Positions 1 to 64,000 of a stretch of 64,000 bases of DNA are shown here, piece after piece; positions within the stretch are counted from its first letter, which is position 1; the number at the start of each line of letters is the position of its first letter. A program made the translations under genes and the position numbers. Source of the stretch: Candidatus Darwinibacter acetoxidans (GTDB lineage Bacteria; Bacillota; Limnochordia; Darwinibacteriales; Darwinibacteriaceae); NCBI GenBank assembly GCA_041936745.1, contig JBHGWS010000143.1, positions 179 to 64,178 on the forward strand. The letters are read 5' to 3'. Under the pieces are notes generated by a model. The model saw only the letters and a program-made list of their open reading frames with translations, ran no database searches and was not told where the DNA came from.

Positions 1-717
1 CAAAAAATCCCTGCCCTCCGCCGCCATGCGCCGGCTTAGGGTTTTCTGCTGCGCGGGCAGTAAAAATTGGCTGTATTGGTCCAGCCGGTAAGGATCGCCC
101 ATGTCGACCACGATAAGATCGGCCGCCGCGGCAAAGACCAGCTCCGCCACAAGCTCGTAGTTTGTCCTTACCCCGTAAGGATAACCCGCATCGGCCAGCA
201 GGATCTCCTGCCCCACAGAACCGAAGGGGGCCCTGCCCGTGGGATCCATTGCGATTAAGGGGGCCCACCGCACTTTTTCCTGCGTATCGCTGCAGCCCAG
301 TACCAAAGATGATCTGCCCGCTTGTTTTAAGGCACTGCCCAAAGCACCGGGCTTCACCGTATAACTTACGTTTTGCGCGGCCAGGAGCGGGGCTATGTAG
401 GGCAGGGCAATGGGGCCTTTTTTAAGGCCCGTATTCAACTCATAGGGGCCCGGTTCTTCTTGGGTTAAAAAAGCCGCCGCCTGGGATGTGCCTACGGCCC
501 TGGCACCTGCGCCGATGCTGAGATAACCGGCGCCGGGAGCGCTGCCGCCGCCCGCCCGCGTATTTAAAAGACCAAAAGCGACGGGGCCCTCTACATTTAA
601 ACCGGCCAGCTGCTCCCACTGCAAACCGTGCCACAAAACCAACACGACTTTGGCCTGTACAGGCAGGCTGAGGCCGCAAAGGATGATTATGGCAATTAGA
701 AGCTCAAGTCGCTTCAT
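1..717 (-). CDS. Hypothetical secreted protein, 5'-partial in window (239 aa visible; runs off window start). N-terminal signal peptide MKRLELLIAIIILCGLSLPVQA. Start ATG overlaps the stop of the upstream glycosyltransferase (ATGA).
   Basis: Hand translation of the minus strand from the ATG at 717-715 gives an uninterrupted frame to position 1 (MKRLELLIAIIILCGLSLPVQAKVVLVLWHGLQWEQLAGLNVEGPVAF...DLIVVDMGDPYRLDQYSQFLLPAQQKTLSRRMAAEGRDFL). It is absent from the supplied ORF track because it has no stop in the window. The 4-nt overlap with the GT4 stop at 714-716 suggests translational coupling. Confidence 0.5.
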   Translation of the reverse strand, partial: MKRLELLIAIIILCGLSLPVQAKVVLVLWHGLQWEQLAGLNVEGPVAFGLLNTRAGGGSAPGAGYLSIGAGARAVGTSQAAAFLTQEEPGPYELNTGLKKGPIALPYIAPLLAAQNVSYTVKPGALGSALKQAGRSSLVLGCSDTQEKVRWAPLIAMDPTGRAPFGSVGQEILLADAGYPYGVRTNYELVAELVFAAAADLIVVDMGDPYRLDQYSQFLLPAQQKTLSRRMAAEGRDFL

Positions 718-1811
718 CTGCCGACCAGCCCTTCATAAAGGGCGCGCGTGCACTCCACCATCTCTTTTTCGCCAAACAGGACGGAAACGCGCTGGAAGTT
801 GAATTCGCCCATCCTGGCGGCCTTTTCCGGCTCCTTATAAAGATGAAGTAAAGCCGCGGCCAGTTCAGGCACCTGGCCCGGGGCCGTTAAAAATCCGCCG
901 CGGTTGGGCACAACGGCTTCCCGAAAGGAAGGCAGATCGGAAACTACCACAGGCAGCCTGCTGGCCATGGCTTCCAAAACGCTTAAATTAAAACCTTCGC
1001 TTAAACTCGGCAGAGCAAAACATTCCCAACCGGCCATCAGCTGGGGCACATCATCGCGCCAGCCCAAAAAACTGACATGTCCCTCCAGGCCCAAGCCCCG
1101 GCTGTACTGCACCAACTTATCCTTTTTCGGCCCGTCGCCGACCACAATTAATTGTAAATTAGGCAGTACCTTAGCGGCCAGCGAAACTGCCTCCAAAAGG
1201 GCGGTGAGCCCTTTTCCCGGTATTAAACGGGCCACCGTGCCGACGGCCCAGGCATCAGGGGCCAACCCCTGCAGTTGGCGGGCTTTTTTTCTGGAATGCC
1301 CGGAAAATTTAGGCAGGGTAATACCGTTGCGGATCGTTAAGACCTTTCCCGCCGGTGCGTATTTAATCAGCTGGGAACGGACCGCATCGGAAACGCTGAT
1401 GATGCGGTCCATGCCTGTAAAGATCCACCGTTTGACAAAGCGGTGGCCAAGGCGGCCGAACATTGAGCCCGGTTGGGGAAGCATGTTGTGTGCCGTAAAG
1501 AGAAAACGCCCGCGGCGGGGAAAACGAGACGCCAAGCCGGTGACCAGGGCCGCTTTCAATCCATGAGCGTGTACTATCTGGGGGCGTTCTTCTTTTAAGA
1601 TCAGGCGCAACCTGCGGATCACCGCATAGTCTTGGCCGATCTTCAAGCCATCTGCCACCTCGAGCGGAATGAAGCGGCGCGTCTGTGCCCAACTCTGCAG
1701 GGCGGAAGGGCCGACCAGGACAAATTCGAAATCGGGGATGCCTGCCAACAACTGCTGTAAATGCTGCAAAATCCCGCCTTCGGCGGGGCGGACAACCAAC
1801 ACTATTTTCAT
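714..1811 (-). CDS. Glycosyltransferase family 4 (GT-B fold, group 1 glycosyltransferase)
   Basis: 365 aa. C-terminal GT1/GT4 signature EGFNLSVLEAMASRLPVVVSDLP, which carries the E-x7-E-like motif. Good RBS (AGGAGGGG) upstream of the ATG at 1811. Confidence 0.85.
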   Translation of the reverse strand: MKIVLVVRPAEGGILQHLQQLLAGIPDFEFVLVGPSALQSWAQTRRFIPLEVADGLKIGQDYAVIRRLRLILKEERPQIVHAHGLKAALVTGLASRFPRRGRFLFTAHNMLPQPGSMFGRLGHRFVKRWIFTGMDRIISVSDAVRSQLIKYAPAGKVLTIRNGITLPKFSGHSRKKARQLQGLAPDAWAVGTVARLIPGKGLTALLEAVSLAAKVLPNLQLIVVGDGPKKDKLVQYSRGLGLEGHVSFLGWRDDVPQLMAGWECFALPSLSEGFNLSVLEAMASRLPVVVSDLPSFREAVVPNRGGFLTAPGQVPELAAALLHLYKEPEKAARMGEFNFQRVSVLFGEKEMVECTRALYEGLVGR

Positions 1812-1914
1812 AACCTTCCCCTCCTGCTGTTCCTCAACTTATTTTGAACCAAATTTAATAATCAATACAGGGAATAGTAAGTGAGAAAGAATACTGAAGG
1901 AGGAAAGGAGTGGT

Positions 1915-2340
1915 TTGATGCGTCGCAGGCTGTTGCTTCTTTTCACACTGGTCATTGCCGTAGTTCTTTTCGGCGTTTTTCCCGGCCGAGCCCCGCAAAA
2001 AAAGGACGAGTCCCGCCAAGAAGTGCAGTTTCTCCGTTTCGAGCCTTCGGCCCCGGCCCCGGCCGGGCTCACCCCTTTGTGGAATTTACAAAACCACATA
2101 GATGAAATTTCCGAAGCGGCCCTTCAAAAAGACTGGGCGCTGGCTTCCCAACGGTTGCTCGATTTGGAAGACGCCTGGGCGAACCTTGGGGCCAAGCGGA
2201 AAAAACAATTGGCTGTAGAGCAAGAAATTTCCCGGGCCATAGACGAGCTGCGGTTTAAGGTTTTAAGCCGCAGCGAACGGGAGGTACTAGCCGCCGCCCA
2301 AAAGCTGACCCGGCTGGTAAGCGAGCTTTCCCCGCCTTAA
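1915..2340 (+). CDS. Hypothetical membrane-anchored or secreted protein (141 aa), function unknown
   Basis: N-terminal hydrophobic segment MMRRRLLLLFTLVIAVVLFGVF, GGAGG RBS 8 nt upstream, followed by a strong terminator. It is divergent from the GT4 gene. Confidence 0.55.
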   Translation: MMRRRLLLLFTLVIAVVLFGVFPGRAPQKKDESRQEVQFLRFEPSAPAPAGLTPLWNLQNHIDEISEAALQKDWALASQRLLDLEDAWANLGAKRKKQLAVEQEISRAIDELRFKVLSRSEREVLAAAQKLTRLVSELSPP

Positions 2341-2348
2341 AACCGGAA

Positions 2349-2389
2349 GGGGAGCGCCGCCCCTTTGAGCGAGCGCTCCCCTTTTTTTT
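2349..2389. terminator. Bidirectional rho-independent terminator shared by the convergent genes 1915..2340(+) and 2388..2588(-)
   Basis: Stem GGGGAGCGC...GCGCTCCCC followed by a T8 run on the + strand. An A-rich tract upstream lets it also serve the minus strand. Confidence 0.6.
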
Positions 2390-2588
2390 AACCTTGCTGC
2401 TCGGGGTTATCCGGGCTGGGTTTTGCTTCGGGCATCTTAATTCCCTTCTTCTCCCGGGATTTCTCCGATTCAGAGTGCCGGTCCGCTATTTCTTCCGCTG
2501 TTTCAAAAAAAGTATTAGCGCCTTCTAAACCGCCAAGCTGCGACTTCTGCCTCGCCTGCTGACGCTTTTTCTTTTTGTCCTTCGGCAC
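2388..2588 (-). CDS. Small highly charged protein (66 aa; K/E/Q-rich: MPKDKKKKRQQARQKSQ...), unknown function
   Basis: Strong RBS (GGAAGAAGGAGGTGGTGGGAAG then ATG) and ends at the bidirectional terminator. Low-complexity charged composition, so the coding call is tentative. Confidence 0.45.
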   Translation of the reverse strand: MPKDKKKKRQQARQKSQLGGLEGANTFFETAEEIADRHSESEKSREKKGIKMPEAKPSPDNPEQQG

Positions 2589-2683
2589 TTCCCACCACCT
2601 CCTTCTTCCGTTAGTATGAACGAAGGAGTTTGGAATTATAATGGAGAATACTGTAGTGAAATCAAAGGCAGGAGGCCCAATAA

Positions 2684-3568
2684 ATGAGTATAGCCATAAT
2701 CGCCAACCCCATCGCCGGACGGGGCCGGGGCGAGAAAACAGCGCATTTGGTAAAACAAATCCTGGCGGAATGGAATGTGGAATTCGAGCTGACTTTTACA
2801 AAATATCACAAACATGCCATAGAATTGGCCGCGGAGGCAAGCCGCCGACATGAAGTCGTGGCTGCGCTGGGTGGAGATGGCACCATCCGCCAGGTCCTGG
2901 AGGGAATTAGGCAGAGCGCTTCCATCCTGGGCGTTATCCCCGGGGGGACGGGCAATGACTATGCCCGCGGCCTTAAAATACCCTTAAGGACAAAAGAAGC
3001 CCTGCAGGTTTTACTCAAGCAGCACACCGCGCCTTTGGATGTGGGTTTGGCCGGGGAAAGAACGTTTGGGGTCTTGGCATCCATCGGCTTTCCCGTCGAT
3101 GTGATCGAATACGTCAATGCGCACCGGGACGGGATTTTTAAAGGGTCCCTGGCAATTGTGGCGGGAGTTGTTTCCACCATCCGCCATTTAAAGACATATC
3201 CCCTGACAATTTCCATAGATGGCAAAACTTATGAAAAAGAGGTAGCGGGGCTTTTTGTTATGAACATGCCTTACGGCGGCGGCGGTTTGAAATTCACCCC
3301 GGCAGCCCACTACAACGATGGCGTTTTTAATGTCTTCATTATAGAGAAAATATCCAAGCTGGAATTAGCCCGCACGCTGCCCAAAGTTTATTCGGGCAGG
3401 CACCTGCCGCACCCGGCCATTACCATCGTCAAGGGCCGGCAGGTAAAACTGACAGGCGATCCCCTCCCGGTCATGCTGGACGGTGATGTTTTCCAGATGG
3501 ACAACCTCTCGGCCGAAATACTGCCGCAGGCATTGAAAGTTATCGTCAAAGAAGCCCCCACCGTTTAA
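2684..3568 (+). CDS. Lipid kinase of the diacylglycerol-kinase catalytic-domain family (YegS/BmrU/DagK-like)
   Basis: 294 aa. Contains GGDGT and GVIPGGTGNDYAR, the DAGK_cat nucleotide-binding signature. RBS AGGAGG 7 nt upstream. Confidence 0.8.
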   Translation: MSIAIIANPIAGRGRGEKTAHLVKQILAEWNVEFELTFTKYHKHAIELAAEASRRHEVVAALGGDGTIRQVLEGIRQSASILGVIPGGTGNDYARGLKIPLRTKEALQVLLKQHTAPLDVGLAGERTFGVLASIGFPVDVIEYVNAHRDGIFKGSLAIVAGVVSTIRHLKTYPLTISIDGKTYEKEVAGLFVMNMPYGGGGLKFTPAAHYNDGVFNVFIIEKISKLELARTLPKVYSGRHLPHPAITIVKGRQVKLTGDPLPVMLDGDVFQMDNLSAEILPQALKVIVKEAPTV

Positions 3569-3582
3569 GGCAGGGGCTTTTT

Positions 3583-4629
3583 TTAGTCTTCAAAAGGATA
3601 CAAAATTATTTTCCCGCTTTGGCCCGCTTTCATCAATTCCAGCCCTTCTTCGATGCGGTTCATGGGCAGCCGGTGTGTAATCAAGGGCGTCAGATCGAGC
3701 CCGCCTTCCAGCAGTGCTTGGGCTTGATACCACGTTTCGTACATTTTCCTGCCGTTGATTCCCAGGACAACTGCTCCTTTAAAGACGATGGCTTCCGCCA
3801 AATTTATGGTGATCGGATCGGAAGGGATTCCTAATAAGGAGGCGGTGCCGCCATTTACTAAGCAGCTGAAAGCGTCGTTGATAGCTTTTTCATTACCGGA
3901 CATTTCCAAAAGCACGTCTATGCCCTGCCCATTTGTAGCCTCGGCAACTTTGGCGCAGAGATCTTCGCTCCGCACATCCACGGCCAAATCCACGCCAAAC
4001 TTACGGGCCAGTTCCAAACGGTAAGGGCTCACATCGCTGACAATCACCTGCCGCGCCCCGGCCCGCTTCACGATTGGAATGGCAGCAAGCCCAATGGGGC
4101 CAACACCCGTAATTAAAACCCTGGCACCGACTAAATCGGCCTCAAAGGCAGTATGCACAGCATTGCCGAAAGGATCCTGGATTGCTGCGATCTCAGGATC
4201 TACATCATAGTCCCACACCCAAATATTTTCATGGGGCACGGTCACGTACTCCGTAAAACAGCCGGCCCGATCCACGCCGATGATTTCAACCCGTTCGCAG
4301 ATGTGGCCGCGGCCTGTTTTGCAAAAACGGCAGACACCGCAGGTAAAATGAGTTTCCACGGAAACGAAGTCTCCTACTTCGACACCCTTCACGCAGGGGC
4401 CCAGTTCGACTACTTCGCCGCAGAACTCATGCCCGAAAACTAATGGGGGCCTGATTCGGCTTTGTGCCCATTGATCCCACTCATAAATATGAACATCGGT
4501 CCCGCAGATGGCACTGGCCTTGACTTTGACCAAAACTTCCCCCGCTTTTGGCTTGGGGACCGGCACCTCAATGATTTCAAGTCCGGGGCCGGGTTTGGTT
4601 TTGGCTACCGCTTTCATGGTTTTTTCCAT
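3583..4629 (-). CDS. tdh: L-threonine 3-dehydrogenase (Zn-dependent MDR/ADH family)
   Basis: 348 aa. AICGTDVHIYEWDQWAQSRI...GHEFCGEVVELG closely resembles the Tdh N-terminal zinc-binding region. Rossmann GVGPIGL also present. RBS AGGGGGATAAGAA then ATG. Confidence 0.85.
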   Translation of the reverse strand: MEKTMKAVAKTKPGPGLEIIEVPVPKPKAGEVLVKVKASAICGTDVHIYEWDQWAQSRIRPPLVFGHEFCGEVVELGPCVKGVEVGDFVSVETHFTCGVCRFCKTGRGHICERVEIIGVDRAGCFTEYVTVPHENIWVWDYDVDPEIAAIQDPFGNAVHTAFEADLVGARVLITGVGPIGLAAIPIVKRAGARQVIVSDVSPYRLELARKFGVDLAVDVRSEDLCAKVAEATNGQGIDVLLEMSGNEKAINDAFSCLVNGGTASLLGIPSDPITINLAEAIVFKGAVVLGINGRKMYETWYQAQALLEGGLDLTPLITHRLPMNRIEEGLELMKAGQSGKIILYPFED

Positions 4630-4760
4630 TTCTTATCCCCCTAAAGCAACATTTTTTATTCATTTAACACTTCCATTTGCGCCGCGAATTATCCTGCTTT
4701 ATTCGACAGGAATTGTGAGTCAAAACACGAATACTGCCTACAAGAAAGTAGGGATGCAGA

Positions 4761-5609
4761 ATGGAGCAATTGGGAATTGTTGGTGCGGGGCCCGGCGGGG
4801 CCGAACTTTTGCGCACTTTTTTGGCCATACCCGGCATAAAAATCATCGGCATTGCCGATCCTAATCCTAACAGCCCGGGAATGAAAATTGCACAGGAACA
4901 CCGCCTTTTTTCAACCGCGGATTACAGGGATTTGGCAGGCATGCCGGGCAAAAAAATGCTGTTTGATGCTACGGGGGTACCTGCGGTGGCCCAAGGCTTG
5001 CGGGAGCTGGCCGATGAGAACACGATTGTGGTCTGCCCCGATACAGCCAGGTTGATTTGGCAGATGGTAGAAGCAAAAGAAGAGGTTAACAAAGCCCTGC
5101 TTGCGGAATCCACAAGTTTATTGTCTTTTATTGAAAGCGGCCTGGAACATTTGGAGGTTTTAAATGACAAACACGGGGCGGCATTGGAAGATACGGTCCG
5201 CCAGATTGAAACCTTGTCCCAAACCACTGCTTCCAGCCACAAGCTTTTACAAGAAACGGAACAAATCATGGCTTTAATTAAAAATGTGGCCGATAAAACG
5301 CGCATTTTAGGCATCAACGCGGCAATAGAATCGGCCCGGGCCGGCGATTTGGGGCGCGGGTTCGGCGTAGTGGCCGATTCCATTCACGAGCTGGCCGCAA
5401 GTTCCGTTGCCTCCGTCCAATCCGTTTCTAAAACGATTGATGCCATTCATGAAGCCCTGCGGGTTATAGGGGAGGGTGTCAACGATTTAGTGATCCGCAT
5501 TACAGACATCGAATCAAACCAAAACACCCTGACGCAGGAGCTGCACACCACCTTGGAAGAAATGATTGAAAGCGCCGAGAAGCTTAAGGTAATAGCCGGC
5601 GAAAAATGA
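4761..5609 (+). CDS. Soluble fusion protein: N-terminal CoA-binding/Rex-like Rossmann domain joined to a C-terminal MCP signalling (hairpin-tip) domain
   Basis: 282 aa with no TM segment. The N-terminus LGIVGAGPGG...KIIGIADPNP...VPAVAQGL...IVVCP fits the CoA_binding/Rex C-terminal domain pattern. The C-terminus RILGINAAIESARAGDLGRGFGVVADSIHELAASS matches the conserved MCP signalling-domain core that contacts CheW/CheA. Confidence 0.6.
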   Translation: MEQLGIVGAGPGGAELLRTFLAIPGIKIIGIADPNPNSPGMKIAQEHRLFSTADYRDLAGMPGKKMLFDATGVPAVAQGLRELADENTIVVCPDTARLIWQMVEAKEEVNKALLAESTSLLSFIESGLEHLEVLNDKHGAALEDTVRQIETLSQTTASSHKLLQETEQIMALIKNVADKTRILGINAAIESARAGDLGRGFGVVADSIHELAASSVASVQSVSKTIDAIHEALRVIGEGVNDLVIRITDIESNQNTLTQELHTTLEEMIESAEKLKVIAGEK

Positions 5610-5610
5610 A

Positions 5611-5645
5611 AATAAAGAAGCAGCCCGCGGGGCTGCTTTAAATTT
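5611..5645. terminator. Bidirectional terminator between the + gene 4761..5609 and the minus-strand tRNA operon
   Basis: Hairpin AAGCAGCCC-GCGG-GGCTGCTT flanked by A-rich sequence upstream and T-rich sequence downstream. Confidence 0.55.
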
Positions 5646-5648
5646 TAA

Positions 5649-5726
5649 TGGGGTGAGTAACCGGATTCGAACCGGCGACCTCCAGGGCCACAACCTGGCG
5701 CTCTAACCAACTGAGCTATACCCACC
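5649..5726 (-). tRNA. tRNA-His (anticodon GTG), with G-1 and an encoded CCA
   Basis: The reverse complement folds as a cloverleaf. Acceptor GUGGGUA/UACUCAC carries an extra 5' G. Anticodon loop TTGTGGC, T-arm GGTTCGAATCC, 3' CCA. Coordinates +/-2. Confidence 0.85.
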
Positions 5727-5734
5727 GCGAGATA

Positions 5735-5810
5735 TGGCGCGCCTGGCAGGAATCGAACCTGCGGCACTCGGATTAGAAGTCCGATGCTCTATCCCCTGAG
5801 CTACAGGCGC
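5735..5810 (-). tRNA. tRNA-Arg (anticodon TCT)
   Basis: Reverse complement GCGCCTGTAGCTCAGGGGATAGAGC...anticodon loop CTTCTAA...GGTTCGATTCC...CCA. Confidence 0.85.
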
Positions 5811-5824
5811 CAAAGGCTTGAAAA

Positions 5825-5898
5825 TGGAGCGGGTGATGAGAATCGAACTCACATAGCCGGCTTGGAAGGCCGGTGCTCTACCATTGAGCTACACCCGC
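5825..5898 (-). tRNA. tRNA-Gly (anticodon TCC)
   Basis: Reverse complement GCGGGTGTAGCTCAATGGTAGAGC...anticodon loop CTTCCAA...GGTTCGATTC...CCA. Confidence 0.85.
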
Positions 5899-5906
5899 TT
5901 AAAAGA

Positions 5907-5984
5907 TGGTCGGGGCGAGAGGATTTGAACCTCCGGCCTCCTGCTCCCAAGGCAGGCGCGCTAGCCAAACTGCGCCACACCCCG
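5907..5984 (-). tRNA. tRNA-Pro (anticodon TGG)
   Basis: Reverse complement CGGGGTGTGGCGCAGTTTGGCTAGCGC...anticodon loop CTTGGGA...GGTTCAAATCC...CCA. Confidence 0.85.
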
Positions 5985-6013
5985 ACGTTTTAACCTCCAA
6001 ACTGACAATGTCA

Positions 6014-6043
6014 ATATTACCATACAAACCTTGCTCCTGTCAA
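6014..6043 (-). promoter_or_regulatory. Putative sigma-A promoter of the tRNA Pro-Gly-Arg-His operon, with an overlapping TGACA-A-TGTCA palindrome
   Basis: Minus strand reads TTGACA, an 18-nt spacer, TAATAT, then about 28 nt to the tRNA-Pro 5' end. On the plus strand the -35 element is at 6038-6043 and the -10 element at 6014-6019. The perfect 11-nt palindrome TGACAATGTCA lies at about 6003-6013, between the -10 element and the tRNA. Confidence 0.45.
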
Positions 6044-6134
6044 CCGAAACTGCCGTATTTAGATCGGTTTGCACCGGGCCGGCAAAAAGCCCGCAAACCT
6101 CAGTCCACGTAGAAAACTGCCGTTTCTCCGCCCC

Positions 6135-6208
6135 TTTTACAGTATATTCATTTCCCTGCCCACAAGTTCGCAGGCTTTTCAGCCCCGGCCGATGCCCTGC
6201 GGTACTGC
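6135..6208 (-). pseudogene. Decayed duplicate of the 3' end of kbl (last ~11 codons plus stop, then further kbl-homologous sequence after a ~50-nt deletion)
   Basis: 6135-6169 (TTTTACAGTATATTCATTTCCCTGCCCACAAGTTC) is near-identical to 7225-7258, the true kbl C-terminus [13 protein letters not shown]-stop. This copy would encode ELVGREMNIL-stop but has an in-frame TGA just upstream. 6180-6208 (CAGCCCCGGCCGATGCCCTGCGGTACTG) resembles kbl 7316-7345. Confidence 0.5.
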
Positions 6209-6264
6209 GCAGCTTCGCACTTAGTTCGCCTTAGGCCGGCAAACGCAAATGTGGAAAACCGGTT

Positions 6265-7050
6265 TTAGGTTAAGGCCTCTGTAATTCGGCCCAGGTGTTC
6301 CACAACCAAGTCAGGTTGAATTCGGGAAGTTTCAAGATCTTTCAATTGGGCTTCACCGCTGAGAACTAAGATGCTTACAATGCCCGCCGCCTGAGCCATA
6401 GCTATATCCGTATAGAGGCGATCGCCGACCATGGCCACTGTTTGGGGCTCCTGCAGGTCGAATTTAGCTTGAATTGCTGCGATCATCTCCGGATACGGTT
6501 TACCTATTATCTTTGCTTCTACGCCGGTGGCGGCGGTGATCAAAGCAGTCATAGAACCGCAGTCCGGGATGGGGCCCTCCGGAGTGGGGCAGTTTAAATC
6601 AGGGTGGGTGGCTATGAAAGGCAGCCCCCGGCGGATGAACTGGCAGGCCAAGCGGAGTTTTTCATAGGTTAAGGTTAAATCAAAACCGAGGACCACTGCT
6701 TTAGGATCCTTGGAGGTAAGCACAAACCCTGCCTCCGTGAATTCTTTTTCTAAAGACGGGGTACCCACTAAGTACAGTTCCCGGGGGTAATTATATTTTT
6801 TTAGATAAAAAATAGTAGCCTGGCCGGCCGTAAAAACCTGATGGGCGTCGATTTCAATCCCCATTTTTTTAAGTTTGTCCACGTAATAGCCGCTGTTTTT
6901 GGAGGAATTGTTGGTCACAAAAATGAAGGATTTTCCTAATTTGCGCATAGTTTCCACAAAGGGAAGCGACCAGGGAAAGAGGCGGTCGCCTAAATAGATG
7001 GTGCCGTCCAGATCGAGTAAGAAAGTTTCAATTGAATGTAATTGTTTCAC
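6265..7050 (-). CDS. HAD-superfamily subfamily IIA hydrolase (NagD/YutF-like sugar-phosphate phosphatase)
   Basis: 261 aa. N-terminal FLLDLDGTIY (HAD motif I, DxD), internal FVTNNS, C-terminal VGDRLYTDIAMAQAAG (motif IV). Confidence 0.8.
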   Translation of the reverse strand: MKQLHSIETFLLDLDGTIYLGDRLFPWSLPFVETMRKLGKSFIFVTNNSSKNSGYYVDKLKKMGIEIDAHQVFTAGQATIFYLKKYNYPRELYLVGTPSLEKEFTEAGFVLTSKDPKAVVLGFDLTLTYEKLRLACQFIRRGLPFIATHPDLNCPTPEGPIPDCGSMTALITAATGVEAKIIGKPYPEMIAAIQAKFDLQEPQTVAMVGDRLYTDIAMAQAAGIVSILVLSGEAQLKDLETSRIQPDLVVEHLGRITEALT

Positions 7051-7125
7051 GGAATTCCTCCCCGCGGATTCGATTCTTGTTTGTTATGTTTGCGACGGGG
7101 TTTTGGGAATTATGGCGCCAATGGC

Positions 7126-7191
7126 TCTTTTAGGGCCCTAAAAGAGCGGGCGGTGGGAATCGTCCCCCGCCCGGCTTTTTCAAGCTCATCC
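7126..7191. terminator. Two adjacent hairpins downstream of kbl forming a bidirectional terminator region
   Basis: Perfect palindrome GCTCTTTTAGGGCCCTAAAAGAGC at 7126-7150, then GCGGGCGG...CCGCCCG followed by a T5 run on the + strand and an A/T tract on the minus strand. Confidence 0.55.
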
Positions 7192-7225
7192 CATTTGGGG
7201 CCGGCAACTGCCCCTGCCACATTTT

Positions 7226-8413
7226 TTACAGTATATCCATTTCCCGGCCCACAAGTTCAAAGATTCTTACCGCTTCGGCCAGCTGCTCTTTAGTGTGGCC
7301 CGCCGTAACCATGCAGCGGACCCGGCCGGTGCCCAGCGGTACTGTCGGGAAAACAATGCCGGAAACAAAGACACCTTTATCCAAAAGCCTTCTGCTAAAT
7401 TCCATGGTCTTGGCTTCATCCCCAATAATCACCGGGGTAATGGGCGTTTGGCTGTTGCCCGTATTAAAGCCTAAAGTGCCTAATTTCTCTTTGAAATAAT
7501 TGGCGTTGGCCCACAGCTTGTCCGTGTATTCCGTGCTTTCCATCAGCATCTTTAGCGCTTCAATGATCGACCCTGCAGCAGACGGCGGCAGTGTTGTGCT
7601 GAATAAAACGGGCCTGGCCCTGTGGTTTAACCACTCGTACATTGTATTGGAGCCCGCCACATAGCCGCCCACAACGCCGATGGCTTTGGAAAGGGTGCCC
7701 ATCGTAAAATCAACCCTACCCTGCAGGCCGAAATGGTCCACGGTGCCCCGGCCCGATTCACCTAAAACACCGGACCCGTGCGCATCGTCTACGTAAGTCA
7801 GCGCCCCGTATTTTTCCGCCAATTCGACAATCTCCGGCAGCGGCGCAATATCGCCGTCCATGCTAAAGACTCCGTCGGTAATGATCAGTACGTTATCGTA
7901 TTTATCCCGTTCTGTCTTCAGAACATCTTCCAGGTGATTAGGGTCCGCGTGCTTGTAGATCTTGCGGTCAGCCCTGCTTAACCTGACGCCGTCAATAATG
8001 GAAGCGTGGTTGAGCTCATCGGATAAAATTAAGTCACCCCGCTCCGTAATTGCTTGGATGGTGCCCATATTGCAGTTAAAGCCGGACTGGTAGATAAAGG
8101 CGGCTTCTTCCCGCTTAAATTCGGCCAACAGCTCTTCTAATTCTTCGTGGATCGCCATATTGCCCACGATGGTCCGAACAGCCCCGGCTCCCGCTCCGTA
8201 CTTTTCGATCGCCGCGATTGCAGCATTTTTTAAGCGGGGATGGTTGGCGAAAGCGAGATAGTTGTTAGAAGACAGGTTGATGACCTTTTTCCCGTTTAAA
8301 ACTGCCGTCGCATCATTGCCGCCTTCCAAAACAGGCAGCCGGCGGTAGACTCCTTCTTTTTTCAACTCTTCAATTTTTTCTCGGAGAAATTTTAATTCGT
8401 GCACATTTCCCAC
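7226..8413 (-). CDS. kbl: 2-amino-3-ketobutyrate CoA ligase (glycine C-acetyltransferase), PLP-dependent
   Basis: 395 aa. Class-II aminotransferase/AONS family with the lysine motif region TLSKAIG. The C-terminus resembles E. coli Kbl. Sits near tdh. Confidence 0.85.
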
Positions 8414-8446
8414 TGCACAGACCTCCCATTTTGATAAACTCCGTTT

Positions 8447-9046
8447 TTAAAGGTATCTCTCTAAAATCTCCACAATCTTGCGGGCCGCCAAGCCCCGATG
8501 GCCTATTTTGTTTTTAACTGCGGGCCCCAGTTCCGCAAACGTCTGCCCGTATTCCGGGATTAAAAACAAGGGATCATAACCAAAACCGCCGTCCCCCCGC
8601 GGCTCACAGGCTATCTGCCCGCGGCAGAGCCCTTCTGCGTATTTGACTTCGCCGCCGGGGAAGGCCAAAGCCATCACGCAGCGGAATTGGGCAGCCCTTT
8701 TTTCTTGGGGCAGGCCTTTTAATTCCTCTAAGAGTTTGGCGTTGTTTTTTTGATCACTGCTCGGTTCCCCCGCGTAACGCGCCGAGTGCACGCCCGGCGC
8801 ACCCTTTAAGGCAGCCACTTCCAAGCCCGAGTCATCGCCCAAAGCCATTTCCCCGGCAAAGCGGGCGATTGTCAAAGCCTTTTTCTTGGCGTTTTCCCGA
8901 AAAGTAGCCCCGTCTTCGATAATAGGGGGGTAACTGCCCAGATCATTTAACGATACGACCTGCAGGTTTAAAGCTTTGGTCAGCGCCTTGATCTCCTCTA
9001 TTTTATGTTCGTTATGAGATGCAACCAATAAGCGCCGGGGTTTCAT
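8447..9046 (-). CDS. rdgB: Non-canonical purine NTP pyrophosphatase (dITP/XTP pyrophosphatase, Ham1/RdgB family)
   Basis: 199 aa. Starts [12 protein letters not shown] and contains GDDSGLEV...FGYDPLF, the Ham1 signatures. Overlaps the rph stop by 4 nt. Confidence 0.85.
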
Positions 9047-9783
9047 TGGCTGCCTCCGAATTTTGAAGTTAAATCCCCGACCAAAAGGCTTTTCTGCAGA
9101 TCGATCAGTTCCAAGATGCCTTTTTCTGCCAGATCCATCAGCTTTTCCATCTCGGCGCGCCCAAACGGGCTTTCTTCCGCCGTCCCCTGTATCTCCACTA
9201 TCTTCCCGCTGCCGGTCATGACAACATTAAAATCGGCTTGAGCCCCCGCATCCTCCACATAGCACAGATCTAAAAGGGGCTGGCCTTCCACTAAACCCAT
9301 GCTGATGGCCGCCAGGTAATCCTGCACCCCCGCGGCTCCTTCCACTTTTCTTAAAGCATCGGCTAAAGCGATAAAGGCCCCGGTTATGGCGGCGGTACGA
9401 GTGCCCCCGTCGGCTTGAATAACATCGCAGTCGATCCAAATAGTCCGTTCTCCCAAAGATTTTAAATCGACTACCGACCGCAGGGAACGGCCGATCAGGC
9501 GCTGGATCTCGTGCGTACGCCCGCCAACCCTGCCTCGGGAGGCTTCTCTTTGGTTTCTCTTTTCCGTGGCCCGGGGCAGCATGGAATACTCGGCTGTAAT
9601 CCAGCCAACACCCTGGCCCCGGAGGAAAAAAGGCACTTTAGGTTCAACGCTGGCGGTACAGATCACCTTGGTGTTGCCCACCTCAATCAAAGCGGAACCT
9701 TCAGCATGCATAATGTAATCGCGAGTTATCTGCACCGGCCGCATTTCATCGGCTCGGCGCCCGTCAACTCTTTTGTAACCCAT
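9043..9783 (-). CDS. rph: Ribonuclease PH
   Basis: 246 aa. [13 protein letters not shown]...TRDY...[17 protein letters not shown], the canonical RNase PH N-terminal region. Confidence 0.9.
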
Positions 9784-10346
9784 TAATTTGCCTCCTTCAA
9801 GCCCGCATCCCGATATTTCTCGGCTCCCTGCTTAAAAAGGTCGTTACCTCGGCTGTCAACTGCCACAATGGCTGGAAAACGCTCTACAACCATGCGGTGG
9901 ACGGCTTCCGCGCCCAATTCCGGGTAGGCGACGACTTCCACTTCTTTAATCCGCTGAGCGATTAAAGCGGCTGCGCCGCCCACTGCCGCGAAGTAGACTG
10001 CGCCGTGTTTTTTCATGGCTTCAATTACTTCCGGGCTGCGGCCCCCTTTGCCGATCATCCCTTTTAAGCCTTTCTCCAAAAGCGGGATAGTCAAACCGTC
10101 CATGCGCATGGCCGTTGTGGGCCCGGCGGAACCGATCGGTTCGCCCGGCTTGGCCGGGCAGGGGCCGACGTAATAAATTACGGCTCCTTCCAAGGAAAAA
10201 GGCAGGGGCTTCCCTTCTTTAATCAACTGGACTAAACGCTGATGTGCAGCATCGCGGGCCGTGTAAACAACGCCGTTGATTTCAACTTCATCGCCGACCT
10301 TGAGCTTTTCGGCATTCTTTAGTGGGGTTGTTAATGTTAACATCAA
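9783..10346 (-). CDS. Fe-S hydro-lyase beta subunit (class I fumarate hydratase / L(+)-tartrate dehydratase beta chain, FumB/TtdB-like)
   Basis: 187 aa. Aligns along its whole length with TtdB/FumB ([18 protein letters not shown]). No alpha subunit is adjacent. Confidence 0.75.
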
Positions 10347-10358
10347 ATCGCCTCCGGT

Positions 10359-11720
10359 TCATGATTTATTTAAGTTTTCAACAAGTGTTCGGAAATGGGC
10401 GCCGCGGGCCGCAAAACTCTCGTATTGATCGTAGCTGGCACAGGCCGGTGATAAAAGTACCACATCACCGGGCAGAGCCTCTTTGGCCGCAAGTTTAACG
10501 GCCCTGTCTAAAGTCTCTGCCATCACCAGGGGGAAAGCCCCGTATTTTTCCACCGCTTTTTTTATTTGCGGCGCGGTATACCCGATCAAAAGTAACTTCT
10601 TCACCCGGCAGTGGATCGCCTTTCCCAACTCATCAAAAGAAAGTTTTTTATCCGATCCGCCCGCAATCAAGATGATGGGGGCCTGCAGCGAACGGAGAGC
10701 CGTGATTGTCCTTTGGGGGGTAGTGGCAATGGAGTCATTATAGTATTTGACGCCGTTTTTGCTGGCGATCAATTCCAGGCGGTGGGGCACCCCGGGGAAA
10801 ACCCGCCCCGCTTCTCGGATTGACTCCCAATCGGCGCCAATTAAATGGGCCATGATTGCCGCTGCCAAAAAATTAGCCGCGTTATGCGGGCCCAAGAGGC
10901 TCAATTTGGCCGCAGGCCCTAAGTCAACCGTACCGTTTTCGTCCCGGTAAAATAGATCGCCGCCTTTTAAATAGGCGCCTTTTTCAACTTCCGCTTCTAG
11001 GCTGAAGAAATAAACTCGGCCTTTGGCCTCTTTCGCCATTTGGCGGGTGATTTTATCATCGTAGTTAAAGATCGCAAAATCTCCCGGGCTTTGGTGGCGG
11101 TAGATTTCACGCTTGGCCTCGATATAATTTGCCATGTTTTGGTGGACATCCAGGTGGTTCTCACTAATATTAGTAAGAAGGGCCCCGTGGGGGCTGCTGC
11201 CCAACCGCTCCAATTGAAAACTGGAAAGCTCCAGCACAACCGAATCTCCCGGCCCCGCCTTTTCTATCTCCGTAATCAGCGGTGTGCCGATATTGCCGCC
11301 TAAAAAAGGCGCCAATGCCGCCTGCCGCAGCATTTCGCCGATTAAAGCCGTGACAGTTGTCTTGCCGCTGCTGCCGGTTATGGCGTAAATTGGCGCTTCA
11401 CTGTAGCGGAAAACGAGAGCAATTTCGCTTAAAAAATCTAATCCCTTTAACTCAGGCAGATGTTTGGGAATACCCGGAGTTAGAAAAACAGCGTCATAGC
11501 CTGTCAAGCCGCGCAAATAGCCGGGCCCCAGAATTAGTTCAACTCCCAGAGCCCGCAGTTTTTGCACCTGATCTTTCAATTCAGCAGCTGTTTTTTGATC
11601 CCTGCCGAACACTTGTGCACCCTTGTTTTGTAAAAACTCAATCAGGGCCATATTGCTGACCCCTAAGCCCACGACTGCAACTTTTTTCCCCTGCCACTCC
11701 TCATATATTTCTTTTCGCAT
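10359..11720 (-). CDS. murD: UDP-N-acetylmuramoyl-L-alanine--D-glutamate ligase
   Basis: Mur ligase motifs VAVVGLGVSN and ITGSSGKTTVT. The track ORF extends to 11825, but the probable start is the internal ATG at 11720-11718 (MRKEIYEE...), which shares one nucleotide with the murI stop (TAATG). Confidence 0.85.
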   Translation of the reverse strand: MRKEIYEEWQGKKVAVVGLGVSNMALIEFLQNKGAQVFGRDQKTAAELKDQVQKLRALGVELILGPGYLRGLTGYDAVFLTPGIPKHLPELKGLDFLSEIALVFRYSEAPIYAITGSSGKTTVTALIGEMLRQAALAPFLGGNIGTPLITEIEKAGPGDSVVLELSSFQLERLGSSPHGALLTNISENHLDVHQNMANYIEAKREIYRHQSPGDFAIFNYDDKITRQMAKEAKGRVYFFSLEAEVEKGAYLKGGDLFYRDENGTVDLGPAAKLSLLGPHNAANFLAAAIMAHLIGADWESIREAGRVFPGVPHRLELIASKNGVKYYNDSIATTPQRTITALRSLQAPIILIAGGSDKKLSFDELGKAIHCRVKKLLLIGYTAPQIKKAVEKYGAFPLVMAETLDRAVKLAAKEALPGDVVLLSPACASYDQYESFAARGAHFRTLVENLNKS

Positions 11721-12505
11721 TATGCTTTCACTCCCGGCATTCGGTGCAGTTTCACTGGGGGGATCTCCCCGCCCAAAAGTTTTTCCGCCGTAGATTGGAA
11801 TTTGGCGGGCTCCGCACTTACCCAAAATTCGCTGCTGCCCGCGGCCTGCAGCGAATTAAAGCTGCAGAACCGCTCTTTTACTTCCAAGGCCAAAGCCAAA
11901 GCGGGATCCACAATCTTAACATTACCGGCCAGGCGGGCAATTGCTTTGCTTAAAAAAGGGTAGTGCGTGCAGCCTAAAAGCAAGGTATCTATGCCCGCGG
12001 CAAGTAAAGGGGCTAAATAAAGTGCCAGGGCTTCTTCGACCTCCTGCCCTTCGATCAGGCCTTCTTCCACTAAAGGCACCAGCTTGGCGGCGCTGACAGC
12101 CGTAATTGACCAATCGGGGCGCAGCTTTTTCAGGCGCTGTTGGTACACGCCGCTTTTCACCGTTGCCGTAGTGGCCAAAAGGCCCACCCGGCCCCGGGCC
12201 GCGGGCAGAGTGGCCCGCAAGCCCGCCTCGATTATACCAATGACGGGTAGAGGCGCTTGATCCTGTACGGCGGGTAAAACGACTGCGCTCGAGGTGTTGC
12301 AGGCCATTACTACCGCCTGCACTTGTTTCTTCTCGAAAAAGCGATAAATCTGCCAAAAATAACTCTGCAGTTGGGCGGGGCTTTTTTCGCCGTAGGGCAT
12401 GTGGGCGGTATCGCCGAAATAAATTAGTTTGGCGTTGACTACGCCCCGCAGCTTACGCCAAACTGACAGCCCTCCCAAGCCTGAATCATATATTCCTATT
12501 ATCAA
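11720..12505 (-). CDS. murI: Glutamate racemase
   Basis: Asp/Glu racemase signature IGIYDSGLGGLSV. The probable TTG start at about 12505 is preceded by GGGAGGA. The upstream extension in the track would overlap gerM. Confidence 0.8.
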   Translation of the reverse strand: MIIGIYDSGLGGLSVWRKLRGVVNAKLIYFGDTAHMPYGEKSPAQLQSYFWQIYRFFEKKQVQAVVMACNTSSAVVLPAVQDQAPLPVIGIIEAGLRATLPAARGRVGLLATTATVKSGVYQQRLKKLRPDWSITAVSAAKLVPLVEEGLIEGQEVEEALALYLAPLLAAGIDTLLLGCTHYPFLSKAIARLAGNVKIVDPALALALEVKERFCSFNSLQAAGSSEFWVSAEPAKFQSTAEKLLGGEIPPVKLHRMPGVKA

Positions 12506-12524
12506 TATTATTCCTCCCGCAAGG

Positions 12525-13055
12525 CTAGATTGGAAAACTGCCCAACAGAGTATAATCTTTTTTAAGCGGTTTGCCGATAAAAAGATGGCCCACCAAAGTT
12601 GCGACCCGCTCGCCTTCAACTAAAATTTGGACGTCTTCGATCCCCGCCACCCCTACTAAGGTATTCACTATGCCATAAACTGTCATCATTTCGCCCCGGC
12701 TGCCGCCCGGGTGGGCGGAAATTAAATGATGGCTGAAATTAACCACAAGCAGGCTGTCTTCCAGTGCGTAATCCAAAAGCTCCACACCCTCAGGCAGCAC
12801 AGGAGCCAAACCGGGCTCTGTAGGGCCTTTAATCAATGCCCAAATCAGATCCTCAATACTGCCGCTCGTTTTGCGAAATTCCGGCAGTAGCCACTTCGCA
12901 TCGGCAGAGGAAAAATAAATAGGGGTAAGAGGTAAATCCTCATCGATAAAAGCCGGCGAAAGGGCCTTTTCTTGGTAAGTCAGCCAGGCCATGCGCCCTA
13001 AAAGCAGCAGTGCCAAGAGAGTTAAGCACAAAGCAATCCTGCGCTCCCAAATCAT
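12525..13055 (-). CDS. gerM: GerM-like sporulation/germination lipoprotein (GerMN domain)
   Basis: 176 aa with an N-terminal TM/signal segment. Its position immediately upstream of murI, rph and rdgB mirrors the B. subtilis gerM-racE-ysmB-rph-ysnA synteny. Overlaps the amidase stop (ATGA). Confidence 0.65.
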   Translation of the reverse strand: MIWERRIALCLTLLALLLLGRMAWLTYQEKALSPAFIDEDLPLTPIYFSSADAKWLLPEFRKTSGSIEDLIWALIKGPTEPGLAPVLPEGVELLDYALEDSLLVVNFSHHLISAHPGGSRGEMMTVYGIVNTLVGVAGIEDVQILVEGERVATLVGHLFIGKPLKKDYTLLGSFPI

Positions 13056-14809
13056 TGCCCCAGACCCCCTGCTTCTTTGATTTCGTCAAAGAACCGCACA
13101 ACCCCGTGGAAAATACCTTCTGCCGCAGCCCGCTGGAAACCCTCAGCTTTCAGCAGAATTTCCTCCTCGGGGTGATCGAGGAAACCAACTTCCACCAATA
13201 TCGCGGGTATGGTAGAGCCGTTGAAAACAGCAAGATCATCGCGTGGCCAAATCCGCCTGTCAATCAGGGTGATAGCTTTGACTAACTCATCCTGCACACT
13301 GCGGGCCAAGAGTTGGGAAATTTGGTCCCCCGCTCTATATAATGTCTCGGTACCGCGAGCCGTACCCCTCTTAATGTGCGAATTGGTATGTACTGAAACA
13401 TAAATATCCGCCTGTGCCGCGATTGCCAACTCGGGTCTTTCAAAAATGGAAACGTAAACATCTTTTTCCCTGGTGTAGACCACCTGCGCCCCCGCCTTCT
13501 GTAGAAGTTCACCTAAAAATTTGCTGACCGCCAAAGCTATATCTTTTTCGAAAGTGCCGTCATGGCCGATGGCCCCCGGATCAGAACCGCCGTGGCCCGG
13601 ATCGACGGCGATCACCAAGCCCGCCAACTCCCCTGTGCCGGCCGCCGCCTTTTTCACAGGTTCGACAGCCTTCTGTTCTTCCGCCGGCTCCAATTCAGCT
13701 AAAAAAGCCTCTGCTTCCGCGGCGCTTCCCGCAAATAAGGGAAGCATAAAGCGGCTGCCCTCCGCCTGCAGGGCCAAGGGGGCAACGGGTTTTAACAGAT
13801 CGAGCACAATCCTGGTTGTCGAAGGCAGATGCTGGCTGGCCCTGAGGCGGGCAATGCGGTCGTGCTCAACTGGGATATTTCTGGCAGAGCCGATGAGCGT
13901 TGTATTCTGCAGATCAATTACCAAACGATCCGGATCTTCCAGATAGACCAGGCGAAATTCCGGCTCCGCCGAGATTTCCAGCCACAAACCGGCTAACCCG
14001 TCCGCAATTTCCAGGCCTAAATCGGCCAGCAGGTAATTAAATTCAACTTCCAAACCGCCCTCAGGCCAGGGGCTGATCCGGTAGCCCGTCGAAGCATTTA
14101 AATCAAAAACCAGCCGCATGGTCTGCTCATCGAAAGGGCTGCTCCTTATTTTCTCAACGATGACATCATCCACTGCCACAGCAGGCAGCGCCTCACCGCC
14201 CACCCCGAATAAATCGAGCACTAAGCGGTCCGGGTTCACCAATAAATTTGTCTGGTACCCCGTGTATGATTCCAAATCAATAAAAACCCGGGAGCGGGGC
14301 CCGCCCATGTAAATTATTTCTTTTAAATTTCTTTCCGCCGCCGCGGCTTCCGCATCTTTCTGGGGAGTTTTTCCCGGTTTTTCCCTCGGCCCGAAACCCT
14401 CCAGCCTCAGCGCCATTAATTCCTGCACAAAAACAAGGTCCAAACCCCGCCGGTCCGCAATAAAACGCAGGGGTACAATTACCCCGCCTTCAACCTCCCG
14501 AGGTGCCACATCCAGTTTATAGGTTTTTTCACCTACCTGTGAACTTTCCTCGCCGAGCTGCATAATAATGGTTTGATCGGGAAACGTCACGGAGATCTTT
14601 CCATCATCTTTGGAAACAGCTAGTTCCGCACCTAAATATTCGGACAAAACTTCCAAGGGGATCATAATGTTGCCGTTAATCATGACTAAAGGCTGCTGCA
14701 GCAACACCTCCTCGTCTTCGACATAAAGTTTAAAAGAAGCGTTGGAGAAGCCTTGCCAAAAAAATAAGATTAAAATTAGACCGCTGATTATCCGGGCAGC
14801 TCTCTTCAT
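13052..14809 (-). CDS. N-acetylmuramoyl-L-alanine amidase (Amidase_3) with N-terminal copper-amine-oxidase-like and AMIN domains
   Basis: 585 aa with a signal peptide. The N-terminus INGNIMIPLEVLSEYLGAEL / VPLRFIADRRGLDLVF is Cu_amine_oxidN1-like. Central DRLVLDL repeats are AMIN-like. The C-terminus VIAVDPGHGGSDPGA is the Amidase_3 catalytic motif. Confidence 0.75.
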   Translation of the reverse strand: MKRAARIISGLILILFFWQGFSNASFKLYVEDEEVLLQQPLVMINGNIMIPLEVLSEYLGAELAVSKDDGKISVTFPDQTIIMQLGEESSQVGEKTYKLDVAPREVEGGVIVPLRFIADRRGLDLVFVQELMALRLEGFGPREKPGKTPQKDAEAAAAERNLKEIIYMGGPRSRVFIDLESYTGYQTNLLVNPDRLVLDLFGVGGEALPAVAVDDVIVEKIRSSPFDEQTMRLVFDLNASTGYRISPWPEGGLEVEFNYLLADLGLEIADGLAGLWLEISAEPEFRLVYLEDPDRLVIDLQNTTLIGSARNIPVEHDRIARLRASQHLPSTTRIVLDLLKPVAPLALQAEGSRFMLPLFAGSAAEAEAFLAELEPAEEQKAVEPVKKAAAGTGELAGLVIAVDPGHGGSDPGAIGHDGTFEKDIALAVSKFLGELLQKAGAQVVYTREKDVYVSIFERPELAIAAQADIYVSVHTNSHIKRGTARGTETLYRAGDQISQLLARSVQDELVKAITLIDRRIWPRDDLAVFNGSTIPAILVEVGFLDHPEEEILLKAEGFQRAAAEGIFHGVVRFFDEIKEAGGLGQ

Positions 14810-14886
14810 TCTTTTACCTCCACTAGGTGATATTACCTCAATTTCGCTTTCAAGTGGTGTAATCCTGCATCAAGGAGGAATCCTCT

Positions 14887-15717
14887 ATGCTTTCGGGCAT
14901 CTGGTGGCGCCTGTGCAGAGTTGGCATAATAATACTGCTGATCTATTTAACGGCAGCCTACGCCTGCCTTATCACCATTATTATTCGTAAAGAGGTGCGG
15001 ATTCTCGACGCTGCCAAAGTTATTTCCGCTCTCAGCACCGGCAATAAAGTTGATCCCGCTTTGGGAGTTTTGGAGGCCCAGGTTCGCAGCGTCTTTGGGG
15101 ATCCCATCCCCCATGCGGTAATTTTATTGGCGGATCGGCTGGTACAAGCGGACAATACCGGTAACTTTCGAATAATAAATATTAAGCCCGGCACCTATAC
15201 GCTGGAGATTTTAGCCGGCGATTATGAGAAATACGCAAGGGAAATTAAAATCGAGGCGGGGGTGAACAGCCCGCCCATAAAATACGACTTGGGGTTATGG
15301 CCGCAGGATTTTTTAGTTGACTTTCATATTTTCTACAAAGATGCGGGTGAGGTCTTAGGGATCGCCGGCTTTGCCAACGGCGCAGAAGAGCCGATTTTTA
15401 TCGAGCGGGCCACGATTTTAGATCCGAGCGGTAAAGTAATAACGGATATTTTACACGATAACGACGGCTTCGCCTATTATGCCGATCTCTCCAGCCGCCT
15501 GGAGATTGTAAACGAACCGCAAAAGGCATTGAAGTGGCCGCCCCGCATGTGGCAGAGCGGCGAGTTTGCCCCGCTCGCGGGCAATTTTCCCCCGGGCCCA
15601 TACAGCCTGGAGGTACACTACGCCTTTGCCACGGGGCATAAGCTGGGCCAATACAGAGTGCTTGTGATCACCGATCACCTGGATTGGGACAGCAACTGGA
15701 ACCCCCACCTGCCTTAA
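14887..15717 (+). CDS. Hypothetical membrane-anchored protein with a carboxypeptidase-regulatory-like (CarboxypepD_reg / Ig-like) domain
   Basis: 276 aa with an N-terminal TM helix. VILLADRLVQADNTGNFRIINIKPGTYTLEI matches the CarboxypepD_reg pattern. It is the only + strand gene inside a long minus-strand run. Confidence 0.5.
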   Translation: MLSGIWWRLCRVGIIILLIYLTAAYACLITIIIRKEVRILDAAKVISALSTGNKVDPALGVLEAQVRSVFGDPIPHAVILLADRLVQADNTGNFRIINIKPGTYTLEILAGDYEKYAREIKIEAGVNSPPIKYDLGLWPQDFLVDFHIFYKDAGEVLGIAGFANGAEEPIFIERATILDPSGKVITDILHDNDGFAYYADLSSRLEIVNEPQKALKWPPRMWQSGEFAPLAGNFPPGPYSLEVHYAFATGHKLGQYRVLVITDHLDWDSNWNPHLP

Positions 15718-15775
15718 AAACCTATTTGAGGAAACCGCCTAACTCTGCTATAATTAAGCCGGGAAGGGGATTGTT

Positions 15776-16231
15776 ATGGGCCAAATTAAACCTGTATCCG
15801 TTAACCGCAGGGCCCGCCACGATTATCACATCGAAGAGACAATCGAAGCGGGAATTGTGCTGAAAGGAACCGAAGTAAAATCGATCCGGCAGGGTAAGGT
15901 GAATATCAGAGACAGCTTCGGCCGGGTGGAAAACGGCGAAGTCTTTCTCTATGATATGCATATCAGCCCTTACGAGCAGGGTAACCGCTTTAACCACGAT
16001 CCTCTTCGGGTCCGTAAACTTCTTTTACACAAACGGGAGATCAGGCGTCTCGCCCGGCGGACTCGGGAAGACGGTTATACTTTGATCCCAACCCGCCTTT
16101 ATTTCTCCAACGGAAGATGCAAGGTAGAGTTAGGCGTAGCCAAGGGCAAAAGGGTCTACGATAAACGGGAATCCATTGCCAAAAGAGATGCGGACAGAAG
16201 AGCCAGGCAGGCCGTGCGGCGCAGGCGCTGA
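15776..16231 (+). CDS. smpB: SsrA-binding protein
   Basis: 151 aa. [26 protein letters not shown] and the C-terminal basic tail are canonical SmpB. It is immediately upstream of tmRNA. Confidence 0.9.
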
Positions 16232-16242
16232 ACCGCGCCCGC

Positions 16243-16271
16243 TTGACAAAAATGGGCATTTTTGATATTCT
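16243..16271 (+). promoter_or_regulatory. Putative sigma-A promoter of ssrA (tmRNA)
   Basis: TTGACA (16243-16248), a 17-nt spacer, TATTCT (16266-16271), about 11 nt upstream of the mature 5' GGGGG. Confidence 0.5.
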
Positions 16272-16282
16272 GAAAACAGCTC

Positions 16283-16632
16283 GGGGGTGAATTAGTTTCG
16301 ACGTGGGTAGGATGAGCATCAGAAGCGAGCCGAGGTCCCCAATGCCTCGTTAAAAGTGGGATTTAATTTAACTGCAAACAATAATTACGCTTTAGCTGCT
16401 TAGATCGGCTAACGTCCCTTGTTTCTCCGTCCGTTAGAAACAAGACCGACGTCAAATTACGGACTACCCTTTTGGCGCCGCCCGGAGCCGAGATGGGGAA
16501 ACTTACGGGCTGGTTCATTCTTCAACTGGCTGCAGAGTAGTCGGATGAACGAGAATTAGACTGCAGCTGCGCTCGGAGATGCTGGTGTGATTTCACTTGC
16601 GGACAGCGGTGCAACTCCGCTCACCTCCACCA
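16283..16632 (+). ncRNA. ssrA: tmRNA (transfer-messenger RNA, SsrA). The tag reading frame encodes ANNNYALAA then stop.
   Basis: 5' GGGGGTGAATTAGTTTCGACGTGGG fits the tmRNA consensus (GGGG..GUUUCGACG.GGG). The tag ORF GCA AAC AAT AAT TAC GCT TTA GCT GCT TAG is at about 16375-16404. The 3' tRNA-like end GGACAGCGGTGCAACTCCGCTCACCTCCACCA includes the T-arm and CCA. It follows smpB, as is usual. Confidence 0.85.
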
Positions 16633-16647
16633 ATATTTGAAATTGCT

Positions 16648-16676
16648 AAAGCCTGCTCAAATCGAGCAGGCTTTTT
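16648..16676 (+). terminator. Rho-independent terminator downstream of tmRNA
   Basis: Stem GCCTGCTC / GAGCAGGC with loop AAAT, then a T5 run. Confidence 0.7.
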
Positions 16677-16685
16677 CCTCTAAAA

Positions 16686-16713
16686 CCTCTGCCCAAGGCA
16701 GAGGGCTTTTTTT
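16686..16713. terminator. Second hairpin, a bidirectional terminator shared by tmRNA (+) and secG (-)
   Basis: Stem CCTCTGCC / GGCAGAGG, then a T7 run on the + strand, with AAAA upstream serving the minus strand. Overlaps the secG stop codon. Confidence 0.55.
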
Positions 16714-16933
16714 AAAACCAGAGCGATAAAACTATAGATAAAACCATAAAACCTACAGCGAGGTAAGTTGTAGCTGTCTCCAAAACATGTTCGTAGCCTT
16801 TGCGTTTACCGAAAAACATCTGGCCGCCACCGCCAATCGAGCCCAAACCTTCACCTTTGCTCTCCTGCAGGACAACCGCAACAATCAGGGCGATGGAAAC
16901 AACAAATTGGACGATCATCAAAAACGTTCCCAC
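16712..16933 (-). CDS. secG: Preprotein translocase subunit SecG
   Basis: 73 aa with two TM helices and the glycine-rich linker GLGSIGGGGQMFFGKRKG. Size and topology are typical of SecG. The secG to smpB-ssrA neighbourhood is conserved in Firmicutes. Confidence 0.8.
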   Translation of the reverse strand: MGTFLMIVQFVVSIALIVAVVLQESKGEGLGSIGGGGQMFFGKRKGYEHVLETATTYLAVGFMVLSIVLSLWF

Positions 16934-17032
16934 AGCTCAATGACACCCCCTCGCCTTCACTCTTTACGTTTAAGTAGCTACTACGTTATTCTACCACAGA
17001 GAAGCTTTTGGCGCAAGAGCACCGGGCGTCTC

Positions 17033-17887
17033 TCAAGAGCTAAAGCTGTAGCTGCAAAAATCACCGGCCGGCTCATAGCCTATCTGCAGATAAATCCTAT
17101 TGGCCGTGGGGTTTTTTAAATCGGCAAACAGGGTGCAGAATTCAAAGCCCGCATCTAAAAGTTTTTGGCTTAAAGCCGCCACACAGCTGGTGGCATAACC
17201 TCTTTTCCGCAGATTCTGCGGTGTATAAACTAAGTTGACGGCAATACCCCGGCCCGTCGCCCGGCTTTTAGCAGCCAAAGAGACAACCCGGCCTTGGTGT
17301 TCCCAAACAAAAGCGGCCTGCGATTTAATATAACTTTGGGCGGCCCGCCGGCACATCTCCCTGTCGGGGTCGGGATTTAAACCCGTTTCTTTATAAAACT
17401 GGCGGATTGCCGCCAAAAGAAAATCGAAATCCGCGGCCTGCACGGGCCGCAGCCTGCCGGGCCCAATCAGGCTTCGATCGACCCGCCTAAGTTCCAAGAC
17501 CCGCATCTGCATTTTTAACTCAGCGGTACAATGGGCCAGCCTCTGCCACACTGCGGCAAAACCTGCCGCAAGCTTCTTAGGCCCCACTACCCCGGGCATC
17601 GGCAGATTGCGCTCTAAAAGAGCGCTGCAAAATATATTGAGTTCGCTTGCGGCCAGGGGGGCTGTGCCGTAGATAACCAAGTTTTCCGGCTCCGTCATTA
17701 GGGCGGCAAGCCTTAACTGCTTGGCCTGAAAAAGCGCTGCCAAATGGACTTTTTCGTAAAAATCAGGCTCGCGGCGCAGCCGCAGGGCAAGGCCCAGCAT
17801 TAAGTTATTCAGCGCCTCTTCCCGTTTTAAATATTCTAAGGTTGCGCCAAGAAAATCCTCAATGTCAGCATACCAGGCTACCTCCAT
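17033..17887 (-). CDS. GNAT-family N-acetyltransferase with a ~150-aa N-terminal domain of unknown function
   Basis: The C-terminal region GIAVNLVYTPQNLRKRGYATSCVAALSQKLLDAG carries the GNAT acetyl-CoA binding motif (R/Q-x-x-G-x-G/A). Confidence 0.7.
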   Translation of the reverse strand: MEVAWYADIEDFLGATLEYLKREEALNNLMLGLALRLRREPDFYEKVHLAALFQAKQLRLAALMTEPENLVIYGTAPLAASELNIFCSALLERNLPMPGVVGPKKLAAGFAAVWQRLAHCTAELKMQMRVLELRRVDRSLIGPGRLRPVQAADFDFLLAAIRQFYKETGLNPDPDREMCRRAAQSYIKSQAAFVWEHQGRVVSLAAKSRATGRGIAVNLVYTPQNLRKRGYATSCVAALSQKLLDAGFEFCTLFADLKNPTANRIYLQIGYEPAGDFCSYSFSS

Positions 17888-17897
17888 CTTGCTCCTC

Positions 17898-19208
17898 CTA
17901 ACTGCGCTTTTCTAAAAAGCTCCGGTACCAGAGGGCGCTGTCTTTTAAAACCCGCGCCTGCGTCTTAAAATCCACGTAGATGAGCCCAAAACGGCGCTCA
18001 TACCCGAAGGACCATTCGAAGTTGTCTAAAAGAGACCAAACGTAATAGCCCCGCAGATTAACACCGTCTTTTATGGCCCGGGCCCCTTGGGCAAAGTGTT
18101 CTTTTAGATACGCTGCCCTTGCCTGATCCAAAATGCGCCCGTCCACAAGCTCGTCTTTGAAAGCTGCCCCGTTTTCTGTGATATAAAGGGGGATGGGGCC
18201 GTAATCGTTCTTCAGCCGCATAAGCAGATCGTAAAGCCCCTGCGGGTAAATTTCCCAGCCCATTTCAGTTACGGGGCCTTGCGGACGGCAGCTTTCGAAG
18301 AGCCTGCCTTCCGCGGCTTTAATAATACCTCGGCTGTAATAATTAACGCCCAAAAAGTCAAGCGGCTGACCGATAATGCTTAAATCGCCGGGTTCAATAT
18401 GGCCGGAAACTAATTTCAAGTACTCCGGCACATCCTGCGGATAAGCCCCCTTTAAAATCGGCTCGAGATACCACCTGTTTTGAAAGCAGTCCGCCGCTTC
18501 CGCCGCCTTGCGGTCAGGGGCGCTTGCGCCTGCGGCATATTGGGGTATTAGATTAAGAGTGATCCCAATATCTGCCGCAGAGCCCAATTCCCGGTATACC
18601 GCCAGGCTCAGGCCATGAGCCAAAAGGAGGTGGTGGGCGGCCCGGAAGTAATTGGGCAGGCCCCGCTTGCCCGGAGCATGCTCACCGCTGCCGTAGCCCA
18701 AATAAGCTGAGCACCACGGTTCGTTTAGAGTGATCCATAAATCGACGTAATCTTCCAGTTCTTCAAAGACTAAAGCGGCGTAATCGGCAAAATATTTCGC
18801 CGTGTCCCGATTTAACCAGCCGCCTTCATCTTCCAAAGCCTGCGGCAGATCCCAATGATAAAGCGTTGCGGCGGAATGGATTTTCGCTGCCTCTAATTCG
18901 GCCAAAAGCCTTTTATAAAAATCCAGGCCTTTTTGATTTACCCGCCCCCGGCCCCGGGGCAATATGCGGGGCCAGGCAAGGGAAAAGCGGTAGCTGTCCA
19001 CACCCAGCTTTTTCAAAAGAGCTACATCTTCTCGGTAGAGATGGTAGTGATTGCAGGCCACATCACCCGTAGCCCCGTTCAGCACTTTCCCCGGGGTTTT
19101 GCTGAAGCGATCCCAGATAGATTCGCCGCGGCCATCTTCGTCAAAGGCGCCTTCAATCTGGTAAGCCGCCGTAGCAACACCCCAGATAAAATCCTTGGGA
19201 AATTCCAT
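17898..19208 (-). CDS. bglA: Beta-glucosidase, glycoside hydrolase family 1
   Basis: 436 aa. N-terminal FPKDFIWGVATAAYQIEGA, acid/base LNEPW and nucleophile ITENGAA are all GH1 signatures. Confidence 0.9.
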   Translation of the reverse strand: MEFPKDFIWGVATAAYQIEGAFDEDGRGESIWDRFSKTPGKVLNGATGDVACNHYHLYREDVALLKKLGVDSYRFSLAWPRILPRGRGRVNQKGLDFYKRLLAELEAAKIHSAATLYHWDLPQALEDEGGWLNRDTAKYFADYAALVFEELEDYVDLWITLNEPWCSAYLGYGSGEHAPGKRGLPNYFRAAHHLLLAHGLSLAVYRELGSAADIGITLNLIPQYAAGASAPDRKAAEAADCFQNRWYLEPILKGAYPQDVPEYLKLVSGHIEPGDLSIIGQPLDFLGVNYYSRGIIKAAEGRLFESCRPQGPVTEMGWEIYPQGLYDLLMRLKNDYGPIPLYITENGAAFKDELVDGRILDQARAAYLKEHFAQGARAIKDGVNLRGYYVWSLLDNFEWSFGYERRFGLIYVDFKTQARVLKDSALWYRSFLEKRS

Positions 19209-19279
19209 TTCTCACCCTCCTTACGTTTAATTTTACTTTCGGCTTGAAGATTAACCTTCTTTTGGAGGCTCCCCATAAC

Positions 19280-19316
19280 AAAAAAGAGGCGGTGCGGCAC
19301 CGCCTCCCTTTTTTTT
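19280..19316. terminator. Rho-independent terminator downstream of eno (also usable on the + strand)
   Basis: AAAAAA-GAGGCGGTGC-C-GCACCGCCTC-CCTTTTTTTT: a perfect 10-bp stem flanked by A and T runs. Confidence 0.7.
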
Positions 19317-19317
19317 C

Positions 19318-22136
<2,819 letters not shown>

Positions 22137-22146
22137 TCAAATCCCC

Positions 22147-22890
22147 CTAATATTTAACAATCGCGGCAAAATCCTCTGCCTTCAGGCTGGCGCCGCCCAC
22201 AAGCGCACCGTCGATCTGGGGCTGCGACATAAATTCATTAATGTTGGCGCCTTTAACGCTGCCGCCGTACTGAATGCGGACCTGTTCCGCCGCTTTTTCA
22301 TCGTAAAGATCGGCTAAAGCCCCTCTGATGGCGCCGATTACTTGATTGGCATCTTCTCCGTCTGAGGTTTCACCTGTGCCGATAGCCCAAATCGGTTCGT
22401 AAGCCACAACTACTTCTGTAATTTTGGCAAGGGGGACATCTTTTAACCCCTCTTTGATTTGATTAATTACGACCGCTTCCGTCCGGCCGGCCTGCCTCTG
22501 CTCTAAGGTTTCGCCAACGCAGAGGATCGGCTTTAAATCGACCTCCAGGGCCTTAAGTACTTTTTTGTTGATCAAATCGTCTTTTTCACCGAATATTTCC
22601 CGCCGCTCCGAGTGGCCTAAAATTACATATTCGCAGCCTACATCAACGAGCATGCCCGGGGATATTTCACCCGTGAAAGCGCCTTCATCGGCGAAATACA
22701 TGTTTTGAGCGCCCATTTTCACTTTTTCCAGGCCTAGTGCGCTGACGGCGGAAAGAGCAGTGAAGGGTGGGCAGACGACTACTTCAACGTCGCTGTCCGC
22801 CACCAGTTCTTCCAAGCGGCGGCACAGTTCAACTGCTTCACCGACAATTTTGTGCATTTTCCAGTTGCCTGCAATAATTGGAGTTCGCAT
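22147..22890 (-). CDS. tpiA: Triosephosphate isomerase
   Basis: AGNWKMHK, the WAIGTGETS active-site loop and GGSVK. The probable start is the ATG at 22890 (MRTPIIAGNWKMH), preceded by GAGGTG with a 5-nt spacer. The track ORF starts 21 nt further upstream. Confidence 0.9.
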   Translation of the reverse strand: MRTPIIAGNWKMHKIVGEAVELCRRLEELVADSDVEVVVCPPFTALSAVSALGLEKVKMGAQNMYFADEGAFTGEISPGMLVDVGCEYVILGHSERREIFGEKDDLINKKVLKALEVDLKPILCVGETLEQRQAGRTEAVVINQIKEGLKDVPLAKITEVVVAYEPIWAIGTGETSDGEDANQVIGAIRGALADLYDEKAAEQVRIQYGGSVKGANINEFMSQPQIDGALVGGASLKAEDFAAIVKY

Positions 22891-22900
22891 TATTTCACCT

Positions 22901-24082
22901 CTATTTTTCATTTAAGGCGGCTACACCCGGTAAGACTTTCCCTTCCAAAAAGGCTAAGGATGCGCCTCCGCCTGTAGAGACATGATCAATTTTATCAGCC
23001 AAGCCGAATTGTTCCGCGGCAGCAGCGGAGTCGCCGCCGCCAATAATGGTCACAGCCGGCGAGTCGGCCAACGCCTCGGCAACGCCTAAAGTACCCCGTG
23101 AAAAGGCGGGAAACTCAAAGACGCCCATGGGGCCGTTCCAAACTACCGTGCCCGCTTTTTTAACGACTTCGCTGAAAAGCTCAATTGTTTTCGGCCCGAT
23201 ATCCAAGCCTTCCCAATCGGCTGGGATTTCGGAAACGGGAACAACTTTCCGCTCCGTGTCGGGATCAAATTCCTTGCCGACGGCAATATCCACGGGCAGC
23301 AGGATTTCCACGCCCATTTTTTCCGCTTCGGCCAGGATTTTTTGGGCAAAGCCCAAGCGATCCGCATCCAAAAGCGAATTGCCGATTTCATAGCCTTGGG
23401 ATTTCAAAAATGTGTAAGCCATGCCACCGCCTAAGATCAAATGATCGGTTTTCTGCAGCAGCGCTTCGATAACGCCGATTTTATCCTGTACCTTGGCACC
23501 GCCTAAGATGGCGACAAACGGGCGTTTCGGATTATCCACGGCACCGCCTAAAAACTCCAGCTCTTTTTCCATTAAAAAGCCGCCGACCGCCGGTAGATAC
23601 TGAGTAACGCCGACTGTTGAGGCGTGAGCTCTGTGGGCTGTGCCGAAAGCGTCATTGACGAACAGATCGCCCAGTTTTGCCAGCTGTTTGGCAAAAGCGG
23701 GATCATTGGCTTCTTCTTCCGCATGGAAGCGGACGTTTTCTAAAAGCATGACCTGGCCCGGCTGAAGTGCAGCCGCTTTTTTTTCAACTTCCAGGCCGAT
23801 GCAGTCAGCCGTTTTTATAACGGGGAGGCCTAAAAGTTCACTTAAGCGTTCGGCAACGGGATCTAAGCGTAATTCCTCCACAACCTTCCCCTTCGGCCGG
23901 CCGAAATGCGACATTATAATAACGGAACTGCCCTGCTCTAAAAGATATTTGATGCTGGGCAGAGCGGCCCGAATTCTTTTGTCATCGGTAATCTGCCCAT
24001 CCTGCAGCGGTACGTTGAGATCCTGCCGCATCAGGACTTTTTTTCCTCTGACATTGACATCGCGCATTGATTTTTTGCTCAT
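22901..24082 (-). CDS. pgk: Phosphoglycerate kinase
   Basis: 393 aa. RQDLNVP, FGTAHRAHAS and GGGASLE are canonical Pgk motifs. Confidence 0.95.
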   Translation of the reverse strand: MSKKSMRDVNVRGKKVLMRQDLNVPLQDGQITDDKRIRAALPSIKYLLEQGSSVIIMSHFGRPKGKVVEELRLDPVAERLSELLGLPVIKTADCIGLEVEKKAAALQPGQVMLLENVRFHAEEEANDPAFAKQLAKLGDLFVNDAFGTAHRAHASTVGVTQYLPAVGGFLMEKELEFLGGAVDNPKRPFVAILGGAKVQDKIGVIEALLQKTDHLILGGGMAYTFLKSQGYEIGNSLLDADRLGFAQKILAEAEKMGVEILLPVDIAVGKEFDPDTERKVVPVSEIPADWEGLDIGPKTIELFSEVVKKAGTVVWNGPMGVFEFPAFSRGTLGVAEALADSPAVTIIGGGDSAAAAEQFGLADKIDHVSTGGGASLAFLEGKVLPGVAALNEK

Positions 24083-24136
24083 CCCAAACCCTCCTTCTCG
24101 GAAAGAGGATCCCTTGAGGGATCCTCTCGGCCTTAA

Positions 24137-26252
<2,116 letters not shown>

Positions 26253-26292
26253 TACTTCTCTCTCCGGAAAACGTTCCCTCCCATATTTCTTG

Positions 26293-27219
26293 TTAAAACT
26301 TTTGATCTAAATCCCTAAGCCGGGCAGCTTCCTCTTTAAGCCGGCGGATACGATAGTTTATGCCCGATTTACTCAGTTGTGGTTCCATTAAGCCGCCTAA
26401 TTCCTGCAGTGAGGCATAGGGGTTTTCCAAACGGGCCCGCGCCACCTCCCTTAACTTGGGCGGCAGTTTCTCCAAACCGACAACTTGTTCGATTAAGCGG
26501 ATGTCCTCTATCTGCTCCAAAGCAGCTTTAATGGTCTTGTCCACATTGGCTGTTTCGCAATTTACCAGCCTGTTCACTTGGTTGCGCATGTCTTTCAAAA
26601 CCCGCACATTTTCAAAACGTAAAAGCGCGTTATGGGCGCCGCTTAAATTTAAGAAATCGACAATCTGCTGGCCGTCTTTGAGGTAAACTACAAAGGAACC
26701 TTTGCGCTGGGTAAGGCCCGGGGAAAGGCCCAGTGACCGCATCGTTTCCACTATTTTCACCGCAGTTTGGGCCCGCTCGGCGGAAATCTCCAAATGGTAG
26801 GTTTTTTCCGGGTTAGTAATCGAGCCCCGGCTTAAAAACGTCCCCCGCAAAAAAGCCCGCCGGCAGCATTTCTTGCGCAAAACCCCCGTCTTCTGCACAA
26901 CGCTTTGTTCTTTAAAATCGCTGTAAACCCGCGCCGCCCACCTGTGGCCCAAAACCCGGACCGTACAGGTTTGGCTGCGTTTGGCCCGCGGTTTTACCAC
27001 CAAAATCTGCGTCGGCAGATCAGGATAAAGGCCCCGTAAAAGATGCAGTATCTTCCTGGCCACGACGGGAGAAGCGTGGTTGAAATCCAAGAATTGATTC
27101 TTGTCCCCAAGCAAAAAGCCGTCTAATTCGTAGATCGCACTTAATTCCGCTGTTTTGCAGCAGCGGGCGGTGGGAATAACCCGCGCCAATTCCTGGCGCG
27201 TTTCATCGGAAAAAGACAT
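26293..27219 (-). CDS. whiA: DNA-binding sporulation/cell-division regulator WhiA
   Basis: 308 aa. Degenerate LAGLIDADG-like N-domain and a C-terminal HTH (SGINYRIRRLKE). Conserved neighbour of yvcK. Confidence 0.85.
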   Translation of the reverse strand: MSFSDETRQELARVIPTARCCKTAELSAIYELDGFLLGDKNQFLDFNHASPVVARKILHLLRGLYPDLPTQILVVKPRAKRSQTCTVRVLGHRWAARVYSDFKEQSVVQKTGVLRKKCCRRAFLRGTFLSRGSITNPEKTYHLEISAERAQTAVKIVETMRSLGLSPGLTQRKGSFVVYLKDGQQIVDFLNLSGAHNALLRFENVRVLKDMRNQVNRLVNCETANVDKTIKAALEQIEDIRLIEQVVGLEKLPPKLREVARARLENPYASLQELGGLMEPQLSKSGINYRIRRLKEEAARLRDLDQKF

Positions 27220-27220
27220 A

Positions 27221-28048
27221 TTAAGTTCCTCCTTCCTCCCCCAAAATCCACACCTGCACCCGCCATTGTTGGATCTCCGCTTTGACGATCACCGGTGTTT
27301 TTGAACTGTTTAAAAACTTAAAATCGGTGTGCGGCCAAGCCACCGCGGCATCCCGGCCGTGTTGAATATAGCTGGGGGCGATTGAATGAATGCGCCTTTC
27401 CACTATTTCAAGGCCCGCCTGCCGCACCGCGTTGTAAAGTGTGCTGGAAGTCTGGCAGATGCCGCCCCCAACTCCGGGGGCAACCGTTTCGCCTAAGATA
27501 ATGGGAGCGCTGCGGTAACCTCTGTCCCTGGTGCGCTCCCCGACAATTTCGTTGAAAGAAAACGTTTCACCCGGTAAAAGCAGGGTGTTGTTGATCGCCC
27601 TAAGTGATAAACGAATGTTTCCCACCCTGTCCGGGCTGCCCATTAAAGGCGTGGAAAAACTCCCGATAACGGCCGTCAGTTTCTCCAAATGTTCGCTGCG
27701 CCAAGAAGGCACAACCTCAATACCGGCCAGCGGCACTTTTTTTGCAGCCGGCGCAGCCACAATTTGGTGCACAATTTCATCAACATCGAAGTAAAGGCCG
27801 TTTTGGTGGGGAATTATTTCACCCGTATCCTTGTGGATCGCGGCGTTTTTCGGGGCACGGGCGGCCCTAAGCGCCATCTGCTCCACAATGACGCGCACTT
27901 CCCCCTCATAGTAATACTCCATGGCCCGCTCTTCCAAAAAGACGCCCGCACGCACGCCGAACCAGCGGCGGTGAGCTGTCCTGTAAATAGTGGGGACACC
28001 CCAGCCCAAGGTGGATAAAAGCAGTACAAAAGCAACAATTCTGCGCAA
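27221..28048 (-). CDS. VanW-domain protein
   Basis: 275 aa with an N-terminal signal/TM segment. GGGICQTSSTLYNA is the VanW family core motif. Confidence 0.75.
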   Translation of the reverse strand: MRRIVAFVLLLSTLGWGVPTIYRTAHRRWFGVRAGVFLEERAMEYYYEGEVRVIVEQMALRAARAPKNAAIHKDTGEIIPHQNGLYFDVDEIVHQIVAAPAAKKVPLAGIEVVPSWRSEHLEKLTAVIGSFSTPLMGSPDRVGNIRLSLRAINNTLLLPGETFSFNEIVGERTRDRGYRSAPIILGETVAPGVGGGICQTSSTLYNAVRQAGLEIVERRIHSIAPSYIQHGRDAAVAWPHTDFKFLNSSKTPVIVKAEIQQWRVQVWILGEEGGT

Positions 28049-28109
28049 TTAGATCGCCCTCCCCAGTAGTTTATTCTACTTGGGGAAGAATTAAAACCCC
28101 CGGCAACCT

Positions 28110-29411
28110 TCAGCCGACGCGCTCCTCCGGGCGCTCTTCCGCATGCTCTGCGGCAAGGGCCATAATCTCAGCGGCCAGCCGGCCGCTGTCGTGGCGGGCT
28201 AAGTCCGTTTTATCCATAAAATCACCCTGCCGCACCGCCACGCCTAATTTTTCTAAAACCCCTAAATCCGCCCGGACGGGATGGGCACCTTCCGCAGCAT
28301 ATTTTTCCGCCTCAGCAGTTGAAATGTGGGTTTGGTTGACCAACACGTAATCCAGAATGGGTTTGTGCTGCACGTGTTTGAAAAGGGCCCGCACATGATC
28401 ACCCGCGCTTAAGCCATCCGTCTCGCCGGGCTGTGTCATTACATTGCAGACATAAACCCGCAGCGCTTTGGTGTTAACTAAGGCATCGGCGAGGGGGGCC
28501 ACCAAAAGATTGGGAATAATGCTGGTGTATAAACTGCCGGGCCCTAAAACGACAACATCCGCCTCTTCTATAGCCGCTAAAGCCTCAGGCAGCGCCCGGG
28601 CATCTTTGGGCACTAAAAACACCTCTTTGATTTTACCCCCCTGCAGGGGGATGCGGCTTTCGCCCATCACCAAAGAGCCGTCGGCAAAGTGTGCCCCCAG
28701 CCTGACGGTTTCTAAAGTTGACGGCAGCACTTTTCCCCGCACTGCCAAAACTTGGCTCACTTTGCGCACCGTTTCTTCGAAATCGCCGGTGATTTCATTC
28801 ATAGCCGCAATAAATAGGTTGCCAAAACTGTGGCCGCCTAATTCGCCCGCCGAAAAACGGTGTTGGAAAAGCTTTTCCATCAAAGGCTCCGTATCTGCCA
28901 GGGCAATGATTGTGTTGCGGATATCGCCGGGCGGCAGCATACCGAAATCATCCCTCAACCGGCCGGAACTGCCCCCATCATCCGCCATTGTCACGATTGC
29001 AGTTAAATTGCTCGAGTATTCTTTTAAACCCCTCAGCATGGTGGCAAGCCCCGTGCCCCCTCCTAAAGCCACAATACTGGGGCCCCTTTGTAAATTACGC
29101 GTTTTATAGACGTGATCGACTAACTTGGCTACATCTTCCGCAGGCTTAATAGCACTTACTAAAGAGCGGATACCGAAGCGGATGGCCAAAGAGATCCAAA
29201 GCAGGCCCGTAAGGATTAAAGCAGCGCCCAAAACCCAAGTATTCCAAGTTAAGTTTTCAACCAAGTCTAAAAGCCTTTGTTCCAGCAGGGAAAGAAAAGG
29301 GGAATTCAGCAAAACCGCTGCACCTACCGCAACGCAGAGAACACCAAAAAGAAGCAGCGCCAACCACCGTTTAACCCCCATCCCCGGGTAAAGCCATTTG
29401 ATTCTTTCCAA
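28110..29411 (-). CDS. yvcK: YvcK/UPF0052 (CofD-like) gluconeogenesis / UDP-sugar-binding cell-shape factor with an N-terminal two-helix membrane extension
   Basis: 433 aa. SIVALGGGTGLATMLRGLK...IVTMADDGGSSGRLR is the YvcK/CofD nucleotide-binding signature. The first ~90 residues contain two hydrophobic helices. Confidence 0.8.
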   Translation of the reverse strand: MERIKWLYPGMGVKRWLALLLFGVLCVAVGAAVLLNSPFLSLLEQRLLDLVENLTWNTWVLGAALILTGLLWISLAIRFGIRSLVSAIKPAEDVAKLVDHVYKTRNLQRGPSIVALGGGTGLATMLRGLKEYSSNLTAIVTMADDGGSSGRLRDDFGMLPPGDIRNTIIALADTEPLMEKLFQHRFSAGELGGHSFGNLFIAAMNEITGDFEETVRKVSQVLAVRGKVLPSTLETVRLGAHFADGSLVMGESRIPLQGGKIKEVFLVPKDARALPEALAAIEEADVVVLGPGSLYTSIIPNLLVAPLADALVNTKALRVYVCNVMTQPGETDGLSAGDHVRALFKHVQHKPILDYVLVNQTHISTAEAEKYAAEGAHPVRADLGVLEKLGVAVRQGDFMDKTDLARHDSGRLAAEIMALAAEHAEERPEERVG

Positions 29412-29421
29412 GAAACCACCC

Positions 29422-30168
29422 CTAAGATTTTAGAAGCCTGGCATTCAGAATTTCTCTCGGCGTCAACCCGGCGCGTTTCGCCAAAGCGAGCCCTGTTTGA
29501 AAATCACCGACGCGATCGGGGCTGTGAGCATCGCTGTTGATGACAAACTTTGCCCCTTCGGAAGCGGTGATTTCTAAAATTTCCGGCGTAAGGTAATTCT
29601 TGCTTGTATTAATTTCAAAGGCCGTGTTTCGCCTGGCGCAGGCCTTCGCAACTTCTTTGTAATCGATTGCAAAGCGCTGGCCCGGATGGGTGAGGATTTT
29701 AATCTCATTTTTATAAAGCGCGTTAATGGTTGCTTCGGTATTGATCAAAAGAGAACGCTGCCTTAAAGACGGCCAGAATTTTTTGCCGTAATGGCTACCC
29801 CAAATGGCAAAGAAGTCGCGGCCCGCCTTCGGCCACACGGCCAGGTGAATGTTGGCTAAAATCAAATCCACCAGATCAATTTTATCCGCGGGCAGATCCA
29901 AATCACCGGCCGTGCTGATAATGTTGGCTTCTATCCCCACCAACCCCCTTAGGCCTGCGTGCTCCCGGCAGGCCTCTTCTAATTCCCTGCGGATTGTCTG
30001 CAGGACATTTAAATTTCGGATGCCGTAGTGGAAAAGATGGTTAGGGCCGTGGTCGCTGATTGCAATTACTTCCAAACCAAGCTTCGCTGCCGCTGCCACG
30101 TTTTCCGCCACCGTACCCCTGCCGTGGCTGTGTTTGGTATGAGTGTGATAATCAGCAAAGCAGTACAT
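29422..30168 (-). CDS. PHP-domain (polymerase/histidinol-phosphatase-like) metal-dependent phosphoesterase
   Basis: 248 aa. N-terminal DYHTHTKHSHG (His motif I), ISDHG and the C-terminal NSDAHSPDRVG motif, all typical of the PHP family. Confidence 0.7.
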   Translation of the reverse strand: MYCFADYHTHTKHSHGRGTVAENVAAAAKLGLEVIAISDHGPNHLFHYGIRNLNVLQTIRRELEEACREHAGLRGLVGIEANIISTAGDLDLPADKIDLVDLILANIHLAVWPKAGRDFFAIWGSHYGKKFWPSLRQRSLLINTEATINALYKNEIKILTHPGQRFAIDYKEVAKACARRNTAFEINTSKNYLTPEILEITASEGAKFVINSDAHSPDRVGDFQTGLALAKRAGLTPREILNARLLKS

Positions 30169-30890
30169 TACAACCCGCCGGCCGCGGCTTGATCCACAAC
30201 AATTGTTACATCCGGGTGCAGCTGTAAAACGGAGGCGGGCAGTTTTTCGGTGACAGGCCCTTTGACCGCCCGGGCAATCGCTTGGGCTTTACTGCCGCCA
30301 TTGGCCACAAGCAGGATGCTGCGGGCCCGCATAATGGTTTTGATCCCCATGGAAACGGCCTTCGTCGGCACATCCGCTTTCGACGCAAAGAAGCGGCTGT
30401 TGGCCCTGATTGTACTTTCCGCCAATTCCACAACTCGCGTTTGGGCACCGAAAGGGCTCCCCGGTTCGTTAAAACCGATGTGGCCGTTTTCGCCGATGCC
30501 TAAAAGCTGCAGGTCTATGCCGCCGGCCCGCTTAATGGCCTCTTCGTAGCGCCTGCATTCCGCGGCTGTATCGTCCGCCGCCCCGTTTGGTATAAATATT
30601 CTGGCGGGATCAATGTTCACCTTGGAAAACAGCTCTTTCTCCATATAGTGATGGTAGCTGGCCGGGTGATCGGCGGGCAGCCCCACGTATTCATCGAGGT
30701 TAAATGTGGTTAAGCCGCTGAAATCCAAGCCTTTTTGGTGGAATTCGGCCAAAAGCCCGTAGATGCCCACAGGCGAACTGCCCGTGGCTAAACCGAGAAC
30801 GCTGGCGGGCTTTTTAACTATCTGGGCCCTGATAATTTTAGCTGCTTCTTCACTCATTCGATCATAATTATTCACTACAATTACATTCAT
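30168..30890 (-). CDS. nagB: Glucosamine-6-phosphate deaminase
   Basis: Signatures LGLATGSSP, LDEYVGL and GIGENGHIGFNEPGS. The probable start is MNVIVV (the fourth codon of the track ORF). Confidence 0.85.
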   Translation of the reverse strand: MNVIVVNNYDRMSEEAAKIIRAQIVKKPASVLGLATGSSPVGIYGLLAEFHQKGLDFSGLTTFNLDEYVGLPADHPASYHHYMEKELFSKVNIDPARIFIPNGAADDTAAECRRYEEAIKRAGGIDLQLLGIGENGHIGFNEPGSPFGAQTRVVELAESTIRANSRFFASKADVPTKAVSMGIKTIMRARSILLVANGGSKAQAIARAVKGPVTEKLPASVLQLHPDVTIVVDQAAAGGL

Positions 30891-30905
30891 GCAAACCACC
30901 TTCCC

Positions 30906-32087
30906 TTAGACTGCATAGGCGACTCTGCCGGCCACGATAGTTTTCAGTACTTCATAGTCGGGAGAAAACAAGACAAAATCGGCGCGGTTGCCTTCCCTAA
31001 TCCACCCCCGGTTCTCTAAGCCCAAAGAGCGGGCCGGATTGAGGCTTGCCATTTGAAACGCATGGGACAAGGAGACGTCTAATGATTCCACCATGTTTTT
31101 CACTGCCTGCATCATATTCAAAGTACTGCCGGCTAAATTGCCTTCAGGCAGCCTTGCCGAACCGCCTTCGACCACGATGTCCAGATCACCTAAAACATAC
31201 TCGCCGTCCGGCAGGCCCGCTGCCTGGACCGCATCGGTAATCAATACTATTTTATCCACGCCTTTGCTCTCCAGCAAAACCCTGATAGCACCGGGATGGA
31301 CGTGGACCAAATCCGCAATCAACTGGGCCCAGATCTCGGGGCTGGCTAAAACTGCCCCCACTACCCCCGGATCCCGATGGTGCAGCCCCCGCATGCCGTT
31401 GAAGACATGGGTGGCTTGGCTGATCCCTTCCGCAAAGCCCGCTACTGCCTCTTCGTAACTGGCATCGGAGTGGCCGATCGCTGTCCTGACGCCTTTTTCT
31501 TTCAGCCAAGCGATTGCGGCAAGGCCCCCCTCAATTTCCGGGGCTATGGTAATTAACCGCATCTTAGGGCCGAGAATTTCATAAAGATCCGCCAGTTCCG
31601 CCAGATCAGCGGCGCGGATAGCCGGCCCGTATTGGGCCCCTTTTCTTTTCTCATTGATGTAAGGGCCTTCTAAATGGAGGCCTAAAACCTCGGCTTCGTT
31701 GGGGCCCCCTACATAGTCCGCCACAAGGCGGCTCACTTTGCGGGTGTTTTCCCGTGACGCGGTCACGGTAGTCGGTAAAAAAGCCACAGTGCCAAATTTT
31801 ACGGCGTAACGGGCCATCGTCTGCAAAGACTCTTTCCTGCCGTCCATTAAATCGACTCCGTCGGAGCCGTGAATATGGATATCAATTAACCCGGGCCCAA
31901 TCAGCGCACCTTGGGCATCGATAATTTCAAAAACGCTGCTTTGGGCGGCCTTTTTAATTTTTTCACCTTCTTCTTCCTCACCTACATAGATAATTCGATC
32001 ACCAATGCATACGACTGTCCCTTGGGGGATTAATTCATCGGCGATAATAGTGCCGTTCGTGATAATCAAGTTTTTCAAACTTCCCAC
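30906..32087 (-). CDS. nagA: N-acetylglucosamine-6-phosphate deacetylase
   Basis: 393 aa. GLIDIHIHG metal-binding motif and NagA-type amidohydrolase fold. Confidence 0.85.
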   Translation of the reverse strand: MGSLKNLIITNGTIIADELIPQGTVVCIGDRIIYVGEEEEGEKIKKAAQSSVFEIIDAQGALIGPGLIDIHIHGSDGVDLMDGRKESLQTMARYAVKFGTVAFLPTTVTASRENTRKVSRLVADYVGGPNEAEVLGLHLEGPYINEKRKGAQYGPAIRAADLAELADLYEILGPKMRLITIAPEIEGGLAAIAWLKEKGVRTAIGHSDASYEEAVAGFAEGISQATHVFNGMRGLHHRDPGVVGAVLASPEIWAQLIADLVHVHPGAIRVLLESKGVDKIVLITDAVQAAGLPDGEYVLGDLDIVVEGGSARLPEGNLAGSTLNMMQAVKNMVESLDVSLSHAFQMASLNPARSLGLENRGWIREGNRADFVLFSPDYEVLKTIVAGRVAYAV

Positions 32088-32160
32088 CTCCTAGGGGGAG
32101 AATTCTCGTTCTCCGAAAAGGGTTCCTGCTGAGTTAACGCAGAATAAATATTAATATTAC

Positions 32161-32188
32161 TTGCATATTTTTACACACCTGTTATAAT
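32161..32188 (+). promoter_or_regulatory. Sigma-A-type promoter for the amino-acid ABC transporter operon, with an AATATTAATATT palindrome just upstream
   Basis: TTGCAT (32161-32166), a 16-nt spacer, TATAAT (32183-32188). The 12-nt perfect palindrome AATATTAATATT is at 32147-32158, in the divergent nagA/ABC intergenic region. Confidence 0.5.
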
Positions 32189-32212
32189 AAGCCTTAAAAT
32201 GTACCGGAAAGG

Positions 32213-32974
32213 ATGTTTGTTTTGAAAAAGCAACTAGTCGTCTTGACCACCCTCTTTTTACTCCTCGCCGCCCCGGGGGCTTTTGCCCAACCTACCCTTA
32301 AAGTGGCGACAGAAGCAGGTTTCATGCCCTTTGAATTTGTCGATGAAAAGACAGGTGAGCTTTTGGGTTTCGACATGGATTTAATCCGGGCCGTAGGCAG
32401 CGCCTTAGATCGCAAGGTGGAAATTGACAACATCAGCTGGGATGGTTTAATCCCCGCTTTGTTGAACAAAAACTATGATTTGCTGATCGCGGGCATCACT
32501 ATCACAGAAGAGCGCGCCGCCAGTGTCAATTTTTCCACCCCCTATTTCGAATCTGTCCTGACCGTCGTTACCAAAGATGATGTAACCGATGTGGCGGGTT
32601 TAGATGATCTGGCGGGCAAAATAGCTGCCGTCCAGATTAATACGACCGGTGATTTTGCTGCCACCGATTTAGTTGAGGCCGGCGGGCTGAAAAGCATCTC
32701 CCGCTTCGATACCGTGCCTGATGCCATGCAGGCCGTAATTATCGGCGCCGCCGATATTGTCATCATCGATCTGCCCGTGGCCGCAAGCTACCTGGCGGCA
32801 AATCCCCAGGCACCCTTGGCACACGTGGGCCCCGTTTCCGAAAACGAATTTTACGGCATTGCAGTTCACCAAGATAACGAAGAATTATTGGCTGAAATCA
32901 ACGCTGCCCTGGCCCGGCTGAAGGACGACGGCACCTACGATCAAATTTATGAAAAATGGTTCGGCACAAAATAA
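32213..32974 (+). CDS. Polar amino-acid (glutamine/glutamate-type) ABC transporter substrate-binding protein
   Basis: Signal peptide followed by LKVATEAGFMPFEF...LIAGITITEERAASVNFSTPY, the SBP_bac_3 family pattern. The TTG at 32222 may be the true start (better RBS spacing). Confidence 0.8.
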   Translation: MFVLKKQLVVLTTLFLLLAAPGAFAQPTLKVATEAGFMPFEFVDEKTGELLGFDMDLIRAVGSALDRKVEIDNISWDGLIPALLNKNYDLLIAGITITEERAASVNFSTPYFESVLTVVTKDDVTDVAGLDDLAGKIAAVQINTTGDFAATDLVEAGGLKSISRFDTVPDAMQAVIIGAADIVIIDLPVAASYLAANPQAPLAHVGPVSENEFYGIAVHQDNEELLAEINAALARLKDDGTYDQIYEKWFGTK

Positions 32975-33033
32975 TGCAGTCTTAAAGTCTAAGATGCGAA
33001 GTGACGGCGCACCTGCCTTGAGGAGGAAGAAAT

Positions 33034-33690
33034 TTGCAATTTCGTTGGGATCTGGTTTTAAGTTCGCTGCCAATGCTGCTGAGCGGAGCCAAATTGACCG
33101 TTCAGCTTACTTCGATCGCTGTTTTCTTTGGCATAATCATCGGGACCTTGACGGGGATTTTGCGGATCTCTAAGGGTCCCCTGCGCTTTTTAGCCGCAGG
33201 CTACATCGATGTAATCAGAGGCACGCCCCTTTTGGTGCAGACTTTTATTGTCTTCTACGGCCTGCCTTCTTTAATCCAAAGGCCCATCCCCGCTTATTTT
33301 GCCGCCATCTTAGCCCTCAGTATCAACAGTGGCGCCTATGTGGGTGAAATAGTGAGGGCCGGCATTCAATCAATTGAGCCGGGCCAATGGGAGGCCGCGG
33401 CCTGCCTCGGTTTGACCAATTTTCAAACAATGAGCCGCATTATCTTACCCCAAGCCTATAAAAGGATTATACCACCTTTGGGCAATGAATTTATCGCCCT
33501 TTTAAAAGATTCCTCCTTGGTCTCCGTTATAGCTTTGGAAGAGTTGGTTCGCAAAGGCCAAATCATTATCGGCCGTACTTTCCGGCCCTTTGAGGTTTGG
33601 CTCGCCGTGGCGGTTATCTTTTTTGTTATGACTTTTACCGTTTCCCGCTTCATCGATCTAATCGAAAGGAGGCTGGCCGCCAATGCCTGA
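33034..33690 (+). CDS. Polar amino-acid ABC transporter permease (HisMQ/GlnP family)
   Basis: 218 aa with multiple TM helices and the EAA-like loop ([21 protein letters not shown]). Confidence 0.85.
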
Positions 33691-34414
33691 GACACCAATC
33701 GTACAGGTTTTAGGCCTGCATAAATCATTTGGGAAACTGGCGGTTTTAAACGGCATCTCCCTAGAAATAAACAAAGGCGAAGTGGTTGTAATCATCGGGC
33801 CCTCCGGCAGCGGTAAAAGCACTCTTCTGCGCTGTTTAAATCATTTAGAGAAACCGAGCCAAGGCGAAATTTATTTTCGGGGCGATTTAGTCGCTGCCGC
33901 CAACTTACAAAAAGTGCGCAGGCAGATGGGCATGGTTTTTCAAAGTTTCAACCTTTTCCCCCATCTTTCCGTTTTAGAAAACATTACCTTAGCCCCCCGC
34001 CTGGTGAATAAAAAGTCGGCGGCTTTGGCGGAAAACGAAGCTTTGAAGCTGTTGGCAAAAGTGGGCCTGGCCGATAAGGCAAAATCCCACCCCCCGCAAC
34101 TGTCAGGCGGGCAGCAGCAGAGGGTTGCCATTGCCCGGGCTCTGGCCATGGATCCGGAGCTGCTTCTTTTCGACGAACCTACTTCCGCCTTAGATCCGGA
34201 GATGATCGGTGAGGTGCTGGCAGTCATGAAAGAATTGGCCTTAGAAGGGCGCACCATGGTCGTGGTCACCCACGAGATGGGCTTTGCCAGGGAAGTGGGA
34301 GATAGGGTTGTTTTCATGGCCGAAGGCCGGATCGTGGAAGAGGGTCCGCCGCGGCAGCTCTTTGCCGCCCCCCAAGAAGCCAGGACGCGAAGATTTTTAA
34401 GCAAAATTTTATAA
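33683..34414 (+). CDS. Polar amino-acid ABC transporter ATP-binding protein (GlnQ-like)
   Basis: Walker [10 protein letters not shown], signature [14 protein letters not shown] and Walker [13 protein letters not shown]. Confidence 0.9.
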
Positions 34415-35137
34415 CCCGCGCCAATCGGGCCCCAGCATGCGGACTGCCAGGTTATTGCCCCTGATGCGAGATGCGAGCCTGGCACCTACCCTTTTTTCCA
34501 AAGCACGCAGATCAAAGTTGGAAGTAAAAATGGTCGGTTTAAAAGTGTTCAAACGCCCATCGTAAATTGTCAACAGATGTTCTATATCCCAATCGGACTC
34601 CGCCCCGTTGCCGATATCGTCAAAAACCAGAAGATCGAAGGCAAGGTATTTTTCCAAAACAATGCGGGTCCGCCGCGCTTTCTGCAGAAATGACGGCACA
34701 TAAACGAAAGCCACCGAATGTTCCGCCGCAAGGCTGTTGACAACAGCTGCGGCTAAATGGGTTTTACCCGTTCCCGGCGATCCGTATAATAAGATGCCTT
34801 GGCCCCGCTTAACCTGGGCGAAGTTGCGGACAAAATCAGAACATGCCTTATAGGGCTCCTCATTATAAGGCGTTACTTTAAAATTAGAAAAGCAGTGGCC
34901 TCGCAGCCTGGGTGCCAGTGGGTTGTCTTTTATTACCGCCTGCATTTGATTTAACCTGCTCCGCTTGTAGCTGACCTCTTTTTTAACGCAGGAGCAGTCG
35001 GATAACAGCCATTCGCCCCGGGGGTGCGGTTTGGGCAGGGGAAAGGGGTGGAGCACATATTTTCTCCGGCGCAGATCGCCGCAGTGGGGGCAGGGCTCTT
35101 TTTCAAAAAAACTGCGCTGCAGCCCGTAATCAATCAT
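34409..35137 (-). CDS. DnaC/DnaI-like AAA+ replicative helicase loader with an N-terminal Cys-rich (Zn-binding-like) region
   Basis: Walker [18 protein letters not shown] and Walker B LLVFDDIG. The N-terminus has CPHCGD...CSC. The probable start MIDYG at 35137 overlaps the DnaD-like stop by 8 nt. The track ORF starts further upstream in an overlapping frame. Confidence 0.7.
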
Positions 35138-35537
35138 CCAACCAGGGAAAGAGGCTGCGGTTTTGCTTAGGCGGCTCTTCATATGTGAAATCTTCCCGCG
35201 TAAGCGGCCTTTGCTTCTTCGCATCCCACTTCACCTCCCGGCTTTCTTCTTCCTCTTTGAGCGGCGTCCAGTAAGCATGAAAGCGTTCCTCAGTGGTAAT
35301 ACCATGATTTAACCAATCTTCGATGATACTGTTGATATAGTTAAAGGTGATGCGCTTGTCCTCACCCCGCAGCCGGCAGCGCCTTTGTTCCTGTTTGGCC
35401 CTTAAGATGGCACAGCCGATGACAAAAGGGCTCATCCCTTCATCATAGGCTCTGTATAACGTATCTTTTTGGGCGCTGGATAAAATTGCTATTTTACTTT
35501 GATATAACTTAAAGACATCTTCCATGTCAGGCTCCAT
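35130..35537 (-). CDS. DnaD-domain protein (DnaD/DnaB-like replication initiation / helicase-loading partner)
   Basis: 135 aa. YINSIIEDWLNHGITTEE matches the conserved DnaD-domain core (YxxxIxxxW...GIxTxE). Confidence 0.65.
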   Translation of the reverse strand: MEPDMEDVFKLYQSKIAILSSAQKDTLYRAYDEGMSPFVIGCAILRAKQEQRRCRLRGEDKRITFNYINSIIEDWLNHGITTEERFHAYWTPLKEEEESREVKWDAKKQRPLTREDFTYEEPPKQNRSLFPWLDD

Positions 35538-36336
35538 GAATCCACCTCCAGAGAAAAAATCCCAGGCCTAATCCCAGAGGGATTAAGAAAAAAGCCGGCC
35601 GGACAAGACGCGGGCTTACCGGCTGCAGTATTTTTGATCGCAACTGGCGTTTTTGGCTCTTTAAGCCAAACCGGGGTGCCAAGATGTCCAAAACGGGAAT
35701 TTCTTCCCCCTGCAGCTGCCAGAGGGGATCATCACCCACATCCCGCCACAATCCCAAGCCCGGGCCGTGAAAGGCCCCGACTAAAACATAATAATTCCAA
35801 GCCCCCTGAGGTTTAGGCAAAAGCTGTTTTTCCACTGCAATGCGGATGGTTTGGCCGTCTTCCCGCAAAAAAGACTTTATTCCTTTTTCAATTTGCTCAA
35901 CTTTCGCGGGGCTCCATAAAAAAAGCCGCGTCTCGCCAAAAGGGGCGGCCAAAATCCGTATCTGCCAGCCCAGCCCGGGCGGGGTTTTTAGCTTATGCCC
36001 GCCCACTAAGATACTTTCCAAACCGGCACTTGACCCCGTATTGATATACACTTCCATACGCTGATGAAAATATCCTTCCGGTGCGCCAAAAGGATTGGTC
36101 ACCAGAGAAAACTTAAGATCAAAAAAAATCATGCTCTCATCGAGAGATACCCGAAACTCTCTTAGATCAAAAAGCCCGGGCAAAAAGACATCGTGCGCGG
36201 GGTACCTTAAGCCCCCCGCCCCCTTGTCATCCCCGGCAGGATCTTTCATTTGAAAGACAACCTCTGCTTTAACATTAACAAATGCACTGCTGCCCACAAC
36301 AAGCAGGGACAAAACAAACCAGACAAGTTTTCGCAA
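35527..36336 (-). CDS. Secreted or membrane-tethered protein with a glucodextranase-C-like motif (DPAGDDKGAGGLRYP), function unknown
   Basis: 269 aa. N-terminal signal peptide MRKLVWFVLSLLVVGSSAFV and a C-terminal hydrophobic segment. KDPAGDDKGAGGLRYP resembles the Glucodextran_C signature DPxGDDxGPGxYxYP. Confidence 0.5.
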   Translation of the reverse strand: MRKLVWFVLSLLVVGSSAFVNVKAEVVFQMKDPAGDDKGAGGLRYPAHDVFLPGLFDLREFRVSLDESMIFFDLKFSLVTNPFGAPEGYFHQRMEVYINTGSSAGLESILVGGHKLKTPPGLGWQIRILAAPFGETRLFLWSPAKVEQIEKGIKSFLREDGQTIRIAVEKQLLPKPQGAWNYYVLVGAFHGPGLGLWRDVGDDPLWQLQGEEIPVLDILAPRFGLKSQKRQLRSKILQPVSPRLVRPAFFLIPLGLGLGFFLWRWIHGA

Positions 36337-36381
36337 GGCAGATCCCCTTGAAAAGACTATGCTTGAGCCGGGCTTTTTATG

Positions 36382-37494
36382 TTAAATGTAAATGCGCTCG
36401 ATGCGATTGCTGAGCATGCAGGTTACTTCATAGTTAAGCGTGCCCATTAACTGTGCCCAGTCATCTGCCGTAATTTCTTGCTTGCCGTTAGAGCCGATTA
36501 GAATGACATCATCGCCGATTTTCGCCGGCAGATCTCCCAAGTCGACTAAAGTGTGGTCCATGGTAACTTGGCCCACAATCGGGCAGAAAGTGCCGTTAAT
36601 TAAAACCCGCCCTTTATCGCTCAGCCGCCGGGAAACCCCGTCGGCATAGCCGATGGGCAAGACGGCAATGGAAGTTTCCTTCCAGGTCACATAGGTGCTG
36701 CCGTAACTGATGGCGCTGCCTGCCGGCACCCGCTTCACAAAGGCCACTTTTGTCTTTAAGCTTAAAGCGGGCTTCAGCTGCAGGGGCCGCCTCTCATCAG
36801 GGTACATCCCGTATAAAGCTAAACCGACCCGCACCATATCCAAATGGGATGCGGGAAAAAAGAGGGTTGCCGCGGTATTGGCCGCATGAAAATAAGGAAC
36901 GGTGACTTGATTGGCCTTCAGCATGGCCATCACTTTTTGAAAACGCCCCCACTGCCAGCGGGTGTATTCCAAATCCTTTTTTTCCGCCAGTGCAAAGTGG
37001 GTAAAAACCCCTTGGATCACCAAGCCGGGCAGCCGTTTCACAAGTTCAACCAAATCGCCGAATTCCCCCGGTAAAAGCCCGAGCCGCCCCATACCCGTAT
37101 CTACTTTGATATGGACTTTGGCCGGGATCTGCAGTTTCACCGCTGCCCGGGAAAGCAGGCGGGCAATGTGCGGTTCAAAGACCGTCACCACCAGATCCTG
37201 CGCCACACAAATTTCCAGCTCATCGGCGCCAACCGCGCCTAAAACCAAGATGGGGGCAGTAATCCCGGCACGGCGCAGCCGCACGCCTTCCTCCGGCAGT
37301 GCAACCGCCAGCCAATTAGTGCCGTTAGCCAACATTGTATAAGCTAATTCCAAGGCGCCGTGCCCGTAGCCGTTGGCCTTCACAACCGCCATTAATTGGC
37401 AGTTGGGGCCAAGCAGGCTGCGCACCTGCCGCACATTAAAAGCGACCCGATCCAGGCTTACCTCGGCCCAGACTGATCTAGTGGCCTTACTCAT
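36382..37494 (-). CDS. alr: Alanine racemase
   Basis: 370 aa. PLP-lysine motif AVVKANGYGHG and a C-terminal beta-domain. Confidence 0.9.
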   Translation of the reverse strand: MSKATRSVWAEVSLDRVAFNVRQVRSLLGPNCQLMAVVKANGYGHGALELAYTMLANGTNWLAVALPEEGVRLRRAGITAPILVLGAVGADELEICVAQDLVVTVFEPHIARLLSRAAVKLQIPAKVHIKVDTGMGRLGLLPGEFGDLVELVKRLPGLVIQGVFTHFALAEKKDLEYTRWQWGRFQKVMAMLKANQVTVPYFHAANTAATLFFPASHLDMVRVGLALYGMYPDERRPLQLKPALSLKTKVAFVKRVPAGSAISYGSTYVTWKETSIAVLPIGYADGVSRRLSDKGRVLINGTFCPIVGQVTMDHTLVDLGDLPAKIGDDVILIGSNGKQEITADDWAQLMGTLNYEVTCMLSNRIERIYI

Positions 37495-37511
37495 AAACTA
37501 ACACTCCATCC

Positions 37512-39041
37512 TTAAAGTAAGATCTCTTGAATCTTTTTAAGGCAATCACTAGCAATCAGCCCTCGCCTGCCGCCTGCGCCGGCCAGATCGCCGGCCAAGC
37601 CGTGCACATAAACTCCCAGCACTGCCGCGGCGGGGGGGTTTACCCCTTGCGCAAGCAGAGCACCAACCAGCCCCGCTAAAACGTCACCGGTGCCACCCGT
37701 TGCCAAGCCGTGATTTCCCGTAGTATTAATATAAGTCTTCTCCCCATTAAATGTAATCGTGGGGGCACCTTTTAAGACCAAAACCACTCCCCATTTTTTG
37801 ACGAATTCCCCGCCAACGCCTAACCTGTCGGCATTGACCTTGGCGGGCGGTAGATTTAAAAGCCTGCCCATTTCGCCCGGGTGGGGCGTCAGGATCCACT
37901 GTTTCCTCTTCTTCTCCCCTACGCCCGTCATAAACTCATCAGTTAAAGCGCCGAGAGCATCGGCGTCAATTACCGCGGGCCCGGGCCAAGCCTTTAAAAG
38001 CTCCTGCACCACTTCAATCGTTTCTAAGTTACGGGATAAACCGGGCCCGATAACTAAGGCGTTCTTTTTAAAAAGAAGCTTGAGCAAATGGGGCAGGCTG
38101 GCTTTGCCAAAGCTGCCTTCCTTCGTTTCGGGCAGAGGCACAACCATGCTTTCCTCAGGCAAAAAGCGCCCACTGATGCCCGCGGGAACCGCCGCCGTAA
38201 CAAGCCCTGCGCCGGCCCTTAAAGCCGCCTTGGCGCTTAAAGCCGCGGCACCGGCCATGTTCTTTGAGCCGGCCACAACTAAAACATGCCCGAAGGTGCC
38301 TTTATGGCCCCAGGCCGGCCGCGGCGGCAGAAGATCCATTACTTCCCCGCCGGCTAAAAAACGCCTGCCGGCTTCTTCGCCCGCTAAAGGCAGGCCTAAA
38401 TCCAAAACCACATTTTCCCCCGCGTACTCCCGGCCGGGATAAAGGAAATTGCCCACTTTGGCCGCGCCTAGGTTAACCGTATAATCAGCCCTGACAGCGC
38501 TGCTGCCAACCTGCCCGTTAGCGGAATCAACCCCCGTGGGAATATCCACGCTGACAACGGGCCGCTTAATCTCGTTAACCAATTCAGCCAAAGCGGCCAG
38601 CTCCTTAGAGAGGCTGCCTCTAAAGCCCGTGCCCAAAATTGCATCAATAATCAGATCAGCCAAGCCCAAGGCAAATTTGAACTGGGGCAGCTGTTTGTTT
38701 TCCAGGGTGCTTATCGTTACACCCAACTTCTTTAAAATCTCCAGGTTTTGGCCTGCCAGCGGGCTGAGCTTGGCCCCGTCACCGATTAAACTGACGCGGG
38801 GCTTGGCACCCACAGCCAACAGCTGGCGGGCCACAACCAGCCCATCACCGCCGTTATTGCCCGGGCCGGCCAGGATATGGACTCTTTTGTTTTTAAGGGG
38901 CCCGAATTTTCCTTTTAAAAATTCAAGAATTCTGCTGCCCGCATTTTCCATTAGAAGCAGCGGGGGGATTTCCAAATCCCTCAGCAGTTTTTGTTCTAAT
39001 TCTTGCATTTCCCCGCCGGTTAAAACCAACACAAATTTCAC
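37512..39041 (-). CDS. nnr: Bifunctional NAD(P)H-hydrate repair enzyme Nnr (N-terminal YjeF epimerase plus C-terminal ADP-dependent dehydratase)
   Basis: 509 aa. YjeF_N (GPGNNGGDG) followed by a carbohydrate-kinase-like C-domain (GPGLS...TGGTGDVLAG). Confidence 0.85.
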   Translation of the reverse strand: MKFVLVLTGGEMQELEQKLLRDLEIPPLLLMENAGSRILEFLKGKFGPLKNKRVHILAGPGNNGGDGLVVARQLLAVGAKPRVSLIGDGAKLSPLAGQNLEILKKLGVTISTLENKQLPQFKFALGLADLIIDAILGTGFRGSLSKELAALAELVNEIKRPVVSVDIPTGVDSANGQVGSSAVRADYTVNLGAAKVGNFLYPGREYAGENVVLDLGLPLAGEEAGRRFLAGGEVMDLLPPRPAWGHKGTFGHVLVVAGSKNMAGAAALSAKAALRAGAGLVTAAVPAGISGRFLPEESMVVPLPETKEGSFGKASLPHLLKLLFKKNALVIGPGLSRNLETIEVVQELLKAWPGPAVIDADALGALTDEFMTGVGEKKRKQWILTPHPGEMGRLLNLPPAKVNADRLGVGGEFVKKWGVVLVLKGAPTITFNGEKTYINTTGNHGLATGGTGDVLAGLVGALLAQGVNPPAAAVLGVYVHGLAGDLAGAGGRRGLIASDCLKKIQEILL

Positions 39042-39412
39042 TCCTCACCCAGGGCAATCACATATGCTATGGCCAAATCTTTGGTGTGGGAGAGACTTAA
39101 AAAGAGTTGTCCAACACCCAGGGTTTCGGCCAGTTTTAAAGTCCGGCCCTGTAAATGCACTTGGGGCTTACCCCATTCGTCTTGGCTGATTTCTATGTCT
39201 AAAAAAGACACCCCTTGGCCAAAACCGCGCCCTAAAGCCTTCATCACAGCTTCTTTCGCCGCAAAGCGGGCGGCCCAGGATTCCGCCCTTTTCGTTTTCA
39301 ATTCATGCCTCTCCCGCGCCGTATAAACCCTCTGCCGGAATTTCTCCTTTTTGATGGCACCGGCGATCCTGGCAACTTCGATCAAATCAACGCCGCAGCC
39401 TTTAATTTGCAC
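39038..39412 (-). CDS. acpS: Holo-[acyl-carrier-protein] synthase
   Basis: GCGVDLIEVARI and the FAAKEAVMKALG motif of 4'-phosphopantetheinyl transferases. The probable GTG start at 39412 would overlap the glmM stop by 11 nt. The track ORF extends to 39496. Confidence 0.75.
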   Translation of the reverse strand: MQIKGCGVDLIEVARIAGAIKKEKFRQRVYTARERHELKTKRAESWAARFAAKEAVMKALGRGFGQGVSFLDIEISQDEWGKPQVHLQGRTLKLAETLGVGQLFLSLSHTKDLAIAYVIALGEE

Positions 39413-40751
39413 GGGCGATCTCTTTCTGTTCGGCGCGGATAACATCTGCCAGGTAATCAACTGCCGCCCGGACGATTTTTTCATCCGGGTGTTCACCGAG
39501 AATTCTAATCAGTGGTTCCGTCCCGGAAGCGCGCACGAAAATGCGTCCCAGAGGCTGCATCTTTTTCTCCGCTTTAAAAAGAGCCTGCTTAATCTCTTCG
39601 TTTTCCAGCCATTGTGCCGGGTTTTCGGCGGGGACGTTCACCAAAACCTGGGGAAAAGTCTCCAGCCGCGAGGCTAACCGGCTGAAAGGCATTTTTTCAT
39701 GCAGATAAACTTCCAGAAGTTTCAGGGCCGTCAGCATACCGTCGCCTGTGGTGGAGTCTTTTAAGAAAATTATGTGGCCCGACTGCTCCCCGCCTAAAAT
39801 AAGGCCTTGTTCCTGCATAACCTGGACAACATAGCGATCGCCCACCGGGGCATAAACCACATCACCGGCGCGCTTTAAAAAAGCCTGCTTTAAACCGCCG
39901 TTGGAATAAGCTGTAGCAACTATTTTTCTGCCCGGCAGCTTTTCACGGCTCAATAAGTGCAGGCCGATTATTGCCAGGATATGGTCGCCGTCCAAAAGAT
40001 TGCCCAGCTCATCGACTGCCAAAACCCGATCGCCATCGCCGTCAAAGGAAAAACCCACAGCGGCCCCTATTTCCTTCGTGAAGCTTTGAATCTTGGCGGG
40101 ATAAGTAGAACCGCAGTACTCGTTAATATTCAGCCCGTTCGGCTGATTAGAAGCAACGCTGACCTGGGCGCCGAGGCTTCTAAAGAGCTTGGGGGCGTAT
40201 TGGGCCGTCGCCCCGTGGGCACAATCCAAGGCAATTTTCAAACCTCGCAGGTTTAAAGGAAGGCGTTTTCTTAAGTCTCCTAAGTATAAATTCACGGCTT
40301 CCGGTTTGAAATGAATGCGGCCCACACCACCGGCGGTTGGCCTGGGGTGGTTGTCTTGGGGGATTAAAGCTTCTATCTCGGCCTCACGGCTGTCGGCCAA
40401 TTTATGGCCGTCCGCCCCAAAAAACTTGATACCGTTATCCTGCAGGGGATTGTGGGAGGCGGAAATCATGGCCCCGCCGCAGCAGTCCAGCTTTTGCGTT
40501 AAATAAGCTACCGCGGGCGTAGGCACTACCCCGACCGAAATTACATCAACGCCGGCGGAAGCAATGCCCGCCGCCAAAGCCCCCTCCAGCATCTGGCCTG
40601 AAATACGGGGATCCCGGCCGATTAAAAGCCGGCACCTGCTGCCCTTTCCCAAAACCAGTGCCCCTGCCCGGCCAATGCGCAAAGCCAGCTCGGGTGTTAA
40701 TTCTTGGTTCGCAACACCTCTAATACCGTCAGTCCCAAACAATTTATTCAT
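39402..40751 (-). CDS. glmM: Phosphoglucosamine mutase
   Basis: Starts LFGTDGIRG and carries the phosphoserine loop SASHNP. The probable start MNKLFGTDG is the eleventh codon of the track ORF. Confidence 0.9.
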   Translation of the reverse strand: MNKLFGTDGIRGVANQELTPELALRIGRAGALVLGKGSRCRLLIGRDPRISGQMLEGALAAGIASAGVDVISVGVVPTPAVAYLTQKLDCCGGAMISASHNPLQDNGIKFFGADGHKLADSREAEIEALIPQDNHPRPTAGGVGRIHFKPEAVNLYLGDLRKRLPLNLRGLKIALDCAHGATAQYAPKLFRSLGAQVSVASNQPNGLNINEYCGSTYPAKIQSFTKEIGAAVGFSFDGDGDRVLAVDELGNLLDGDHILAIIGLHLLSREKLPGRKIVATAYSNGGLKQAFLKRAGDVVYAPVGDRYVVQVMQEQGLILGGEQSGHIIFLKDSTTGDGMLTALKLLEVYLHEKMPFSRLASRLETFPQVLVNVPAENPAQWLENEEIKQALFKAEKKMQPLGRIFVRASGTEPLIRILGEHPDEKIVRAAVDYLADVIRAEQKEIARAN

Positions 40752-41418
40752 TCTCCGTCTCTCTCCCCTCCCCACGGACATTTACTTCCGAAGGTTCAAT
40801 CTGCACTAATGCCAAAGCCCTTCCCGCGGCATCCAAAGCCTGCACGGGAAAGCTCTCCTCCAGCCCAAGCAGGCGGCCGTTACTGATATAAACGGCGACG
40901 CGATCCACCTTATTCAGTATACTGCCGGGGCCCGTAACGGTTACCACTTGGGGGTTGGTTTTAAAACCTCTCAAACCGCCGCCGTGGTCTAAGCCCAAGA
41001 GGGCAACTGACACGGGGAAGACTTTGGATTCAATCATTTCCGTGTAAACACTGACCCAGCGCGGGGTAACACTTACTATGTCCACGCCGGCGGGAGCCTC
41101 GATGCTGACAAAATGCGTTTCCGCCCCCGGGGCGGCATCTTTTAAATCAATGGCGGCAGTCAGCGAATCTTCCTGCCTGTTTAAAAGGGGAGCCAGCCCC
41201 CTGATCCTTACTTTGACGGGCTCGGGCCGCTCTAATAGGGCTAAGTCCCGGGGCAGGTTGCGCACCTCCACGTTTAAATCCACGACCCGCTCAGTGCCGA
41301 CCAAATCACCGTTGCCCGCGGCCAAAAGCCACAAAATTACTGCAAGAACGAGGGAAAACAAACGCCAATACACGCCCGGCCTAGTTAAAAAACCCCAAAG
41401 CTGCCTAAGCTTTCTCAC
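40744..41418 (-). CDS. cdaR: CdaR (YbbR-domain regulator of diadenylate cyclase)
   Basis: N-terminal TM helix then YbbR-like repeats. Position between cdaA and glmM matches the conserved cdaA-cdaR-glmM operon. The start is uncertain because the track ORF overlaps cdaA by 74 nt. Confidence 0.7.
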   Translation of the reverse strand: MRKLRQLWGFLTRPGVYWRLFSLVLAVILWLLAAGNGDLVGTERVVDLNVEVRNLPRDLALLERPEPVKVRIRGLAPLLNRQEDSLTAAIDLKDAAPGAETHFVSIEAPAGVDIVSVTPRWVSVYTEMIESKVFPVSVALLGLDHGGGLRGFKTNPQVVTVTGPGSILNKVDRVAVYISNGRLLGLEESFPVQALDAAGRALALVQIEPSEVNVRGEGRETENE

Positions 41419-42187
41419 TGTCCGCCGCCCCCCGCCTCTGCCAATAAAAGTTAAGCTGCTCCCGCAGCCGTGTTTCATTTAAGTAGCGCCTTAAACGGCC
41501 GTCCACGGCCAGTGAAATCGTCCCTGTTTCTTCTGAAACCACGATGACAATGGCGTCGGCCTGTTCCGACATGCCGACGGCGGCGCGGTGCCGCGTACCT
41601 AAATGGCTGCCGATGCGGCTGTCCGTCAGGGGTAAAACACTGCCCGCGCTCAAGATGCGCCCTTCCCTGATTATGGCTGCACCGTCGTGGAGAGGGCTGT
41701 TTGGTTCAAAAATATTAAGCAGTAATTCCCTGCTCAGTTTGGCATCCAAATCAATACCTGTTTCCACGTATTCAGACAGGCCTGTCTGCCTTTCTAAAAC
41801 CAGCAGTGCTCCTTTTTTCTCCTCACTCAACCTGGTGACGGCTGCCGCAATGATCTCCACCCAGGCCTGCTTTTCTTCCCCGTCCCGGCCCAACCGGGCA
41901 AAAAGCCTGCCCCGGCCGATCTGCTCCAAACCGCGCCGCAGCTCGGGGTAAAAAACAACGGGTAAAGCCACTAAGACAATTGTGGTAGCCTGCTCCAAAA
42001 GCCAACTCATGGTGCGCAGGTTGAGAAAACGAGCCACTACACTGCTGGTAAAAATTACCGCCAGCCCTTTGACCAAAGTGGTGGCCCGTGTGCCCTCAAT
42101 TAAGTTGATGATCCGGTAGATGACGTAGGCTGCGATTAGAATATCGATGGCGTCACGCAGTGTAAAACTCATCGGGCCCTCCCCCAA
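41405..42187 (-). CDS. cdaA: Diadenylate cyclase CdaA (c-di-AMP synthase, DisA_N/DAC domain, three N-terminal TM helices)
   Basis: DAC-domain motifs DGAAIIREGRI and GTRHRAAVGMSE. The N-terminus is a membrane domain. Confidence 0.85.
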   Translation of the reverse strand: MGEGPMSFTLRDAIDILIAAYVIYRIINLIEGTRATTLVKGLAVIFTSSVVARFLNLRTMSWLLEQATTIVLVALPVVFYPELRRGLEQIGRGRLFARLGRDGEEKQAWVEIIAAAVTRLSEEKKGALLVLERQTGLSEYVETGIDLDAKLSRELLLNIFEPNSPLHDGAAIIREGRILSAGSVLPLTDSRIGSHLGTRHRAAVGMSEQADAIVIVVSEETGTISLAVDGRLRRYLNETRLREQLNFYWQRRGAADSEKA

Positions 42188-42207
42188 GCCTTATTTTCCC
42201 CCCGGGC

Positions 42208-43326
42208 TCAGCCGGCCAACACCGTTTCGGCCGCCTTGACCGCCTGCCCAAATTTACCTAATTCGATCTCCAGCACCGCCAGAGCAGTCAAAACATCCAG
42301 GGGAGTTGCATAACCCATATGGCCGATCCGGATAATTTTCCCCGCATGCACGCCCTGGCCGCCGGCAAATTCAACGCCGAAGCGTTGATTGATCCGGGCC
42401 CTGAAAGCATCCGCCTGCTCAATTTTAACGGCGGTAACGGTTGGCGAGGCATCCTGTTTCGTTGTTAAAAGTTCCAAACCCAAAGCCTTAATGCCCGACC
42501 TTAACATATCGCGCATCAAGTTGTGGCGGGCATAGACATTGTCTAAACCTTCCGCTTCTATCATGTCCAAGGCCGCCTCTAAAGCAAAGACGTTATTGAT
42601 ATTGGGTGTAAAAGGAGTTTCGCCCCGCTCTAAATACTCGGCGTATTTCCTTAAATCGAAATAATAGCGGCCTTGGGGATTGTCCTTTAAGTATTCAAAA
42701 GCCCTGGCTGAGACACTGATAAAGGCCGTACCCGGCGGCGCCATGAGGCATTTTTGCGATGCACTGACAACCACATCCACACCCCACTCATCCATCTTGA
42801 AAGGTACGCCGCCCAGAGAGCTGACCGCATCCACGACCAGCAGGGCTTGGTGGCCCTCCCGCGCCTTGGCAATCTTTTCAACATCATTTAAAACCGCCGT
42901 TGAAGATTCATTATGGACAACAAAGATCAATTCGATTTCCGGGTGCTGTTTTAAATAATCCCCCACTGCGGGCGGCTTGATGCCGCTGCCCCAAGAAAAT
43001 TCCAAGGTGTGCACATCTGCCCCGTAAGCTTGGCAGAGTTCCTGCCAGCGCCGGCCAAAAAACCCGCCCACCAGGCATAAAACAGGTACTTGCGGCCTCA
43101 GCAGATTGCTGACGGCTGTTTCCATGCCCGCGGTACCGGAGCCCGTGATCATATAAATCGTCCTCTCCGTACCGAATAAGGGCTGGAGGCGCCGCATAAT
43201 TTCTGGAAATTTAGTTTGGAAAGTTCTCCCCCTGTGATTAATCATGGGCCGGGCCATTTGTAAAGAAACTTCTGCAGGTACAGGTGCAGGCCCGGGAATT
43301 CGCAGTTCCCGTTTGTAGCGTTGCAT
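42208..43326 (-). CDS. Class V PLP-dependent aminotransferase (serine--pyruvate / alanine--glyoxylate aminotransferase family)
   Basis: 372 aa. The SASQKCLMAPPG lysine region and overall similarity support the AGT/SPT-type class V family. Confidence 0.8.
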   Translation of the reverse strand: MQRYKRELRIPGPAPVPAEVSLQMARPMINHRGRTFQTKFPEIMRRLQPLFGTERTIYMITGSGTAGMETAVSNLLRPQVPVLCLVGGFFGRRWQELCQAYGADVHTLEFSWGSGIKPPAVGDYLKQHPEIELIFVVHNESSTAVLNDVEKIAKAREGHQALLVVDAVSSLGGVPFKMDEWGVDVVVSASQKCLMAPPGTAFISVSARAFEYLKDNPQGRYYFDLRKYAEYLERGETPFTPNINNVFALEAALDMIEAEGLDNVYARHNLMRDMLRSGIKALGLELLTTKQDASPTVTAVKIEQADAFRARINQRFGVEFAGGQGVHAGKIIRIGHMGYATPLDVLTALAVLEIELGKFGQAVKAAETVLAG

Positions 43327-43442
43327 AGAAAGTCCCCCTTTGTTTTTAAAATTTCGGCAGTTATGTTTAACGCGACTTTTCTTAAATTTCCGCTGCGAGT
43401 TTTAGGGATCAGAAAAAACCGGCCCTGCAGACAGGCGGTTTT

Positions 43443-43853
43443 TTAAACCAAGCGTTTTAAGCGTTCAGCAATGACGGCCATTTCCTCTCCGCCGCCTAAA
43501 GTCCCGAAGTCTTCCACGAATACACCCTGCCGCTCCATATCAGCCATTAAGGCCCGCAGGGCTTTGCCCGAGCCGAGCTTAGCTTGTACAAAAGCGCCCG
43601 CTCTTTTACCGGCCAAGCGGCTGGCCCGCTCCAGCATATTCTTCATCTCACTGGGTATTTTCGGCCGAAACCAACCCTTAAAACCGCTGATAACACAGAT
43701 TAAGCGATAAGGAGCGGTACTAACCGGTGCGCTGCCTAAATCACCGGAGGAAACAAGATCGACCCGCAGGCCTTCTTTTTCCAAAGCTTTTTGCAGTGCC
43801 GCCGCGGATCCTTCAATTTTTTTATCTGCTTGGTGCATAATCAATACGCGCAT
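43443..43853 (-). CDS. Hypothetical protein (136 aa), no recognisable motif
   Basis: ORF with ATG start, lying between a terminator hairpin (43901-43937) and the aminotransferase gene. Composition is consistent with neighbouring genes. Confidence 0.45.
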   Translation of the reverse strand: MRVLIMHQADKKIEGSAAALQKALEKEGLRVDLVSSGDLGSAPVSTAPYRLICVISGFKGWFRPKIPSEMKNMLERASRLAGKRAGAFVQAKLGSGKALRALMADMERQGVFVEDFGTLGGGEEMAVIAERLKRLV

Positions 43854-43900
43854 AATGAGATCGCCCCTCCGTTCGTCTTCTCCGCTTCCTTTTTTAATTC

Positions 43901-43937
43901 GCTTAAAAAGGGTTAAATCCTGTTTCTAAACAGGATT
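43901..43937 (-). terminator. Rho-independent terminator downstream of cwlD
   Basis: Minus strand reads GGATAATCCTGTTT-AGA-AACAGGATTTAACCCTTTTTAAGC: a 10-bp perfect stem, 3-nt loop and a T5 tract. Confidence 0.65.
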
Positions 43938-43960
43938 ATCCCAAATGCGAACACCGGGGG

Positions 43961-44674
43961 TTACGATTCATTATAGTAGCGGATTATTCCCGCTAAAATT
44001 GCCGCGGCAATTCGTTTCTGGTAGCTTTTTTTCCCTAAAAGGGCAGCCTCCTGCGGATTCGATAAAAAACCCACCTCGACTAAAGCCGCGGGCATGCTCG
44101 TATCCCTCAAAACCCTATACTCACCGGGGCGGGCCAAGCGGTGGTTGGGCCCCAAATAGCGCACCAATTCTGCCTGCAGGCAGCGGGCCAACTGCATCCC
44201 TTCCTCCTGCCCCTCGTAATAGAAGGTTTGCGCGCCGGACCAGATGGGCGAGGGGAAATAATTGGCATGGATGGAAATATATAAATCCGCCCCCGCCTCT
44301 TCCGCAATGGCCACCCGCCTGGCCAGATCCTGGCGTTTTCGGTTTAAAAGATTCCTTTCGCTGGAATCGGCCAAATCATAATCGCCGTGCCTGACCATGA
44401 CTGTGAAAACGGCGGCCCGCTTTAAAAGATACTCCAACTCTTTGGCCACATTCAAAGTGATTTCTTTTTCCAAAGCCCCCCGGGCGCTGACAGCACCGGG
44501 ATCCGGGCCGCCGTGGCCCGCATCGATGACAATGGTTTTCCCCGCAACGCTGAAAGCCTGCGTGCCAAAAACGGGAAGCACCGCCGGGGAAGCCGTGCCC
44601 AGGTAAATACCTACGGTTAGGCAGATAAAAAACCACCATAAAACCTGTTTGGCGGAAAAAAACCAAACGCGCAT
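43961..44674 (-). CDS. cwlD: Germination-specific N-acetylmuramoyl-L-alanine amidase CwlD-like (Amidase_3 with an N-terminal TM anchor)
   Basis: 237 aa. VIDAGHGGPDPGA...EKEITL...DLYISIHAN. Size and architecture are typical of CwlD. Confidence 0.75.
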   Translation of the reverse strand: MRVWFFSAKQVLWWFFICLTVGIYLGTASPAVLPVFGTQAFSVAGKTIVIDAGHGGPDPGAVSARGALEKEITLNVAKELEYLLKRAAVFTVMVRHGDYDLADSSERNLLNRKRQDLARRVAIAEEAGADLYISIHANYFPSPIWSGAQTFYYEGQEEGMQLARCLQAELVRYLGPNHRLARPGEYRVLRDTSMPAALVEVGFLSNPQEAALLGKKSYQKRIAAAILAGIIRYYNES

Positions 44675-44698
44675 GCAAACACCCCCATACCTAAAAGA

Positions 44699-45313
44699 TT
44701 ATTCAGGCGGAGGGGTGTTTACAACTTGGAGGATGCGATAGCCGCTTTTTCGTTTCAGTGTTTCACAATTTCCCGCAAGTTCCTCTAAATAGCGGGCAAG
44801 GCTCTTGGCGCCTTGTTTAGTGCGGATGACTACCAAAAGGCGGCCGCCCGGGCGAAGCGCCTCGTAGCCTTCCCTTAAAATCCTGTAAACTACCTTTTTA
44901 CCTGCCCTGATGGGAGGATTGGAGGCGATCAAATCGAAGGAAAGGCCGGGCAGGGCCCGCAGGCCGTCGCTTTTTAAGGCGGTGGCATTTAAAATCCCGT
45001 TTGCCTTAATGTTTTGGGCAGCTAATTCCACGGCCCGCTCATTGACATCAACTAAGTAGGCATGGCCCGCCGGGCCTACCAAATCCGCGGCGGCAATGCC
45101 TAAGGCACCGTAACCGCAGCCTAAATCAAGCACGACATCGCCCGGCCTGCCGGGCAGCATCTCAATTAAAATTTCCGTCCCCAAATCCAGCCCGGTCCGG
45201 GAAAACACTCCCGCGTCGGTGTGGAAAGTGTAGCTGCGGCCCCTTAATTCAACCGTAAACTGCCCAGGCTTGGCTTTGGAACGGGGCCGATCCGTGAAAT
45301 AATGCTCGCTCAT
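44699..45313 (-). CDS. Class I SAM-dependent methyltransferase (methyltransferase small domain, RsmC/RsmD-like, NPP motif)
   Basis: 204 aa. SAM motif I VLDLGCGYGALG and substrate motif NPPIRAG. Confidence 0.75.
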   Translation of the reverse strand: MSEHYFTDRPRSKAKPGQFTVELRGRSYTFHTDAGVFSRTGLDLGTEILIEMLPGRPGDVVLDLGCGYGALGIAAADLVGPAGHAYLVDVNERAVELAAQNIKANGILNATALKSDGLRALPGLSFDLIASNPPIRAGKKVVYRILREGYEALRPGGRLLVVIRTKQGAKSLARYLEELAGNCETLKRKSGYRILQVVNTPPPE

Positions 45314-45316
45314 GAC

Positions 45317-46513
45317 CTAATCCTCGGCCTTTCTTAACGCCTCTTGGACTAAACGAAGATGTGCTTCTATTTCGCTTTGTTCCTTCTCGTCCGCCAAACT
45401 CAAGGCCTCCCGCAGGGTTTTTTCCGCTTCCCTATAGCTGCCGACCAAGTAATAACCGTAGCCTAAGGTGTCCAGGTTTGTTGCTTTTCTGTCTTGGGCG
45501 ACAGCCCTTTTTGCCAAAGCCAAAGCTTCGTTGAGATTGACCTCCTGCAGCATATAAGTATAGGCTAAATTATTTAAAACGCCGGGCTGATCCGGCATGA
45601 GCATCAGCGACTGTTGGTAGCTTTCCACCGCGCCCAAGTAATTGCCCATGCGGCCGTAAGCATAGCCCAGATAGAAATAACCCTGCCAGTATTGGGGATC
45701 GATGGCAACTGCCTTCTTCATGACATCTAAAACCGTACTCCAGCGGTTTTCCGCCAGCGCCGCCTGGGCCTCTTTAATATAAACACCGAGATTTTTCAGT
45801 GCACTGACATCACCGATTTCATCTGTCCCCACCTGCCAGGACCTGAATTCAACGACTTTAGGGCCGGCCGGCAGTGCTGCCTCAATTTTCGCCGCCACCC
45901 AGTGGCCGTCTTTGTAATTCAGCGTCAGCTTGCCCGCTTCTGCCGTAAAGTTAATGTTTAGTTCTATGGAAGTATAATGTTCAGTAAAACCATATTCAAA
46001 CGTGTAGTTAGCGACTGACACGACGGGCTTATCGCCCTGGCGGGCAAAAAGAGGTATTTTAGTCTGCCGATCTATCCAATAGACATTGTCGGGGTTATCT
46101 GCATCGACAAAGCGATCCACTTCTCTTTGCGCCAGCGTTTCCCTGCCTTCGTATTCTAAAGCCAGCTCGGAAAGGGCCGCAAGGCCGTAAACGTAATCGC
46201 GGTACAGATCGAAAAGCCAGAAATTATCCGTGACATATTCACTTGTACCCAAGCCAAAAAGCTGCAGTAAATCGCGGTAGCCGATAATTTTGCGCCAGCT
46301 GCCGTCAACTACATAAGTTAAGGAAAAACTGTGGGGGTAATTTAAAGAAAAGCTCCCTTCTAAAACGGCCTGTTCTTCACCCCCGAGAAAACCGGTTATA
46401 TCAGCCCTGGCTTTAGTGTAATCAAGCCACCTCCCGGGCTCGGCCGCTTCTGTTAAACCGCCGAAGAGTACTGAGACGAGTACCAAGGCCAAAAGTACTT
46501 TTAATTTTTTCAA
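45317..46513 (-). CDS. Secreted tetratricopeptide-repeat (TPR) protein
   Basis: 398 aa. Signal peptide MKKLKVLLALVLVSVLFGGLTEAA. The C-terminal third has several 34-residue repeats with the W/LG/Y/A/F/A/P TPR pattern (YYLGYAYGRMGNYLGAVESYQQSL...). Confidence 0.6.
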   Translation of the reverse strand: MKKLKVLLALVLVSVLFGGLTEAAEPGRWLDYTKARADITGFLGGEEQAVLEGSFSLNYPHSFSLTYVVDGSWRKIIGYRDLLQLFGLGTSEYVTDNFWLFDLYRDYVYGLAALSELALEYEGRETLAQREVDRFVDADNPDNVYWIDRQTKIPLFARQGDKPVVSVANYTFEYGFTEHYTSIELNINFTAEAGKLTLNYKDGHWVAAKIEAALPAGPKVVEFRSWQVGTDEIGDVSALKNLGVYIKEAQAALAENRWSTVLDVMKKAVAIDPQYWQGYFYLGYAYGRMGNYLGAVESYQQSLMLMPDQPGVLNNLAYTYMLQEVNLNEALALAKRAVAQDRKATNLDTLGYGYYLVGSYREAEKTLREALSLADEKEQSEIEAHLRLVQEALRKAED

Positions 46514-46528
46514 AATCCCCCTCTCCCC

Positions 46529-47299
46529 TCAACCATGCACGATGTCAATGCCTGCACTGGCCCCGATGCGATTGGCCCCGGCGCGCAGCATGGCCACCGC
46601 CGTATCATAATCCCTGATGCCGCCGGCGGCTTTCACTCCAAAGCCGACACCCACAACTTCCCGCATTAAAGTCACATCCTCCACTGTAGCGCCGCCTGGC
46701 CCAAACCCGGTAGAGGTTTTAACGAAATCAGCACCGGCCATTTTGGTTAAAATGGAGCCCCGCACGATCTGCTCTTTGGTAAGCAGGCCCGTTTCTAAGA
46801 TGACCTTTAAGACCTTTTCCGCCGCTGCTTCCCGCACCGCCGTCAAATCGGCATAAACTCGTGCGTAATCGCCCTCAACTAAGCTGCCGATATTAATGAC
46901 CATGTCAATTTCCCCGGCACCGGCCGCCAGAGCGTCCCTTGTTTCCCACACTTTCGTCAAAGTAGTGGCGGCGCCCAGGGGAAAGCCCACAACCGTACAC
47001 ACCTTGACGTCGCTGCCCCTAAGAAGTTCAGCGGCCAAAGCAACATGCACCGGGTTAATGCAGACGGTGGCAAAGCCGTACCGGCGCGCCTCTTGGCAGA
47101 GCTTTTCAATATCCCGCCTGCTGGCGGCAGGTTTAAGCAGCGTATGATCTATCACGGCGGCTAACCGCTTGGCGTCCGGTTTTTCCCGAAAGGCGTACTC
47201 CCGCTTGTCTCCGCCCACAGGCACCGCCAAGCGGATCCCCTGGGCAGCCAAGGCGGAACCGACCGCTTCGGTTTGTTCCTCCAACCATTTTTTATCCAT
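46529..47299 (-). CDS. deoC: Deoxyribose-phosphate aldolase
   Basis: AAVIDHTLLKP...FATVCINP and the Schiff-base lysine region FVKTSTGF. Has a ~45-aa N-terminal extension compared with the typical DeoC. Confidence 0.8.
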   Translation of the reverse strand: MDKKWLEEQTEAVGSALAAQGIRLAVPVGGDKREYAFREKPDAKRLAAVIDHTLLKPAASRRDIEKLCQEARRYGFATVCINPVHVALAAELLRGSDVKVCTVVGFPLGAATTLTKVWETRDALAAGAGEIDMVINIGSLVEGDYARVYADLTAVREAAAEKVLKVILETGLLTKEQIVRGSILTKMAGADFVKTSTGFGPGGATVEDVTLMREVVGVGFGVKAAGGIRDYDTAVAMLRAGANRIGASAGIDIVHG

Positions 47300-47325
47300 C
47301 TCTGAACACCTCCAAAATACCTGCG

Positions 47326-48849
47326 TTACTCGGGATTAATCCAGTTTTTGGCACGTCCCAAAGCTTTCTGCCAGCCCGCAAAAAGGCGTTCCTGCTCCGC
47401 TTTGGTAAATGCGGGCGCGTAAATGCGTTCCGCCTGCCAGGTTTTCTTGAGATCTTCTTGGCTCCGCCAAACGCCCACTGCCAGCCCGGCTAAAAAAGCC
47501 GCCCCCAGGGCAGTTGTTTCAAAAACCCGCGGCCTCTGCACCCTTACACCCGCCATATCGGCTAAGAATTGGCAGATAAAATTATTGACTGAGACGCCGC
47601 CGTCCACCCGCAATTCGGTAATGGGCAGTTTCGCTTCAGCCGCCATCACATCTAAAACCTCTTTTGTCTGGTAAACTACGGCCTCCAGGGCGGCCCGCAC
47701 CACATGGTTGCGGTTGACCCCCCGGGAGATGCCCACAATTGCGCCCCTGGCGTAAGGATCCCAGTGAGGTGCCCCTAAGCCCACAAAGGCCGGCACAAAG
47801 TAGATGCCGTTTGTATCGGGGACCGCCTGGGCCATGGCTTCCGTTTGTGCCGCATACTCCACGATCTGCATTTCATCCCGCAGCCACTGGACGGCGGCTC
47901 CGGCAACGAAGACGCTTCCTTCCAGCGCGTATTCTATCTTTCCATCCAAACCCCAGGCGATGGTAGTCAAAAGCCCCTTTTTTGATCGGATCAAATCGGG
48001 CCCCGTATTCATCAGCATAAAGGCACCTGTACCGAAGGTGGCTTTAGCCATGCCCGATTGAAAACAGGCCTGCCCGAATAAAGCTGCCTGCTGATCACCT
48101 GCGGCCGCCGCCACGGGTATGCCCGCGGGCAGGTTCTCACAGCGAGCGGTCTCGCCGTAAACTTCGCTGGATGAAACAACTTCCGGTAAGATTTCCGCAG
48201 GCACTGCCAGTATTTCCAGAAGTTCCTCATCCCATTTTAATTCAGCGATATTAAAAAGCAGGGTGCGGGAAGCATTCGTATAATCCGTGACGTGCCTTTT
48301 GCCTCCCGTCAGCTTATAAATCAACCAAGAGTCAATGGTGCCGAAGGCCAGCTCACCTTGTTGAGCCCGTTTTTTTAAATCGGGGCGCTGATCGAAAAGC
48401 CACTTTAATTTCGTGCCGGAGAAGTAAGGATCTAAGACTAAGCCGGTTTTTTCTTGAAATAAAGGTTCCAACCCGCCCGCTTTCAGCTCATCGCATAAAG
48501 AGGCGGTGCGCCTGCACTGCCAAACGATGGCCTTGGTCACGGGCAGGCCCGTTTTTCTATCCCACAAGACAACTGTTTCCCGCTGGTTTGTGATACCTAT
48601 TGCGGCAAGCTGCGCGGGCTTGGGAAGTTCCGCCAAAGCCAAGCTGATTAAGCTTGTGGTTCCTTCCCAGATCTCCAGGGCATCGTGTTCCACCCAGCCG
48701 GGTTGCGGGTAATATTGGCGGAACTCCTGGTACATCCTGCTTTTAATCCCACCCTGTTCGTCAAAAACAATTACTGTAGTGCCTGTCGTTCCCTGATCAA
48801 TAGCCAGAATGTATCTGCGGGGCATTTTGGTCAACTCCTTTTGCACCAA
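47326..48849 (-). CDS. glpK: Glycerol kinase
   Basis: FGGY kinase signatures YILAIDQGTTGTTV and GTSCFMLMNTG-like GTGAFMLMNTG. The probable start MPRRYIL is the ninth codon of the track ORF. Confidence 0.9.
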   Translation of the reverse strand: MVQKELTKMPRRYILAIDQGTTGTTVIVFDEQGGIKSRMYQEFRQYYPQPGWVEHDALEIWEGTTSLISLALAELPKPAQLAAIGITNQRETVVLWDRKTGLPVTKAIVWQCRRTASLCDELKAGGLEPLFQEKTGLVLDPYFSGTKLKWLFDQRPDLKKRAQQGELAFGTIDSWLIYKLTGGKRHVTDYTNASRTLLFNIAELKWDEELLEILAVPAEILPEVVSSSEVYGETARCENLPAGIPVAAAAGDQQAALFGQACFQSGMAKATFGTGAFMLMNTGPDLIRSKKGLLTTIAWGLDGKIEYALEGSVFVAGAAVQWLRDEMQIVEYAAQTEAMAQAVPDTNGIYFVPAFVGLGAPHWDPYARGAIVGISRGVNRNHVVRAALEAVVYQTKEVLDVMAAEAKLPITELRVDGGVSVNNFICQFLADMAGVRVQRPRVFETTALGAAFLAGLAVGVWRSQEDLKKTWQAERIYAPAFTKAEQERLFAGWQKALGRAKNWINPE

Positions 48850-48868
48850 AACTTCTGCAAGTTAAAGG

Positions 48869-49426
48869 CTATTTCCTGCTCAAGATGCCTTCTTCCGTGG
48901 CGATAAAATGCACGGCCTGATCCCAAGGATCCAGGGGCAGTTTCGGCAGGAGAAATTGGCTGTAACAAAGCCCCACCCTGCAAGCCTCGGTGGTTTGTAA
49001 AAAGCGATCGTAATACCCCCCGCCGTAACCGATGCGGTAGCCCTCTTCGGTAAAAGCCAGGCCGGGCACCAAAACCAGATCTAAGGCGGCGGGATCGATT
49101 GTTTTGGAACCGACCGGTTCTAAAATGCCGAAAGCGGCGGGAGCCAGCACAGTCTCCTTTGTATAAACCGTGGTAAGGAGAGCACCTGTCCGCTTGTCCA
49201 CCACCGGTACAAAGACCTGGCTACCGCGCTGCCACAAATCGGCCACAATATTTTCCGTACTTATTTCCCAACCGAAGGCAAGATAAACCATGACCTTTTC
49301 TGCCCGGCGGTACCTATCCCACCCCTTAAGGTATTCACTGATCAAGTTATCCCACTGCCGGCGCCTTTCTTCCGGAACCGCCGCTCTTTCTTGCTGCAAA
49401 CGTCTGCGCAGTTTAAGTTTAGCCAT
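48869..49426 (-). CDS. 5-formyltetrahydrofolate cyclo-ligase
   Basis: 185 aa. The YLAFGWEIST...VPGLAFTEEGYRIGYGGGYYDRFL C-terminal motif (G-x-G-x-G-Y-Y-D) is diagnostic. Confidence 0.8.
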   Translation of the reverse strand: MAKLKLRRRLQQERAAVPEERRRQWDNLISEYLKGWDRYRRAEKVMVYLAFGWEISTENIVADLWQRGSQVFVPVVDKRTGALLTTVYTKETVLAPAAFGILEPVGSKTIDPAALDLVLVPGLAFTEEGYRIGYGGGYYDRFLQTTEACRVGLCYSQFLLPKLPLDPWDQAVHFIATEEGILSRK

Positions 49427-50702
49427 TACCTGTCACCGGCCTTAAAATTGCTACTGTTGAATTATCGTAATCCAAAAGCTCGTTGAGTGCCTCACCTATA
49501 TCGCTTACCGTCACGGACTGCAGCAGGGGGATGAAATCGTAAAACGGCGTCCCGGAGAAGTGATGGGAAATAAAGCGGTTGGCCGCATATTCAAAGGAAT
49601 CATAGGAAGCCAAATGCTTGCCGTAAAGCTGCCTTTTCAAGCGCTCCAGATCCGTTGGGGAAACCTCTGTTTTCTGCAGGCGTTCGATGATCTTTTTTAG
49701 CTCTTCATGCAGCTTTTCCGGCGCGTCCGTTTCCGAGCCGATGACGGAATAGGCAAAGCAGGGCCCGCTGTTAAAAGCCGCGCCCAAAGAATCATCGACT
49801 AAATCCGCCCCGTATAAATCGGCGTAAACCTGCGAGCTGCGGCCCACCAACATCCCCCAGATTAAAGACATGATGATCTGCTGCTTCAAAAGTGCGGCAC
49901 CTTCCCAGCGCGGCTCGTGTTTAAAACCCAGCAGGTAGTGGGGCCGAGAGACGCTCAGTTCCTCTTCCGACCAAGAATCGACTACTTCTTGCGGCTCTTT
50001 TGGGTAAAATCGTTCGATTGCAAAGGTGCTGTTTTGACTTTGCCCGGGGAAATTATCTGCAATAATCCTTAAGGTTTCCTCGCTGTCAACATCGCCGACC
50101 ACCGCTAGAGCCATATTCGGCGGCTGGTAGAAAGTATGGTAGCAGGTTAAAAGTTCCGCCACGGTAATTTTGTAAATCGATTCAACCGTACCGCCGATAT
50201 CCAAGCGGACCGGGTTTTCATGGTAGAGATTCCTTAAAAGGTTTGAATAAAGCCTGTGGTACGGGTGATCTTCATACATGCGCAGCTCCTGTTCGATAAT
50301 GCCTTTTTCCTTTTCCACATTTTCCGCCGTTAAGTAAGGGTGGCTCACAAAGCCGATTAAGTGGGCTAAAGACTCCCCCCAGTGATCGATGGTGGAAAAA
50401 AGGTAGCTGGTTTGAGCATAGCTTGTGAAGGCATTTGCCGAAGCGCCCCACTCCGCGAAGCGGTCGAAGGCACTGCCCGTTTCTTCTTCAAAAAGCTTGT
50501 GCTCCAAAAAATGGGCAATACCCGCGGGCACCTCTGTAAGCTCGCCGCCCGCTTTGAATTTGGAGTCCAAGGAGCCGTACTTGGTCGACAGCACGGCATA
50601 TTTTTTTAAATAACCGGGCTTAACTAAGATAAAGACCGTCAAGCCGTTGGCCATTTTCTTAACCCGGAGTTTTTCCCCCGTCGGTAGTTTAATTTGTTCC
50701 AT
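49419..50702 (-). CDS. M16-family zinc peptidase, catalytically competent subunit (HXXEH present)
   Basis: 427 aa. The inverted zinc motif HFLEHKLFEE (H-x-x-E-H) lies in the N-terminal domain. Confidence 0.8.
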   Translation of the reverse strand: MEQIKLPTGEKLRVKKMANGLTVFILVKPGYLKKYAVLSTKYGSLDSKFKAGGELTEVPAGIAHFLEHKLFEEETGSAFDRFAEWGASANAFTSYAQTSYLFSTIDHWGESLAHLIGFVSHPYLTAENVEKEKGIIEQELRMYEDHPYHRLYSNLLRNLYHENPVRLDIGGTVESIYKITVAELLTCYHTFYQPPNMALAVVGDVDSEETLRIIADNFPGQSQNSTFAIERFYPKEPQEVVDSWSEEELSVSRPHYLLGFKHEPRWEGAALLKQQIIMSLIWGMLVGRSSQVYADLYGADLVDDSLGAAFNSGPCFAYSVIGSETDAPEKLHEELKKIIERLQKTEVSPTDLERLKRQLYGKHLASYDSFEYAANRFISHHFSGTPFYDFIPLLQSVTVSDIGEALNELLDYDNSTVAILRPVTGNG

Positions 50703-51990
50703 TTAGTTCACCTTCCCGCCTCGGGCGCAGTAAATAAGTTGTGTCCAGGGTAATTTTGTTCATGGCCGCCACTACGTCTTCTTTCTGCACTTTTTCGATG
50801 GCGCCGGTTACTTCCGCGATACTCCTCAAATCCCTGTTCACAACGCCAATTATATTGCGGTCGATCAGTGCTGCCGGGTTATCCTTCATGGCCGTAATCC
50901 CCGCAATCAGCGCCCGTTTGGTCTGGGCCAGCTCCTGGGGGCTGATTTGGCCCTGCTGGATTTCCCTCACCTGCTTTTCGATTATTGCCACCGCTTCCTG
51001 CCGCTTGGCCGCAGCCAGGCCCGCGTTAATGGTCAAAATCCCCTTGGTCCCTTCCACGTTGGAATCGACGTAATAAGCGAGGCTTGCTTTTTCCCGCACA
51101 TTGACAAACAGCTTGGAGTGGGGGAAGCCGCCTAAGATGCCGTTGCCCACAAGTAAGGCGTAGTAGTTGTCGGCAAGGTAATTGCAGTTCGTGCGGTACC
51201 CCATAACCAAAATCGCCTGGTTTACATCCATCGCCTCTTCCACCGTCCGCGGCTTACCGCCGCCGCCGCTTTGCGGCCCCTTTAGGCTTTTTAGATCTTT
51301 CCGGCTGCGGACAAGTTGCCCAAACAGGTTGGCCAGCACATCGAGATTGCTGCCCACTAAGAAAATGTCCATGGGATGATTTTCAAACAAATTGCGGTAG
51401 TGGCTGTGCACTTTTTCGTTTTCCAAGCTCCGGGCCGACTTTTCATCACCGTATTTATAGATCCCGAAGGGTTCATCGGCACACATTTCAGCCATGGCCC
51501 GGGCAAAGGCGTAAGCCCGCTTGTTGTTCACCAAGCTTGTGATTTCCTGCCTCAGTTTGTTCTTTTCCTGGACGAAAAAATCGGCCACAAATGAATTATC
51601 AGACCCGGCGGGGTTGGAGGCAATATCCCAAAAGGTGCGCAGTCCCCGCTCTATGTTCCGCTCGCCGTTGGGCAGAAGCGATGGATCGATTAAACGGCAG
51701 GCAAACTCCAGAATTTGGCGCTCACCGATTTTTAAAACATCGGAATTAAATTCCGCAGCATATAAGTATTCCAGTTCCCGGGCAATCTGCAGCGTTGAGG
51801 GGAATTTCTGCGAACCGCGCCGCAAAAGCAGAGGTATGATGGCAGTGGCCGCCGCATTCTTTTCATCTAAGTCCTGTTGGATAAACACCTTGCATGTTAT
51901 CGATTTAAATTTGTCCGTCTCACATAAATGCAGCCGCACGCCTTTGCCTAAATTACATTGAGTAAAATTCAAAACGTTTCCTCCTCCCAA
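50689..51990 (-). CDS. M16-family peptidase-like protein lacking the HXXEH motif (probable non-catalytic partner subunit)
   Basis: 433 aa with the M16 fold pattern but no HXXEH. Overlaps the downstream M16 gene by 14 nt. Confidence 0.75.
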   Translation of the reverse strand: MGGGNVLNFTQCNLGKGVRLHLCETDKFKSITCKVFIQQDLDEKNAAATAIIPLLLRRGSQKFPSTLQIARELEYLYAAEFNSDVLKIGERQILEFACRLIDPSLLPNGERNIERGLRTFWDIASNPAGSDNSFVADFFVQEKNKLRQEITSLVNNKRAYAFARAMAEMCADEPFGIYKYGDEKSARSLENEKVHSHYRNLFENHPMDIFLVGSNLDVLANLFGQLVRSRKDLKSLKGPQSGGGGKPRTVEEAMDVNQAILVMGYRTNCNYLADNYYALLVGNGILGGFPHSKLFVNVREKASLAYYVDSNVEGTKGILTINAGLAAAKRQEAVAIIEKQVREIQQGQISPQELAQTKRALIAGITAMKDNPAALIDRNIIGVVNRDLRSIAEVTGAIEKVQKEDVVAAMNKITLDTTYLLRPRREGELNGTN

Positions 51991-54900
51991 TCAAGGTGCC
52001 GGATTTCATGCGTATTTTCCCCAAAAAGCCCACTTTTACCACGGGCAGCAGCCGGTGCACAATTTAAACAGCCCTGCCCCGGGGGGAATGCTCCAATTCC
52101 AACCTCAGCACCGGCAATAATTTTTCTGCAGGTGGCGGCAATCCACTGCTCGGTGGCGGCCGCGGCCAAAAATTCTTCCCCGAGAGCATAGACCTCATTG
52201 GGAATGAGAAAATATGCCAGGGACTTCCGGACCGTGGTTTGGAATTCTTCCGCCATGGCCCAGGCATAAAGGCGCAGCTGTACCTGGTAGCCGGCACCAA
52301 CTAAGGCTACCTGCTCTTTTTTGATCCAGTTAGACTTAAAGTCAACTACCTCAATGCCCGTTTTCCCCACAAACACCTGATCAACAAGGCCGTTTATAAT
52401 AAAGTTTTCCACCGGCAGGGCAAATTCTTTTTCTTTGTAGATTTTCCAATTACCCTGCGGTTCAACCGACCGGGCGAAAAATTCGCTTTTTAAATAAGGG
52501 GCGATAATCCTTTTTAACTGTGCCTCTTCCCTATTATTTAATTCCACGCCTTCCATTAACGCCGCGTAGCGGACCAAGTCCTCAAGCTGGCCCGGCTCCG
52601 TAATTTGCTCGCAGACACGGTGCACGATGTTGCCGCGCCGAAGGGCGGACAGCCCCGGCGTCGATTTCGTACTGTCCGCGGGTTTTTCGCGCCGAGCCTC
52701 TTCCGGAACCCGCAGAATATAATTGAGGAAGTAACAGCGCGGGCAGCGGGCGTAAGCCATTAAAGCCGTGACAGAAAAAGATACCCGGCTGTAACTGGGG
52801 GCTAAGGGCTTCCATCCCCGGGCCGGGGGCAGAGCGGTTTCTGCTTCGGCGGGGGCTTTTGCCGCCTCCAACGTTCGATCCCCCAAAATTTCAGTGTAAA
52901 GTGAGGGAGGCAGCTCAGGTAAAATAGAGTTTAACCACGACCACCAGCTGGTTTGAGACTTAGGCCCATCGAGACCGCAGAAAAATATTTCCTCTTCCGC
53001 CCGCGTTAAGGCAACGTATAAAAGGCGCTTTGCTTCGCTTTCTTCTTCTGCCGCATTCTTTTGCCGCAGCGCTTCGTAAGCGTCACTCCCCTTAAAAGTT
53101 AAGCCAAAATCGGGATGGTAAAGCACCGGTCCGTGCTGCCTGCGCAAAATGCGCCCATTAGTATCGGGGAGAAAGACCACGGGAAATTCCAAGCCCTTGG
53201 CACCGTGTACTGTACGTAAGGTTACCACATCCGCCTGCTCCGCATCAAGGCTGGCTTCCCCTTCCCGCTCACCTTCGGCCACAGCCAAATGGATGTAGCG
53301 CAGCTGTTCCGGCAGGGAAATTATACCCCGGGCATATAATTCCCAGCTCTGTTCTAAAAACTTCTCAACATTGGCGGCCTTTTGTGCCCCAAAAAGCAGC
53401 CGCCGAGTTTTCGCCACGTAATCTGTTCTGTCTAAAATGGCTTTGATTACCTCAGGTGCGCCTTTTTGCAGGCTTAAAGACTTTAAGGCGGCATAATCCC
53501 CTGCCGCTTTTTCACAAGCCGCCTGCTCCTTTTGGGAAAGCTTGGCCGCTTTACCCTGCCGCAGCCAATACAAACCTTCGTCTGATAAAAGATAGAAAGG
53601 CGAGCGTAAAACGGCGAAACGGGCCGTTTGATCACCTTCATCCTCCAACCAGGCGAGGTAATTTAGAATATCCTGAATCTCCTGGCGGGAATAAAAGCCC
53701 CGCCCGCTTAAATTGACATACGGGACGTCCGCGGCCTGCAGCGCCTGTTCATAAAGGCGCACATTGCTCATCACCCGAAAAAGCATTGAGATATCTTCGT
53801 AGCGGTAACGGCCCGCCTCCACAAGCTCTTTAATTTTCCAGGCCACCTGCTCCGCCTCGCGAGCCCTTGCTTCCTGCAGGTTTAAATCGGGAGCGGGCGT
53901 ACGCAGGATATTGACGCAGGGCTTTTCGGCAGGTTCTTTAGCCCAGCGGCTGGCCTGAAAAGGTATTTCTTCCGCCTGCATCAGTTGGGCAAAAAAGGAA
54001 TTGGCGAATTGAATGAGTTCGGGCCGGGAGCGGAAGTTTTCGGCCAAAAAAACATTTTTGCCGTTTTTCTCCATTTCTTCCTGCACGGCCATGAATACTT
54101 CCACTTCAGCACCGCGGAAGCGGTAAACTGATTGTTTCGGATCACCGACGACAAATAAAGTGGCGCCGTCTGCCGTTAAGGAGTCGACCAGCTTTTTTTG
54201 TAAAGAGTTCGTATCTTGGAATTCATCGACCATGATGTGTTTGAAATTGTAATGGGCCCGCACCCGCTCCTTTTGCAGAAGTTCCAAGGCCTTCTGTTCC
54301 AGATCATTATAATCTAAAAGGCCCAAAGACGTTTTTTTCGCCTGGAAGTTCCAATGGATGCGCTCCAAAAGCCGGCCTAGTTCTTCCGTAATCTCCCCGC
54401 CCCGATTTCTTGCAATAATTTCTTTAATTTTTCTAACAGACGCTTTAATGCCGGCCAAATTGGCGGCAAAATTGCCCCGGATGCCCCTGACGTAATCATC
54501 TAAGATGTCTAAGCCTTCTGACTGGAATTCAACGTCTCGGGACAGAAGAGTACTTTCTAAAACGGGCCATTCTTCCCGCCACTTGCGGACAATATTTTTC
54601 TGCACATCGGTATCAGGTGTGAGCCGGAGAAATTGAGCCACATCCGCTGCGAGCCGCTTTAGATCGCTCTCGTAATCCAGCATGGGCTCAGCTTTACTCC
54701 AAAAGCGCAGATCGCTTTTGGTCAGCATCTCATCGTATAACGACTCACAAAGCCCGGCCAGGTAAGTTTTAGAACCGAGTTCTTTCAGGACGGCCGGTGC
54801 CTGCATTACTTCTTCCGCCACCGCCTGTTTTAGAAGATCTGCATTTTCCCACTCTTCGCCTAAGCGGAAGCGGGGGTCGATCCCCGCCTCTAAGGGGTGT

Positions 54901-55193
54901 TCGGCGATAATGCGCTGGCATAAGCTGTGAATGGTGGAAATTTGAGCCCTTTCTATCCTGTGGGCCAGATCCTTATGCTTCCGCAGCCGCTCCTTCATTT
55001 CTTGGGCGGCTTTTCTGGTGAAGGTGATGGCGGCAATCTCTTCCACTGCAGCACCCATCTCTATGAGGTTGAGGTATCTTTCCACTAACACGCGCGTTTT
55101 ACCTGAACCGGCACCGGCTGTAACTGCCAGGTCCCGCCCAACCGTGTAAATTGCTTCTCTTTGACTGGCAGTCGGCTTAAAATCCATAGCCAA
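51969..55193 (-). CDS. addA: ATP-dependent helicase/nuclease subunit A (UvrD-like helicase plus C-terminal PD-(D/E)XK nuclease)
   Basis: 1074 aa. Walker A GAGSGKT, UvrD motifs, and a C-terminal nuclease motif GIEVVDFKSN...YQVQLRLYAWA. Confidence 0.85.
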   Translation of the reverse strand: MAMDFKPTASQREAIYTVGRDLAVTAGAGSGKTRVLVERYLNLIEMGAAVEEIAAITFTRKAAQEMKERLRKHKDLAHRIERAQISTIHSLCQRIIAEHPLEAGIDPRFRLGEEWENADLLKQAVAEEVMQAPAVLKELGSKTYLAGLCESLYDEMLTKSDLRFWSKAEPMLDYESDLKRLAADVAQFLRLTPDTDVQKNIVRKWREEWPVLESTLLSRDVEFQSEGLDILDDYVRGIRGNFAANLAGIKASVRKIKEIIARNRGGEITEELGRLLERIHWNFQAKKTSLGLLDYNDLEQKALELLQKERVRAHYNFKHIMVDEFQDTNSLQKKLVDSLTADGATLFVVGDPKQSVYRFRGAEVEVFMAVQEEMEKNGKNVFLAENFRSRPELIQFANSFFAQLMQAEEIPFQASRWAKEPAEKPCVNILRTPAPDLNLQEARAREAEQVAWKIKELVEAGRYRYEDISMLFRVMSNVRLYEQALQAADVPYVNLSGRGFYSRQEIQDILNYLAWLEDEGDQTARFAVLRSPFYLLSDEGLYWLRQGKAAKLSQKEQAACEKAAGDYAALKSLSLQKGAPEVIKAILDRTDYVAKTRRLLFGAQKAANVEKFLEQSWELYARGIISLPEQLRYIHLAVAEGEREGEASLDAEQADVVTLRTVHGAKGLEFPVVFLPDTNGRILRRQHGPVLYHPDFGLTFKGSDAYEALRQKNAAEEESEAKRLLYVALTRAEEEIFFCGLDGPKSQTSWWSWLNSILPELPPSLYTEILGDRTLEAAKAPAEAETALPPARGWKPLAPSYSRVSFSVTALMAYARCPRCYFLNYILRVPEEARREKPADSTKSTPGLSALRRGNIVHRVCEQITEPGQLEDLVRYAALMEGVELNNREEAQLKRIIAPYLKSEFFARSVEPQGNWKIYKEKEFALPVENFIINGLVDQVFVGKTGIEVVDFKSNWIKKEQVALVGAGYQVQLRLYAWAMAEEFQTTVRKSLAYFLIPNEVYALGEEFLAAAATEQWIAATCRKIIAGAEVGIGAFPPGQGCLNCAPAAARGKSGLFGENTHEIRHLDWEEETF

Positions 55194-57618
55194 AAACCTC
55201 CTTACGGCAGATACCCCGGTAAGGGCAGTAAGAGCACAGCCTGCTGTTTACGGGATCTATGGGGAAATAACCGCTGAAGATCTGCATCAGCAGCTCCTGC
55301 AGCTTCTTCTCAAAAAACTCCAGCTGCTCTTGAAATTCCTCTTGGGCCAAACAGTTTTTTCCCCTGTGGATCAAAAGCTGCCTGTGAAAGTCCGCATGAA
55401 AGATGCCGACCCGCTTTTTCTCACCCGTGAGGTAATAAGCCATGCCTACGTTGCGTCCTTGGGGAATCAGCTTTTTTGCCGCTAAAAGATAAGCGGCAAT
55501 CTGCACATCGCGGCCGTTTAAAATCTCCGCCGGCTTGGGCGCCCCCCCTGTTTTGTAATCATATAGTACGTATTCGCCCCCCGGGCTTTGATCGATGCGG
55601 TCAATGAAGCCGCTGATCTGCACGGGGCCCGCATCGGTCTCCAAGCTGAAATTGGGCAGCCGGCGTTCGAGATAGCGGGGCCTGAAACCCTGCTCCGTCA
55701 AAAAGAGATCCTCCCGGATAAACTCGCGAAAAGTACGCAGCGTACCGGCGGGCAGCTCCTCGCCGGCCTTTTCGTATTCTTCCCGTAAAAGCCCCTCGAT
55801 AACTGCTTGGGCTGCGGCCAAAGCAGGTAAGGGCCCTTCTAAATGTTCCTGCCAAAACCTTTTCAAGACCTCATGGAGAATGATTCCTTCCTGCCTGGGA
55901 TCTAAATCCAAACTCACTTCTTCCAGAGGCTTCAGCTGTAAGACATAGGAGCAGTAAAACTGGTAAGGGCAGTTGGCATAGACGTTTAACTGGCTGACGG
56001 AAAGCCCTTCTTTTAAGATGCGCTTTTTAAGATTTTCAGTCAGCTCCGCATCTTTTAAAATCCCCTCGCCTAAAAACAAATCGGGCTTTGGTTTATAAAA
56101 TTCCCCCTTGAGAGAAACCGCGTCTTCCCAAGCAATCAAAGTGGTGGGCAGGTTTAATTTACCGGCCCGATCCGTTTCCGGATAGTAAAGATAGAGGTTC
56201 GCGGCAGCACCCAGCAAGCGTTCGGTAAGTTTTCCCTCATCTGCCTTTGTTTTCTCCTTCGTCAGCCAGTGTGCATGCCTCTGCGGCGGGAAACTCCCGG
56301 CCACAAGCCCCCCTACGTATAATTCTTCGTAAGAGTGAGCGCCTAACTGTTCAATGCTTAAAACCTGAATCTGTTCGGCGAAGGTGCGTTTTTTAGGAAT
56401 TTGATAACCGGCGAAAAGCCTGGCTAAAAGCGCAGCGAACTGATTGGGCGTTAAAACCCATTCGTATTTTTTCAAAGCCTCAATTACAGTTTCAAAACCA
56501 AGCCAAGCTTTCATGTGCCAAGCCCAGTCTTCCACAGAGTTTTCTTCCGGCGGCCCCGCCTGCGGTTTAAGTTTTTGCCCCAAAGCTTCCAGCCAAAGCG
56601 CGTATTGGCGCCCGGTTTGAGCGGTAAAGTCAGCCCCCGCTTCGCTGATAAAATCTAAAACCTGCCGCCAACCGGGAAGCTCCTCCAAATACCCGCGCCA
56701 AGCGGGCAGGCCCCTTAAAGGCGGCCCCCAGCGCAGCCTGCGCCTTTCCGCCGCGGTTAATTCAAAGGGGAAACCCCAACCGGGTGCGGTTAAAAGCAGC
56801 AGGTGGTGTTTTTCCCAACCGGCCAGTTCGCCGGCGAGCAAGGCAAGCAGAGCCTTGCCTAAAGGGGCATCCGCCAAACTTAGGGCAGGAGTAAGCCACG
56901 GCAGGTTTACCTTCTCAAATTCCGCCAATAAGATGGGCAAATATTGTGAGTGGTTGGGAAAAGCACAGGCGATGTCCCCCGGCGAAACCCCCGCCTCTAA
57001 CCGGCTGCGGATGGCAGCGGCCATTTCCGCCACTTCTTCGTAAGGATCCTTGGCTTTAAACAGCTTTATTGCAGGCTCTTTTGCCCCTATTAAAATGTTT
57101 TCCCTGGGCCTGCCCTGCACAAAGGCTGAAATAAAGTTCTCCTCCAAAGGCGACAATTCCCCCAGCCCCACTAAACTAATTTTGCTCACTTCCGGCAGGA
57201 ACAGGTGCTTTTTGGCCAAGGCACCCGCTTTGGCCAGCTGGCCCGGCCGATCTAAGATGCCCTTTTCCCGCAGGATTTCTCTGTAAGCAGAGTAAAAACG
57301 CTCCAGCTCCCAACGGCCCCGCTGCGGAAGGGCCGAAAGAATATCCTCCCCCGCCGCCAGCTGGCCAAACAAAAGTTTTAACTCCTCCATAAAGCCGGGA
57401 AAATCTACAATTGGCGCAAAGAATTCCACCCCGCCGCTGTTTTGCCAAACCGCCTGCCATAAAGCTAATTCCTCTGCCAGGCGGTCTTCCCTGTAAGGGA
57501 TCTGTGCCTCTTTTAAAATGCGGGCGGCTAATCCGGGCAGCGTCATATAAAGGGCTTGTCCCCCCTTTTTGCGCCACCGGAGCAGATATCTTTGGGGTAC
57601 TAAGTGTAGAGTTGTCAC
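55177..57618 (-). CDS. addB: Helicase/nuclease subunit B (AddB/RexB-like) with a C-terminal Fe-S PD-(D/E)XK nuclease. Compact, with no N-terminal Walker A.
   Basis: 813 aa. C-terminal YVLYDYKTGGAP nuclease motif plus the Cys cluster CSYCPYRGIC. Position immediately upstream of addA, overlapping it by 17 nt. Confidence 0.75.
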   Translation of the reverse strand: MTTLHLVPQRYLLRWRKKGGQALYMTLPGLAARILKEAQIPYREDRLAEELALWQAVWQNSGGVEFFAPIVDFPGFMEELKLLFGQLAAGEDILSALPQRGRWELERFYSAYREILREKGILDRPGQLAKAGALAKKHLFLPEVSKISLVGLGELSPLEENFISAFVQGRPRENILIGAKEPAIKLFKAKDPYEEVAEMAAAIRSRLEAGVSPGDIACAFPNHSQYLPILLAEFEKVNLPWLTPALSLADAPLGKALLALLAGELAGWEKHHLLLLTAPGWGFPFELTAAERRRLRWGPPLRGLPAWRGYLEELPGWRQVLDFISEAGADFTAQTGRQYALWLEALGQKLKPQAGPPEENSVEDWAWHMKAWLGFETVIEALKKYEWVLTPNQFAALLARLFAGYQIPKKRTFAEQIQVLSIEQLGAHSYEELYVGGLVAGSFPPQRHAHWLTKEKTKADEGKLTERLLGAAANLYLYYPETDRAGKLNLPTTLIAWEDAVSLKGEFYKPKPDLFLGEGILKDAELTENLKKRILKEGLSVSQLNVYANCPYQFYCSYVLQLKPLEEVSLDLDPRQEGIILHEVLKRFWQEHLEGPLPALAAAQAVIEGLLREEYEKAGEELPAGTLRTFREFIREDLFLTEQGFRPRYLERRLPNFSLETDAGPVQISGFIDRIDQSPGGEYVLYDYKTGGAPKPAEILNGRDVQIAAYLLAAKKLIPQGRNVGMAYYLTGEKKRVGIFHADFHRQLLIHRGKNCLAQEEFQEQLEFFEKKLQELLMQIFSGYFPIDPVNSRLCSYCPYRGICRKEVFGYGF

Positions 57619-57627
57619 AATCCCACC

Positions 57628-58452
57628 TCATTTTGCTAATAGAAGTTCCGATAAAAACAAAGCCGCCCCGTCACTGTCAAAATCGGGAGCAATAAGATCC
57701 GCGGCCCGCTTTAAAGCGGGGGCCCCGTTTGCCATGGCGGCACCGAGCCCTGCCCAAGTAATCATCTCCAGATCATTCACATTATCACCGATAGCAACTA
57801 CCTGCGGGGCTTGGATACCTAAACGCTCGGCCAAAAAAGCCAGGGCGGCTCCTTTTGAACAGCGGCCGCAGATAATCTCGATCCCCCGCCACCTTTTCTT
57901 TGTGGTAAAGAGCATGGGGTTAATTTGGCCGGCAAAGTCCGCCTTAAGGTATTCATAAAAGGGCAGCACCTTATCTTTAGCATCGATGACAGAGAGGCGG
58001 ACGGGCTGCTTGGCAAGGCGGATCTTGCCTGTTTTATCGGGCACCTCCCCCATATAAGTGAGCATAAGGTTTTCAGCCTCCTGCCAGGCATAACTTGGGG
58101 CTAAAATCAGATCGCCCCCTCCCTCGCCCGCATAGACCGCGTAGTTGATGCGGTTTTTTTCTAAACGGGCCATTATTTCCGCCGCAATTTTCAGATCTAT
58201 CCCCCGCTTTAAAAGAGGCCGTTCCCTACCCGGCTCAATAATCACCGCTCCGTTATGGGTAATTAAAGGCAGTTTTAAATTCAACTCCTCGGCCAGAGTG
58301 GTTGTGCGCAGCGGGCGCCTGCCCGTTGCTAATACGATCCCGATCCCTTTTTCTTTGATACTGGCGATCACAGCACGTGTTTTGGGGGTAAGCTCACCTT
58401 GGCTGTTTAAAAGTGTGCCGTCAATATCTAAAGCTACAAGCTTAATTTTCAT
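57628..58452 (-). CDS. Cof-type HAD-IIB hydrolase (sugar-phosphatase-like)
   Basis: 274 aa. VALDIDGTLL (motif I), ATGRR and the C-terminal GDNVNDLEM (motif IV). Confidence 0.8.
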   Translation of the reverse strand: MKIKLVALDIDGTLLNSQGELTPKTRAVIASIKEKGIGIVLATGRRPLRTTTLAEELNLKLPLITHNGAVIIEPGRERPLLKRGIDLKIAAEIMARLEKNRINYAVYAGEGGGDLILAPSYAWQEAENLMLTYMGEVPDKTGKIRLAKQPVRLSVIDAKDKVLPFYEYLKADFAGQINPMLFTTKKRWRGIEIICGRCSKGAALAFLAERLGIQAPQVVAIGDNVNDLEMITWAGLGAAMANGAPALKRAADLIAPDFDSDGAALFLSELLLAK

Positions 58453-58471
58453 GCCTCACACACCTCTGAAA

Positions 58472-60739
58472 CTAGAGCCAAATTGAGACTTCGTCCCGAT
58501 CCATCAGCTCAATGCATTCCCTAAGCTTGGCGTTTAAAATAGGGTCTTCCAGGGTAGCGTTGCGTACCTGGCGCAATAGATCAATCCCCCGGCGGAAGGC
58601 AAAGACCAAGTCCCCTTCATCCACTGTTGTGTCGGCTAATAAATCAGAAAAGCTTTCTTCCCTGCTCCAGCGAAAAGCTAAGGCGGCCACATGGTCGTTA
58701 AACTGCGTTGTGGAAAACCCTAAGATTCTGTTTTCCATCTGCTTTAAAAATTTTAGGACCCGGATAATGGGTGAAAAATCCAGGCGGTGCTTCAAGCGGA
58801 ACTCGTTTTTTCTCGGCTCGTAACCGACTGAGACTAAAACGGCGTTTAATTCCGCCGGCGGATAAGCATGGAAGAGCCCTTCCATGAACATTTCCGTCAC
58901 TAAAAGCTCGTGGCCGTGGATTTGGCTGGCCAACTGCCCGGCGGTTGTCAGTTGATCTTCTTCTAAGTAGCCTAAGGCTTCCAAGAGGGCTTTTTTAGCC
59001 AAAAACTCTTGAATATATTTTTCGTGGGGATCTAAAGCCTGTTCCCTGAACATTAAGCGCTCGTAGCGCCTTAACATGCGCTGGTACTGCCTGTTTTGCC
59101 GGCGCAGGGCTGAACGCTGCTGCTGGGGAAAACTGCGGTAAAAAGCACTGTTCAGGCGCTGGTTGATGGCGCGCAAGTCCTTTTTCAAACGGCGCTTCAG
59201 CCGCTTATTGGGCCGTTGGTGCAGGCGCCTGCTCAATTCTCGCCTTTCGGTCAAATTAGCCCGCAGGGCCTGAAACCCACCCCTTAAATTCTCCATATAA
59301 GGGGAGAGATCCCGCTCCAAGGCATCCAGCTGGCCTAAAACTACGGTCCGCTCCGCGGAGGCCTGGTAAGTGGCGAAGTTTTGGCCTAAAATGCGGTAAA
59401 TCGCATCTTCGTCGTAGTTTTTAACCAAATTAAGGATGGAGTTATAGGTCAGGGCAAATTGGCTCTGCAGCGGTTCGATCTCATCTTCTTTCATTGTGGG
59501 AAACTGATCTTTATCAAAATAGCCCAGGTCGACTAAAGTAAACACAAAACCTTCTGTGTCAATGCCCCGGCGGCCCGCCCGGCCCGCCATTTGGAAGTAT
59601 TCCCTGTTGGTAATAGCCCGAAAGGAGACCCCATCCCATTTGGTACTGGAATCAAAGCAGACCGTTTTACAGGGGAAGTTTAAACCAACGGCGAAAGTTT
59701 CCGTACAGTAAAGCACGGAAATAAGGCGGTGGGTAAACAACTCCTCCACAATATCCTTAAGGACAGGCAGCATGCCCGCGTGATGATAGGCGATGCCTCT
59801 TAAAAGCAGGCGCCTTAAATGGGGCCAGCGCTCACTTTCAATACCGGGGTAGCGCGCCAGGACCGTTTCGATTAAAGCCCGCACCCGGGCTTTTTCCTCT
59901 TTGTTTAAAAAGTCGTGATGCTCGCCCAGTTCCAAGGCATTCCTTTCCGCCTTGCGCCGGCTGAAGGTGAAAAAAAGCGTCGGCAGGTACTTAGCCTTAA
60001 TGGCATCGATTAACTCCAAGTGAGTTGTTTCTTCGGCCACCCGGCCCCTTTGGGGCCGGCGCCCCGCTAAGCTGCGGTGTTTGTTTTCGACCGCCCCTAA
60101 ATTGGTAAACCCCAAAGAGCGTTCATACAAAGAATGCTTGAGGGGAACAATGCGCTGATCATGGCTGACAATCTGTACCTTCCGCTGTTGGATATCCCCA
60201 ATCCAGCCGGCCAGCTGTTCCACATTAGGTATGGTAGCGCTTAAACCGAGAAAACGCATCGTATCGGGCATAAAAATGAGGCTTTCTTCCCAAACACTGC
60301 CCCGCTCCGGATCATCGATATAATGGATTTCATCGAAAATAACATAGCGCACGTCGCTGACGCGCTCCGGGCTTTCCTGGAGCATATTGCGGAAGATCTC
60401 CGTGGTCATGATTAAAATCGGGGCGTCCGGGTTAATAACCACATCGCCGGTTAAAATGCCCACCGCCTCTTCTCCCACATGGGCTTTAAATTCTTTAAAC
60501 TTTTGATTGCTTAAAGCTTTAATGGGGGCGGTGTAAACTACGCGGCCTTTAGCGCGATAAATCTTTTCTATCACATAATCCGCGATTAGGGTTTTGCCCA
60601 CCCCTGTGGGGGCGGCCACCAAAACCGAATAATTTTTATTAATAAATTCAACTGCTTCCTTTTGAAACGGATCCAAGGTCAGTCCACGATAGGTGTGGAT
60701 AGTAGGTTGTTGTGCCAAGAGAAGCCTCCTTATCTTCAA
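58472..60739 (-). CDS. Ski2-like superfamily-2 DEXH-box helicase (HelY/Mtr4-like)
   Basis: 755 aa. Motif I APTGVGKT, II DEIH, III SAT, VI QMAGRAGRRG, and a C-terminal DSHCT-like region. Confidence 0.8.
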   Translation of the reverse strand: MKIRRLLLAQQPTIHTYRGLTLDPFQKEAVEFINKNYSVLVAAPTGVGKTLIADYVIEKIYRAKGRVVYTAPIKALSNQKFKEFKAHVGEEAVGILTGDVVINPDAPILIMTTEIFRNMLQESPERVSDVRYVIFDEIHYIDDPERGSVWEESLIFMPDTMRFLGLSATIPNVEQLAGWIGDIQQRKVQIVSHDQRIVPLKHSLYERSLGFTNLGAVENKHRSLAGRRPQRGRVAEETTHLELIDAIKAKYLPTLFFTFSRRKAERNALELGEHHDFLNKEEKARVRALIETVLARYPGIESERWPHLRRLLLRGIAYHHAGMLPVLKDIVEELFTHRLISVLYCTETFAVGLNFPCKTVCFDSSTKWDGVSFRAITNREYFQMAGRAGRRGIDTEGFVFTLVDLGYFDKDQFPTMKEDEIEPLQSQFALTYNSILNLVKNYDEDAIYRILGQNFATYQASAERTVVLGQLDALERDLSPYMENLRGGFQALRANLTERRELSRRLHQRPNKRLKRRLKKDLRAINQRLNSAFYRSFPQQQRSALRRQNRQYQRMLRRYERLMFREQALDPHEKYIQEFLAKKALLEALGYLEEDQLTTAGQLASQIHGHELLVTEMFMEGLFHAYPPAELNAVLVSVGYEPRKNEFRLKHRLDFSPIIRVLKFLKQMENRILGFSTTQFNDHVAALAFRWSREESFSDLLADTTVDEGDLVFAFRRGIDLLRQVRNATLEDPILNAKLRECIELMDRDEVSIWL

Positions 60740-60839
60740 TTGCCTGTCTTAGTATTTCGCTTATTGTTCACAATTACCTTGTTTAGTTTTCCCTAAGGCC
60801 GTCTCTTTGGGATATACTAAGCCGAGGAGGTTTCGCCCC

Positions 60840-62291
60840 ATGACTAAAATCGGCTGGAACTTTGCCAACAGTTATAACGAGCTGCCCGGGTTGTTTTACA
60901 CCTATACAGAACCAACCCCCGTCAGCGACCCCAAAATAGTTCTTTTAAACGAAGAATTGGCGGCTGCTTTAGGCTTAAATGCCGCAGGCCTGCGGACAAA
61001 AGAGGGAACCCTGATTTTAGCGGGCAACAAAAGCCCGGCTGATTCAAAGCCTTTGGCCCAAGCCTATGCCGGCCATCAATTCGGCCACTTTACCATGTTA
61101 GGCGACGGCCGCGCCTTATTAATCGGTGAGCAAATTACACCGCAAGGCCAACGGTACGATCTCCAGTTGAAAGGAGCCGGCCCCACCCCCTTTTCCAGAA
61201 GCGGTGACGGCAGGGCCACTTTAGGGCCCATGCTGAGAGAATACATCATCAGTGAAGCCATGCACGCTTTGAAAATACCCACAACCCGCGGTTTAGCCGT
61301 GGTAACGACGGGTGAAGCGGTGCGCCGGGAAGAAAATCTCCCCGGGGCAATTTTAACCAGAGCCGCCAAAAGCCACCTGCGCGTCGGCACTTTCCAATAT
61401 GCGGCCGCCTGGGGTTCTAAAAAGGATTTGACGGCTTTAGCCGACTACGCCATTAACCGCCACTATCCGGACTTAAAAGGGGCCGATAAGTTTAGGCTCT
61501 TTTTCAGGCGGGTAATTCAAGCCCAGGCTTCTTTAGCCGCCAAGTGGATGTTAGTCGGTTTTATCCACGGCGTGATGAATACGGATAATATGGCGATCAG
61601 CGGGGAAACCATCGATTACGGCCCCTGCGCTTTTATGGACACATTTGATCCGACAACGGTCTTCAGCTCCATCGACCAAAACGGCCGCTACGCCTACAAC
61701 CGCCAGCCCAAGATTACCGCCTGGAATTTAGCCCGCTTAGCGGAAGCACTACTACCGCTTTTCAGCGACGATACGGAGGAGGCGGTAGAAATCGCCCAAG
61801 CGGAGCTGGCCCGCTTCCCCGCCTATTACGGGGAGTTTTGGCTGAGCGGAATGAAAGGAAAATTAGGCCTAAAAGGCGAAGCCCCGGGGGATAGGCAGCT
61901 GATCGAAGATCTGCTTGAGCTTATGTATCAACACGAGGCCGACTACACCAATACATTTTTGGACCTTACTTTCGCAAAAGCCTCGCAAGAAGCACTGCAC
62001 GCTGCCAAAGAGTTTCAAGCCTGGCTGGAACGCTGGCAAAAACGGCTCCAAAAGAATTCGAACGGCAAGCTGAGCCAAGAAATGATGAAAAGGCATAACC
62101 CCGCTTTAATCCCCCGCAACCACCGAGTGGAAAAAGCCCTGCGCCGAGCGGTCCGGTCCGGCGATTTGAGCGGTGTGAAAAATCTTTTGGCTGTTTTAAA
62201 AGACCCGTTTGCCCACAGCGAAGCGCAAAAGGAATACGCTAAACCGCCCCCGCCTTCCGCCGTCCCCTACCGCACCTTCTGCGGCACTTGA
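60840..62291 (+). CDS. selO: Protein adenylyltransferase SelO (YdiU/UPF0061 pseudokinase-fold AMPylase)
   Basis: GHQFGHF, the [20 protein letters not shown] catalytic region and overall SelO-family similarity. The start ATG at 60840 is preceded by GAGGAGG. The track ORF begins 33 nt upstream at a TTG. Confidence 0.85.
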
Positions 62292-62361
62292 GGCGGAACA
62301 TTTGGGCGTGGACTTTCTTAAATAAAAGGTGTATACTTATAATTAACAGTGCCGAGGAGGT

Positions 62362-62592
62362 GTGGAAGTGAAAGAAAGAGTGGAAGCTGTTTTGAATAGA
62401 ATTCGCCCGTCCATTCAAGCAGACGGCGGTGACGTGGAATTGGTCGAAATCAGCGAAGACAACGTAGTCACGGTTAAACTTACCGGTGCTTGCGTTGGCT
62501 GCCCCATGTCTCAGTTGACTTTAAAGGGCGGCATTGAAAGAATCCTCAAGCACGAAATTCCGGAAGTTGCTTCGGTTGAGGCGGCCTTATAA
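62362..62592 (+). CDS. NifU-like (Nfu-type) Fe-S cluster carrier domain protein
   Basis: 76 aa. GACVGCPMS matches the Nfu C-terminal CxxC motif. RBS GAGGAGGTG. Confidence 0.8.
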   Translation: MEVKERVEAVLNRIRPSIQADGGDVELVEISEDNVVTVKLTGACVGCPMSQLTLKGGIERILKHEIPEVASVEAAL

Positions 62593-62649
62593 AATTTCGG
62601 GAGGAGCGTTTGCTCCTCTTTTCATTATCTCAAGGAAAGGGTTATTTTT

Positions 62650-63663
62650 GTGGCCAAACTTGCTGCGATCATTAAAGACGCGGGGTTTGATGCTTACGCC
62701 ATTATGCCCGCGGCCCCGCTTACCGGAATGCTGCCGATTCTAAAAGAGGCACAAAAAGAGGGGCGCTATCCCGCTTTTGTGGAAAAAGACATAAATAAGC
62801 GCATCGACCCGGCTGCCCTGCAAAAAAGTGCTCAAAGCATTATCTCCCTCGCCGTTTCTTACTACACAAAAGATCCGGGCCCCACGCCCCCGCTCCATGG
62901 GGTTGTCTCCCGCTACGCCTGGGGATTAGATTACCACCGCGTTTTACACACCAGAATGGATTTGGTGATCGCCGCTTTACAAAAACACTTTTCGGCAAAA
63001 GAATGCACAAAAGCAGTCGATACCACTTTTCTCGTTGATCGGGCCATCGCCATTGAATCAGGGCTTGGTTTTCCCGGGGCCAACTGCGCCGTGTACGTAC
63101 CGCCTTTCGGCTCGTGGGTCTTTTTGGGCGCCATCTTAGTCGATGTCAAACTGCCTGTTACCGGAAACGGACATAATTGGGCAAAGCCCGTTGAGTGCGC
63201 TGCCTGTGTCAAAGCCTGCCCGACCAATGCTTTATTCGCCCCGGGGAAAATTGACCCGGGCCGCTGCATTTCACACCTGACTCAAATGCCCGGCCCCATT
63301 CCCTTGGAGCTCAGGGAAAAACTGGGCAGCAGGCTGTGGGGCTGTGATACCTGCCAGCAGGCAAGCCTCAAAAACCGCCGCGCCCAAAAAAGCCCCCACC
63401 AAGAATTCCAACCGATTAAAGGCCCCCATATCCCTCTGCTGCCACTGCTTTCTCTTACTAACAGGGAATTCAAAAAAGAATTCGGCTCGACGGCCATGGC
63501 CTGGCGGGGTAAAAACACGCTGCAGCGCAACGCCTGCATAGTCCTGGGCAATCAAAAAAACCCGCAAGCCCTGCCAACTTTAAAAGAAGTAGCTTTAAAC
63601 CACCCCAGCGAAACGGTCCGGGAAGCGGCCCGCTGGGCTGTAGATAAAATTAATTCCCCTTAG
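62650..63663 (+). CDS. queG: Epoxyqueuosine reductase QueG (cobalamin/4Fe-4S tRNA-modifying enzyme)
   Basis: 337 aa. Ferredoxin-like CAACVKACP and CISHLTQ...CDTCQ cysteine clusters, with a C-terminal HEAT-like tail, as in QueG. Confidence 0.85.
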   Translation: MAKLAAIIKDAGFDAYAIMPAAPLTGMLPILKEAQKEGRYPAFVEKDINKRIDPAALQKSAQSIISLAVSYYTKDPGPTPPLHGVVSRYAWGLDYHRVLHTRMDLVIAALQKHFSAKECTKAVDTTFLVDRAIAIESGLGFPGANCAVYVPPFGSWVFLGAILVDVKLPVTGNGHNWAKPVECAACVKACPTNALFAPGKIDPGRCISHLTQMPGPIPLELREKLGSRLWGCDTCQQASLKNRRAQKSPHQEFQPIKGPHIPLLPLLSLTNREFKKEFGSTAMAWRGKNTLQRNACIVLGNQKNPQALPTLKEVALNHPSETVREAARWAVDKINSP

Positions 63664-64000
63664 CTGATTTTAAGACAGCCTGCAGGCCCCGCTTATACTC
63701 TTCTTGGCAGCTGTTGGCCAGGGCTTCTTCTAAGCAGGCAACTGCCTCTGCACCGCCGAGCATCGCGATGCGGCGGGCTAACCCCATTTTGATTTCATCT
63801 TCCTTCGGGTATGATTCAAAAATTTCCCGCAGCAAGTTCCATTTGCGCCTGCCGGGCCTGCCCTGTGTGAGAAAATCAGCCAGCTCGACTAAAAAAGGCG
63901 AGAGGCGGTTGGCGCGCGCAAAGCGGCGCACCGCGGGCAGGGCTTTTGTGTCAAAACCCCATAAAAGTGCTTTACAGCCGTGAAAGAGCGCTTCGTTGGA
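63650..64000 (-). CDS. Hypothetical protein, 5' end outside window (open frame continues past 64000)
   Basis: The minus-strand frame is open from 64000 to the stop at 63650 (...FARANRLSPFLVELADFLTQGRPGRRKWNLLREIFESYPKEDEIKMGLARRIAMLGG...). Convergent with queG, sharing 14 nt. Confidence 0.4.
   Translation of the reverse strand, partial: SNEALFHGCKALLWGFDTKALPAVRRFARANRLSPFLVELADFLTQGRPGRRKWNLLREIFESYPKEDEIKMGLARRIAMLGGAEAVACLEEALANSCQEEYKRGLQAVLKSAKGN

Follow-up and report, generated by a model that had tools for sequence, protein, structure and literature searches.

The 64,000-nucleotide stretch of DNA analysed here (the window), assigned to a MAG of an uncultured member of the Bacillota (GCA_012842125.1), contains the last bases of kbl, the gene for glycine C-acetyltransferase, twice: once at the end of the intact gene and once on the far side of a HAD-IIA family phosphatase gene (HAD), upstream of the promoter of a tRNA operon. 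The question raised by this arrangement is whether the second copy is a scar left by inserted DNA, the relic of a second kbl or an element kept by selection and, if it is a scar, what entered and how. An initial annotation, made from the letters alone, had read it as a decayed, non-coding duplicate of the kbl 3' terminus which marks the entry of HAD, possibly together with the tRNA cluster, between kbl and tdh. The duplicate and the HAD insertion are borne out below; the parts of that account which concern the tRNAs and tdh are not. In the direction of transcription, and all on the minus strand, the order is murD, a fumarase C-terminal-domain gene, rph, rdgB, kbl, a spacer, HAD, the remnant (the second copy of the kbl end), a further spacer, the promoter and the tRNAs (Table 1).

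Table 1. Features of the kbl–HAD–tRNA region and its surroundings in window coordinates
Feature	Positions	Strand	Description
lipK	2684–3568	+	Lipid kinase gene
tdh	3583–4629	-	NF003808, 482 bits
MCP-signalling-domain gene	4761–5609	+	Beyond the tRNAs
tRNA operon	5649–5984	-	Pro(TGG)-Gly(TCC)-Arg(TCT)-His(GTG); same four genes in the same order in L077
tRNA operon promoter	6014–6043	-	TTGACA, 18 nt, TAATAT, extended -10 TG; 10/12 match
Ancestral kbl-to-tRNA-promoter spacer	6044–6134	-	Colinear with L069; still attached to the remnant
Remnant (D2)	6135–6207	-	Dead copy (73 bases) of the final 121 nt of kbl: block 6135–6169, filler 6170–6183, block 6184–6207
Cassette X	6208–7223	-	1016 nt: structured spacer with terminator-like hairpins, HAD and a 57-nt tail; absent from the L069/L080 site
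HAD	6265–7050	-	HAD-IIA family phosphatase gene, 261 aa, GTG start after GGGGAGG; TIGR01460, 150.8 bits (cut-off 100.15); Hydrolase_6, Hydrolase_like
Terminator-like structures after the live kbl stop	7124–7180	-	GC-rich hairpin 7140–7180, then CUCUUUU; perfect 24-nt palindrome 7124–7147
Live copy of the duplicated segment (D1)	7224–7344	-	Last 39 kbl codons, TAA stop and 2 nt
kbl	7226–8413	-	Glycine C-acetyltransferase, 395 aa, intact; NF005394, 508.8 bits (cut-off 460); TIGR01825, 596 bits
rdgB	8447–9046	-	
rph	9043–9783	-	
murD	10359–11825	-	
tmRNA gene	16283–16632	+	Full-length; Rfam RF00023, 169 bits

The second copy of the kbl 3' end

The remnant repeats the end of kbl directly, in two blocks. 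The first matches 7224–7258 at 33 of 35 positions and comprises the final ten codons of kbl, the TAA stop and 2 nt further; the second matches 7321–7344 at 22 of 24. The offsets between the copies are 1089 nt for the first block and 1137 nt for the second, which leaves D2 48 nt shorter than D1: 62 nt of kbl (7259–7320) correspond to a 14-nt filler that is not significantly kbl-like (1361/2000 shuffles). The initial annotation had placed the first block correctly on the remnant side and began it one base too late on the kbl side, at 7225 rather than 7224. The further kbl-like sequence that it described after a deletion of about 50 nt is also present, although with narrower limits (6184–6207) and with the gap resolved as a replacement rather than a simple deletion. 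No similarity to kbl continues past 6135 or 6207: the 50 nt that follow the stop and the 57 nt preceding the repeat both behave like shuffled sequence (497/2000 and 398/2000 shuffles, respectively). The limits of homology are sharp, at 6207/7344 in one direction and, in the other, 2 nt beyond the stop codon, and the duplicated unit is therefore 121 nt long.

Neither block occurs elsewhere in the 64-kb window at three or fewer mismatches, and the chance expectation of each is 0.00 (100 dinucleotide shuffles). Gapped local alignment of 5985–6264 with kbl gives a score of 79.5, compared with 22.8 ± 2.8 and a maximum of 37 for shuffled sequence, and the repeat is not low in complexity; chance or low-complexity similarity is rejected on the shuffles and the alignment score. 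An assembly artefact is likewise rejected, since six contigs of the same species that were assembled independently (L051–L055 and L075) carry this arrangement at 99.9–100% identity. Collapse of a de Bruijn graph in particular is rejected because no stretch of 31 nt or more is shared exactly by both copies.

Translated in the frame of kbl, the remnant reads CAVPQGIGRG*KACELVGREMNIL*, with the in-frame TGA that had been noted initially. It has no start codon, no ORF was called in it on the minus strand, and it holds the last 39 codons of kbl minus 16. The remnant thus combines significant, colinear, same-strand similarity to kbl with an inability to encode a product, as is characteristic of a gene-fragment pseudogene.

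The locus in related lineages

The orthologous locus was found in three states. In the first, state A (L076, L077 and L078, retrieved with the conserved tRNA promoter sequence), rph and rdgB are followed directly by the same promoter and the tRNA operon, and kbl, HAD, the MCP-like gene and tdh are all absent. L077 (positions 1–2649) shows the bare backbone, rph-rdgB-tRNAs-lipK, with lipK directly after the Pro-Gly-Arg-His tRNAs. In state B (L069, from SRR34423824, and L080, from ERR7015689), kbl leads into the same promoter and tRNA-Pro, and the locus has a single kbl end and no HAD. The kbl of L069 is 91% identical to that of the window at the amino-acid level and 81% at the nucleotide level, the 3' end of rdgB lies upstream of it, and 102 nt separate its stop codon from the TTGACA promoter; the kbl of L080 is 89% identical (amino acids), with a spacer of about 135 nt, and its kbl end and spacer are quite different. 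These two are the only empty-site lineages found, and both lie on short contigs (1.4–1.7 kb). State C is that of the window, rdgB, kbl, HAD, remnant and tRNAs. The promoter sequence is conserved in L069, L076–L078 and L080.

From 6207 down to 5985 the window is colinear with L069 from the kbl 3' end into tRNA-Pro (score 142). The remnant consequently sits exactly where the kbl end sat before the insertion, and the outer junction between D2 and the spacer is ancestral, as is that between the 5' part of kbl and D1. In the window the -35 hexamer (6043–6038) lies downstream of the remnant, 93 nt after its stop codon, in agreement with the initial placement of the remnant just upstream of the tRNA promoter. 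Two orthologous loci that lack the insert and carry one copy of the duplicated sequence, with kbl running directly into the tRNA promoter, support the early reading of the repeat as the mark of a HAD insertion.

The further suggestion that the tRNA cluster had entered with HAD is contradicted by the lineages in state A, where the cluster stands beside rdgB with the same promoter (L076–L078) and, in L077, between rdgB and lipK. Judged by gene order across these sequences, the tRNA operon is the ancestral anchor and the oldest feature of the locus. Nor does the background assumption of the initial annotation, that kbl and tdh are normally adjacent, hold here: among 50 kbl relatives, most lack a tdh within 8 kb, and the six in which one is present have the order tdh–kbl. 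Relative to L077, tdh and the MCP-like gene are themselves extras on the other side of the tRNAs. Compared with that backbone, kbl (and then HAD) occupies the slot upstream of the tRNA promoter and the MCP-like gene with tdh that downstream of tRNA-His, and since L077 lacks both kbl and tdh, either both flanks of the tRNA operon gained genes or the relatives lost them.

An alternative account of states B and C is that HAD was lost secondarily in L069 and L080. This is possible in principle, as recombination between the two repeats could excise HAD precisely, but two losses would be needed, and such a history would not change what the remnant is.

It is improbable that the remnant is the last piece of a complete second kbl that had stood between HAD and the tRNAs, whether as a tandem paralogue or as a resident gene displaced by incoming kbl-HAD DNA, and was almost entirely deleted. 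A second kbl would explain why the remnant keeps the ancestral position relative to the tRNA promoter and retains ancestral nucleotides. Nothing kbl-like is found upstream of 6207, however, where just 57 non-kbl-like nucleotides remain before the HAD stop, the continuity of rdgB and kbl at the live copy matches L069, and the deletion would have to end exactly at the 3' flank of HAD. More generally, two ancestral outer junctions are the signature of a duplicative insertion and not of tandem duplication followed by deletion; the latter is disfavoured because the deletion would have to restore the old junction exactly.

Selective retention of the remnant, as a terminator or attenuator of HAD/kbl or as a regulatory site upstream of the tRNA operon, is extremely improbable. 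Its position between a gene end and a strong promoter is what such an element would occupy, over the terminal 35 nt of kbl the remnant and L069 are almost the same, and a 116-nt sub-segment (6075–6190) folds with z = -2.81. Against this, the duplicated element is not conserved, the relatives in state B having one kbl end only; the kbl end and spacer of L080 differ as described, and L076–L078 use the same promoter without any kbl sequence. Folding of 6044–6140, 6125–6270 and 6060–6209 is no better than that of shuffled sequence (z = +0.75, +0.28 and -1.10, respectively), and a search against Rfam 15 at the gathering score gave no family match in 6000–6264, the matches in the window being the four tRNAs and the tmRNA only. 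The long hairpin that could be drawn within 6075–6190, between the filler and the downstream spacer, is rejected as a product of chance: 213 of 300 shuffles contain an inverted repeat as good or better, and z falls to -1.10 in a 150-nt frame. An intrinsic terminator or attenuator was not recognized in the remnant, and the feature is absent from the relatives. The remnant is a non-functional, decayed scar, a pseudogene fragment rather than a regulatory RNA.

Three further observations concern kbl itself. In the kbl-less relatives the -35 hexamer of the tRNA promoter falls inside the last codons of rdgB (L076 150–330, L077 1400–1560, L078 40–200), so that an insertion of kbl would have needed a remodelled rdgB 3' end. 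The kbl protein of the window is 76–84% identical to the kbl proteins of Tissierellia and other low-G+C Clostridia. Its closest relatives (87–91%) are spread over at least four gene neighbourhoods, which suggests that kbl itself moves between contexts in these lineages.

The cassette and its possible route of entry

The DNA between the two copies (cassette X) contains HAD as its sole gene, with a ribosome-binding site of its own. Its spacer between kbl and HAD (175 nt) is strongly structured, with z = -2.96 and none of 200 shuffles folding as well (7090–7228); the palindrome in it reads GCTCTTTTAGGGCCCTAAAAGAGC, and the GC-rich hairpin is terminator-like on both strands. The insert thus brings a terminator-like structure of its own, placed immediately behind the live kbl stop. 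The initial annotation had proposed base composition as a check on HAD, and its G+C content (0.481) is indeed the lowest among the 55 ORFs of the window (0.526 ± 0.021; z = -2.2). The GC skew of its coding strand is negative, whereas that of nearly all neighbouring genes is positive. This composition is consistent with a recent arrival or with a former location on the other replication strand. An 18-mer at 7062–7079 that resembles a tRNA T-arm is treated as chance: it is 83% complementary to tRNA-Arg, and no tRNA was called there.

The nearest HAD homologue among 5.8 billion proteins is 76% identical, and source records label the HAD relatives Firmicutes or Limnochordia. Homologues at 73–75% identity have other, unrelated genes around them, such as those for an Na+/H+ exchanger or AP-endonuclease-2, and no kbl in the vicinity, and no HAD homologue lies within 8 kb of kbl in any of the 50 kbl relatives. 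Within the window, neither a second copy of kbl or HAD nor a 'native' HAD locus was found. The non-coding ends of the cassette have no similarity to the flanks of HAD homologues or to the kbl-downstream regions of relatives. Plasmid and phage records gave no close match (best protein identity 47%; one 140-nt phage match at 72%), and a plasmid or phage origin of the cassette has no support. The insert encodes no integrase, recombinase or transposase, and no terminal inverted repeats link the ends of 6208–7223.

Of the two origins that had been offered initially for the repeat, a target duplication or a recombination footprint, the first is set aside in its transposon sense. Duplications made by a transposase are typically 2–14 bp long, and the element that makes them has terminal inverted repeats and a transposase. 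The kbl locus resembles a transposon or insertion sequence in that a direct repeat of the target flanks the insert, but the repeat is 121 nt long and both the transposase and the terminal inverted repeats are missing.

The reading that we consider very likely is that a cassette of about 1.0 kb, made up of the terminator and HAD, was inserted behind kbl and duplicated the last 121 nt of the gene, the downstream copy of which then decayed. In the ancestor, kbl would have led straight into the spacer and promoter of the Pro-Gly-Arg-His tRNA operon. Entry of about 1.0 kb of DNA with a terminator and one HAD-IIA phosphatase gene at the kbl end would have given the order kbl 5' part, D1, terminator-HAD, D2, old spacer and tRNA promoter. 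D1 would keep kbl intact and remain under selection, and D2, with neither start codon nor function, would have been free to decay, with four substitutions in the retained blocks and the change of 62 nt to 14 nt creating the in-frame TGA. The timing of the insertion is weakly constrained by the 59 retained nucleotides.

Of this account, the duplication with its limits, the empty site in two related lineages and the ancestral standing of the tRNA operon are shown, and the mechanism is inferred. As to the latter, we tentatively favour recombination of the RecA type with incoming DNA that carried a kbl 3' end joined to the cassette, at somewhat less than even probability. This could have taken place by a single crossover of a circular molecule within the 121-nt homology (Campbell type) or through homology anchored in kbl on the left, combined with an illegitimate join on the right-hand side; both routes would rebuild kbl and displace the resident end downstream. 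[quoted passage not shown] The kbl case is like these in being integrase-free and, on the preferred mechanism, homology-anchored; its direct duplication exceeds about 100 bp and lies inside the experimental range (PMC3240628), with both outer junctions colinear with L069. It differs in that those were laboratory events with a defined donor, whereas the kbl event is read back from a fixed natural scar.

The substitutions in the two copies bear on this choice. Over the 59 retained nucleotides D1 and D2 differ at four positions, and they differ from L069 at seven and six, respectively; in the terminal 35 nt the remnant differs from the kbl end of L069 at two positions and the live copy at four. 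At both terminal-block differences the remnant agrees with L069 and the live copy is derived (CGG and GAT); the codon that is Asn or Lys in kbl relatives, for instance, is AAT in the remnant and GAT in the live copy. One position of the inner block is derived in the remnant (ATC where a Thr codon is universal). A crossover within the repeat, between copies that differed slightly, would fit these observations, and with two polarisable sites this is only a hint.

Less probable, though still a serious candidate, is a one-step templated or staggered-break insertion, in which no incoming kbl is needed and the repeat amounts to a long target-site duplication. In the templated version a replication fork or broken end would leave after the kbl stop, copy about 1 kb of ectopic template and re-enter 121 nt upstream; in the other version a break with a 121-nt stagger would capture a fragment and be filled in around it. 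Insertion of this kind accounts for the topology and the ancestral outer junctions as well as RecA-type recombination does, and the D1 and D2 blocks are 92–94% identical, as expected for copies of one resident sequence. No donor with adjacent kbl, terminator and HAD was found among the 50 kbl relatives, the HAD relatives or the metagenome matches, and kbl has no mosaic break relative to L069, its identity being 0.73–0.88 per 99 nt and 0.79 in the last such segment. Both results speak against the preferred mechanism. A foreign 3' part of kbl is rejected on this flat profile, nothing showing D1 to be foreign. On the other side, the second copy of the cassette that a template would leave is not visible, the nearest HAD homologue in the proteins searched being that at 76%. 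Long target duplications of the templated or staggered kind are documented mostly in eukaryotes. RecA-type recombination and templated insertion cannot be separated with the present data, and the stop of the duplication just 2 nt past the stop codon is a boundary predicted by no mechanism considered.

In anatomy the closest parallel is the icd/icdC pair that E. coli K-12 carries at its cryptic prophage e14 (Hill, Gray & Brody, 1989; described in PMC13626634). There an intact metabolic gene continues into an insert from which it receives its 3' end, a short pseudogene beyond the insert repeats that 3' terminus directly, and recombination between the repeats can remove the insert, all features with a counterpart at the kbl locus. 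A site-specific mobile element that used the kbl 3' end as its attachment site in this way, and has since been reduced to HAD, is nevertheless very improbable. It would account for the kbl 3' end at both ends of the insert, with kbl full length and above the equivalog cut-off, and for ancestral states in the remnant with derived ones in the live end. The e14 prophage, however, is 15 kb long, encodes a site-specific recombinase of its own and excises upon SOS induction (PMC13626634); the insert at kbl is 1.0 kb long and has one phosphatase gene, no integrase, recombinase or other element gene and no sign of mobility. It has no relation to phage or plasmid records, homologues of HAD at other sites are ordinary chromosomal genes without kbl fragments around them, and the loss of all but one gene and the two repeats would have to be assumed in addition.

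A parallel in process is the C-terminal displacement known from rhs loci and T6SS effector loci (Jackson et al., 2009, cited in PMC5361080), where an incoming module recombines by way of the conserved upstream part of a gene and the old 3' end, shifted downstream, persists there as an orphan. In those loci variable toxin tips and immunity genes are swapped again and again under diversifying selection, whereas at kbl both ends are the same sequence, the gene encodes a housekeeping enzyme and a single displacement is seen.

Scars of this type are well known, and the kbl scar is an ordinary one that opens no new question. It is a base-resolved, dated example of the addition of a single gene to a bacterial chromosome without recognizable mobile-element machinery, and one natural data point for integrase-free duplicative insertion. 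The order of events at the locus is fixed by it, the tRNA operon being old, kbl coming before HAD and HAD last. For annotation, the remnant should be treated as a pseudogene fragment, and kbl, HAD and tdh should not be taken as one operon.

A broader reading, which we regard as improbable, is that the stretch between a gene end and the tRNA promoter acts as a recurrent landing pad on which single metabolic genes are stacked, kbl behind rdgB and HAD behind kbl. If it were true, such a pad would work without an integrase and be anchored by homology, with the 3' end of the upstream gene rebuilt each time; it would extend 'C-terminal displacement' from toxin loci to ordinary enzyme genes, with the remnant as its first visible footprint.

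The far flank of the tRNA operon

On the other side of the tRNAs, no 3' fragment of tRNA-His was found that could mark an island boundary in the stretch holding the MCP-like gene and tdh. The products of kbl and tdh carry out two steps of the same threonine-to-glycine pathway, and their genes stand on opposite sides of the tRNA operon. The MCP-like gene, divergent from tdh, encodes a soluble protein of 282 aa, of which the N-terminal part (about 135 aa) has no Pfam match and contains a GAGPGG motif. In L056/L057 a 278-aa MCP-domain protein is encoded divergently beside kbl (L056 4873–5709). A conserved MCP-like partner of threonine-catabolic genes was considered and rejected, BLASTP similarity being confined to the signalling domain (40% over 160 aa). 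Between the stop codon of the MCP-like gene and tRNA-His, positions 5617–5639 form a bidirectional terminator-like hairpin (10 bp, six of them GC) that could serve both convergent transcription units.
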